Source of the DNA: Raillietiella orientalis
Taxonomy: Eukaryota
Length of the DNA: 64,000 nt
Direction: 5' to 3'
NCBI GenBank assembly: GCA_036172245.1
Contig: JAYWIR010000025.1
Coordinates: forward strand, 1,302,001 to 1,366,000
Shown piece by piece: positions 1 to 64,000 of this stretch. A program made the position numbers and the translations under genes. The notes beneath the pieces are model-generated. The model made no database searches. It saw only the letters and a program-made list of their open reading frames with translations, and was not told where the DNA came from. How positions within the stretch are numbered: position 1 is the first letter of the stretch; every line of letters begins with the position of its first letter.

Positions 1-3000
1 GGATTCGCTCAGACAAAGATTTCTTTTGATATTGATAATCATGAATTATATTTTTATCGCATCGCATTATGTAGTTATGGGTAGTAAATTAGTGGAGTAG
101 TGATAGGGAATAGTATTGAAAAAGATGGGTAAGAATGTGCTAAGTGTAGCTATCTTTTCTGTCAGAGTGGAATTCATTGAGAATTCTTATTTATTGCCCG
201 AATCTTAAAGAGTTAATCGGTAGGTGCTGAGTGTAGCAAAATGAAGTTGAGTTTTATTTAGTGATGACATGCCAGCAAATTAGCACGAGCTTGTTTTTCT
301 TTCTTGCAAGCCATCGTGGAAAGAGCTATTGGCTTAGAAGTGACCATTCCTAAAAAAACACACACACAAAGACAAAAAAAAAAAGGAAATTGCTTGAAAA
401 TCCTTTCGGTTTGGGAATAACCCTGGGCATTGACATCATGTCCGCTGTGGCAAAGAAGCACAGAGCACGGAGAGCTCTAGGGAGAGTAGTTAAACGAAAG
501 CCAAACCTTCCACGAAATGGCCACGAGTAATCCACATTTGCCTCGCGCAATTTTTGAAAGATCGCAAAGAGCACGTTCGAGAGGAACATTAGGCTGGCTT
601 CTGGATGGGGGAAGAGAGGGGGGGGGGGACCTTCTTTCAGCTGGGCTAAAGATACGAAAGGGGAAAATCGTTTCAGCAGAACATGGTTTAGATTTTCTGC
701 TCTTGAAAATTTTTTTCATCAAGCACGGAAAACGGACCGCGTGATGAAATTTCGGAAGTCGTTCCAAGACATGAAGATACTCAACCGGAGCATCAACGGC
801 AAAGCGTTGCATAATTTAACATTTGGAATTCAGGAGCCGGACGCAGTCCAAGGACACTCCGTGTTGGCCTAGCGAGCAACTTTTACCGATCCCGGAGATC
901 TTTAGTCTCAGAATCCCGGTACCGATCATTCACAGTTGCGAAATGACGTAATGCAAACGAAAAAGTGTGGGAGCGGTGGGGGACAACTTGTTTCGTTCTC
1001 ATCCAAAGAGTGAAAACTGTGTTCACAGAGCGCGGGGGGAAAAAATGAGGTACAATATCGCAAAAAAAAAAAAAAAAAAATTTCCAGCCCGTTTCAGTCA
1101 TCCCTGCGGATATCTGCACTGATTGTACGACTTTATGGGCTTTCTCTCCATACAATTAAAAGCCTTGAGTTCATCTAAATTGAGTGAGTCTGCTGAGTCG
1201 ACTAGGGTGGCTTCAGATGCACCCAAAGAAGAAAGCAGTTTCAGTAGCTTCAAAAGATAGAGCAAGTTCTCAAAGTAGGAAACTTTCGAACATTTTTTTT
1301 TTTTTTTGTATTGGGGAGACAAAACACGTGGGTTTCGAAAAAAGAGTTCTTTTTGTATGTTCCCCCTTATGCGTGAATTCATTTATTTATTTATTTTTTT
1401 CCCGCATGAGCTGCTGTCTGTTTAATCACACTATATATATCGTAAAAAGATGGATTCATTTGTAACGGGATTCACCTTATTCTCATAAGGTCATTTACAT
1501 AAATAATGATTCACAGATACTGTCTCCATATGTGTGTGCATGCATGTGCATACATGGACGAAACGCTTCCATAAACAGTGCAGCGAATTCACATCCGTTT
1601 ACATATGTAACTACGACTGCGTACAAAGGAAAACGCGACTCTTACGAGATGGAGGAAAGATTGTTTATGCATCCTCCATTTTCGTTTTTGGGAACGCGCA
1701 GTGCCCATTTCCCTCCTGACTGTAAGGGATTCAGGAAAATTGTACATAGGCTACTGAAAGTACGTTCTTGTAGCTAGAGGACATGTTTTTGATCCGTCTC
1801 ATACTCGTCTTTCGAAGCAATTCTTGCCCTACGAAATCTTCAGCGGATGCTTCTTGCTTGCTAATTAATAATTATTGTTTACTGAGAAGGCACGCATAGC
1901 CCTAATTTTCTAATTTTCCTGATCGCCTAACGCGGAAGCGATTTCGAGTTTCTTCCAGAGCTGCGATGTTCTTCGTTAGCCACAGGCTCTGCCATCCTGC
2001 ATGCGCCGAGTCTTCTTTCTCGACGACATCTTTCTGTTCAACATGAGGATCTTTGTCGGCGAAGATCGACGTCAGAGCATCTTCATCTTCACAACTTTAG
2101 CGGATAACGTTCGGTTTCGATTTCCTTCTGTTCTGAGTTGCCCTCTTTCATAAGTTGCTGTAAAGTTAACACGGCCTCACCTGAGAAGTTCCAATGGGAC
2201 TCTTGTCCTCCTGTAAGCAGGAGGCTGGCTCTAGAAGACTTGAGCTGGAAACGCTTTCCAAATCACACTGAAGTGAATCGGCAGGGCTGCCTGCTACGGA
2301 GGCAGCATCTGTTCCCAACGGAAGTGTAAAAATTGCTGAATACCAAAACCAGCTGCCCGTCGTGGCAGCGCACGTCGCAGCCTGCAGAGGTGTGTATTCT
2401 TCTAAAGTTCCACCATTTTGAACCGCAGTTTCATTTCTCTTCTCTCGGATGCTCTTCTGAGCAGAAACACGCTGAAATTCTAAGTATGCTTTTCTGTTCC
2501 TTGCGACGGTGATTCACTCCTGGATCGAGATGAAGTTGAGCATTCTGCACACGAGACACATCTTTCAAAAAGATAGGAATTTGCTTTCAAAACCTCGCAA
2601 AAGTTTGATCCTTTGGATTAAGTGGAATGCAGCCAAGAAAATGAAAAGCGCTCCCGATCCGCGCTGAATTGACGGTCCTGAAGTTTTGCAAACTGCGATC
2701 TGTAAACCCCAGTTGATGTGGTCAGATGAAGCCGATTTATTATTTCGAAAGGCCTGATGGTAGTTTTGGTTGCCGTAGCATGCATTGCTCTTCATCCATA
2801 GAGAGTAATCCAATGGATACTTAAATCATCCAGAGATCTGCTTGCGTCTTTGCACAAAACCTTGAGTGTAAAATTCCAGTCCTGCACCGGAGGACGAGGA
2901 GAAAAGATGGATGAGATGTGAAGCGTACCAAACGACCATCATTTCAGAGTGAAATTGATGAATTCATCGAATTTACGGAAGTTTAGATAAAAGTATCAGA

Positions 3001-6000
3001 ACTTGGACAAATAATGTGCTAACGTGGTCAGAGAAGATACCGAGTTCAAGACTGAACAACTTCCTCAAGAAAATTTTAGATTTCGTGAACGCCTCAGAGC
3101 ATCTAGAAACGGAATTTTTCTTGATTTTGTAAAAGAGACTGCCATGCTGTGCATCATCGGGAGATGAGCGAGGAAACGTGCTTCTTTCGTGGGAGAAGAT
3201 AAGTAACCAAGAAGAACAATAAGTCGTTGGAGAAGCTTTCAGCAGAAAGAGATGTAGCGCGTAACAGACGCTTCTATGAAGTGAAAAAGATAATCGCAAA
3301 TTTATCAATTTATTGATGCCGATGGGTCCACATTGCAGAAGGTTTCGGTAGCTTAGCTACGAAGACTTAGCCACAGACCACGACTGTGTTATGGTAAAAA
3401 AAAAAAAAAAAAAAGACACTACAATTAGGGATGGCTGGAAATTATCATTCACTTTTTAGTTCCATATTAATTGAACGGCTGACTCTTACGACGGGCAATA
3501 AATTGTTTTATTAAGTCGTAAATAGTAATGCACCTGATGAGATGCATGGGAGTGTGCCACATGTGTCGTGAGTGATGAATGCGTTGTCATCGAAATAATC
3601 AATGAAATAATCAATGAAAAAAATACCGTCGAGACTTTATATGGCTTCAAACTTCTTCGGAGTGCATACCTCTGATCATACCACCACTTTCAACACGATT
3701 TACGAGAAAGAACAGATGCGTGGAAACGGAGATCAGCGGCACTCTGCACTCTGCCTTCCACATAAAATGCAGGAGATAGAATTGTTAATGATTCTCCACG
3801 ACAAGAAATCAAACACTGGAGCATAGGGCTTCTTGCGAAAAGGAATCAAATAAATCATGCACTGTGTCTTGCTTGAAGACGTAGGGAAGCCCAACGCGCA
3901 CGAGCTGCAACGACCTTCCTTCTTCCCGACACTGCTTTCGTTTGAAAAAAAAAAAGGAAAATCTAGCCGCTCTAGGAATGTGAGCTACAAGATATGAATA
4001 AAAAAACACACAAAAGTGCTTCGATTAGAACTTTAAAGTAGTTACGAAACTGATGACACCTCTCAAACAGTAAGAAGTGAGGAACCACATTTTCCTGAGG
4101 TCGGTGGCTTTTTTTAAAAAGTCAGCAGCCGCATCGTTCAAATCTGCTTCCACAGCTGAGGAGCACACCGAACCAACTGCACAGCAGAGCAATTAATCGA
4201 GTCGACCACTGGAATCTGCTTCCCGCTGCTATGTTACCGGAGAACAGTCTTCCCCTTGGCGCTTGGTTCACTCAGTCTTTCACAGAAATTGCAGAAAGAG
4301 AAACTCCATGGAAACGAAGAGAACGTGGCACACGACACCGCGCAAGCTTGAGTTTCTCTCTTAATATATGTGGCGTCGTGTGCCACGTGTTCTTCGTTTC
4401 CATTACTTGATACACGATCGGAGAACAGGGAAAAATTCTTGAAAAGGTGCGCTAAAATCGGAGGCTCTCAAGGTGTGGTCCAAGACGCTCGCGTGGGATC
4501 TGCTCGTATATGTGTGGTGAGCGAAACAGGAGCCCTGCTGTTCCTGTGCCGTTCCTCTCCACATTCTTTTTCCGGAGGACAAAGCTTGATTCTCAGCTCA
4601 CGGAATCGACTCCTTGCTTTCTGCGCCATGATCTCATTCGAAAATCAGCTGATTTCATGCTCAGAGTTCCGATGAGATGGTGCCAGCTCTTTTTTCTTGG
4701 CCTGTTTGTTTGTTCACCATCGAGGCAAGCAAATTCTTCGTGCTCTCTCACTGATTTGATCTGTTGCGAAATTCGCGCGGAAGCGAAATTTCTGGTGGAG
4801 TCCGAGCCGGCACTCGCTGGCGCTGACAGAGTGCTTCAGGTTTCCCTGCACCGTAATTCCTGTTTCGCAGGGTCAATGGGCACACACATGACGGTAAATC
4901 CGCACACCTAAACAACGCCGATAAAGCAAAACGGAAATTCCGTGGATTGTGAATAATATGTGTACAGAAACTGTCTTTCGCTTGTAAATCAAATAGTAGG
5001 AGGTTGGTGCGGCGGAGGGCACTACGCTCCAGAGTGGCGCCTGCTTTTGCCCAATTTTTTTTCGGCCCCGTGTCATTTTCACATTCTCCCTCATTCCCGT
5101 ATATGCTTGCCTAGTCTCTGCAATGTTGATCTTGTTCCGGGAATAATCTGGGTGGGGTTTCGGGATGCCATCGTCGCATTCTTCCAGAATGGAAGAGCAT
5201 ACGCCATAGTGGTCATGATCATTCGCACACTTGGCGCACACACGGCACCAGATTTAAAGGAATGCACTCTTCGCCACCAGTTCCGAACATTTGGATGTGT
5301 TTTTTTTGTTTGTTTTTTTCGCTTTTTTCTTTCTTCCCGCTGAGAAGAGGCGGCTGCTTGCGATCTGTTTCCTCGAATCCTCAGAAGGAAGGGATATCTT
5401 TTCACCCTGTTTCCAGAGAATCTTTTTCTTTTTTTTTCTGAAGCTGAAAATTTTCCAAGCTGCAGAAAAAAATGCATCTTGGTACAGGCATCCATCCAGG
5501 GCGTTTTCTGTATCAAAACACTAAACTTCAAAATTTGCAGAAGAGGAAAAGTGCAGCATCTATTTAAGAGTGTCTTCAGAGCAGATGGGAGTGTGCCGAC
5601 TATCAATCAAACATCCTTGGATAAAAAAAAAAACTCTGAATACTCTGAATACACATCAATAATTCTCAGATGAAAAGGGAATGTTCTGTAAGGACAGTGC
5701 AGTGACTTCCATTAGAGAATTCTGGAAGCGGTCAGAATATCAGAAGACAAATATGCAAAGGCACGCTCTGAGTCCATGCATTCATGCAAGGGGGGAATTT
5801 TTTTTTTTTAGTAGCAATATTAACCAGACGTTTTACGAGAGCAACTATTAAGACCAAAATGAGCTTTTGCATGCCGTCAAGATAAGCTGAGGACACAGAT
5901 GAAAAGAATCCAGGAGAATGCGAACAGAATACAACTCTTTGAATCGGTTCGTAGGGCAGCTTATTACTTTAGCAACCAGGGCCAGGAATTTATGGAGATG

Positions 6001-9000
6001 ACTGGACTCGAACTCCGAGGGAAGCTGACGAGCAGGACTCTCCAAGTGATCTGGAAAATTGAAAAACGGAGTGGTGTGACTCCACAGTTTGGTGCTCCCG
6101 TGAACATTCGTTGACCTTGTGACTTGGAATACATCGCTCCGAGTATCTTTCGGATGGCTGGCCACCATACAGTTTCGTGGACCAGTCTTGATTGAATGCT
6201 GATGCCGGTGGCTCATGTATGTTAGGGACAGACTCCTTTCTCGTCTTCTAAGTTGAGCAATGACCTTCATTCCTTACTCACTGCTTTGAGAAATGACCTG
6301 TTAACATCCAATTTCATGGCTTCCTTTGATTATTAAACGTGGCCATCTGTAATTATTTTGCAGTAAAGTTATTCACGATTTTTCTGCTAGGCTATTCTGT
6401 TTGGATTCAAACGTGGATCACTGTGATCCTTTAACAAGCCCTATTCCGTTTTCCCCCTAGTCCATCCACTGATCCACTGCCTGTATATTCCAAAAGTGCT
6501 TTCTGAATCGTTTGCACATTTCTATATCCTTCTCATTTGTTGACTGAACGCCTGATCTTCTCATTTCAATTAATTTGTTATTCATCCTCGGATGTTTTCT
6601 TATTCTCCTTTTTTTTTTTTTTTCTTTCGCCTTACCTTTCCATTTTTTTATTTATTCGTTTCTCCTCGTTTCCCAATTTTAAGCAGCAATTCTACAGTCT
6701 GGAAAAGCTCTCATCTCTTACAGACTCTCTAGGAAGCGTAACAAAAGAGTGGACCGGAACTGCAGTTTCAGAGTCGCAGCTCCGCTTTGATCTTCTATCC
6801 AGCTCTGAAACGCTGCGGCATTTCAGAGCTCAGAAAATTGCGTTTTCGGCTTTCCGCTTCCCTTTTCGTGCACTCCGAATAGAACCTCTGCTGTAGCAAA
6901 TTCTCTGGATGGGACTGCAGGATTTTTTTTTTTTTGTCCCCAGCCCCCCGCTTTGCTGGTCTCCTGCCACTCGTAGTTCTTCCTCCTTTGTGTTTCATAC
7001 AGAAACCTCAAACTGGAACTGTCTGATAAATTACCATAATCTGTCTTTCATATTCGCGGTCATCCTCATGTGGACGCAACAAGTTCCTTCGAACAGTTCC
7101 TTCCGCGGTGTTCTTCACGCTAAGTCTCTGCTGTCATTCTCCGCTGCTGGACCACCCGGTTTATGTGAAATGCTTCTGGCCAGAGTCTCTGCGTTCTGCG
7201 GTCCTTTTGATTAACCCAATAGTGGTGGGGTCAGCTGGAAATAGACACCCATATTCGACCGACGACACGCGAAATAGGTCACTGGGGATACAAGTTCGCT
7301 ATGTGCTGCAGAGGCACATCGAGCATGCACTGGGAACTGCTCCCTCACGGCAACGCGCTTGTCCGAAACCTCATTACAATACTTTTCAAAGTGGCGGCGG
7401 ACGTGACTGTTTCGTGACCTTTCATGCCGCAGTCTGCCCGGAGGCATTTTGCCAATATCCGAATGCATGCCGATCACCTGAGGACGAACCAAGTGGCGGA
7501 GGAATCTGGAAGAAGGAGACTTGAAGCTATCTGCTCTGCTGAACAATATTCGCTAGTGTCAGACCCTAAACAGTGGCAATCCTTAGAGTCAGAACATGGA
7601 AGAGAGCTCACGATGATGGCACCTCAGACGACTCACCAGCCTTATTATTAGTATCTTGCATCCATGGTAAGAAGGATTAAGCACTGCTTGAGGAAGGTGA
7701 TGAATAATCTCTTGCTGATGCATAGAAGATCTCTACAACACTCCTGGACAGCCGATAGAGACCTAAAAGGACCTCTAGATTCACCTCTTGCCTCGTCAGA
7801 AAGGGGCGCTTTGGTTCCATTCTGATATTTCGCTAAGTAATTGGTAGAAGGAGGATCAACTGACTGTTCCATGGTCATCTTGACTGGCGACCTGTATATG
7901 AACTTATTTTGCAAGCCTAGTCCTCCTATTTCTGATAACTTATGTATTTGGACTTTAGTCAAAGTCAGGTGTCTTCGTCGTCGGAGCAGCACCTCTGCTG
8001 CGGCGTTTGCCAAAAGGAAGGACGCTTCGTGAAAGGAAGATGACCATAAAAAGTTATGAAGAGGAAACTCCGGTTCCCATTCTCCTTTTAATGATATCAT
8101 CTTCACCCTCGTGAGATAAAGAAGGCATCCAAGCAGCGACTCTTTTGCGAAGAACTTGGCGATTTTTTCCCGAAGCACTGGGACAAGGTAGGAATGAAAG
8201 CACCAAGAAACGGGGTGAAGTATCCTCTAGATTGAGTAGGAAGAAGTACGGTGGCACCACGCGAAATTTTGCATCCCCAATCTTCTCCTGGAGTGACACC
8301 AGTGATGGTTCCACATAGAAAGTATGCAGCCAGAGCTTGCCGCATCCTCGAAAGGATGTAGAGAACCACCCCCAGCCAACTGTGATTCTTTCCCATACAC
8401 TCCCAAGTTTATTTATTTTTATTTCTCTCTTTGTTTGCTCCTCCCCTCTGCTGTTGTGGCGAACCTCACCGATCTGCATAGCGGTGACACGCCAAGTTCC
8501 ATTTGAAGTGGGTGTGGTTGAAATGGTGGCCCAACCACACAGATGGCAAATGTTTATTTTTTTATGAAATAAATGCCCCCGGGTGACAATCCAGATGCGC
8601 TGTGGAGTTTCATGGACTCGTCAGTGAATGCACGAAAAGACGATCCTGTGAAGCTGTTCAAAAGAGAAGATCAGGATGAGATCGATACGGCATTGCGTAA
8701 GAAGAAGCTTTTCTTTCGGTCGTGAACGGCGGGTGCCACAGCTGATACAAAAAAAGACGGGATTTTACAACATCATTTGTTAAACCATGTTGCGCCCAAG
8801 TGCTCAAGGATGAAGATGTGAAATCAGGGGAAAAACAAGCAGGGAGGGAGCGGTGATCGTTCTCCTCTTTTGTTCTTCATATTCAGAAGGTTCAGAAGAG
8901 ATGCTCCTCACAACAGTCTGTCTTTGAATTCTGCACCACGTACCTTAGCTGAATTTCGAAAGATCGGAATTTGATGACCAATAGCAAGTGTTTCGTCTGA

Positions 9001-12000
9001 GCGAACTCCGCTCGCTTTTTCTTGCGTACCTTTTTCTTTTCTCATTTTCTCTGAAGTGCGTTGGCAAAGAATCTGCTTCCTAACAACGCATGTTTATGAG
9101 ACCTATTTGAAAAAACTCGAGAAAGATGTCGTCAGCGTGCGAACGAGGAAAAACACTCCAAAAGCTTGTTAGAAAGAAACAGATTCGATTACAGAATTTT
9201 ATAGCCACCGAAGGAAAAGCTGGTAGGAAAAATCGGTGTTTTGAATTGAGATTCGAACTGGATGAGATGGTAGTTCCTTTTTTTTTTTTTTTTTTTCTAA
9301 AGAAGGGAGTAAGAGCATCTTTTGATCTTTCGAAAGCACATCGGATATGCTCATATTTGAATCTGAATGTAATGAATCAAGTGGAAGAAGTATTCCTCTA
9401 CCTGGAGAGAAGAAAGTAGGTGGATGGCAGCTATCAGTCCAGCACCTCTAATATACTTTCCCTTCCATCAACTCGCTGAACTTGGAAAATGGAACATGCT
9501 GAGCTTATCCATCGATTAACGTAATAATTTCGTGATGCTGGACTCGAAAACCGAAGGAATTTCGAGTGTCACCGATTTTGAGCCTTTCCTGGCAAACCGG
9601 AAATCATGAGATGCACTTAAAAGGGCTTGCTAATCGGCAGATCCAGATTTGTAGTTCTAAAAGGGACTTTTTTGGGGGGGAAAGAATGGAATAATCTGCT
9701 TGCATTTTTCTCTTAGGAGCTTTCCAAGTGGGCATTGCAATCATCGTGGACCTTACCTTTCACGTGCCAAACTGACACGTCAACCTGGGGTGCATCTCCA
9801 ATCTCTTATGCCTCGCTGCGAATTTCGAATAGATGGACCACTTTTATTGGACAAAAAGCTACTGTCGATAATCAATAGCTCATAGTGCATCCAGAGCAAA
9901 CTTAGACAAAAAGAATGAAGTTTTTTATCTAGTAAGCTTTTTGCAAATGCTCAAGAATTCTATATCCTGATATTTGTACAATGAAGGGATTCTAGCCTTA
10001 CGTAATGATCTACTTAGCTTAATGAAAGCTTTTGATTCTTGAAAATTTTAAAGACATTGATCTGAGATTCCTTCTTGAAAAGCATACCTATTCTTATGCA
10101 CAGACTTTGAGGTAAAAGAAACCCTCAGAGAGTTGCATACACCAAAATACCAAATTTTCCATGTATTTTTTTTTCTTTCATCATGCAAAGAACAAATATT
10201 GCTCTATCAACATTTGGTAAGAAATTCAAATTCCTTGTAAACCTGGAAGCAATTCTTGGAACTAATTCGCTAATTCTGGAGTTATTCCTCTGTGTTAGTT
10301 TAAAGCCCTTCTTTGGGGAAGGCCGCGTCCCTGTAAATTTTCCATAACGGCTTTTGCCCTGTTGGAAGACAAGTTATGAACCTTTATCAAAACTACTGAG
10401 ATCTACGGAAGCCATTTTGTTTTTTGTTCTTGTTTCGAATCAAATCAAATTAATAACATTCTTCAAAAAGAATAGCATGCGTTCTTTTATTTCTTTAGAT
10501 TTTACTCGCCACCCTTAGAGTTTCCACATCTCGGCCACGGCCTCCCTCAACGCCTTTTCTTTCCGTCCCTCCCCACCAAGATGGCACAAGAAAATGCTGC
10601 ACCTGGACGGTCCTTCCACTGGTTTGAGTAACACCGAATTTCGGAACACACTCCCGACTTCCTCTGAGGAAAGCCAGGAGTGCGTTTGCAGCTTTCACCT
10701 AAGGAAAAGCACCGAACACGCTCTGCATTACCGCAGAAAGAGTGCCCAGAAGGCAACAAGGAACAATCACTCCCTTAGCAAAGGAAGTGTGTGGGATAGT
10801 GTCACTTTATGGGCCTTTCAGCAACAGTTGGTTCGAACTTGAGTCTCTGTAGGAGAAAATTTCCTACTGAGGTGTGAATGTCCTCCAGAATCGCTTATGA
10901 GTGGTACCACCGCGCTTGAGAAAACATATCGGCCGCCCCTGCGCTCTCCCTGGATCACCGGGGGAAAAACCCCGAATCAGCAGATGCTGATGAGTAAAAG
11001 ACGATCCGGAAGTGTCTATGCAAATACCTTAATCATTCTAATCATGTCGATCATTCTGCTTAATCATTCTCATCTCATGTCGATCAATGTTTCTTCGAGA
11101 GTCTGGTTTGGCTTGTGTATCCATAAATTAAACCAAGCCATAATATGCAAGTAAAACCAAATCTTTAGACATAAGCCGAAGGATGCTGATTAGCTTTCAG
11201 TGGACAGACTATTTAATCCCATTCTGATTGCTCTGAAGTAATCTAATCGATCTGGGAATCACGAGAATTCGAGAGGAAAACGACCAGGCCAGGGCTGTTA
11301 CTCTTTTTCGTTTCGGTCCTAGTTCATTTGCTTCACGGCTAACTAAAGATGATCGTCTCCTGCTAATGAACTCGTCCCGTCTGCATTTGGGAAGCGCCGA
11401 TAAACGAAATCATCACGTGATTCGAATTTTTCCAATTTGCTCTTTGTTCGATTTTTGAGCTGAAGTTAAGTGGCTGACTCTTCATGGAGTAGCCATCGAC
11501 TCCTCGTTGGGGTTGGAAGCAACAGAAATGATTTTACGGAATTTCCTGATGCAAGGGAAAACCTCTGATGGAAAGTTTCCACTGCAGGTGAACGGAGCAC
11601 TTATCATTATTTCATTTATTTGCCAGTCATCATCATAATCGCATACGAGGAACATTCTTCAGCAAAATCACCCGAGTCTGGTTTCGGCATTAACTATGGG
11701 TAACCGAATTACAAGCCTTCAGATGTCCTGCCTGGTCTTGCCTTAGACCGATAAGAATGAGCTCTGGAAGTTAATATCGAATCGCTAATTACAATGCGAA
11801 AGGTAATTATGGAGCCGACAAATTGAAAAGAGGCTGATAAAACGTACATACAATTCGTGTCAAAAGATAATGAAAGATTTATCTGACAATCCCAATTACA
11901 GCAAATCGCAACGAGGACAGCACGACAAGAAAATTTGAAGCGGCTTTCGTCTCGCTGCGGAAAATAAATACCAATGGCAGCAAATGATGGCAACTTAAGG

Positions 12001-14011
12001 GGTTAATGGACTGGCGCATAGTAAGAGAAAGAATAAACTGCTCCCTGTGAGAATGGGATTTTTTTTTTTCTTTCACGAATAGCACGTACACACTGGTTCA
12101 GGACACTTGGAAACAGATCATTTACCGGCAATCATTCCCAGGGTGTACACGTTTTCGTACCATCTGTGGAAGCTTTGGAACGATGGTATCCAGCCTCACT
12201 TGTCAGTTCATCCATCCGCTCCCTTTCGTGCTCCTCAACACATTAAGTTGACGGGTGTTCACCAAAGTCCACGCTGATGCGCACATTCGCTGGTGTTCTG
12301 TATCACGTGGTTGGAGGTTTGCTTTCAGTTCGCACCCAGAAGCATCCTCGCGGGAGGCACACCAATGGACACTTCGGAACGACTGGTTCCTCAACGAGGA
12401 AGGAACGGTTCGAAGAACGCAAAAGAGGGAACACCCAAAGCTGCAAGTTTTGCTGCCATCTAGAGCACGCGTGCTATCACAAAGGGTTACTCCAAATAGC
12501 ACAGATCGGCCATGCTGCGTTCCGCATCTCCCCGAAGCACAACTCCGCACGTTCATCTGCATTTCCTCGCGTTCGAGGGATGCGGATGGCTGCTCAGAAA
12601 TCCAGTGGTCTTGGCACGAGTGCTCTTCCGGCAGGCATTCCGGCATTTTTCCAAAGACACCTGCAAACTCCAAGCATCTTTACATTTCATCGACTGACCT
12701 GCGCCAAAGTATGTTAATCTTAAGACTTACGACTTTTCTTTTTTTTTCTTGTTCTTTTTTTTTCTTTTTTTCTTTTTTTTAAAAAAAGAGAAATCAATTG
12801 CTCGGCTGCAAAATAAAAACCACGAAGGGAACGGGCAGAAATGAATACCCAACGTCGGGGAACAGGAGCATTTGTAGCGGAAGGAAGGGCAGCAGCATCC
12901 CTGTGTTTTGAACTCCAGACGAAAATTTTTTCCAATGAATCATGAAGGAACTTGAAGGAAGGATGGGGGGGGGAGGCTGATGTATAAACTTGGCAATGTA
13001 AATGCTAATCTCATTTAGATCTTCAGCATGCTTTGGAGCAACTCGATTTTGAATACCTGAGCGATAAATAAGACAGGAGAGAGTTATTTATTTATTTATT
13101 TTTTCGTTTTGTTTTTTTCATTTTTCTTTCTTTCTTTTTTTCCCGTATCTCCAGGAACCATGGAAACTTCTGCAACCTATGGCACAGCTAACCCGCACAG
13201 CCCATGGCAGGGAGTCAGTCGGAACCAGCACAGCTAACCCGTTCGCAACCAGCGGACACTTCACCTGTGGATCGACACCAGCGAGTGTCCAGCCACGCAC
13301 CGACCGACTGGCGTGCGGAACGCTTGCGAAAAGCGATGATCACGCGTTCAGCACCATCCCTCCCGGCTGACGCGCATCCGGCCTACTTTTGTGTACCTGG
13401 CAATTCGCTAGCCGGGCACCGGAACCCTTGCTTGCCCATTTCGCGCCCTGGCGTCTTGTAGAACGTGTATACAAAACCTTGCTCGGGTTCGAATGTACAC
13501 ACACCCCTACGTTGATTTTTCGCATGGCTTTTGTTTGTTCGCACGTCCCACCCTCGGCTCTCCCATCCCAGGGCAGGAAAAGGTCACAATGCGCGCCTCA
13601 TAAAGGTACAGATGAGGAGGGTCGAGTCGAAAGCCATCCGACGCAGTTTGCAGGAGCGCTTGTCGCGCCAGATGCGTTGCGCACCAAGACGAGGGAGGAC
13701 CCACAAAAGCAGCCATTCGTTCTCGGCTTCCCTTAGACGGTGCCAACTGCAAAAATTCCGGATGGCAGCTCATAACTCCGTGTGTAAACAAAGCAGATCG
13801 TGATTCCGGCAAATGAGAGGTTTTCCTTCTCCCAGGCACTTGAGACAAAGGGAAGATGTGCGGCTGGCGGCGGCTGAGAAAAACCACGGCTCGCATGCGG
13901 GAAATCGCTCGCTCCGTCTCAGCGCGGGCAAAGATGGTGTGGCGCAAGCCTTGCGTCCCTGGCGAGGACGACTTCTGACAGCTCACAGACAGCAAAGGAA
14001 AGCAAAGTATA

Positions 14012-14453
14012 CGGTGATACCTCGGTACTCGGCGGTGTCCGAACTCGGGAAGCTCGGTACTCGCCGCATTTTGACGAGAGAAAGTTTCGACACTAGGCGC
14101 ATGCTCGGAGCTCGACACCCCACTCTCATGAGACAAGTGAACGCTTTCGTCTCATGGTAGCTCAGGAACAGTGCCGAACACTTCTTTATAGAATGCCTCC
14201 CGAATGGTTCCTTCTTTCGTGTGTTGTGCTGGAGCGCACCGCTCTCCACGTTGGTGCGTGCACCGCCCATCGCTTAAAGACCTCCGGTCCTCTCAAGATA
14301 CTTGGTCCTCTGCCGGATTCCATGGCTTTCGGCGTCCTGTGGCCATCCCTCTGACGGAAGATTTCTGCGCCCATTTTAAGCTTTAAGCATGGTAATATGA
14401 AAAATTCGTTCGGCACTCGTCTCGAATTACCGACGAGTACCGAGGTATCACTG
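14012..14453. mobile_element. Non-autonomous Tc1/mariner-superfamily (pogo/Tigger-like) MITE, 442 bp
   Basis: 25-bp TIRs: CGGTGATACCTCGGTACTCGGCGGT versus (reverse complement) CAGTGATACCTCGGTACTCGTCGGT, 2 mismatches. TA on both sides (14010-11, 14454-55). No transposase ORF. Confidence 0.88.
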
Positions 14454-14520
14454 TATTAAACACACATAAAAAAGCGCACGAGGTCACACGGGGGAGCGGA
14501 ACTAATGAATATACTTTTCC

Positions 14521-14530
14521 TTTATTTAAT
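14521..14530 (-). terminator. Candidate Eph polyadenylation signal (overlapping ATTAAA/AATAAA)
   Basis: Minus strand reads ATTAAATAAA about 150 nt after the stop codon. Confidence 0.55.
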
Positions 14531-14680
14531 ATCACAAATGATACAGTGACGAAAAGAAAACTTCGGCCCATTGCTCGCCTAAGGATAGCGCTGGGGTGAG
14601 GCGGAGCAATACGGCAAAATTATCACATTTCGAACCCCATGGAAAAAAAAAAAATCTCAATAGTACCATCATCTTTGGCA

Positions 14681-15732
14681 TCAAACCAGAAATCCTTCTG
14701 ATATCTGAGCCCTCATAGTCTGTACACTGTTCATCACTTTCTTCTGGTGACCCACGAGGGTGATCCCAATACCTTGCAGATCTTGCACACTCAGTCGGGA
14801 TACGGCTTCCAGGGAAGCGATCCCCGCACGCTCGAAATTTTTTAAATATCGCGTCATGTTGATGGACGCGAGCCATTCCTCCACGGAGGACAGCTGAGTC
14901 ATATTGGGGGAGTCCGAGGAGAGGGGATTATGGCTCCTGCTTTGTGTTACTTTGCGGAGAGTTTCATTGCACTGCAGCAATCTGTCAAGGGTTTTAACGA
15001 TGCTGGCGAACGTTGGCCTGTGCGTTCGCTCTTTCTGCCAGCAGTCCAGCATGAGCTGGTGGATGGCTTCGGGACAGTCCATAGGAGGGGGGAGACGGTA
15101 ACCTTTCTCGATGCTTTTGATCACATCCTGGTTGGACCAGTTCCAATATGGCCGCTCGCCGTAGGAGATCACCTCCCAAGACACGATGCCGAAGCTCCAC
15201 ACATCACTGGCTGAGGTGAATTTGCGGAAGGCGATCGCTTCGGGAGCGGTCCATCGAACGGGAATCTTTCCTCCCCGGGTGGTATATGCCCCTTCCGTCG
15301 TGCTTTCGACCTCTCGGCTCAGGCCGAAGTCGGCGATCTTGCAAGTCAGCTGAGCGTTTACGAGAACGTTCCGAGCGGCCAGATCACGGTGCACGTAGCT
15401 CATCTCGGAGAGATACTGCATGCCCGAGGCGATGCCGCGCATCATGCCGACGAGCTGGACAATCTGGAACTTTCCGTCGTTAGCTCGAAGAAAGGTATCC
15501 AGGGATCCGTTCTCCATGAACTCCGTTATGATCATGGAAGGGCTGGACTTGGTGACCACTCCCTCGAGGAAAATCACGTTGGGATGCGTGAACTGACCCA
15601 TAATTGAGGCCTCTGTGAGAAAATCAATTTTCGCCTTTTCCACCGCTCCCGGCTTCAACGTCTTGATGGCGACGGTGATTTCCGATTTTCCGGTGTACTG
15701 CAGCTTCCCACGGCAGACGTCTCCGAATTCGC
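14681..15732 (-). CDS. Eph: Eph last coding exon: tyrosine kinase, SAM and PDZ-binding tail
   Basis: Acceptor cccatag|GC, then 1052 nt open to TGA. Contains [21 protein letters not shown] and the SAM domain. Confidence 0.98.
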
Positions 15733-18700
15733 CTATGGGCACAAAAAACAAAAAAGGTGCGGTAAACACGTCTCGGCGACGGACGAAAACAAACCTCCTC
15801 CTATTATGGCTTCGATGGTGATAAACGAAGCGTCGATTTCCCTGGCGAACTCACGCACAGCTTGGTTGGGGTCCTCGTAGGTGTGAGGGTCTATGTACGA
15901 CCTCCGTAGTCCGATAGTCGGAAAGCTGGGGGATACTGGAAGCCGACAACGAATTAGCGTTCCTCCCTGTTGGGATTCGCGGCGGGACCTACTCGTTGTC
16001 TGCAGGCGCGCTGGGACCACGTTCGCCGGCTCTACGCTGCACGGCACTGGAATAACAAGAGAGCACCCAGTTACGAACACAGGCAAAAAACAGCGAGGAG
16101 GCAGAGGCGATCGTCAGCCTGCGCCCAGCCAGTGGTCAGCCGACCACACCGCATGGCTGCGGACGGCACGAGTCGCTTCATCTCTCTCTTCCTCACACTT
16201 ACACAAACACATACACACACACACGCGCTCCTCCCTTCCCAGCTCGGAGCGGAAAACAAACACTTCGCCTTGCACGGATTCCAGCTCGAACAAACTGAAG
16301 GCGCGCGCGCGCACGCCTCCATTCCGTGTTCGTGCACATGGATCGTTTATCCAGTCTAGGCATGCCGCGTGCAAAAAGTCCCCCTCCCCCCAAAAGATCA
16401 AAGAAGAAGTGGGAAAAGAGAAGACTTGCCGTGCGCACCAAAGCTTTTTTCCGCGAAACCGGAAAGCCCGCACGCAGTCCGCGGAATCAATTTCGACTAC
16501 ATCGGCGCCGCCGCGTACCCGAACGGAACACACACACACATACGCACACAAAAGAAGCAATCTCGAGGAAAGACGGGAAGCTCGGGTACGCAGAGCGTAC
16601 GACCGGATGGCACGGACGCGTCGTTTCCAGCCGCCGAGACGACCGGCCCGCTCTCAAGAACGTCCGGCGCTGTGGGCACGGCTGCAGCAGCAGCTGCCTG
16701 CGGGCCGACCGCGGAAAAGCGAATCTCCCCCCCCCCCCCCGACCTTTCTCCTATTCCCTGTCTTCTGAGCGAGCAGCCAGCCCCGGTCAGGATGGGTCAA
16801 AAAAAAGAAAACCTTAGCACGGCAGGACGCGCGCACAAAAGGACCGTTCACTCTTCCCGCCGAGAGAAAAGTGTGTGTTCTCCGTGCAAGCGCGTCCTCC
16901 CTTCCTTCGGTAAAGGGAACGGGGAGGAAGGAACCGCAATGAATCAACCAGCATTTAGCGAAACAGGGACACATTTGTTATACGCCTGCAACTTACTGTA
17001 CGTAAGTATGAGTCCTGTGAAGCATCCGAGTGGAGAGGATGAAGCAGAGTTAGTTAAACTGTATAATCCCGTTGAGGATTTCAACATACCTTCTGCATTT
17101 CGGTACTCCAGCGTGTCGCAATCGCTTGGTTGCTTCTTGTTGCACTCATCGCTGCCCCTGCAATATAAATGGTGCTGGGTAAGCACAGAAGAAAGAAGGC
17201 CGTCTCCAGCAGACCGTCTTAGAAAGAGGAAGATCATGACCAAAATAACTGATAGCAGCACGATGGCCGCAACCGTGGCTCCAGCTATGATGCGGACTTG
17301 GACGCTTTCGTCGTCACCTACAAAAGCTGCATTGTACTTTCGCTATGGGTTCTTCGATAACTCATGGTTACTTAAGAGCTGGCCGGTGGTCCGGTAAACC
17401 GGCGTGCTGTACTCGCCCCAGCCGTTGGTCGTCTTCGCCCGGACTTGGAACCCGTACTCTGTCTGCTGCTGCAGAGACACTACTTCGAGCTCCTCCCGCC
17501 TCGTGGAGATGGTGCTGGCGTTCTCCTCGACCCCGCGGATGAAGTAGCGGACTTCGTAGGCTTCGACGTCGTAGAAGGAATCCAGGGGCGCTGACCAAGC
17601 CAGAGTGATCTCGGACGCCTTGACGTCGAAGACCCGAACGTTGGACACGACCGACGACACTGAGCTGGGCTGTGAAAGGGCTGCCTCGCGGAGTGCGAGC
17701 TCGCCTACCTGCCGCTTCCGTGGTTGCCGTGATCTCGGAGTAGGGCCGCTCTCCCGACTGCTCCGACACGCCGTTCTCCGCGAAGACTTGAAAGCGGTAG
17801 GTGGTGACCGGGCTCAGATTGCTAATCGTGATCCTGGTGTCGGTGATCCGCTCCTTAGGAGAGAAGAGGAGAGGGCAAGCGATTCTCCGAGAGAAAACCT
17901 CCCCACGACCTTACATAGATTTCTTGGGCTCCCGAGAAACCGCCGGCAGCGGCGCACGCCTCGCACCGGACGCGATAAGAGATGTCGGTCCTTCCTCCGA
18001 GATAGGCAGGGGGGCTCCACGTCAGAACGACGTTCGACTGGTCGACGAAGTTCACCGTGAGATTCAAGGGAATGGTCGGCGGCTCTGCGAGAAAGTCACG
18101 GCATCGACGGTGAGCCGCGAGGAGGCGAGGAGGGCTTACGGGTGCACTCCGCGATCTTGAGGTCCGTGCTGGCTCTGTACCACCCGACGTCGCAGCGGCA
18201 CACGGAGAGTCCCGGATGCGGAGCGGTGCTGTGCTTGGGGCAGGATTCGCACAGGATGTTGCTGTCTTCCGGCTTGTACTTGCCAGGAGGGCAGACTGGG
18301 GGCAGAAAAAAGAAGAGGCTGCTGAGCCGGAAGCAGAGGAAGCGTTCCGTGGCGAGCGAGGCGCTTCCGCAGGTCGGCGGCGCATCCTCAAGAATTCGCG
18401 GCGGAATTCTTTCGCGCGATGGTCTGCTTTTTGTCTTTTTCTTTTCGACCCCTGCTTTGGGCAGAGAGCACGCAATCTCTCCCCCTCACCCTCTCTTCGG
18501 GAAGAGGCGAACATACTGTAAAATCTTCCATCTCGGAACCTCTTCCGGTCGGGTTACAGGAAATTGGGCGCACCGCAGAGTGCCCTCCAGAACACAATTG
18601 GTTCGTGAAGCGTTTTTTTGTTCTTTTTTTTCTTGTTGTTGCCGCTGTCGTTTTCTTCATTGAGGTATTGACGTTTTTCAAAAAGAAGGAGACAACGGGT

Positions 18701-21700
18701 TGCGGGAGAAAAGAAGGGGTGTTCCCGGAGGGCAGATCTCGATGCCTGGGCATCGGAAGGAGCAACTGCGAACCCAAGAGGACAAAGAGTCCGCGCGCGC
18801 GCGTGTCCATCGCGGGGCGGGAGCGGACTTCACCTTCCAGTTCCGCCGAGGAGGAGGAGGAGGAGGGAAAGGTAAAAGTTGCGCCGGAGTTGCTCCGGGC
18901 GACGGGGAGTACGAAATCCGGCAGCGGTCGCGGCAGCAGCCGAGCGCGTACACCTGCGCCGGTCCACTCGGATGCAACGCGGGCGTGCGTACGCTCCCCG
19001 TCAGGTCGCGCGCACCTGCACCACCTGGGTGGGTGTGGAACGGCGCGCTGCAGAGAGCCAGCCGTGTTCGCTGCTCCTCCGGGAGGGGGAAGAGGAGCGA
19101 GGGGGGGGAGAAAAGGGCGTCACCGGCGTTCGGCGACGGCTGACACGAGAGAGGCGGCGCGCTGGCTTTCCTGGAGGGTCAGAATGCCCGCCCTCCTCTC
19201 TGGATCGAGCAAGGCAGGATCGCGGGAAGCGATTTCCGGGATCACCCAAAGTGCGCAGGGAGCGATGCGTCTCCTCCTCCTCTTCCTTCTTTCGAGCTAC
19301 CGAAATAGCAAACAAGAAGAGGAGAGATGCGTCCGCAGTAATCTCCCGGGGGAAGTTCGGGCGCAGGTTCCCGGCTCCTTTGTGAAGATTCTTTGCCCAC
19401 GACTCCTCAAAAGAGCGGGGCGCGTCGTCGGGCGAAGGGGGAGGACTCCCTCCCGAAAAGGTCGAAGAGCCAAACAACGACACACACACAAAAAAAAAAG
19501 GAGGGGGGAGGAAGAGAGACGCCGTTCCGTGAAGAGCTGCTAATAAGGAGGGCGGGTTGGTTGGGGAAGAGGGGAGGGGGCGAAGGATTACCCGCGCCTG
19601 CATGCTGCTGCTGCGCATGCGCTCGAGCAGTCGAGCAGTGCGGCGTAACAAACGGGGAGCGCAGGGGCGACGACGACGGTAGCCATCCGACGAGGAAAAC
19701 CTCCGAGGAGTGCTTTGTGTTACTTTGCGAAGAGTTTCATTGCACTGCAGCAATCTGTCAAGGGTTTTCGCCACGCGGGCAGAGGGGAGGAAAGGAGAAC
19801 GAGTGGGCGAAGCCACTGCTTGAGCCGCCGCAGGTTCCAGCGCGGCGAGAACTTTCGCGGCGGGGTGAGAAGACGCGCGCGCGCAAGACGCACGCACCGG
19901 AGCAGACCTCGGAACCACCGGGCGCAACAACGATGCATCTCCCCTCCTCCTTCCACACTTTTTCGGTTTCGAAGGGGAACGCAAGGGGGAAGGTCGCTTT
20001 GTGCCTCGCCGCGTCGCTGCCGGAAAGACCCGGGGGTGGTTGCGAGCGCGATAGCGGCTCCCGCCGCGCGTTCTCACTTTCCCTCGGGCCGGCCAGCTGG
20101 TCCCTTGGGTCGAGGAAGCGGGCGGGTCGGCGCGCGATGACCACCCGACCCGGGGCGAGGTCGCCACTCCCTCCGTCTCGAAACACTCACTCCAATGAGC
20201 GCGATCCGACTCGGAGTTTTTTTTTTTTTTTTTAAAAAAAAAAAAGGGACACAGCTCCGTGCGTCCGCCCCGCCGGGCCCGCCCGCCGCCGCCGCCGAAG
20301 AGCTCGGACGGGATGGCCAACAAAGAAGAATCGCCGCGTCCCTGACCGGTCTCCCCCCTCGCGCTCCAAATCCACACCGGCGCCGTTAACTTTCCTTTTA
20401 ACGGTCCATTTTCTGATTGGCGAGAGAAAAGCGGGGCGACTCGAGCGACCCGGCTCGCGGCCCGCTCCGTCCTTCTATCCGTCCGAACCCTTCCTTCTAT
20501 TTTCGCCGCTTGGAGACCTCCCGTTTGTCCGGTGCGCTTGCGCGGGTGCGCTTTTTCTTCCTTCCTCTCCTCCGACTCCTCCCTTCTGCTTATCGCATGG
20601 ATGCGTGCGGGTGTCCAGCCAGCCCCCCGGGGGTTCGATGCACTTTCTCCCGCGTCGGAGGCTTTGTGATTAAGGCTTCCGCGCGTGGCACCATGCGTCG
20701 CGGGTTCGAATACTCCGGAAGAAACTGAGCCACTGCGTCGTTGGGTTCCGAGTTTCTCCTGCAAGATGGCGCTGGTGGGCCGAAACATTCGGGCGTGGCA
20801 CCGGTGGTCGTTTAAGCCGGGAGGCCCATGATGAAGGCCGGAACAATGGGAGTCGACTTCGGGTCCTTCCACGAATAAAGGAGTGGGGAGTTCGCCCTCC
20901 TGTCGTACAACAGACCCCTCACACCGGGGGGGCCCTCTGGTTTCAAGATGGAGCAGGAGCCCTCACGGGCACCTCTCCAGCTGTTTGAAGGAGAGGAACC
21001 CCTGTTGCAGGGGGGGGACCCTCCTAGTCGTCGCCTCTTCACCGAGTGCAAGGAAGCAAGCGAGAGCGATTCCCTGAGGGAAGCTGCAGCGCCCCTCCTG
21101 AATTTTGGAAGCGTCCCTCCGGAGAAGAAATCCTAATAGCAGATCCTTTCCGAGAGAAGTTGAAATGGAGAGGACCCCTCCTTTCCAGGGAGTCCTCCGG
21201 AGAGAATGAGGAAGGAGGTCCTTCGGGGTTCCCTTTCAGAGACAACCAGGGAAGGAGGTGCGATTCCCCTCGGATGGAGGGGAATCCTTCCCGAAGCGTG
21301 AGAGGAACGGACTCTGAGCCCTTCCTGGATTCATAGGGCGGACCCCTCCAACCCGCGGTGCCCCCTATCCTGAAGAATTTACACGCCCCCCCCTTGCGGG
21401 CTGCCGCAGGTGGGGTGGCGTGTAGACAAAACAGTGTGTTTAAAAGGGCCACATTCGCCACGAGGCACGCGACCAGCTCTTGAGGCGCACTTAGCGAACC
21501 AAAAAAAAAAGAAAACTGCGAAGACAGAAGAAAAAGAACCCAAGGATTTTCCATCATTTTCCATCACCGGGAACGAAAACGAAAAGAGACGGCCTCGCCC
21601 TTCCCGCTTCCGCCCTGCGGCCCTTCGCGGGTCGCGCGCGCGCGTGCTGGCCGCCGTCTCGCAGCCTCTCTGCCACTCACCCTTCGACCTCCCGTGGGCG

Positions 21701-24700
21701 CAGTGGCAGCGAAGAGGCGAATCCGAAGGCGTTAGCGGGGCGCCGCCGTTTTCTGCTGAGCGGAGATCGCACGCTGGAGGCGCCACGACGACGACGCCCG
21801 AATGGGGTGAGGGGTGGGGGCAACGCCCCCTCCCTTCCAGAACGGCGGCATCGAGAGCACCGCGCGCGCTTCACCTTTCCCTTCTCCCGGGAGGAAGGTC
21901 GAACGAGAACAGGAAAAGCGAAGGTGCGAATGGGGGTAGAGAGGGCGTGTGGGCGATTACCCCACCGCAGGTCCCCCACCGCCGGAGGCTCGCGCGCGCT
22001 CTTCTGCCGGCTGACTGTGGCATCCGCGACGGAGAGGGAAGCTTAGAGAAGCCTCAAGAAGGGGACTGCGAGGGGCAGGAATTTCTGTCGCTGAGGCGGG
22101 GGCGTACCCGGAGGGACAGGGTCGAGCGTCGCCGCCGCCGCCCCACCCACAGGGGACAAGACGTTCGTCGCTGCCCATCCCGACCTCGGACGCCGCGCGC
22201 GTCCGGGACCTCGGGGAGGTCACCATCCCGGAAAGGGAAGGCATCTGCCCGTTCTCCCGCGCGCCTTCTGAAGGGACCACGCGCTGAAGCGCGCCCTTGT
22301 GCTCTTGGCAAAGAGCTGCTTTCCTCCGCAATTTCTCTGGACGGGGGGAAGATATGTAGCGGTCATCCTTCCCTCGAGGCATGCAACGGAAACAAGGCAA
22401 GTAAAGGGGGGAGGGGAGGAGGATGTGATCGTCTCATGAGCGAGCATGAGTGTGGTGCGCTGCCCCCCCCCCGCCGCAAGACTCCTAATATTGTATGGCG
22501 GGGCCATTTTTGTAGCCTCGCGTGCTAAAAATAAAAGCCGTGAGCCTCCGCCGAAGTTCGGCCACGCGACGCGTGGGGTTCCCACTGGTGCGGAGCAGAC
22601 CAACGCGGAGGGGGCGGGGAGAGCCTGCTTACCTGTGCATGTCTGGTTCAGCAGGTTGGACTCGTATCCCTTGCGGCAGTGGCAGCCTCCACTCAGCAGG
22701 TACCATCGACCGTCTCCCTTGCAGAGGTACTTGGGGGTGTCGTAGGGCACGGCGTTGGGGACGCACTGCCCCAGGGTCTGCTCGATGGAGGTCACCTCGC
22801 TCCCCGTGGGGACTGCGCGGAACACGGCAAAGTTCTCGGTGATCTCCGGGCACGTGAGGAAGTACACCCGAATGGCGAGCAGGGAGAGGCAGGCGCCCTG
22901 GTCCCGGAAAGCGAAGTACACCCCTTTCTTGGTAACCGGGATGCTGCGTGTCTCCTTGTTGATGATGACCTCCTCCGTGGACGTGAAGCGACCCTCATCG
23001 GCCGCGATGCGGTCGATGAGCTTGTAGCTGTCTGGTTCCCAGGGAGGTGGCTCGCGTGTGGCAACGTCGAACTCGTAGTAGAGGAGGCTGAAGGTCTCCT
23101 TGCAGGACAGCGCCGTCCCGGGAAACAGATTGCAGTCCCGCATGGAGAACTTGACCTCGATGTAGATCCGGTTCGCATGACCCCTCTCGATGAACGGGGT
23201 CCACAGCCAGTTGTTGACGTTCGGGTACGACACGTCGCACACCACGTACGACCTCCAGTTGATGCCCTTGTCGAAGACGGTGAAGCTCTCCTCTACCCAC
23301 TGGAATGGACGAGATGGTGAGGGGCTGCAGGCGAATCCGTTCGGCTCGACTGAGGGGCGGCGCCGACCTCGCGCCTGCGCGCGCGCGCGAGCGCCACGGT
23401 GATCCGACCGGCAGGCAGGTGTTCCTTTTTCAGCGCACCCGGTGGTTCCGGGCGGCCATGGGCGCGCGCGCGCACCGGGTTCGCCTCCCCTCCGTGACAC
23501 GGCGGAGGGGCATGAGCGCGTGAGGGGAGGACGAATGCGAAGGGCAGGTGCAAGCGCGCGTCTGGAGCCGGGAAGGAAGGAAGCCCGCGGCAAGCTGGAA
23601 AAATTCGTCCCGGGGCAAATGCTGAGACACAAGGAGAACGGAAGCCGCCGTGGCCGCTGCTGCTGATGATGATGCCCCGCTGCCCTGGTTCGTCGCTCCG
23701 GCTTTGTGGCGGCCGCGGCCTTCAGGAGCTCCGTTTCGTTTCGGGTTTCAAGGGCGACGTCCTGAAGCGGACGGGAGGCCACGAGGAACTCGTCGCGGCG
23801 CGAGCGGTGCCGCAGGGACCCCTCCCGGCGGAGACGACGACCGATAACTCCATTCCGTCGCCCCCTTTGCCTGTGGGTGCATCCACGGCGTAAGGGAGGA
23901 AGACCGGCGCCAGGCAGCCCCTGCTCGTTTCCGAGCCCGCGGGCGTCCTCTTGCGGCGCGGCTTTCTCCTTTCTTTTCGGCCCCTAAGGGTTGTGCCTTT
24001 CCTTAAACGGGCACCACGCGATGCTGATGCTGCTCTGAGTTTCCAGAGGCGAGCGATCGCCTGGGGGCAAACGTTTTTCCCTCAATGAGAGAGTAGCCGG
24101 TCCGTGAGCGCCGTCAACCACCATCGCGAAGCGAATGCCCGACTTTTCGGAAGGCAAGGCGACCCGAGCGGACGTGGGCCGCGCAGCAGCCACATCCAGG
24201 CTCCCCCGCCCCCTCCCTTCCCCAATTTTTTCCCCGAATTTCACCGTCTGCGCGCCAAACCGTAAATCACGGGGACGCGGCACCTCCCGTTGGCTGCGAC
24301 TTCCCTCGGCGCGAATCCGGCGGGGAGGACGGGAACAAATCGCGCCGCTGAAACCACGGCTGGTAATGAACGCTGCGCGGTGGCGAGGCGGGAGCGCCCT
24401 TGCGGGTCCCAGAGGCCGACCGCTGCCGGCCTGAAGAGGACTGGAAGCCTCCCTCCCCCCCCTCGCTCGCTCGCGCGAAGGCAGAGCTCCCGTTTCGCGC
24501 ATAGCAGATTCCCTGTGGTTGTAAATCTTCCGCTGCTGATGCCTCTTTCCGTTCTCGCGATGGGCAAAAATAAGGCGCCCTGACGTCCAGTTGGAATTTT
24601 CCAGGGGAGGGAAAAAAAAAACAGAGGAGCAGGGGGAGGGAAGAACACCCGGTGAAACTTCTCAGCGCAAACGATTGCTATGACACCTGCCCACAACGCG

Positions 24701-27700
24701 TGCGCAAAAAGTCTCCGGAGGATGACGTACGCGACGCGATCCCGCGTTACCTACGCTACGAGGCGAGGAAAAGGACGCGCCTGCCGAACCAAAAAAACAA
24801 ACAAAAAAAAGGACCAAGTGGGACACATGGGCTTTCGGAAGAGATCCAAGCAGGCGCACGGGCCCACCTATTGAGGGTTTCCGATGTTGCGTGGAGAGGT
24901 CGCTCTTTCGAGGGAGCGATGCCAGTGACGACTCCCCCCCACACCAGCGTAACCAAAACAACACATGAAAAATAAGTAGGTAAATGAATGAAAAAATGAA
25001 GCCCACGATCGGACGTCTCAGGGTCCAAGACAAGAGGTGGCAGCCCTCTCCCGCGCAGAAAACTCTTCTCTCTGCCGGTGATGGCGGGCTTCCGAGCAAA
25101 GGGGTGAAATCCTTTCCACCTCCCCCGCCTCCCCCACACGACCCAAAGAGAGTGTGGGTCCTTCCCGTCGCGTTCGACCATCATCTGAAGAGGAGCAGCA
25201 GCAGTGCGCGTGGAAGCTGCCGCCCGGACGCGCGCGTTCTGCTGTCAATCAAACCTCGAGTTAGGATGGCATCTTCCGGACTCTTACTCTGTGCGGAAGA
25301 GCAGGAGGTACGAGGGGGGGGGGAGAGAGAGAAATTTGCATTTCTCGAGTGCCTCGCGAAAGCCGAAAAGCCGCAACGGCGCGCAGATTTAGCGTTTGTC
25401 CCATCCGTGCCGTAATCATGATGAATGGACCACCGAAAACGGTCAACCCGCGCGCTGCTGCCGCTTTTAGAGAAACAAACAATTCCTCTCGGATGCCACG
25501 ATGGCTCGGAGCGAATTTTCCCGTAATTTCTCCAGCTGCGAGAGGAGAGGAGAGAGGGAGGAGGGGGGGATCATGGAAACAATACAAACACAGCGTGATG
25601 AGTTACGCGAGACGACCGGGAGAGCTCATCAGACACGCTTGGGTACCGCAGCCTTCCTTGCACAAAAGGAACGTCGCGAAGGGCATATTTCAATATCGCA
25701 TCTCGGGATGGAAATACGAGAGGGTCACGTGGGGGGGGGGAGGAAACACTTCCGCGGCGCTGCCGCTCCACAACCAGGCGGCTCTGCGCGGCACTGCCGT
25801 GCCGCACGCTGGGAGTCCCCGCTGGGGCACAATGGACGCTCGACACGCACCCTCGAAGAAAGGTGAAGCGGGAAGACAAAGGAGGCAGAAAAGACGAGAG
25901 TCTTCTGCATCTGGTTCTGTGGAGGGGGGAGACGAGAGAATCCCGGCTTTTCCTTCCTCCGTCCTGGAAGGGCCGCGCCACCACCGAAGCCGCGGAAACG
26001 TGCGTGCGCGCGGCGGGTGACCGAACGAGAACGCTTCACGACCCCCACGTCACGCAATGGCGCGACCAGGAACGCGAGGGCAGAGAGAGAGGGGAGAGAG
26101 GGACGCTCTCCACCTTCGCTTCGCGAATCGGTCCAGAAAAAAATCGCCTCCGATTTTCGTCTCGCGGAGGGCGTTAATTGGAAAGCCCGCCGATCCCGTG
26201 ACCTCGCGCGACGTCGCACGAAAAAGGCATCCCTAATTTATTCATCCCACGTTAATGGGGCTTCGGATGTCCACTGCCTTCCTGCCTCTCTCCTGTGTTT
26301 CCGAACGTTTAATTGATTCATTTCGTAAACCGACGTGCCATCGACCTTTCTCTGCACGCGCTTTGCGAGCGCCCGCAACAAACGCTATCTCGCGCAGCAT
26401 CTGCAAACGCTCAGGCCTCAAGGAGGGAGGGGAAAAAAAAATTCTCTCTCTCTCCTTTTCTCTCCTTCCCCCCCCACCTCACGCTTAATCACGGGCACAT
26501 GTACGCACGTCGCATCGGATCGACAGGAACTTTCGTCGTAAACAGGCCACGAGCAGGGCGCGACGCACCGAACTTCGAGCACGGGGACCCCGCTGCAGGA
26601 ACCACCACACTCGGCGGCGGAGGGTGAGAACGAGAGGAGGAGGAGGAGGAAACGAAGGGAGAAGAAAAAAAAAAAAATACTTGCGCATGGGCTAAACAAG
26701 TGCCGACCCGAAATGATCTTCAGACTCGCTCTTTCTGCTGCCGGTCGCTGCGAGTAGAGGACGCGACGGACGACTCGGACGCATCGCCGCTGCCGCCGCC
26801 ACCAGCGTGTTTGGTGCGCCTCCTCATCCTCATGCGGCACGCGGCCGGCCGCTCGCACTGGAGGGGGGAGTCGCTCCGTTTCAGGGGATGGGAGATGAGA
26901 AAGAAAGGAACGAGCAAAAGAGGACGGTCGTTCGCGGACCGAGAATTTTTGTGTGTTTTTCCGTTCCCCTCGCAGAGAGCGCTGTAGGAGACGCTGGTAG
27001 GTGCGGGCAGAAGGATAAAGGGACCGGTGGTCCCCGGCGCCTCGACGAATCCGTTCTGGGAACCCGGGGGACGTTGTGGGTCGCAGTCTCCCGGCAACTT
27101 CCCTGCGCAGGCGCTTGCTCCTGGCCGCTTAGCTTCTGTGAGGAGGGAGGAGGGGGAGAAATCGGGATGCAACGGGGCACGGGAATAGGGAATTTGAAGG
27201 GGAGAGGAACCGCGCGAAACCCGAAGGGGCATCTGTTGCTGCCAGACGACCGCAAAACGGAGGAAAGGGGGAGGAAGCAGACTGACGCGCTTGCGTGCTG
27301 GGGAGCAGCCCTAACTGAAATCAAGATAAGAATCGAGGGAAAGAAGCGACACGGGAAGAATTTTTCATCGGCCCCACTCTTTCGGGAAGGAGGCCTCGGA
27401 CACCCACGGCGATCTCCCCGGCGCAAACGCCGCGGGAGCCACGCAGACCCAAAAGGAAGCGCCTGAGGACGGACGACGGCGAAGGTTGGCGCATGGTCGC
27501 ACGCGCACCTCTTCGTCTCGTCCGGCTATACCACGTTCAGGGACACTCGACGCGCGCGCCAACAGGGGACACTGGAGGCAGGAAGGATCCATCTTCCACG
27601 GCGCAGGCGCGGTGGGAAAGGCGTCGCGCCCCCTACGGAGAAACCGCCCTGCCTCGAGCGCGTGCCGACGGAACTGCAAGGGGAGAGCAGGACGACCACT

Positions 27701-30700
27701 TCCCAATGGACCGGTCTGATTACCCGGCAACCCGGGTCGGAGGGGCCGGCCACCTCAACGCCCCTCGAGGAGCGCCGCCGACTTACCCTTGGAACATAGC
27801 TCCAGGGCTCCCGAGGCGTCCACGGGAGTCTCGGCCAAGCATCGCGCCCGCCTCGCCGCGATACGCGCTGAGGTCCTGCGCAGCCTCCCGTCGCGGAAAG
27901 CGGGACGCCTTGTCAACGCTGCTCTGCCACGGGAGCCACACAAAACTTCCTGGGAAGCGGGAAAGAGGCGTGCTCGCAAGACAAAACAAACAAAAAAAAA
28001 AAAACACGGCGGAGATTCATCGTAGCCAACGTTGTCAGGAGGTTGTCACGGACCCGAACTTGAACTTCCGACTCACCGCGCATGCTTGACTGCGAGCGGA
28101 AGCGTCACGCGGGTTCAAATATCCTGCCAGAGCAACGCCAAGCGTCGCGGCGCCGAGACGTGGCGAGCCAGTACGAGTGCCAGGGAACGGCGGTGACCCT
28201 CGGAGGCCTCTGGTGCGCGAGGGCGGCGGCAGAAAATCCGCCCTGATCTGCCTGCACGCCTCTTGCCCATAGCTCGGAGCGACCTCGACAAAGGCGCTCG
28301 CGTCCGCTGCTGCTCCCTGGAGAGCACCGCATCGCGGAGGGGGGAAAGTCGACTGACCGCGCGTAGAGGGCGCTACTTACTCCGGGCGTAGCCGCCTGGG
28401 GGCCGAAAGGATACCTGGTCCATTCCAGCAGAGATTCTTCGGTCGTGTCCAGCAAAACAACTGAAAGTAGAGGTGAAAGGTCACACGGAGCTGTCGTCAC
28501 GAAAAGTAGGAGCCGCCCTGCTTGTCCCGAACCCCGTAGCTACGTTGAAAAAGGGGCCTTCGGTCGTCCCACCCCCCTACCCCGATGAAGACCCCGGCGT
28601 GCCGCGGGTCGTCGAGGTTCCTCCTGTGCGCGGCTCACCCGACTGCGCGCAGCCGGTGGCAGCCTCGCGAGTGTGGAGGAAAGTAACCCCGGGTTCACGT
28701 CCTTCGTCTTGCAACGGACATACGCCTGGTGAGTGCGCAGACGTGCCAGATGAGCCTGGAGTTCCCGAGTGGACGCATGAGTGGCTCCTCCCCCGCAACT
28801 GCGTCCACAACCGAGCGGTGGGGACCGCCAGAGTTCCCTGAGACGAGAAGGTCCGGCGTGCACAGCATCCTTCGTACCAGGAGTCGTTTTTCCTTTCGTC
28901 GTTCCGTTCCCGTCAAGCCTGCTGGTCAGCCCGATGTTCTCCCTCCTCCTTTTCCCCCTCCTCGATGGGAAGGTCGGCAACCCTGGCGACCCGTCTTCGT
29001 GCCTGCAGGACGTCGCGTTTTCCGCCTTCCCCCTCCCGGAGCGACCGGGTGGCAACTCCCGAGGTCAACTGGGGAAATTCACCCGCCCGCTGGCGAAGCG
29101 TGGGAAGAGTAGCTCATCCTGCTGGAAGCCGGACAGCCGCTGCTGCACGGATCCGGGAAGTCGCGAGCGAGCGGCGGCGCGTGGAGACGGCCCGCGTGGC
29201 GCGCGCAGAGGAAGAGAGTCGACCTCACGGAAGGCCCGAGGGCAGCCTGCCAGGCGAATCCGCACATCCCGGGCATTGTCCTCGGCAGGAGATCTTGGGC
29301 CGCCTCCAGAGCACGTCCCTGCCCGTCCTCCGCCCGTCGGAGGGTCGCGCACTGGAGTGTCCTTCCCCATGCTGTGAGTGTTCGGCGGTGTCCCATCCTG
29401 CCGCGCGCGCTTTATAAAAGGGCAGGACCTGCTTTTCGCCTGGGGCGCTCTCGCACGCACCGCCGGCGTGACTCCGCGGAAGCGTTCCCACGCGTGCGCA
29501 GAGATGAATGCCGGGGAAGTCGCATCCGGAGAGCGGCGCGGGCGTTCCGGGGAAGAGAGCGGCAGCTGCCGCCGGGGAAAAGCGGACGGGAAGTCGCCGC
29601 CGGGCGCCGCGGCCTTCGGCCGGGCCCGGGAAGTCCCCGCGAGCGTCTCCTTCCTTTCTGACTTCTTCCTCTTCTCGTTACTGCTGCTGCGCGAGGAGCT
29701 GCTCTCGCGCACGTACACGTCTTGCTCGCGGCCGAGATCTCCCCTTCGCGAATCACGCATCCCGCCGCCTGGACCACATCTTGGAGCGCACACACCTTCG
29801 AAAGGGAGTGCGCGCCCGCCGAAGGGGCTAAGGCGAAACAAAAGGAAGCGAAAGAAGCCGACGTCCTGCCCGGCCAACTTCCGCCGACCGCCGCCGCCGA
29901 CACTATCGCCGTCGGAGACTGACACTCCCCGCGATACTGCCCGGGGGCACAAGGGGGAAGGGGGAGAAGGGAAGAGGGATCCCGAGTGGCCATGAGAGAG
30001 ACGGAAACGACTCCGCGAGCTGATCTCTGGGCGAGCAGGTAGGCAGACGCAACGGTCAACTTGACCAGACAACACAGCACGAGGATGTCCTCCGCTGCAG
30101 GGAGTCCGCAGAGGATCGGGGGAACAGGTCTGGAGGAGAAGAAGCGCTGTACCGGGACGGAATCGCCGTGCTTCGCGGTGGGGGCAGGAAGAGGGCGGTC
30201 CTGACCCCACAACTACCCTACAAGAGAGCCTCAACATGGAGAGACGAAAGGGGTGGGCGGACTGTTCTCTCCCTCCCTCTTTCTGCGGATAGGTGGAGGA
30301 GGAGGAAGCCGTTGTCAAGGAGACAGGATCGTTTTTGATGGGCGTCTCATTGCGTCGGGGTGGCGACGCGCGCAGCTGCAGAGGCGAATCCGTCCATTAG
30401 TCCTTCGTCTCCATAAACAACGCGAGAGAGACGGAGGGAGGGGAACCCACGAACTTTGCCCCAGGGGACACGGCATCGATCCGGGGCCTCGGGGAGCGAG
30501 AGCGTGATCGCCGACGTTGTCATTGACGACCGGGAAAAAGGGCTCTTTGCTTGGCTCGCTCCCGGCATACTGCGCGGCCGGCTGGGTTTTCCCCTCCCCC
30601 CTTCTCCTGACTCTAAGAGAGGGAAAAGGGGGGTGCGCGCGCCCTTCCGCGCAGGGTGGTCCGCGTCGTCGTCGCCGACGCATGCAGACCTGCCAGGCTC

Positions 30701-30814
30701 ATCGCACGGAACGCGAATCCGTCTGTCGGCGTGGACTGCGCCACAGGAATAAGGGGTCTTCCCTTTGTGAGCGGGAGTAGTAGCAGTAGTAGTAGCAGTA
30801 GTAGTAGTAGTAGC

Positions 30815-30846
<32 letters not shown>

Positions 30847-31943
30847 GAGGAGGAGGAGGAGGAGGAGGAGGAGGAGCAGCAGCAGCAGCAGCAGCAGCGG
30901 CGGCGGCGGCGGCGGCGACCTCAGTCGCATCGGCTCCGATCAGGAGGACGACTCCACCGCGCACCGGGTGCGCCTTCGGCAGGGAAAAAAAAGCTGGGTT
31001 TCCACGGATACACAACGGCAGGGCGCGCTTCCACTTGCGCCTCCCTTTCTCCCCCTCCCCCCTTTGTCTGCCCCTGCCCTTCCCCCTTCGCAGGAAGGGG
31101 CCGGTCCGCCCGGCTTTCCCGCGACGACAATGCTGCGCGGGTGCCAACTTGCACCAAAAAGCTCCCTGTCAACTGTTGCCGAGGACGCTTGCAACCACGG
31201 CAACCGAGAATTAGAAAGCAAAAAGGAAAAAACACACACACAGACACACACACACACGAGAGAGAGAGAGAGAGAGAGAGGGAGAAAGGTCGCATACGCA
31301 TGCACGCACGCATGGACGCATGCACGCACGCACTCGCGCACGCACACACACCTGCGGTCGTAAATCTTCCGGCGAGGGAGTTTCCGTTCCCCGGGAAGGA
31401 GATTCGGACGGGGAGGGAAGCACCGGGATGGGCGCACCCGGCAGAAGGGCGGACGAACACAAGGTGGAGGAGCAGCAAGGGACCCGCAGCCCTCCGCTGG
31501 CCTCGCCGGAGGCAGCGGTGCCGGGTCTGGGCACTGCTCCTGTCCTGACACGGAGGAAACGGACGTGGCCGCGTTCGTCCGGCTTCCTCCTTCGCAGAGG
31601 GAGGAGTGCGACTGACCGGATTGCCGAGGGAGTTTCGGCGCGGCAGACCCCACTGAGAGCCCGCCGATGCCATTCGGCGGAGGGAGAAGGGGCCGCCAGC
31701 CGCGTGCGCCGTGACGTCAGTCCCGCGGACCTGCCGCCGCCGGGAGGGGAGGAGAGAACGGCGGCGGGCGGAGGAGGGCGGTTCGCGGGACGCCTGGGGG
31801 CATCCGGCGCTCTCTCGCTCGCGCCGCCGCCACTCACCTTCCCTAGGCACGTGAGAACAGCTGCCGGTCAACAGGAGCGCGCCGAGAAGCGCCAGGCGCA
31901 GCAGCATCCATGTCGGCGCTTCAGGCGCGCGGAAGACCTGCAT
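14681..31943 (-). CDS. Eph: Eph receptor tyrosine kinase, spliced gene: join of 31943-31838, 28460-28381, 23299-22633, 18295-18140, 18084-17915, 17853-17709, 17659-17372, 17326-17215, 17157-17090, 17014-16997, 16046-15993, 15935-15795, 15732-14681 (1018 aa)
   Basis: All junctions are GT..AG with matching phases. Eph hallmarks: [30 protein letters not shown], two FN3 repeats, [51 protein letters not shown] ([14 protein letters not shown]) and C-terminal GFLV. Confidence 0.97.
15795..15935 (-). CDS. Eph: Eph exon: juxtamembrane tyrosines and kinase start ([35 protein letters not shown])
   Basis: Branch point GCTAAT, acceptor cttccag|TA and donor GGAG|gtttgt; 141 nt. Confidence 0.93.
15993..16046 (-). 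CDS. Eph: Eph 54-nt juxtamembrane cassette exon ((M/V)[17 protein letters not shown])
   Basis: Acceptor ttgttattccag|TG and donor ACGA|gtaggt; symmetric phase 1-1. Confidence 0.7.
16997..17014 (-). CDS. Eph: Eph 18-nt microexon (GLILTY), probably alternative
   Basis: Branch point CTAAC (about 17049-17053), acceptor tgcttcacag|GA and consensus donor ACA|gtaagt; symmetric phase 1-1. Confidence 0.75.
17090..17157 (-). CDS. Eph: Eph exon 9: juxtamembrane ([22 protein letters not shown])
   Basis: Acceptor attgcag|G and donor GAAG|gtatgt; 68 nt, phase 2 to 1. Confidence 0.9.
17215..17326 (-). CDS. Eph: Eph exon 8: transmembrane helix ([28 protein letters not shown])
   Basis: Acceptor tgcag|CT (an in-frame alternative AG lies 9 nt downstream) and donor CG|gtctgc. 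Hydrophobic span followed by basic residues. Confidence 0.88.
17372..17659 (-). CDS. Eph: Eph exon 7: FN3 repeat 2 ([10 protein letters not shown]...YEVRYF...[17 protein letters not shown])
   Basis: In-frame acceptor ctcag|TG and donor TTAA|gtaacc; 288 nt. Confidence 0.92.
17709..17853 (-). CDS. Eph: Eph exon 6: FN3 repeat 1, second half ([30 protein letters not shown]...TTEAA)
   Basis: Pyrimidine tract then AAG|GAG tandem acceptor; donor GCAG|gtaggc; 145 nt. Confidence 0.88.
17915..18084 (-). CDS. Eph: Eph exon 5: FN3 repeat 1, first half (QPPTIPLNL...[19 protein letters not shown])
   Basis: Acceptor tttctcgcag|AG and donor TAT|gtaagg; 170 nt. Confidence 0.9.
18140..18295 (-). CDS. Eph: Eph exon 4: EGF-like Cys-rich region (VCPPGKYK...[10 protein letters not shown]...ECT)
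   Basis: Acceptor ttttttctgcccccag|TC and donor ACCC|gtaagc; 156 nt, phase 1-1. This frame is not in the ORF track; translated by hand. Confidence 0.93.
19711..19768 (-). repeat. 58-bp direct copy of Eph last-exon sequence (14938-14995) inside intron 3
   Basis: 57/58 identical, same orientation; both read [19 protein letters not shown]. Confidence 0.95.
20930..21375 (-). repeat. Dispersed repeat copy A (unclassified), in Eph intron 3; boundaries approximate
   Basis: Reverse complement of 21324-21350 matches 41794-41820 at 25/27. Further colinear blocks: gagtccgttcctctca, ctccttcctc(a/g)ttctctcc, cggaaaggatc..ttctccggaggga. Confidence 0.75.
22633..23299 (-). CDS. Eph: Eph exon 3: ligand-binding domain and Cys-rich region (WVEESF...NQTCT)
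   Basis: Acceptor ccattccag|TGG and donor ACAG|gtaagc; 667 nt. Contains [25 protein letters not shown] and LCKGDGRW motifs. Confidence 0.97.
28381..28460 (-). CDS. Eph: Eph exon 2: start of ligand-binding domain ([27 protein letters not shown])
   Basis: Acceptor ctactttcag|TT and donor GGA|gtaagt; 80 nt, phase 1 to 0. Confidence 0.93.
30776..30916. repeat. Compound trinucleotide microsatellite (AGT/AGC)n-(AGG)n-(AGC)n-(GGC)n, 47 triplets, Eph intron 1
   Basis: Read directly from the sequence. Confidence 0.95.
31231..31351. repeat. Compound (AC)n-(AG)n-(GCAC)n microsatellite, Eph intron 1
   Basis: Read directly from the sequence. Confidence 0.85.
31838..31943 (-). CDS. Eph: Eph coding exon 1: signal peptide ([35 protein letters not shown]); alternative in-frame start at 31907
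   Basis: Hydrophobic signal-like stretch ending at donor GAAG|GTGAGT. Phase 1 joins exon 2 to give E-V-VLLDTT. Confidence 0.85.
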
Positions 31944-32301
31944 CCGTGGATTACCTTCCGCCGCGGTTGCGGGCTGCTGCTGCTGGAGAGCCGAACTCGT
32001 TCTGAGTACGGAGTGGCCGGCAGGGGCGCTGCGCACGCTCGGGGCTTCCACGACCTTCGTGCGGCGAGCCAAAGTCCATCTGCAACGAGGAGAAAGAAGC
32101 CGCCATGAATACCGAGTGGTCACTGCCAGGGGGCACCCATCCTCCTGGTAGCGTCCCCTACTCGGACTCTAGACACCAACCGAAAAGCGCCGGTCCCCTT
32201 GCTCGTCTCTTGGAGACGCCGGCGGAGGAAGGTCGGGCGAAGGAGGGGAAGAGGAAGAAGGGGAGGCAACGTTGCTGTTGCCGCAGCCGCCGGAAGGCAA
32301 T

Positions 32302-32307
32302 CGCCGC

Positions 32308-32339
<32 letters not shown>
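32302..32339. repeat. (GCC)n followed by (GGC)n repeat upstream of Eph coding exon 1
   Basis: cgccgccgcc followed by about 9 GGC units. Confidence 0.85.
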
Positions 32340-33399
32340 AAGCCTCCAGGAGGCGGCGGCCGCGCGGTCTCTCTCGAGCTTCCTCCCTCGCACGGCCCTC
32401 CCGCCTTTGTTTCCCGGGCGAACAAGGGCACAGAGAGGGTGAGGGGAGGGGAAAACCACGGACGGAAAAGCTGAGGCGGCGGAGTTCTACGCTGGCCCAC
32501 AGTGGCGTTTCCATGGAGAACCCGGGGCTCCTTTCTGAGGAGCAAAGGCCGTTCTCCGCTGCCCCACGGTGGCGTTTCTATGGAGAATTCGGGGTTCCTT
32601 TCCGAAGCTGCGGCGGCGCTGGGAGCACGAGCGGAGAGGGAAAGCGGATCGCATGGGCATCCCTAGAGACGTCGTCGTCGTTGGTAGGCGTACATTCCGA
32701 CGCCTGGCACTAGGGGCGAAAGGGGGGGCACGGGTGGTGGGCTGCGCGGCTAAGGACGCTCACCTCCTTCTAGTAAATATTCTTCCCCCCCCCCCCCTGC
32801 CCTGGTGCGCCCCGCCCTTTTCTCCGCATGCACCCTGCCTTCCCCCAGTGCGTTACCCAGATACTCACGTCCAGCCTGCGCCTTCGCTGGCGGGGGGCAG
32901 GAAGGCCAGGGGAGGGCGTGGGGGAGAGGGGGGCAAGTGGGGGGTGGGGGGTGGAGAGGGGCTCACGAGTGCTGCTGCAGCAGCTGCGCCAAGGGGTGCG
33001 GAGACGATGGCGCGCCTTCGGCGGGTGGCAGGGATGGCACTCTGCGCATGGGGGCTGCGGCCATGGCCGACGGGCGTTCCAGGTCACTCGCAGCAGCACC
33101 GGAGAGGAGGCGCCGACGGGGGGCGCGCGCGCAGAAGGAAGGCGGCAGCTCGCAGGCGGGGAGTTCAGGTCGCACGCTGCCACGTCTGTCGGGTCCGCTC
33201 GCACACTGGCGGGCCGCCTGCCGCGAGGCGGCGTTCGCGTCTGGGAGGGAGGGAGGGGGGGGGGGAAGCGCGCTCGCGCGAGTGCGCCGCCTCCGAGGAA
33301 AAAGCGGAAGAGGGAAGGGGCGCGCACCAAGGAGCGGCTCGCCAGTCCAGAAGCGCTAGCTACCTGGGGAGCTGGGGGAGTGAGAAGAGGAGGGAAAAA

Positions 33400-36300
33400 C
33401 CTCTCCCGCTGGAAGGCTCGTCCGCTCGTGGTGACCCTGGGGGCTCGTCCAGCCGGGGTTCTCGTTGCCACCCAATACGTGCCCGGCTGGTTCATCCCGG
33501 TCGCGTGATAGGGTCCTTCCTTCGAACTCGGGAGCACTCCGAAGGGGTCCAGAGCGAGCAGATTCAGCGGAGACGAAGGGAGATCCCAGGGACCTGACCA
33601 GGACCTGTAGCATCCGGGAGGTACATTCAGGGAGCTGCAACCTTCCGTGGAAGGGGAAGGGTTCCTCACCGGGCATTGTTGCCTCCTGTCCTCCCCAGTG
33701 AGCTTGCGGCGCCGAAGACGTGACCTTTCCGTACCAGGGCGCTTCGTGCGAGCATCCGGTCATGAAATTCCCCTCTTCCCTCCCCTCTGCAACCGCAGGG
33801 GATTGAGGAAGGTGACCAAGGTCGCGTCGTCCTCTCTCCCCACCCCCACCCCTTCGTCCGGGGAAACAGCAGCCCTATCTTTGCCGCGGCACGTCCAGGC
33901 TCCTTCTTTCGTTGCCGCCCCCGCGGAAGATCGTCCTCGCCGTCGTCCCCGAGACCCGGATAATCCCCGCACCGCATGGAGCGGCACGTCTGCCGCAACG
34001 CCGTGGGCGGCCACCTGCATTCCTCCCGGCGAGTTCCCATCTTTCTGCTCACCGATCCCAGCAACGGGGGCGGATCCCTCCCGCCTAAAGCAGCGGGAGG
34101 TGCCGGCGCACACCTTAGGTCGGGAGACCGACCGTCCAAAGCAAGGAGGACAGCTCCCTTGTCAGGGAGAGAGGATGATGGGAAGTGGAATTGAAGATGA
34201 GGAAGGGAGAGGAGGAGGTGCGGATATGGGACGAAAAATCGGAGGAAGAGGATGATGGGAGGAGGCATTGAAGAAGAGCAGGAATAGAAGAGGAGACGGG
34301 TGGAGAAGGAGAGGGAGAGGAGAAATTAAAGAGGACGAGAGAAAGGGAGGTGTATGGTAGAAGACACTGAAGAGGAGAATGGGAGGAGAAAGAGTGTAGG
34401 AGAAGGAGAAAAGGCGATGAGCGTCGCTCCCGTAGCCCTGAGCCTCCGTATCATCATTCTCCGGACACGGGCGGCCCCTCCTTCGAAGGGAGAAGGAGAA
34501 TCGGATCCTCTGCTCTTTGGATTCTTTTCTCTGTCTCTTCCCCTTCTTCCTAGTTTCCTCCCTGTCTCCGTGGATCCTGCGGCAGCCAGGTACGCTGCAC
34601 GGCGGTGGAGCGATTCCATTCTTGCCCTCGAGCGTGGGATGTCCGATCTCTGCTGACGCTCAACCTTCCCCGGGCACAATGCGGTGTTAGCGAGTCTCTG
34701 CCTGATCTACTCCTCTCCTGCGTCAGGATGTCTTTCTGAACTGCCATCCTGCTCATCTTGCTCCCCCAAAGGTGGAGTTCTGTGGGTCGGACTACATCCT
34801 TCCCCCTCCGCAGCATTTTGTAAACTGGAGTCAGTGTTGGGGAACGAACTGCTGGTTTGCAGCTTCCGGCCTCTCTTCCTGGACCAAGATTTCAGAGGAC
34901 GAGGGCCCCCTCACCTTCTTCCTCCGGACCCGTCGGAAAGCTCCGCTTCCTGCTTGAAGTTTTCCTCCCTCCCCTGCCCCCCCCCTCCAAAGCCACGTGG
35001 GCAGTCGGCAGCAGGCACGCCTTTTGACGAGGATCCTCCGGACACCCAGTGCTTTTGGTCAGAGGTCAGAGACCATTCTCCTACTTGATCGGCACGGGGC
35101 GACGGCCGACGGCCACCGAAGGTCCTCTTTCCGGGAATTTGGAGCTTGCCAGGGCGACCGCGACCGCAACGGAAGGACCTCCGGCGACGAGCTGTACTCG
35201 ATGGAGTGCCACGGCTCTTCCACGGAAGCCGAGCTCGTGCACCCCCACCTTGGATCCGGGACCAGCAGCCACCAGCAGCAGGAATGGCAAAAGTCACAAG
35301 TTCGAGGAAACACCGCCTCAGCTGAGGCTCGAAAGTGCTGCGGGCGACTTTGGCATTTCCTCCAAGGAACGGGGTCAGAGGAAAGGAGAGCCTATTCGCG
35401 CCCAGGACTCCCAAGAGCCAGTCGGAGGGGCATGAGAGTGGCCGTCGGGACGGAGAGAGGACGATGGAAAAGCCCAACCAAGTCCCTCCTCTCCCCTGCA
35501 CCTGGCAACGGGAGGTCGAATGCCGCGACCCCGAAGGTAGCCGTCAGGCTAGGCACATTTCGGGCCCCGCCGAGGGAAGGAGTTTCCACCCCACTCCGTG
35601 GGGCGGGGTGGCGGGCTGCTGCTACTCGCAGCCGAAGCAACAGGCGCTCACCCGCGGACCGGCAGGTAGGGGCAAGGAAACTGCTGGTTGGCCGGGGGCA
35701 ACAGGGGCTCACGAGGGAGCGAGTCGCTCTCAGCTATCTCGCGAACGGATCGAGCGCGAAGAGTCGAAGACATTCTTCGCGCGCGCCCGGGGAAGGAGGG
35801 CTGCTGCTGCCGCATCCGCCGCCGCCGCTCTGTCCACGATCCTTATCTCGTCCGCTCCACCACTGGGGAAACAAGAGCTCGGAAAGAGTGACCGACCGGC
35901 AGGGTCAACAGAGTCTGTCAGGGAGGAGGGCGAGAGAAGGAGAGAGGGGATCGGAAGGGAGTGAAGAGATGGCTGGTCCCGCGGCTCCGCAGGCCTCGGT
36001 CTCTGTGGGCCGCGGGAAACGACAAAGGGCGGCAGGGAGGCGCGGCCTCATGCGGAGAAGGACGGACGCGGAAAGGTTTCGCCCTGGGGGCGCTGCTCGT
36101 AGGAACGGTTCCGAGAAGTCTTCGGTTCCCTACCCCCTTCAGGGAAGGGGGGGGGGGGAAGGGAAAGAAAGAAGAGCGCCCACCTGTTTTTCCCGGAGGA
36201 ACGAAACTGGGAAAAGGAAGAAGCAAACACACACACACGTGGGTTCCAAGAAGGAGCCTTCCAGGCATAAGCAACGACAAGAGCGTTTGGGATCTGTTTT

Positions 36301-38430
36301 TCGCGTACGAGAGGGGCAAAGCACGGATCCGTGAAGAACAGTGGGATGAGGGATGCCCGTCAACGATCCTTCTGTGCCTTAGACGACGTGCTGTGGGGGC
36401 TCTGGAGCTGCTTGTCCCACGAACGAACTGTTCTCACGGGGGGGAACGTGTGTCGAGAAGCGGCAGCGTGGCGTGTGACGACCAGTGTACAAAGGGTTGA
36501 GGACAGAAGCAACAATGAGTCAGCTCCAAGAACAACGCGCGAACGAGCGCGCGCATGTCCTTCGGCGCCGACCGGAGGAGGCAGTTCGCTTTGAGACGAG
36601 CACTGGTGCGCGTCGCGAGGGTGGCATTGCAGGATGCCGAGAGCAGATCGGGGATGCAACCTCCCTCCCCAAGCCCCCACACCCCTTGGACTACCGCCAG
36701 GAGGCGCACTCGCGCCACCAGCTCGCCGTTTCGATTCCCGTGCTGCGGTGATCGGCGCCGTCGCGGCTGCGGGCGAGAGGACGGCGAGCGCGCATTGCTA
36801 TCCTGGAGGCCGAAGGTGAACGGCGGTGGTGGTCCTGGAGTGCAGCACCAGGCAGCGCGACCACTCAGCACCCCCCGTTCTTCCTCTTCCCCATCTCTTG
36901 TCCTGGAAGCGGTGAGTTCCCAACGGAGAACTGGTGACGGGCGTCCATCTCGCTTGAGCACGGTCGGAGAGGCAGTTCATGCAGTCCGAGGGAATGTGAC
37001 GGGATGTCGAGGTGCACCCCCCATCGCAGCGCAAGGAATCCTGGTCTCGTCATCATGAAGCTCAACGAATTGGTCAACTGAACCAAAGAGGCGAAGCAGT
37101 GAGTCCTGGTGGTCTCCGCGCTCAGAAACAGGGATCAAGTGGGATTCTGAGAGCGGAGATAGCAGCAGCGGAAGATGCTCATTGGGCACCACGCATGAAA
37201 TGCCATCCCGAGATGCCGGAACGGACGACGATCAACAAGGGCGGTGCCGTTCTTCTGGAGGGTGGCACTCCTTGTCTCCCACAAATTCCCGATGGAGAAT
37301 CTCAGCGTTTCCGGGAATCTCAGCGTCCGTCGCCGACCGGTGGCTGATGCCAGAGCTGGATGCCGAGTGGTGGAGGGCACAGGCTGGCAATCAAAGTCTC
37401 CCTTCGCACCACTTTCGGATGACCAATCCCGTCGATGGCGCTGGCATGCTAGAGCTCCCTTGGATCCGGGAAGCTGATCGAAGGTTCATCTGCTGCGCTT
37501 CCGTCCGCAGGTGGACTGAAAAGGGGAACTACGAAGAACTGGGAAAATCCGAATGGCGACGAGCGGTTTGTTCTTGCATCCCGCGCACGTCCCCATCTGC
37601 AAGCCGAGTACAGAAGGAGGATGTGTGATTCAAGCTGTCCCTGGACAGGTTCCAGTCAAGAACATGTTAGAACTTCTAACACTCTGGAGAGACAATCCCT
37701 CCAGGGGAGTATCAGCCATCTCCATGGTACTCGCTGCCGGAGCATCCCCCCGAGAAAAGGGAGACGGATCCAGTCATACAACCGGAGGAGAACCTCGAAG
37801 GGAAGTGCGACTACTTGATTCCCGGGAGGACTTCAGAGGGTCGGCTTCCGATCGCGGCCACTCAAGGGGGGCATCCGGCTTCCAACAGCGCCACCGCACC
37901 CAAAGCCTTGTAGCTCAACCAGTATCATCCTGCGAGGGGGAGTCGAATCCCAGGACGCACCCATTTCTTGGCGTTCAATCCCTCTTCCTACTGGAATTCC
38001 AACCCGCAGCGCCTGGTGATGCCGCGGGCGCAGAACGCAGGCACACGGTCGACCCTGGTAGGCGCGCGCTCCAACAACGCCAGCGACGATGACAAACCTG
38101 AACAACATTCCTATGGAAACGATTGAAGATCGGACTCGGCGCTGCTGGGCTTTCCACGGCATTGGCAAGGAAATTTTCCAGCGGGCTTCTCCGCTCCTCA
38201 CTCAGGAGACCAGAGGAGAGTGGGGTACCTGGCTCTGCCTGGAGCTTCCGGGGAGGCCAAAGGTTCAAAGCCTGCGACGGTATCCCAGTCCACATGATTC
38301 TGATCACTGGTTTCTCCGTGAACGAAACGGGACTGACCCTACGGTGCCAGGCAATCGGTAGACGCCCGTCTTCATACTGTGCCACTCGCATGGCATATAG
38401 CTGTCCGGAAAGCCACGTCCCACCGTAGAG
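33400..38430 (+). mobile_element. Possible highly decayed APE-type non-LTR retrotransposon (LINE) relic; boundaries approximate
   Basis: Motif remnants in the expected order across shifting frames: ERVALSYL (35717, ORF1-like), KLNELVN and KGGAVLL (about 37050-37260, APE-like), RRWTEKGNYEEL (37506), PWYS (37722), KACDGIPVHMIL (38267, like RT KAFDSVPH). Recognised by eye only. Confidence 0.45.
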
Positions 38431-41400
38431 GTCGCCACAGTGGATGAGATGCTGTTTCGAAAACTTTGCCGTCTTCTAGCACATCACTTAACAAGGCGCC
38501 TGCATCAGTTGCTCCTTTGCATGCATCCGCTTCGGGAACTTTCGCGAAGACGGCGAAAGTCTTCTTTCGCTAGCCTGTTCTTCAGGCAATTGCTACAGGC
38601 TATTGGCGCAGATGCTACTTACCGTGAGGGAAATTGTGGAAGCCCGCTGCACGAAGGCAGTAGAAGCAGCCTTACGGGGTCCGAGTGACGCTCGTTGGGT
38701 TGCTTCTCCAGTATGAGACAACGTTAGTGCTAAATGCAATGCTTCAACATCTTCTTGCTCTAGTGGACGCGAAGAAGTGATCTGTTTACTACTTGATCTG
38801 TTTACTGTTTGTTTGGAGAACACCGGCAATGGACACACTCCACTGATGAAGGCTTCAAGCATGGATCCTGTACAAAGTACCAAAACCTCTGCTGAAACGT
38901 GCTATAAATCTGCTGGAATCGATGCCCCTTCCAGTGAATTTGAAGATTCTGACTTTAGTCTGCTATGGAGATCATCTAGACATGGTGGGATTTCTTCTGC
39001 AAGAGGATGCCCATCAGACTTGCTACGGGATCTTCAAGAAGCGATTCCCCAGTGCTGCAGTCCTAACAAAGAACCTATCATTTGTTGCTGCTTTCTGATC
39101 GATCCGAATCGGATTCCTGCTTCTCCTTGAAGTCCTCGACGCACTCCAAGAACAAGAACAACCTTCGACCGTCAGCACAGCCTGCGCGCTCGCCGTCCGC
39201 CCGTCCATAGCCACGACAGCGCTGACCTCAGCACGGGAATCGAAACTCTTTGCTTGCCTTTAGAAACCGGCTTTGGCAGTGCTTCACTGTAAACGGAGCA
39301 GCTGGTGGAAGAGGGACATGAAGAAGAAAAAGATGCATTCATCCCCGATAAATGCATGAGAGCAAGGAAAGCGGTGCACAAAGTGTGATTGAACATACGT
39401 TACATATACACTCGGCATCATTTCGTGTACAACTCAAACACGAGCCCATAATGTATAATGAGACTACCTTTATTTAAATGAAATGCAAAGACGAAATAAG
39501 GACACATACTTAATCCCATCACCCACGTAAAATACATGAACTGATGTGGCACGGCTGCGGTTGGGCTCAGAAACCACATGCGGTTTCCTTCTCAAGTACA
39601 TACGGGAGAAACTTCGAAACGGCCACCCGCCTCGTGACTATTCGCTGTTTACGTGTATCTAGAAGATGAATTCGGTCAAGTCTTGATACTTGGCAACCTG
39701 CCCTCCCCCTCCCCCCCCCATGAAAGCACCGTTTTCACTTGTTTTATTGATATTCCGCCGTCTTTTTGAACTTTTGGAATCTTCGGCAATTTCCTCGCAT
39801 CGAACGCATTCGGTAATCAATAATTCAGCATCCCTGCATCTTTCCATCTGATGAGCTGCTTGTTCGAGGTCGTACGTGTCTCTGGTCATGCTTTCGTTTT
39901 TTTCAATTTTGTGCATTCCCACATGTACGGCGTACATTGTTCTCATGGTGAGAACCTAAGATCCTGTTAAACCCATTCAGTACGACGGCTCTATCACGAG
40001 AAAATGATTCGGGTTTCGTGACCAGAAGCCACTAGTGCGTTACAAAAACTACTCTTCTCATTCTCGAACAAGAAACAGCCGTTCCAACACCTTCTCCTGG
40101 CAAACTCTGATCCCCATTACAGTACATTCTGATTTATTTATTTATTTATTTTTGAATTCTGGATTTGGAGAGTCCACGACCCATCTGAAGAGAAATTTCA
40201 AACCCGAAGGTCGACCTGCTCAGAGAAATCTTCGGCATGGCAAACAGGCGTATGTCGTACACTGCATCGCCGCTGCTGTGTACACGAACTCTATGAGCCT
40301 GAGCAGTTCGAATCAGGCGCCGGAGAGAATTTCTCTCGTGCGCGGCAGTTCGCCTCCCTCCTGCTCTTCATTTTTCAGGTGCGCTTGCGCGATTCCCTCG
40401 CGACCAGGAAACGCCTCCAGCAAAGCCACCGGCATGCTTCCCCAAGAAATGGCCTTCCGCGAAGGATGGCGTCGACAAATCCTGTGGTGACAATACCACA
40501 AGACAAAGGCTCTGATTTTTCGCGGACGCTGCTGCTGCTGCTCTTATGTCCTACTCCCTAAGGACACGAAGCAGCGACTTTTCTTGAAACCTGCAAGCTC
40601 GAAATCCATAGCTGATGAATCCAGGATCGCAAGAATCTGCTCTGTTGCGTGGGCATCATCGCCCTTCACCAGCTCTTACCCTGCACGCTCGCGTATTGGA
40701 ACCATGTGGTGATTCGGCGCATTACCAGGGAGCACGCCGAGTCGACCCACTGTGAAAGTACAGCATCTACAGTTGTACACAATGTATATAGTGCGGCACA
40801 GGTACAGAACAACTCTGGAAATTCTATGCAATTTCTTGTTCTGGAAGGTCTTCACTGAGCTTTCTAGCACTGGTCTTCTCTGGAAGACTCTACTTGAACT
40901 TTCGCCTACTTTTGCGCCCATGCTTTACTACCCATAAAGGTCGGATCTGATCCTACCGGACGAACACATTCATCCAGCCGGACGCCACATCGAAATCTCT
41001 AAAAGCCCTTGGTCCATTTCTTTATTTCTTTCTTTTGCTTCGTTTAGCACAGCAAACTCAGGGTCCATGTCGTGAGTCAACAGAAATGCTTTCCATGCAC
41101 TTCGAGTCACGTGACTTCTGATGGGGCCGATGTGACGTCGGCGAACTGCACGACACCAAGCAGCCTTTGAGGAAGGAGGAACCTCTTCCACGCAGGCATG
41201 CTGGAAGCTAAGGAGAAGGAATCAAGGATATGGAGCCGCGCGTTTCGTTTCCTTCCCGTCTTGCAAGGAAGGAAGGCTGTGGGAATTCCCAGATTCCGGC
41301 GCTCCGATAAACCCCAATGAGGTGATGGAGGGGAGGGGGAAGCGAAACTGTTTTGATGGATAACCGAACTGGCAAGCAGAGCTCTAAGGCCACGCTCAGC

Positions 41401-41771
41401 CCCAAATCCCTTTGGCCGAAAATCTGGATGCGGGACGGACACGACCAAGCTGTACGCGGAACCCGATGAATGAACGCGCCAACGAACACGATGGGCGCGC
41501 CCCGAGCAGCACGAGAATTGAGGTATTGGTACTGCGTGGGACTGACGGTAGAGTACACGGACACCCTTGGAATGCTCCCCTATCTGGCGTCGAAGACACA
41601 GGGAAGCGCTTGCACTTTTCATCGAGTCTCCCTCCGTGATCACTGATTTCTCAGCTCCAGCTTCCGTGTCTTTCGGTGGAAGTCACTGCAACCGCCCTGC
41701 ACTGGTTGGCTGCGTTTCTGTGTTGCACACGCACGCACACACAAATTGCACTCTCAGGGCATCGTAGTAAC

Positions 41772-42230
41772 TGTTCAAGTTGGAGGATACCCCTGGAGGG
41801 GACCACCCTATGAATCCAGGAAAACTCCGGACGAAGGAGTCCGTTCCTCTCATGCTTGGGAGGGATTCTCGAAGCGAACTCTCCGCTCTGGTTGTCCCCG
41901 AAGGGAAATCCGAAGGGAATCTCCTTCCTCGTTCTCTCCAGAGAACCCCCCCCCCCCATAGAGAGCAGCTCCTCTTTTTTTCTTCGAAGAGAAGCCGGAA
42001 AGGATCCGCTTCTGGGATTTATTCTCCGGAGGGAACCCCCGCAAGGGAACCGCTCCCTGTATCCTCCTTGTCCGAAGAGAACTCCGAAGGGGCACTTCCC
42101 GATTTGTTTGAAGGGAGCAGCGAGCTTCCTCTGGAGAGGTTTCAGTTCCACCATCTCCATGGTACGGGATTCGGGATCTCCCCCTCCGAGGAGGGGGGCG
42201 GCTCCATTTGCAGAACCGGAGGAAAACCCG
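41772..42230 (+). repeat. Dispersed repeat copy B, inverted relative to copy A; boundaries approximate
   Basis: Colinear similarity to the reverse complement of about 20930-21375; both give [10 protein letters not shown] in the ORF track. Confidence 0.75.
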
Positions 42231-45200
42231 AAGGGAACCGACGCTTTGATTCTGGAAAGAACCTCGGAAGCTCAACTTTCAATTGCATTTCCGGATTCTA
42301 CCAGTGTCGCACCTTCCCCCCATTTCCCTGGAGCCGATCTGTGAGGATTGGAACCCTCAACGCTGGGTACCACTCGCGGAGAACGGTAGCCACACGCCCT
42401 CCAGCGCTCGACATGGCAGTGAAATGGCAGGGTAGACCAGAGTAAATGACCTTGCAGTGTTTGTACATGCAACAGCACATCAGCAAGTCAACCAGGATGC
42501 GACTGACTTATCAACACCCTAAGCACATAACAGTCGGGTTCGTGTGCTGAGTTTACTGAGGTCAAAGTCGATGGCAGCACGCACGAAGCGTCGACTTCGG
42601 CAGGGAGAGAGTGTTTGCTGATTTCGATGAGGTGCTTCCCGTGGTGGGTTTTTGCAGCTTTCTGTGTACACTGAAGTGCAGCTGGAGGACACGCAGTGCT
42701 GCAGCAGCAGCTTCTCGCTCCAACTCTTGGACGATGGGCGCAATTGCATTACACGAGGGCATGGCAAAAATCGAACTTCAATGTTCCTCGCGAAACTTTG
42801 ATCTCCCTCGCAAATACGCTTTTTCCTGTCTCCTCATCCCGTTAATCCACTTTGCTGCATTTCATACCGCAAGTACCAGAATTCCGCGTCCCCCTTTTCT
42901 TTTTCTTTTTTCCGCCCTGTTTGCTTTTACAAACCCATTCTTTTCCCGTTCTTGTTTGCTAAATTTAACGAGCCAATATTTAAGCGAAGAATTAATGGTG
43001 AGAAGAAACCAAAGTTGGTGTTTTTCGTGATTGAAACTGCAAACCGAAAGAAAAAAAAAAAAAATGCATCCCTGAGAAGCAATCCTTTGAGGAAATCATC
43101 TTTTCAAACCAACCACCAGCACGCAGCTTGAGTCTTGTTTTGGGTCATCATTAGCACCACCGGACGCTTTCTCATTGCAGACCTGTGGATTCCGTCTGTC
43201 CTGCCAATTAAAATTTCCTCAGAACTCTCGCCGATAAAACTGACGACTGCCATATCTCATGGTAAGTACAATCTCGAGATCACATTTCACTCTCAGATGC
43301 AGGCACGTTTCCTATTCATCACCATCAGACCTCTTGGAAGAATCTCTGAATTTCCTGGAGGAACATCGGACATTGGGCACCGCGGTCCCGACATCACAGC
43401 CGGTTTTATCGGAATGACAATGATTTTTACTGTGCTCCGGGAACAATTAAGCTTGCATTTAGTCAAGTAGCTGCTTCAAGCATCAATCATAATCATCATG
43501 ATGGAAAAGCAGGCCCATCGGGTTTCCCTGGATTTCGTGCTCTTCCTAAGAACCGACCTTTCCGGCACTCGCTCGAGCACAGCAATTTGGTACGCGGGCT
43601 CGCGTGCTGCTGCTGCTGCTGCTGCTGCCTCGGTTCTTATGGATGAGCACATTCGCTGCTGCCACTCTTGAAGGTTGTGAGGCTTCCGAAGGACCTTGTG
43701 GCGAGCGTTCCCTCCCCCCCCCCCGTGTGGCACGTGGCCCCTCACCAGCGGCACGGAGCGGCGGCGCAAGCCCGCGGCGTCCCTCAAGCCGAAGGAAGCG
43801 AGCCCGAAAAATCGAAATGCATTCGATCCCGTTAGCCCGTCGTGCCTCTTTCGTTTCCTTCACGTGACAAAGTTGAACCGGGTTCGGATTCCAGCACATA
43901 AAAAGACTCGTAGAGAAGACGCTGCAGCGGAAAAAGCTGTCTTTAATGCAAAAAAAGGAAAAGAAAAAAGAAAAAAAACAATAACTGGCCGAATGCTAAT
44001 GGCGACCAGAAAAAGATTATCACGAACTGAGCATTATGAGAATAAATTATAGTTAATTATAACAGTGACTTGCTAGCTGATGAATCGTTAAAGATTGCGG
44101 GGTGAAAAAAAAAAAAAAAGAAGGAAGAAAAAAGAAAGCCAAGAAATAGCGAATCGATCGTGATCATAAAGAGAAGGAAGAGGTTCTCAGAGATGATTTT
44201 GAACGAGCGCAAAAAAAAAAAAAGAGAAGAGGAGAAAAAAGGCAAGCCGTCTACCGAGCTGTTCACCTACAAAATAAGTTGAAGGATGGGCACGGGTCGA
44301 ACTTTCCTAATTTGCGCTTCCTGTGGATTCACGTGGGAGTGTCGCAGACTCACTAATCCACAGTGGACTGACGCAGCTCGCGGTGCAGAATGCGGGCGAG
44401 GAGATCTCCGACTTCGGACTCCTCACCTTGGCTTCACTCTGCTTGAGATTTGCATCCCCGGAATCTTCGCTTCGGCCTGAGACAAGGTGATGGCAGTGGC
44501 GTCCTTTGTGCGGAGAATCAGCTCGACGCGCGCACTCCCCCCGGTTGCCCAGCAACGCTCGGGATACGTCACCTTGCGTAACGAGCTTTTTCCTGCGAGC
44601 ACACCTTAATCCACGGGACATTTCGGCCTGTGATCAGTTACCACGGTACGTGCAGCTCCTTGCTAATCGAAAGCTAATCTCGGCAGCTTCCGTCCCCCTG
44701 CAGCACGCCTCCCACCTTTGATCCTCGTGGCCTTCGGTTTCAACAGCAAGCTGTGTTGCTGTTGGCACACATTCTTGCGTTTGGAAGAAAAGCAGTGGTC
44801 CCAATGGTTGTTTTCTTGCTTCGTGTGAAGCGGTAGGGATGAAATCCCAATTCCCCTAAATTTCGTCTTGGAGCCTTCGTGCATAACCGCTGTCACAGCA
44901 ACACCGAAATCCATGGTCTTTGCTACCATGCTCCTTCGTGAATTGAGGACTACGGTACCTGCTAAATAAGAATGTGCACATTCGCACGTGCCAGTTTCAG
45001 CATCTGCTTTTTATCATCGAGAATCTTGTCCCTTAATCATAGATTTACGCAGGAAATCTCTTTTACGGCTTCAGCAGTCCTTGATTCTAACCACCGTTCT
45101 CTACTGTGAATGCCTCTGGAAGTCTCTTTGTTTCCGCCTGGCTCTTGATTCTTGCGCTCCCACCACGATTTGTGTTTCCCTCCTCGGCGGGATCGCAGCT

Positions 45201-48200
45201 GCATATTCAAGTGGTGTAAGTTTCTGGAGAAATTCAAACTTTTACATCTTTCTGGATGCAGGGATACTTTGAAGTGTCTTCAGCACAGACGATCGCTAAT
45301 CTTGTTTCCACGGAGGTTCCCGTAGCGTGACGCGGATGCGGAAACCACTAACCCCGTGCAAGCGTTCAAAGCCGCATTTCTCTTTCTTTCTTTTTTTTCC
45401 CGTGTGTCCTTCCTCGCAAATCTGGTTTTAGAGTTCGAGGAGGATACTTGTGGCGCGCTCTTTTGCTCGGCTGTGGATTACAAGAATTCGCTTAACCTAT
45501 TTTTCCCCTCGCGACGGAACAGTTTTCGAATCTTGTCAGCATCTCCCATCATTAGTATTTGATGCCCACGGCATGTCTTCCGTATGCCTGTCTTTGTTTT
45601 CTGATGGAGAAATGGGTTAAGATGCTTAGAGCCACCACTCGCACCGATGACCGCGCTGCTTATCACCACGAAACAGACCACTGCTACGATCAACGCTTCC
45701 GAGAGACTGTCATCGGATTTCTCCTCTGCCTCGCCTCATGCTAAAAGCAGTAATTAGAATACTGAAGAGTGAAATTTCAGATTCGGTTCTTTAAGAATAA
45801 ATACAGCAATTATATTACCGAACTTAGTAATGTTACTTTGATCTTCAATTGTTCTTTCTGAAGCGAAAATCTTTGTCCAGTTAGGAGGCTATTGGCCTAA
45901 GTGAAAATTGTCCTTAAAAGATTTGAATAATTATCAAGCCTAGTCTCTCTAGCAGGATATCTATCTGTTCTCTTTCCACGTCCATGAATTATGGGAGGGA
46001 GCAGCAAGCATTTTTTTTGGTTCGATGGACCATCGTGCGCGTCCTTTGCAGTGGAGATCCTCGCCTGGGATCGTGGGTTATCCAAATACTTTCCAGAGAC
46101 TTCGGAAAGGAACCGTTCTTTGGAAGGGGAATTCCATGATTGGCAAATTTCGCTTCCCAGACGGCGAGTCAACCGGGCATCTGGATGACGATGAACTTCC
46201 GTGTCTTCTTGAAACGCAGAGGGCGAAAACGGTGTGCTGTACCGGAGGATGAAGTGGAGCGAAAGCCATCGTTGCGAAGATCTCCGTTCACACGAGAGCA
46301 AAACGAAAGGACAGCAGGACAGCCGGTCCTGCTGTGTCGAGGCATTTGGAAACGACAAACCCGAGCGAATGGCTGGACTTCGTGCAGGGGACCTCATCCC
46401 AAGTTCTCATCCCTCTTTAGTGTAATAAAAATTAGCAGCCGCTTGTTGATTATAAGCTACCAACGGATTTTCATGGGCACCAGCGTCTGGAAACGAGATG
46501 GATGAGTAGTTCTCTAATAATTAGTATACCTGGAGATGGAAAAAAATATTCAGTTCCTCTTTCGAAATTCTGCAGAACTTAGCCATGTGCCCCTCTCTCG
46601 TAGATTCTTCATGGAATGTCATTAACATGTAATCCGCTTGTAAATTGTGGTCCGGATGAATTCACGCAGCAGATGTGCCTAGTTGAACTAGGTGTAAAAA
46701 AAAAGAAAAAGGAAAAAAAAAAAAAAACTGAAGAAAAAGAAAAAGAAAAAGAAGTCGGACGTTTGTAATTTCACTTCAGCAGTATTTGAAAGATAAATTT
46801 ACTGGAGATGTATTTCTGGACCGGGGGCACGAATTAGAAATAATGAGCTGGGGTCTACGTCAAACTGGCGTGCTGATCTAACGAGTAGGGTCAAAATCAG
46901 AAGAATTTTCATCTTTGCCTGGGAAGTTCCACTTCAAACCATCAGCAGCGGTGCTTTACATGGAAGCTGACGGTTAAGGCCTCTGATGACCCCTCTGCAC
47001 AGCCCCCATGCCACGCGCTTTGCAATTCGTGCTCGCTCGCGGATTTCATAAATTCACTGGGAGAGGCAGTCTCGATGGAACGATAAGAGATTATTCTTAG
47101 TAATTATTTGAAACACACACACAACACACACACACCAAAGTTGGAAACAAAGGAACTTCAAGGTGACTGCACAAAGACAGAAGATGTACCCGATGAGGAA
47201 GTCAGCAGGGGAAATTAACTTTACAAAAAAAAAAAAAGTTTTTTTTTTTTTCCATCCACTCTTCGGAGCGTTTTTTTTTCTTTTGGGGGAGGAGGGGGGC
47301 ATTGCTTAGGTGTCATGGTGTTTTTATCCCGAGAACGCGAGCAGACACCTTTTGTTGTTTACAAACAAAGTCTTCAGCCGTAATCCTGTAGATGCAATAT
47401 ATGTAATACATAACCCATTATTCGATCTTGAGACTTGGGAGTTCGAAAAAGATTCCCGCGTAAATGGATCCAGTTTCTGGACTTGAAAGTGTGCCAAACA
47501 CCAACTCATTTCCATTCAACATATGCTCAACGAAGAGTTACGAGGACGCTGCATGAACTCTGCAACCCGTTATGACCATCATATACGAAAAGCGATTGCC
47601 TAAAAACACTGGGCAACTGTTTTCATAATTAATGATAATTTATTGCTATTTTGTTTACTATCAGATCTTTTTAGATCTCCGTTTTCGGCACCTGTCGATA
47701 TCAAGCAGCTTCAGCGTCGGCGCCAGTCTTCGCAAATAGCGTTTCCTTCCGCATTAAAAGTTCCTCATCAAAGTGCTCATCCGAGCATCTCCAAGTGATC
47801 GATTCACCGCGCGAACCTGCGCATGCCAACGCGTTTTGGTTTTATTTCACGTACAGTGCTGGACACTTCTGTATGTGGATGCGAAAAGCTCAGGTAACTG
47901 CTCGAAAGGCAGTGCGATTTGCCAGTTGGATTCCCCGTTTCTGATGCAAGAATGGCAGCATCTCAAGAAGATGCATCGTGATGATGCGTGCCTAAAATTG
48001 AGGTGTGCCACCAACTGTGTTCTTCAGCAGCTCTGGACGAACACCTCTCGTCCCTGGTCTGCCTTTCGGCTGCTGCCGCATGCCACTGTGTCCTCAAAGA
48101 ATCAAGGCCCCGGGGATTTTCTTCGCGGCCGAAACTGCTTGGAAACGTCTTCGCGGAAACCATCGCGAGATATTTGACCCTATGTAATAGAATCCAATTA

Positions 48201-51200
48201 TTCATTCATTTCCGTTCACTGAGCACTATTCTTCTGAGCATTGTGGAGAATCATGGAGTCCTTTTTCTACCGGCAAGTAGCACAAGACGCAGGCTTCGAT
48301 AAGAGTTTTGCTCCAGATGGCTTCCAATGAAGTTCACTCTCAACATATTCAAGATCATTGCTCTTCTAGCTAGCACAGCAACGATGAAACACTAATCTAC
48401 GCACAGCAAACGTGGGCGTTGCTCTGGTACTTATCCGTTCGGTCGGATGCAACGAGGGATGCTGAATGAGATCGTGACACAGCAAACGAGATAAAAATGC
48501 ATCGAAATCTGTTTCAAGAGATGGGAATAGGATCTAGGAGAGCAGGTTTGTCAGCGTGTTTGCGTTGTCTGCGATCTGAAGATATTATTCATGATGACGG
48601 AATAAGCAATCGTCAGGGGATGCTGGGGAATATGGATATGTCCTATCCCGGAGTATGATCCTTGCTCTTCTGCAAGGCAAATGAGCCTCATGAAACGCAT
48701 CCTCTCTAGTAGAAAGTTTCCGATTCTTAGATGAAATGACTGCAAATTGAGATGCTGACGTGGGATCAATCTTTATGCATTTGTTAGTCAGACATCCTTT
48801 CGGTTTTCTGCTGTGCTATTGGATTTCATGATTGAGGTGAGGCTTCATGTCGGAGATGAACGGCTGCCGATCATTGTCAGCCAAGACGTTCCCTAAAAAC
48901 GAAGGCTGCACGTATAACGCGTGCAACATGTGAGCAGAATTCTTTGTGTGCGTTTTTGGGGTTAAAACGCATAGTGTTCGGAGAAGGAAGTTGTGAGCGA
49001 TCATCCAAGTGACTGAATCAAACCGCAATCCATTGGAGAACTGGCAGTGGCTCCATGTGCCAGCAGTGGGTGGGTGCCGTATGACCCCTGGAACAGCCGT
49101 GTTTCAAAAGACGGTCTGGTGCAAACCCTTCATTGAGAAGAAACTCGGTTTTTGCGTCCTTGCGGTAGTTCCTCTCCTTCTTCCCGATTTCGGAACTCTG
49201 GAAAGCAAAGGCAGCCCCCCGGCACAACACCAGCGAGCTTTCTGTTTTACCTTTCCGTTTTTTAAAATTACGCCATTGCCATATGCAAGGCGGGATAACT
49301 GGGAGAGTTGAGATCGCATCTCTCGTTGGCTTCTGCCTTCCCCTGCATCACCCCTTTTCTTTTCGCATTTTGGAAACATCGTTGAAAGAACAAAAAGGAG
49401 AGGACGAATCAGGATGATCCAGAAGTTTTTCAAAAGAAGTGCTCTTCGAAATTCTGAAGTTTGAGACTGACTGAGGGTCTGCGCTTGAGCATCTGCATCC
49501 GCGGTTGTGCAGGGTTGCTTTGGACACGTGTGATTAGATACGAATCGGCCTTGCCAACGTTCATCCGCGAGGTCTCGAAACATTACGTGCGGAATTGCAA
49601 CATTGCATGCTCTTTGTTTTTTTCTTTTCAGAATAATCCTTCTCAGCAGCGATCCTGTACGAGAGAGCAGCTCAAGAAGCGGCCGGACCGGTTTCCACAC
49701 TGCTCGTTGATTAAGAAGACACGAGACACGAGATTTCAGCAGTACTTTGAGAGGCTACGGCCAGCGTTTGCATCCTACCGAGGCGAACGGGGAGTGGAAT
49801 GCGTTCCCTTCGGAGGAGACAGCCTCTGCGCTACGGGAGACGTAGGTGACAGCAGACTGGGCAAGTGGCTCGGCTTCATTAGCTAAAAAGTCCTCCAGAC
49901 CTTCAACTTGAATCCCATTTGATCTGACAGCGAAACCTTTTCGATCTTGGATTTTTTTTCCCCTCGAATGCCTTTTCTTTTCTCCCGCGTCCTTAATCGC
50001 CAGAACGAGTCCGAGATCCGTGGAAGGGAATTCGTATCCTGCATTCGTTTTCATACCGTGATCTCCGCACCAGTAGCAGAGCTTCCTCGAACGTTCTTCT
50101 TATCCTAGGTGGATATTGAGCAACTTGAAAAAATAATAATAATAATAATTGGCGCTCTGGGTTGATTTATACTCCCTGTCATCTTTAATGTGGCTGTAGG
50201 AATGCCATAGCGGCTCAAGGATTTATTTCCATCATCAACTATAGATACGGTTTACATCATGGGCCGTCTAACTTCATGTTTTTTCTTTTTCTTCTTCCTT
50301 CTTACATCTCAAGAGCTTCATTTTAAAAGTCACAGAAGCGTAATTTAAGCAGCAATATTATAAGATTAGTTTGGTTTCAATGCATAGTCGAAAGCTTCAA
50401 GTTGAATTTAAAGCACATTTTTTTGGTGCCCTTTCTGAGAAAGAATCCTGCCAAAATGAAAGGCTCAGCAAGGGCTCATCGGACGGACTCAAAAGAGCAG
50501 CAATTTGATTTTTTTTTTCGCTCGTGGAGGATGAAAGTAGTTCAGAGTCGTCGTTTTTTTCTCTCTGGAACATCAGCAGCAAAGGCAGCATCCACTCGGA
50601 TATCCAGCTGGACTCTTTGTTGCTTCTGAGGATGTTCCGTGTTCACTGTTGTGGCAAGTGTTCGTGGCTAGAAAGCTTCCTCCTTCTTGATCCCTAGGGG
50701 AGTTCCAAGCTTGGAGAGAACGAAGTAGGGCGATGGTAGGTTTGAGAACTTGGATTCACTCCACTCGCAGTTAACCACGGCGACTCCAGCTGCACCTGCG
50801 GCGGGAAGCGGAAGTGAGGATGGAATAAGGTTCCCGCGAGGGGCACGGAGGTCCAGGAAACCACAAATTCTCGCCACCTTGTCTGCCTTTCGGTGAGATC
50901 ATGCGGAAATTCATTTTCCTGAGATCGGATCGGCGCAAGAACTTCTTGTCTTTCGACTCTCCCCCGCCTCGGACATGTCCTTAGCATTCCATTCGTTGAT
51001 CTCTCTGACTTCCTGCTGGCACTTCCGAAGCATCTCACGATTTCGGCTCGCTTATCAAACAACCCTGTGCTTGTTTTGACCGGGTCGATTCCGGTGAGCG
51101 CTCCCTCTGGCGGCTATTTCTTCTTCCGCTGAGGCCGATTTTCGAATTTCCGAACGCCTTCAGTATGGGGTTTTGTGTTTCAGGAATTCTCGAAGCTTCC

Positions 51201-54200
51201 TAAGCGAAACCCTCGCGCACGCGTGTGTGTTCCGTCTCTACTCGAAAAGTGCAGCAACGCTTGGAACCTTCTCCTGTTCTGGACCGTTTATCTCCTCCGC
51301 GAGATCCGTTGATCTTCCGTTGTGCACATCCGCGCACAAGCACGCGTGGGAAACCCTTCGCTGCTTGCACTGGTGAACATTTGGAGCACACCTATGTACT
51401 TACCATTCTCCTACTGAATTCTTATTTATCGTTATGCATTCCTTTCGCATCCGGGTACACCAAGTGTCTTGTGCAAAAAACAAACATCCGCTGGCACATA
51501 CCGTTCCTCCTTATTAAACAGTCAGCCGCCCTTAAACTGTCTCTTGGCTTGTTCTAAAGGCTAAAGTTGCCGTTTCCAAGTTTCTTTTCGTGTTTGGCTC
51601 ACTCAGGGAGCATCATTATGAGAGCATATCATTTTCATAATTCTTCCTTTGTTCCAAGATTATTCCTTTAAAAGTGACGGAGCTGTGCGACTTAAACAAA
51701 GAGCAATGTGTGATTCATGTGCAGTGCGATAAGTGAAGTCATTTCAACTTTTTGTTTTCTTTTGTTTTGTCTTTCTCCTTTTTTTTTTTTTTTTTTTTTT
51801 TTGAGGGGGGGATTTCAGACGTCTTCGAGTTTACGAAGCCGTCGGTTTTTATGTTAGGTGGGTGGGGGATTCTGTTCGTGCTTCATAAAGTCCACCCCAC
51901 GTTTCGATTCTTTGACGTCGAAGCTGCGATCCTCTCTGCGGACCTAAAGAAAAAGCTCATCTTAGGTACTTCCCCCTTTTCACATTTCGGTCGAGTTTCA
52001 AAAGACGTGAAAAAAAAAACTGTTTTATCCGGTGAGGACAAAATATTTTGGACACTGGCTAATGCTGCAAAAGTAATTGCAGCATCCAAGATCGTACCCC
52101 TTTGACATCTTTCTTTTCCTTTTTTTTTTTTTTTTTCTGGCAAATGCTTCCAGCGTGTTTGGTCGAAGGGTCGAAAAACACCGCTACTTGTGCTTTCAGC
52201 AAAGGAGCGTCCCCAAACCGTCTGATTCAGGAGCACAACGGCTCTTTTTCAGAGCGCTTTGCTTCGTAGCGCTACTGGAGGGTGCAGAATGAACGTTTTT
52301 TGCTCTTCCATCTACTGATGCCTCAGCGAAAAAGGCTTCAGGAATGCTTTCATTTTCCTTCTAACACCGATGCTTCCCTATTAGGAAATAAGGATTCTAA
52401 TTCATCTTTTCGTCGTGGACTCTTCATCCGCATGGCTGGATAGGTGCTTCTGTTTGGCTCTGTAACTAATCCTCACCTTCAGGTTCATCGGTGACCAAGT
52501 TGTTTGGGAGGTCGCACTTTCCTCGAATCACCAGCATCTGCAGATGCTGTTAGCTCCCTTGAATAGTTTCGGATGTGCTTTTAAAAAATTCCACGGTTAT
52601 GGCTTTGCTGCTGCTGCTGTTGTTTTTTGCCATTAAGAAGTCTGTGCACTTTGAGCTTGGCAAATGACCCTCTGGATGCTCCCTCGGCTCAGCTCCGAAA
52701 AACAGGCGCTGTTCGCGTTTCAAAGAGGAATAAATCAGTATAAACCAACTGCACTCTATGTACATTGCATCTGTACAGAGCGTTCTTAACTCCACGCTCT
52801 CCAGACTGCTGTTTGTGCAAATGCTTTATTTATGAGAATCTCCATTTCACCAAGCTTTCCAGAATTTCTATATGATTTCTCGTAATGGTGAAAGAACCCT
52901 TGCGACCCTCTCAGTTCTTGGGGAACAAATAAATCTTCATTTGGGAGTCTTCATTCCCCGAGGGATTACCCACCTCCCGCGTGGATCTTTTTAAAAATTG
53001 GTGGTTTCCAGAAACAACCATTTCGTCCTCCGGAAGTGCGAATGGATTAATCGATATCGGAAAACAGAACAGAGAAAGAGTGTGAAGAACAGTCCACATA
53101 TGGGGGGGGGGGGGGAAAGAGGCAGGGGGGAGGGGGAGGGATGAGGAAGTTGGAGTGGAAAACTCTAGCTGCTTACGTACACTGACAGCTGGTTGCCTGA
53201 CAACGTACTCTAGGTCTTCCCGGGGATACCGCTGGCACCCAGCAACACGTAATTGGCGTGACACATGAGAAGCATTCGATGCAAATCTAGACATGAGCCG
53301 AAACAGGCGAAACTGCGTTTTGAGCCACGGCTAATCGGCTCAGTTCCGCTTCGCTTTATTTCTTCGGAGATGATGGAAACTCGGGAAATCTTCCTTCCCG
53401 AAAGGATAACGCAACTTCAAAAGGGAACGCCTGGATCGAAGCAGAGGATACGAAGGGGGAAGCCGAAATGCCATTTTTCAAATTTTAGAGTGTTAGAAGC
53501 GTGGAATTTTCCATTTGGATTTTATCGAAGTGAGCTGATGTCATTGTGCTTTCGAATGGTCGCCATGCAGCCGGTGCACGTCAAGCATTAAGAGCTCCCA
53601 TGAGCTCGCAATCGTCCTCAAACGGCTCCTGCAAAAACCCCGAAAGCACAGCGCTCCACGCTCTACTCAGCGAATGTAATAAAAATCTGTAGTAAAAATA
53701 GGACTTTTAGAATCAAACAACAAGAGGGATCGCATCTGTTCGTGCGTGCAATTTAGATAGAGGTCCGTTGTAGGCGCATCTAAGATCTCGACCAGGAGCG
53801 GGAATTCCTCAGTTTTTCAGTGCTTAGACCTAAGACCAAACAGCGAGGAGGATTTCTGTTAAAGGATTTTAGAATCATGACGCAGAGATTACACCCTCGT
53901 AACGGATTGACATCTATTGGCAGTGCCTACTGAGCGGCAAACTACACATTAGCACCTACTCCTCTCTCTTTAAAGAAGGCTGGAAACTCAGATATTGCAG
54001 AAAGGAGAGGGCCTCCTAGCCGCTGCCTTGACTACCAGACTTTGATCTGAGAATCATGAAGTTTTCCGGTTGCTTTCTTTCCGAATTCCATAAAAATTAC
54101 GCAAGGCATCTGCTTGTCGGTTTTTTTCCTTCTACCGGTACCAATATTGAATTCTGCTGAACATTTTCTCGCTCAAGAAAGATGATAGGACGCTCATAAA

Positions 54201-57200
54201 AGAAAGTTAACCTTTAGAAGTTTTCGGCGCTGCTTTTGGAAATCTGCACAATGTCGAACCCCCGAATCGAATAACCAGCGTTGAAAACAAACATTTCTGA
54301 TCAAATCGAAAGAGCTCATTGATCTTGGATGACGATTTCCTTTTCTCTATGAGCAACAGATTCTCAGAAACAGCAGCCACAAAATCATCTGAATGAGCTT
54401 AGCGGCAATACTTTTCAAAGTGATGGGTCCAAAAGAAATATTTCGTATCCTACCTTGTAAAGACAGCACTGCAGCAATCCGCTTCCGAAGAGGCAATCTA
54501 GAAAGGACTTCTTCATGATGCAGGAAGAATCCTATTCTCCAAAGCTGCATGCGTTATTTGCACTTCTGGGAACACAGTCCTCGTTGATGAGCGTCATTTC
54601 GAGAAATTCTTCCGAAACTTGCTATCCCTCCAAAGGAACTCGTACGGCATGTAATTTAATCGATTGCCAGGTGACCAGCTCGTGTGCGTATCCTTGAGAG
54701 AAAAACAAAGAACAAAACTACAGGAGTGGAGCTTCTGAATATCGTCGAAATATGAGCAGCGTATCTCTTGCAGAATCATCACGACCGTCTTTGCTAAGAG
54801 TGGTATGTTTAGCATTCGAACCAAAATATCACTTTCCATGCACCCTGACTCGCCACACCCACCGTACGGGCATATCCAGAGCATGCTTTTTCGTTGTCGC
54901 CTCGCTCATCCAAGACTCACGACATCGGAGAAAAATGGTGCTTTATGGGCCTTTGGGTTAGCTCGAGATGGTACCTTGATTATACCATCCCAAGATATGC
55001 CACGAGATCATGACGTGGTGACCCTTGCCTTACTTTTCGAGACATGTGCTCATCTCTCGAGTAGGCTGGTTCCACATGAAGGTTCTATACGAAGCGCTGA
55101 GGCCACTGTCAAGTCACCAGACAAAGAGAGAGTCCTCTTTAGGTGAGCCAGGCAACCATCGAGATCCTCGTCGAACATTTTCGATTCGGTGACGAACAGT
55201 GCCCACAGCGCTCCACGTTGAATCTTAAGTGCCCGATGACTTCACAGGAGCTAACCTACTCAGATCCCTGACGACGACTGGAACAGTTGCCTAGCGCGCC
55301 TCGTGAGAACTCTCCGATTCACTTGTTCTCCGCCAACGGAAATGCATTTGGTTTCCCTCCATGAAAGCAAAGAAAGAAATCAAGGGAAGGAAGACAAGTC
55401 CTGTTGGTGGTCCTCGGAAGACGCAAGTGCACCGGCCATCTGCGGTGCCGGTTTCGAAATTGCGACGCGAAAACCACCAGCGCCAGAGTTGCCGAAGGCT
55501 GGAGTGGGGGCGACTTCTTGCTCGTCCGACTGGCATTCGCCTTTGCTCCGGGTAGCAGCGGCAGCACGCGGAACGACAGGCACCCGCCCCCCCCTTCCGC
55601 CCAGCCCAGCGGCTGCGGCGCATGCGTGTTTGTCGTAGGGCGCGCAAAAACGTGCGACGCGGTAGCGGCAGCGAGGCCCAACTTGTCCTGCCTTCTGAAC
55701 TCTCCGCTTGCGGCCTGGGAAAAGCTGCATCCGAAACCGCGCGCGGGAAGCACTGTTTTCACGGAGCGTTACCTGGGAACTGAAACACGAAGGGGGGGGG
55801 GGGAGAACAAAAAAAAAACAGAACGAAGGATAAGCCATACCGGGGAAGGAGGGGATCCGCTTCCCTTTCAGGTTGGCACCAGCTATCCGAGGGAAGGAAC
55901 AATCATCATCCGATTTTCCTCGATAAAAACAAACATGGTCATTACCTTAAGTTTCTTAATGGGTCGATTTGCTGCGAAGGTCGAGTGCTCCGTGTGTCGC
56001 TTTGAGGACGAGGCGGCCGCGGCAATTGCTGTCGGGCAGTCTCTTTCCTGTATGGCGGAATCTACCCTGGAGGCGAATTCGGGTTGTCACACACGCAGGA
56101 TGTCAACCTGAACTTTTAGCGATCCCCTTATCCGCTACACGCTTCCTCCATAAACTTCACTTCGACCACATCTCCGTTTCTTATCTGTGGGTATTATTGA
56201 TCTGCAGCAAGTGAACAACATCAAAGAGAAAGGAAACCAGAAGTGAACAAAGGAAAGCGAGCTGGGGGAGAGGAAAAGGAGGAGCAGGACGACGAGGAGG
56301 AGGAGGAATGGGAGTTGGTGGTCACCTCGAAACCCCGCTACGTGGCTGCCATTGCGAGTGGAAGGTTTCGCGCGTGGCCGCGCGCGTGTTTCTTGTGTGT
56401 TTGTTCAGCGGGCCGGGGTCGAATAAACCAGTGCAATATGAGGCTTTCTCCCCTCCCCCTCCTCCCTTATGTTTTTTTTTTTCCTCTCCCCCATTTTTCT
56501 TTTTTTCATGAGCGCATTCCTGCGTACTTAGGCTCTTGGTCAGCCGGGGGAGAGAGACTCAGTGTGGTCTAAGAGGGGACCAAGATGCGGGTTTCCAGCC
56601 GGAAGTCTCCGGGGGAAAACTCTCCAGCTGATTCTTACCGCATGGTCTCCTTTGTGCCGAGAAAAAAGGTGCAGCGCTGGGGCTTCGCGAGCGAGGCAGG
56701 CAGGATGCCCGTCGGACACGGTGCGGACGGCGAATCCCTAGGGACTCCAAATTGGACGGGATCTCACGCAGAGAGATGGAAGAGAAGACAGATCCGCGTT
56801 TCTGCGGCGGCGACTCCTCTCTTCCCGCTTTCCTTCCGCGTCCTTCCCCCCTTTCGCTGGAGTGAACTTCGCACCGTCGCTGGCTCGCTTCTCGTGCGCC
56901 GGGAGGCTGCGACGAGGGTCATCGTCTCTGGATGACACGGACGGATACCTGCGCGGCGCGATCCCAGGCAGCGCGGTTGCACCGCGCGCGGCGACCACCA
57001 CAAAGCACTGCTACATACCACTCTGGCAGAGAGACCGGCTGTTGTGAGGTGGTTGACTACCACTCACATCCCCTTTCGCCGGCACTCATTAGAATGCTGG
57101 CAGGGTTAATTGGACTGCAGAGGATTAGTCCAAAAGGAAATACTTCCATCAACGTAAACGCGGCCCCATAAAGTGGCGACCTTGATCTTCACGTTTAACT

Positions 57201-59319
57201 GCAGCCAGGAGGATTCGCCCCCCTCCCTTCTCCTCCTCTTCCTCCCTTTCAGCTGCACAGAGGGAAACGAGACGCAAAAGCGGAGTTCTGAGAGAAAACT
57301 GTACGCTCGGGTCCCGGATTCGGGAACCGACTGGCTATCATTTTTCCCGTATTAAAGACGGTGCACTGCTTCGTGCGCGAGTGGCACGACGAGATTGCTG
57401 CCTTCACCCGCGCTGCCTTTCCTGGGAGGAACCAGAAAAACCGTCCTCCACTTTTGTTTTTTTGCCTCGAGCGATTCCTCTGTCGTTTGCGAGCGGGAAG
57501 TGCCACCCCTTCCGAACGTTCCAGAAAAGGCACCCCGCACCCCATCCGTCGCGATTTACAAGCACGTCGGTAGCCATGCTCAAGAATCCTTAGTCATTAC
57601 CTCGAAGGTGCCAAGCAGCACCTGGAGACGACTTCAGCATCATCAAAAGCGCAAGGTTCTACGAAAGATTCAAAGATAATCACATAGATAATGACGGCAA
57701 AAACGAGAATCACAATCACACAGACTGAGATCACATTGATAATGCTAAATTGGGCAAAAACGAGAATCAAAGACTCGAGAAGAATTGACCAAACGGGGAC
57801 CCTGTGCTTCGCGAATTTTATTTCCTCCTCGCTGGACTGTGTCAGGCACTTTGTCAGGATTGAGGGAACCGCGCGCGGCATGCTGATGATGTTCCATGTG
57901 CCACCACAGCGTCCTTCTGCGTAGTTCACTCGCTCCCTGGAGCTGCTTTCCAGACATCCGCTCTGCTCCCAAGCTGCGTTCTGGAGAAAAAGAAAAGAAA
58001 GCGAGGAGCTGAGGTCAGAAGACCTAAATAGTCACCTGAGAGTCAAAACTTCGAGCTTCTGTCGGCTGCCCGTCAGTGTGGCTCAATGCAAAAATGAGAG
58101 GGGGAACTACAGGATTTCATAATCAGGGACGGAAATGACATCCCGAAACTTTTTTTGCCTTCTAGAGAAAGCACTTTAAGGGGACCTGTTTGCATCATCC
58201 CGAGTATCCCAAGTGAATCAACTCGAGAAGAACTTATCACAGAGATCAAGGGAGGTTCGTTTTCGCAACTTCGGCAGACAGAACCCGAGTCATTCAGGAA
58301 ACGCGAGTGTGGATGCAATCAAATGATTTTCTGATCACAATTACAAAGGTCGTTGAACAATCCGTCGCGCGAATTCCCAACGGGTTCGAGAGAGGAAGCA
58401 GGACTCGCGTTTTGAGTAAAGGTAACATTGAGTCAATGACTGGACAGCTGATGGTTGGATTTCGGCATCCTCAACGAGATGCATGAGACGCCAAGGGAAG
58501 TTTCGAGGATTCACTATCAAGGGAAAAGAGCGGATGCTGTCGGTGCTAAAAAAGATCGCAGGCGCCGTCGGCGGGTCATACCGCTTTTAAAAATTCATGC
58601 CATGTTTTTCTATGGATGAAGAACATCGTAGAAGCAGAGAAAAAACTTGCAGACTCTGCTGCTGCCAAATCCAATGAACTCTGTTGCTAGAAATTGCTCT
58701 GTTGAGGATCAGAAAAAAACTACTCAGGACAAAGGTCAAAACTTTTAAACAAATTCCAACGTATCTAAATTCTGAGCACATAATAACTGTGTAAGAAAAA
58801 AAAAAAAAAAAATGAGCGCTCGCATCCGGCTTCTTCCTGTCGCTCAGCTACTTCAAGGGCGACCCGTTTGAGCTGTGGTTTGCAAGAAAATGCTCTTCAT
58901 CTACTGACAACTCTCCTTGAGCTTTGCTCACTGAGAAGACAACTCTGAGGCAAATGTGTGGTAGCGGAAGGGACTTCATGGGCTTGGAAAGGAGTAATTC
59001 AGCATTGAGCGTGAACGGCAAAAGTCTCTGCGTGCTAACCGAAGGACCAGCTGAATTTCCCAAATTGCGAGCCGGAAAAGGATCAGTTTCGTGAGCAGAT
59101 TCTGTCACCGTTCCAACCAGTTTAGTTTTGGTAAGGCTACGGTACCGATTGATGAAAATGGGCCTCTGAAAAAATAGGTATCCACGAAACACATGCAATT
59201 CCTCTCGTAGACACTCCCGAGCAAAGCGTGTCCTACGGGCTGGAGCCGCCAAAACTGTATTCCAGAAGACTGCATACTGACACGGCCAACAAGTGTGAGG
59301 TTGAGAAACTCTACAGGAT

Positions 59320-62300
59320 GAATGGACGGAGGACCATTAGGGTTAATAATGGATCACCAGGAGATCAGATGCCAAATTGATCCCAACTTAGTCGAGAAGC
59401 ATCTCCACGAACAGCTGAAACTCTTGGAAGAAACGGGACAAGACTTGTGCAAAAGTATCTTCTCGGGGAAGAACACGTGTATAACTCCCCTGAAAACCAC
59501 TTTCTTTTCTTCAGAGGGGGTTGCCATGCTGCTAAGAAACGCAAAAAATTCCATCATAGATTAACATCATAGGCCGCAACTGGCACAGTGAATCCTTCTA
59601 GGTTCTTAAGGCATGGACTTGATAGTTTTATCGGATATTATTACACATTCGTGTCTGACTGGTTGTGGGGCACTCAAGCATGTGTAATACATTCGTGTTG
59701 CATTTTTTTTGTTATTATACATATTTTTTTTAGTAGGTCGTTGAGTCAAAGACGTTTGCAATCACTTATGCGTCCTTGGACGAAAGCTCATTAATCAGAA
59801 GTTCATTCTCGAACAAGCCTCCGTGATAAGTTTTCAGATTCAGTAGTTGAACGAGAGTGACGCACTGAAATTCCTTGGCCATCTTGCAATTTCTCCGTCC
59901 GTTCCTGAATGGACCGTTGAAGTTGCTGCCTGTTGTTGAATTCCGTGATGGCGAGAGAACAGGGCAGCACAAGTACCACGCAGGAGGCTGAAATTCACGA
60001 GTCCGCCTCAGCTTTAGCAAGTTTTGAAGAAAAAGCCATTCAAAATATGAATCAGGAGTAAGAGCGATTTTCAGCAAGACAAAAGGACATAATCCTTCCG
60101 AGCAAGCTATGGAAGCGCAGCTTCCGAACGAGGAAGCTTCCCTTCTACGCATCTTACACGCCAAAGGAGCCCACAGCACCTCACTTCGCTCACGGTGCAG
60201 CCAATCGCTTAAAAAAAGGAGGCAAGAGATGCTCGTGATTTTGGCAATGGTTTGGGATGACGGGATCGTGTCTAAATGACCAATTTGGCAATGATTCCAA
60301 GAGAATGAAAAGTTCTGCGTTGTCATCAGCAATCCATTGATTGTGTCAACGTACTGCCTTTGGAAAAGCATTTGCAATTATCATACAGTTTTTGGGAGCT
60401 TTTTTCTTTTCATCTCAGTGCCTTACAAAAGAATTCAAGGTAGGAAAGCAAGTTTAAACTCAGGAATTTATCTCAGGTGACATTCCATTGATGACCGATG
60501 CATCAGAATGCTCTATTCTATTCAGCCAAAGTAGTGTCTCTTCATGTTCTAAGGAAGGGGACTCTTTCCCTTTCAGCAAGTCATTTTCATATTATTTTGC
60601 ATGATATCTCAACTAATCTCATCCTTCTAGCCACTACTGAACTTCTCAGAATGAACAGCAATGACGAAATTTCCTACGCACTTTGTGGATTCTCTGATTT
60701 CTGCAGAACTCAGATATCTCATTCAGCAGAATGATAAGCATCCTAGAATCTTCACGAGCATACAGCATTCTGGAGTCACCACCTCATTAAACCCTGATTT
60801 TTATTATGAATCCTTATCCACCCTTATTATTTCATACTGTAATCCTTACTATTTTGCATATCTTTTTAGGGAGAAATTTTACAACCCTAGGAAGTAAACA
60901 CGGTAAACCAGACTTTGTGGAGGGAACAGGTCAAGGTCGTAAACAGATGAAGAAGAAGGTTGGCACTTCACACAATCCGCAGACTTAGGTCCACTTTCCT
61001 TTTTTTTTTTTTTTTGGCATCATAACAGATAAAGGGTTTCATTTCCCATCAGCTACGATGATTCGTTTGATCTTTTTGACGTCTATGAGATTTCTATTCT
61101 AAGCTGAGAGTCCTAACTGTTTCAGCTGCTTTCGCTTTCATCATAGGTAACTTTCCAAAGTCGAAACCACAATTCTTGACTGTCTTTTGTTTTTTGTTTT
61201 TTTTCCATGGAATTACTGTTTCTTATGAAAGCTGTTTTCGTATCCGAAAACTAGTTTTATGTTGTGCGTATTATTTCACCCCTTCTCGTTCCTTCTTCTA
61301 GTCCTGGTAAATTGAAATCTACTTTCTTCCAATGCCAATGAAAGGCATCGCATGCAATTGCGAAAATAGCAAACGGATCATTCAGGACCTATGGATACCT
61401 CATTTCTTCTCCTAAATGATTCCTTCTCCCAATGATGACTCCTTTGTATTTTGGATCGCTTTATTGTTTTTGTCAAATTTGGTACTTAAAACACTCAGCA
61501 TTTCATATTTCAAATGTAATGTTCGTAGTGTTAGGTGTTTCTAATAGTGTTCAAGGTGCTCCTTGAGCAGCGACTCAGTGAACCAAGCGAACTCTGTCGT
61601 AAGGATTTTCATTTGCCCACGTCCTAGGGGTTTGGATCCAATTTTAGTTTTGCACGCCACACCCCAAGGCAAAAAAAGCTCAGAGAGTTTGCGTCAGCAG
61701 TAATTATTAATATCTACAATAGGATTACATATATGGGAGATAGGAATGCTTCTCTTTCTAAAAGGAAACAATATAAACTCCAAATTAATAAAAGTAAAAC
61801 TTCTGGATACGAGTTCAAAGTCTGAAGGAGCATCTGGAAGGGAAAGCTAAAAAGTGATTTCATGCTGTCAGCACAACCCGAGCACCCCCAGTGCCCGAGA
61901 TACCTAAAATAACTTTCGTTTTGATCCCCACGAAGTCACCAAGTCCCTCTTGGCGATCACCCAACTCCACATGAGTGGCTCTGCCCGACAGACAGCACAG
62001 TTGGCTACTCTGAACACTTCCATACGAGTTCAAGGTGCACCGATACCTCCGGAAGAGGTGAAGCGTGCAATCCCACCTCATTTTCTTGCTTACTGGCAGC
62101 CAAGAGCTGCGAGTTCCAAACTCCCTCAGAACTTGCACCTTTTTCCTGTTCGCCGCTTTTCCAGCAACCGTTCACACCAGTGCAGAGTCTCTTCAGCACA
62201 TTTGCCCATGCCTGAGCATCTGACGTTTGGAGGAGGAGCAATTGCTTTGCATTCCTGAAGCTCTGATCCATTTTCTGAGACATGCCTTTACTTCTTGCAG

Positions 62301-62900
62301 CATGAAGTGTCTTCACCACAGAGCCACAGGGGATAGAAAATTCTTCTTCGCGAAGCGGGCATTTCGTGTGCAACAGGTTGAGGTCCCACTGTCACTCACC
62401 ACCCTTCGCCACGACCCTTGGGAGCTTATAGATTTGCGAAGAGTCACAGAACCCACGGTTCTTCCCGGCTGGCTGAGTGATGAGAGTTTCAAGCCCTCAT
62501 CCTGCTGGAAGGACTCATGGCATGCTTTCCTTTAAATGCAGATATCGAGAGGAAGAAAACTGAAAATTGCAGATCTCGATGCTGGAGGGAAGCTCCCTGC
62601 AGCTGCTCACAAAAGAACGTTTGTCTGTGGCACAATCAATTGTGGAGAGTTAAAAATGAAGACTGAAATGAAATATATCCAGAGGGCTGGATTAAATGCT
62701 CATAAGCAGGTTTGTAGCTCCGAATTCAGTGTATATGGGAACATCACTACCCCAGGATGCATGCTCACAGGACACAGCAGAAAATCAAAAGTCCTAAGCA
62801 TCAACAGCCACCGATCTTCGAGACAATCGTCGCTCCCATCTCAGAAGAACTGCTCGATAGCATTCACCGATGATGGATCTCTGGATACGCAGTTTCTACC
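59320..62900 (+). mobile_element. Possible decayed RLE-type (R2/NeSL/Utopia-like) non-LTR retrotransposon relic
   Basis: RCQIDPNLVEKHL...FSSEGVAMLLRNAKNS (59322-59564) resembles the region before RT domain 0, with weaker remnants downstream (ESGVR, AMEAQL, KPD..GQG). Many stops and frameshifts; by eye only. Confidence 0.3.
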
Positions 62901-64000
62901 GTAACAAATAACGGACGGTTGTGCATACAATCAACTACTTTGTAGCAACTGACGAGCGTAGAGGCTTCTCTGACGAAGACCAAGAAGTACTGAGGGTTGC
63001 ATTTGGCATTCATCATGCAAAATGAAGGGAATACTCTTGAAGCAATGGTACATCGCGTGGGAAATCAGCCAAATACTTTCTTTGAGACTCATACTGCTTG
63101 CCTTTGATTGGCTCGACGTACTTTATGGCTCATGTTTTGTCGATTCCACGGCTCAGCTGTCCTGTTAGCCCCACTGCCAGAGCGTGTATTCTTTCATCGC
63201 TTGCATTCTATACAGTTCGCGCCGAATTTGTTGCCCCGTGACTTACGACCCCTGATGGTAATGTGAGCAATTTGTTTCAAGGAACAGAAATGCAAGGAGA
63301 GTTTCATCTTAAACGAACAGCTGACTCGGATGCATCAAACTTGAAAGCAATCAGGTTTATTTTTAGACAGCCCGTGCATGCTCAGGACGAAAGTAATCTC
63401 CGGAATATGTTAACAAATTTTCAGCGATTGGGATAAACGTATTTTCCTATCAGCAAGTACAGTCACTGGCGCAGCCTCAATGCCAATTTCTATTTATCAT
63501 AGAGTGAAATACGATCCCCACTGATGGTTCTTTATAATGGTCCTAACGTCAAAGGTCGAAAATCCGAATGCTACAGGTATTTCGATAAAAACAAGAGGGA
63601 ACTGCAAGGGATGGAATTCATCGCATGCCTGAGACAAAGGTTCCTTCCAAAAAGGCATCTCGTCGAAGAGAGATGATACGAAAGTATAACTTCTACTCCT
63701 TTGGAGCTTAGTCTGTTCTGGCAGTGCTTTCAACTACTTATTTTGCAACAGAACATTTCAATAGGTCCGAAAACAAAAAGTAAGATGGTCTTGTGCGTAG
63801 TAAAAACACAATTTGGAATCCAAAATTTTTTGCTGAATTTCTGGAATAGTTGAGCAAATTCTGCTAAATAAGGGGTAAGCGAAGGAAGCGAACTCCATGA
63901 TGGTTTGGAGTCACCACGCAGCACGGACGTTTGCATTCGACATCTGCGATTGACAGTCGAATTTATCCATGAAAGGAAACCATGAAGGCTTTAATCCATG

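Follow-up and report, generated by a model that had tools for sequence, protein, structure and literature searches.

The 18-nt juxtamembrane exon of the Eph receptor tyrosine kinase gene in Raillietiella orientalis (17014-16997 on the minus strand of the window, the whole 64,000-nt stretch of DNA analysed here) is real: RNA of a related population joins it to 17090 on one side and to 16046 on the other. The explanation that fits best, and that is considered rather probable, is that this exon is the orthologue of an old cassette microexon in the Eph juxtamembrane linker, common across Pancrustacea and regulated by eMIC.

Judged by the domains it encodes, the gene is an Eph receptor tyrosine kinase. 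Ligand-binding, cysteine-rich, kinase and SAM domains were found with Pfam, the FN3 and transmembrane exons were covered by tblastn with full arthropod Ephs, and the juxtamembrane tyrosine pair Y-x-D-P-x-x-Y-E-D-P is present (Table 1). In a kinase-SAM tree of 30 sequences, which represents one gene, was rooted at the midpoint only and omits Notodromas, whose model is without the kinase start, the window sequence pairs with the ostracod Cyprideis with support of 96/89, which makes an affinity to ostracod-like crustaceans likely. No Rfam match was found over positions 10000-40000 of the window. Copied or repeated sequence also occurs within the Eph gene. Inside its 4.3-kb intron, upstream of the kinase exon, 19711-19768 on the minus strand carries 58 nt that duplicate kinase C-terminal coding sequence from about 14938-14995, with 57 of 58 positions identical. 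At 20780-21400, in the Eph intron, lies a dispersed repeat of about 620 nt with at least 47 matches (40 of 1912 genome candidates scored); its copies are mostly 73-88% identical and its depth in RNA contigs is very high.

Table 1. Exons and introns of the Eph gene discussed in the text, in window positions
Feature	Position	Strand	Evidence
Ephrin ligand-binding and cysteine-rich domain exon	22632..23299	-	PF01404 E 1e-50, PF25599
Transmembrane exon	17215..17326	-	Acceptor: RNA joint 17326-17372; donor: inferred from homology and frame
First juxtamembrane exon, ends in conserved anchor, phase 1, donor GTATGT	17090..17157	-	Donor used in RNA joint
75-nt intron before microexon	17015..17089	-	Spliced out in RNA contig
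18-nt microexon (probable cassette exon), G-L-I-L-T-Y, donor GTAAGT	16997..17014	-	RNA contig and orthologues
950-nt intron after microexon	16047..16996	-	Sequence analysis
Second juxtamembrane exon, 54 nt (18 codons)	15993..16046	-	RNA joints at both ends
57-nt intron, GTAGGT..CAG, CTAAT at -22, in frame, no stop	15936..15992	-	RNA joint 15935-15993
Exon with juxtamembrane tyrosine pair YIDP..YEDP and kinase start	15795..15935	-	RNA and homology
Last coding exon (single): tyrosine kinase and SAM	14681..15732	-	PF07714 E 4e-94, PF07647 E 1e-18

RNA evidence comes from assembled contigs of a single whole-community metatranscriptome run with a word share of 0.07. The longer contigs over the Eph exons diverge from the window by about 2 to 7 letters per 100 and therefore belong to a related population or species. 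In one contig (n=1, depth 3.68), plus-strand position 16046 is joined to 17089. Seventeen letters inside this joint equal plus-strand 16997-17013 and the eighteenth letter is common with 17089, indicating exact inclusion of the 18-nt exon. Both junctions named in an earlier note on this DNA, 17090>17014 and 16997>16046, are thus present in one RNA contig. Another joint, 15935-15993 (depth also 3.68), removes 57 nt with GT..AG ends, so that 16046-15993 is a 54-nt exon of its own and the exon after it begins at acceptor 15935. A reading of 16046 and 15935, both named earlier as possible partners of 16997, as alternative acceptors of a single exon is ruled out by this joint. As a gain for annotation, the exon structure is now fixed as 17090 / 17014-16997 / 16046-15993 / 15935.

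The microexon is in phase 1 at both ends, with its acceptor CAG at 17017-17015 and its donor at 16996-16991. The upstream intron carries CTAAC at -39 and TGC at -32 and -10, and its last 42 nt are free of AG. A frame-preserving exon with GTAAGT, CTAAC, two TGC motifs and a pyrimidine tract had been described at this place, and each of these elements was recovered, the tract being moderate (11 of 17 positions at -20..-4). When the microexon joins 16046, translation confirms the anticipated change of the next residue from V to M; a direct join to 15935 would give I instead. Whether the 18-nt and 54-nt exons are used together, singly or not at all, the frame stays open to the natural stop, and the four forms place the end of the transmembrane helix 39, 45, 57 or 63 residues from the YIDP tyrosine. 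The exon with the anchor has a single copy in the 210-Mb genome, and the 54-nt exon sits where other arthropod Ephs have an optional segment of 16-18 amino acids. A search of the 950-nt intron for other exons of 3-60 nt, bounded by YAG and GTRAG, found none. Elsewhere in the region, the 57-nt intron after the transmembrane exon (17158-17214, minus strand) has a weak donor, GTCTGC, is in frame and contains no stop, and a spliced RNA contig (17182-17326) extends 33 nt into it; some transcripts may therefore keep this intron. Two juxtamembrane introns, the one of 75 nt and the second one of 57 nt, are likewise in frame and stop-free.

It was considered whether the exon might merely resemble one by chance, or be the end of an intron left unspliced, as an in-frame, stop-free intron of 75 nt would allow. 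A pattern that asks for an acceptor with CTAAY, TGC and an AG-free zone, followed by a 3n exon and GTRAG, has its sole match here when both strands of the window are searched, and 3 of 50 Markov shuffles also gave a match, a weak control given that the pattern was modelled on the exon itself. The RNA contig removes exactly the 75-nt intron and uses the GTAAGT donor, and sequence, length and phase are conserved in eight other distinct genomic loci. These come from metagenome DNA, where 9 of 32 loci have an 18-nt exon of its own, flanked by AG and GTAAG, 73-539 nt past the anchor (75 nt in the window); two of them (L014 and L016) have the same exon and acceptor and were counted once, leaving eight. 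The occurrence of a separate exon in these loci removes both the chance and the retention readings, which are now held to be extremely improbable. The donor is GTAAGT in eight of the nine distinct exon copies. Among spliced metagenome contigs, three include the exon (L010, L011 and L018), while L012, whose anchor is the same, skips it. The YxDP exon is reached without the 18-nt exon in L035, L036 and L038, and the other metagenome loci are spliced mite-like contigs without the exon or end before the YxDP exon.

Equivalent 6-aa inserts are present in orthologous proteins. Among 372 fetched proteins, 92 (from insects, a barnacle and malacostracans) have an insert directly after the anchor, a count that does not equal an inclusion rate, since the queries favoured the insert. 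These comprise 81 GLVVTY, 5 GLIVTF, 4 GQVVTY, 1 GLILTY and 1 GLIVTY. In the remainder of the set, 4 have the insert after an extra segment, 200 have V without an insert, 19 have G-K/N-K, 13 have other sequence and 44 have no anchor by the pattern used. Carriers include, among the insects, Hymenoptera, Hemiptera, beetles, a cricket, a damselfly, mosquitoes, hoverflies, Hermetia and Stomoxys, and, among the crustaceans, the barnacle Pollicipes, decapods and Hyalella. The alignment of arthropod isoforms after EYRNxE (DYASNE in flies), which had been suggested as a check, places the window's insert at the same site, with the same length and the same V to M change, as in RefSeq isoforms such as Acyrthosiphon XP_008184482.1, Tribolium madens XP_044261180.1, Pollicipes XP_037075029.1 and Drosophila virilis XP_032290150.1. 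The residues G-L-I-L-T-Y of the window recur identically, among the fetched proteins, only in a scale insect (P0114).

The GLVVTY insert that had been suggested for insect Eph isoforms exists and is alternative there. Nothing else distinguishes the two members in 10 of 10 isoform pairs from one insect species each. Isoform pairs are identical after removal of the insert in 13 of 15 cases, namely these ten and 3 of 3 tick pairs with a 3-aa insert; the two failing pairs are a cross-species wasp pair and a Homarus pair of very different lengths. RefSeq isoforms thus exist with and without the insert, whereas only inclusion was seen for the window. The exon could accordingly be constitutive in the R. 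orientalis lineage, merely a small exon of the main isoform: the sole RNA joint includes it, its donor and branch point are consensus, and its upstream intron is just 75 nt long. No skipping joint was found among the RNA contigs over the locus, although a single contig is no proof that the exon is never skipped. Annotations throughout the insects give alternative forms, and the ostracod models Cyprideis P0133 and Notodromas P0229, both gene predictions, have no insert. Constitutive use is therefore regarded as improbable, and a cassette exon is the preferred reading. It had also been stated that gene finders often miss exons this small; RefSeq models of many insects carry this one, so that it is not generally missed.

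Drosophilids have the insert in 2 of 43 proteins among the matches listed, those of D. virilis and D. novamexicana, both in the virilis group, and 2 of the 43 are without the region; loss of the exon in the D. melanogaster lineage is plausible from these proteins. Tick and horseshoe-crab isoforms carry a G-K/N-K insert, which was considered as the same exon and rejected: three loci with a related juxtamembrane region (L037, L038 and L039) show a second donor, GTAAGT, 9 nt after the first donor (GT or GC). A tandem donor, not a microexon, would give the G-K-K option of these isoforms. In malacostracan isoforms (P0016, P0017, P0029, P0036 and P0266) the insert is extended by S-K, probably where the GTAAGT donor is read through to a second donor 6 nt on, and Penaeus chinensis P0203 has the plain 6-aa form. 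At another site, the kinase activation loop, lineage-specific inserts of 2-7 aa occur in 30 of 327 proteins with the motif (P0035, P0021, P0046, P0057, P0079 and others); these are probably additional splice variants, and the kinase exon of the window has no intron at that site.

The microexon shares several features with the eMIC exons of Drosophila (in the available part of PMC8797185) and with vertebrate SRRM3/4 microexons: it is short and frame-preserving, has a long AG-free zone, and is preceded by CUAAY; UGC lies upstream too, as it does in most introns of this gene. According to the same part of that source, fly eMIC exons tend to have long AG exclusion zones and UCUC-rich tracts before them, with UGC close to the acceptor and CUAAY branch points, and also weak donors and short introns, weak donors not being a feature of mammalian microexons. 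The AG-free zone before the microexon is the third longest among the 10 introns of the gene. Where a distinct locus offers both the exon and a downstream control acceptor, the zone before the exon is the longer one in 7 of 7 cases (sign test p 0.016, the loci not being independent). The TGC motifs had been put forward as the mark of eMIC regulation. They are present at -10 and -32; however, TGC occurs at -45..-6 in 7 of this gene's 10 introns, and at -20..-6 it is found in 4 of 9 exon copies and lacking in 5, against 0 of 8 controls (Fisher p 0.08). CTAAY occurs in two of the 10 Eph introns, the one directly before the microexon and the second intron downstream of it, and a comparison between loci shows no enrichment (4 of 9 copies against 2 of 8 controls, p 0.62). 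Weak donors and short introns, a fly tendency and not a strict rule, are not found here, where the donor is GTAAGT, the downstream intron is 950 nt long and only the upstream intron is short; the strong donor and long downstream intron set the exon apart from the fly eMIC set.

The regulator appears to be encoded in the genome, as in the Drosophila and vertebrate eMIC systems. In fly, eMIC is an alternative last exon of Srrm234 (PMC8797185, available part). A cwf21 exon was found on the minus strand of genome contig C3 at 1001060-1001134, and the Srrm234 3' end (locus L007 5200-6470, same contig and strand) shows an RS-rich exon separated by about 560 nt of intron from an eMIC-like last exon, which agrees with the eMIC-domain Srrm234 named earlier. 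The last exon (L007, from 5356 downward) was located by walking downstream from cwf21 and matches SRRM_C positions 55-67 with E 1.9e-4, a match of 22.4 bits that is below the Pfam cut-off of 27 and covers 13 of 67 positions. We infer that the cwf21, RS-rich and last exons join as one Srrm234 gene. A profile search of the genome with PF15230 gave no match among 12 candidates, and its control was likewise without a match. A second cwf21 match (L002) was rejected as Srrm234, as it looks like a different RS-tailed protein.

The Drosophila eMIC tables of PMC8797185, as far as available, do not contain the exon, and D. melanogaster may lack it. For fly Eph, Table S2 of that paper gives only exons of 48 and 191 nt. 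The 48-nt exon (DmeEX0004299), matched by length and position, is at the site of the 54-nt exon 16046-15993; it is classed ASE, not eMIC, and is a neighbour of the 18-nt exon and not its counterpart. The same conserved cassette exon might be independent of eMIC or not neural; stage, muscle, ELAV or something else would then govern its inclusion, or it would be partially included everywhere. Such regulation would agree with the strong donor, the long downstream intron and the fact that just 4 of 9 copies have UGC close to the acceptor; it would agree also with the reports, in the available part of PMC8797185, that about one third of fly neural-enriched exons are eMIC-dependent and that fly eMIC exons are poorly conserved beyond Drosophila, whereas the exon described here is conserved far beyond one genus. 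Against it stand the long AG-free zones in 7 of 7 pairs, the 18-nt length, the presence of the regulator exon, and the finding that small exons dominate deeply conserved neural splicing (2026 preprint 10.64898/2026.09.05.749416, available part). Control by factors other than eMIC is on balance judged somewhat unlikely, and dependence on eMIC is the preferred reading.

Under eMIC regulation, the exon would probably be skipped by default and included where Srrm234 is present in its eMIC form, which means chiefly neurons. Together with the 54-nt exon it would set the length of the linker from membrane to YIDP at one of the four values given above. The insert itself would add a short hydrophobic element, G-L-x-x-T-(Y/F). 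An aphid orthologue aligns to solved EphA3 juxtamembrane-kinase structures only from the YIDP motif on, and the insert, lying upstream of the aligned stretch, probably does not belong to the autoinhibitory clamp. The Tyr that the insert had been said to add to the regulatory juxtamembrane segment is present, 13 or 31 residues before the YIDP tyrosine; in 5 of 96 inserts, all decapod, it is Phe, indicating that its phosphorylation is not universally required. A Y-x-x-hydrophobic sorting motif was rejected, as the third residue after Tyr is mostly P, K, T or C. As a best guess with about even chances, the insert would serve as a spacer or docking element, tuning kinase-membrane spacing, partner binding or trafficking and not the core autoinhibition switch. 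In vertebrate Eph insert variants splicing lengthens the juxtamembrane linker, and these variants and the present exon are probably independent. The plus-insert form of chicken Cek5/EphB2 is a neural juxtamembrane splice variant. Truncation of the EphA3 juxtamembrane region has been reported to alter kinase-membrane distance and ADAM10 shedding of ephrin (PMC2753297, available part).

The exon is already included in RefSeq isoforms of many insects and crustaceans. In the mainly open-access literature searched, with some supplements unseen, no paper describing it was found, nor any joining Eph with a microexon or with a neural-specific juxtamembrane splice variant. Eph is not named in the main text of PMC8797185, in that of preprint 10.64898/2026.09.05.749416, whose supplements may list the exon, or in eight supplements of PMC8042270; the supplements of PMC8055025 have one Eph row, for an 80-nt exon elsewhere. 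The available parts of PMC2121056, PMC6040699, PMC3353934 and PMC1968848 add nothing further on the exon.

The finding introduces no new mechanism, and the exon itself is in public protein models. What the locus adds is a copy with RNA support in a lineage that groups with an ostracod, and this suggests that the exon arose in the pancrustacean ancestor. This ancestor lived roughly 500 million years ago. Deeply conserved microexons are uncommon in arthropods, and this 18-nt exon has been kept from an ostracod-like lineage to mosquitoes. More tentatively, and with somewhat less than even confidence, it may be a neuron-specific, eMIC-dependent microexon from that ancestor and one switch of a combinatorial code of juxtamembrane length, which would have been missed because the D. 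melanogaster lineage lost the exon, with the 3-aa option of chelicerates arising independently through a tandem donor. Lying in an axon-guidance receptor, the exon offers a ready test case for the tuning of Eph signalling by splicing.
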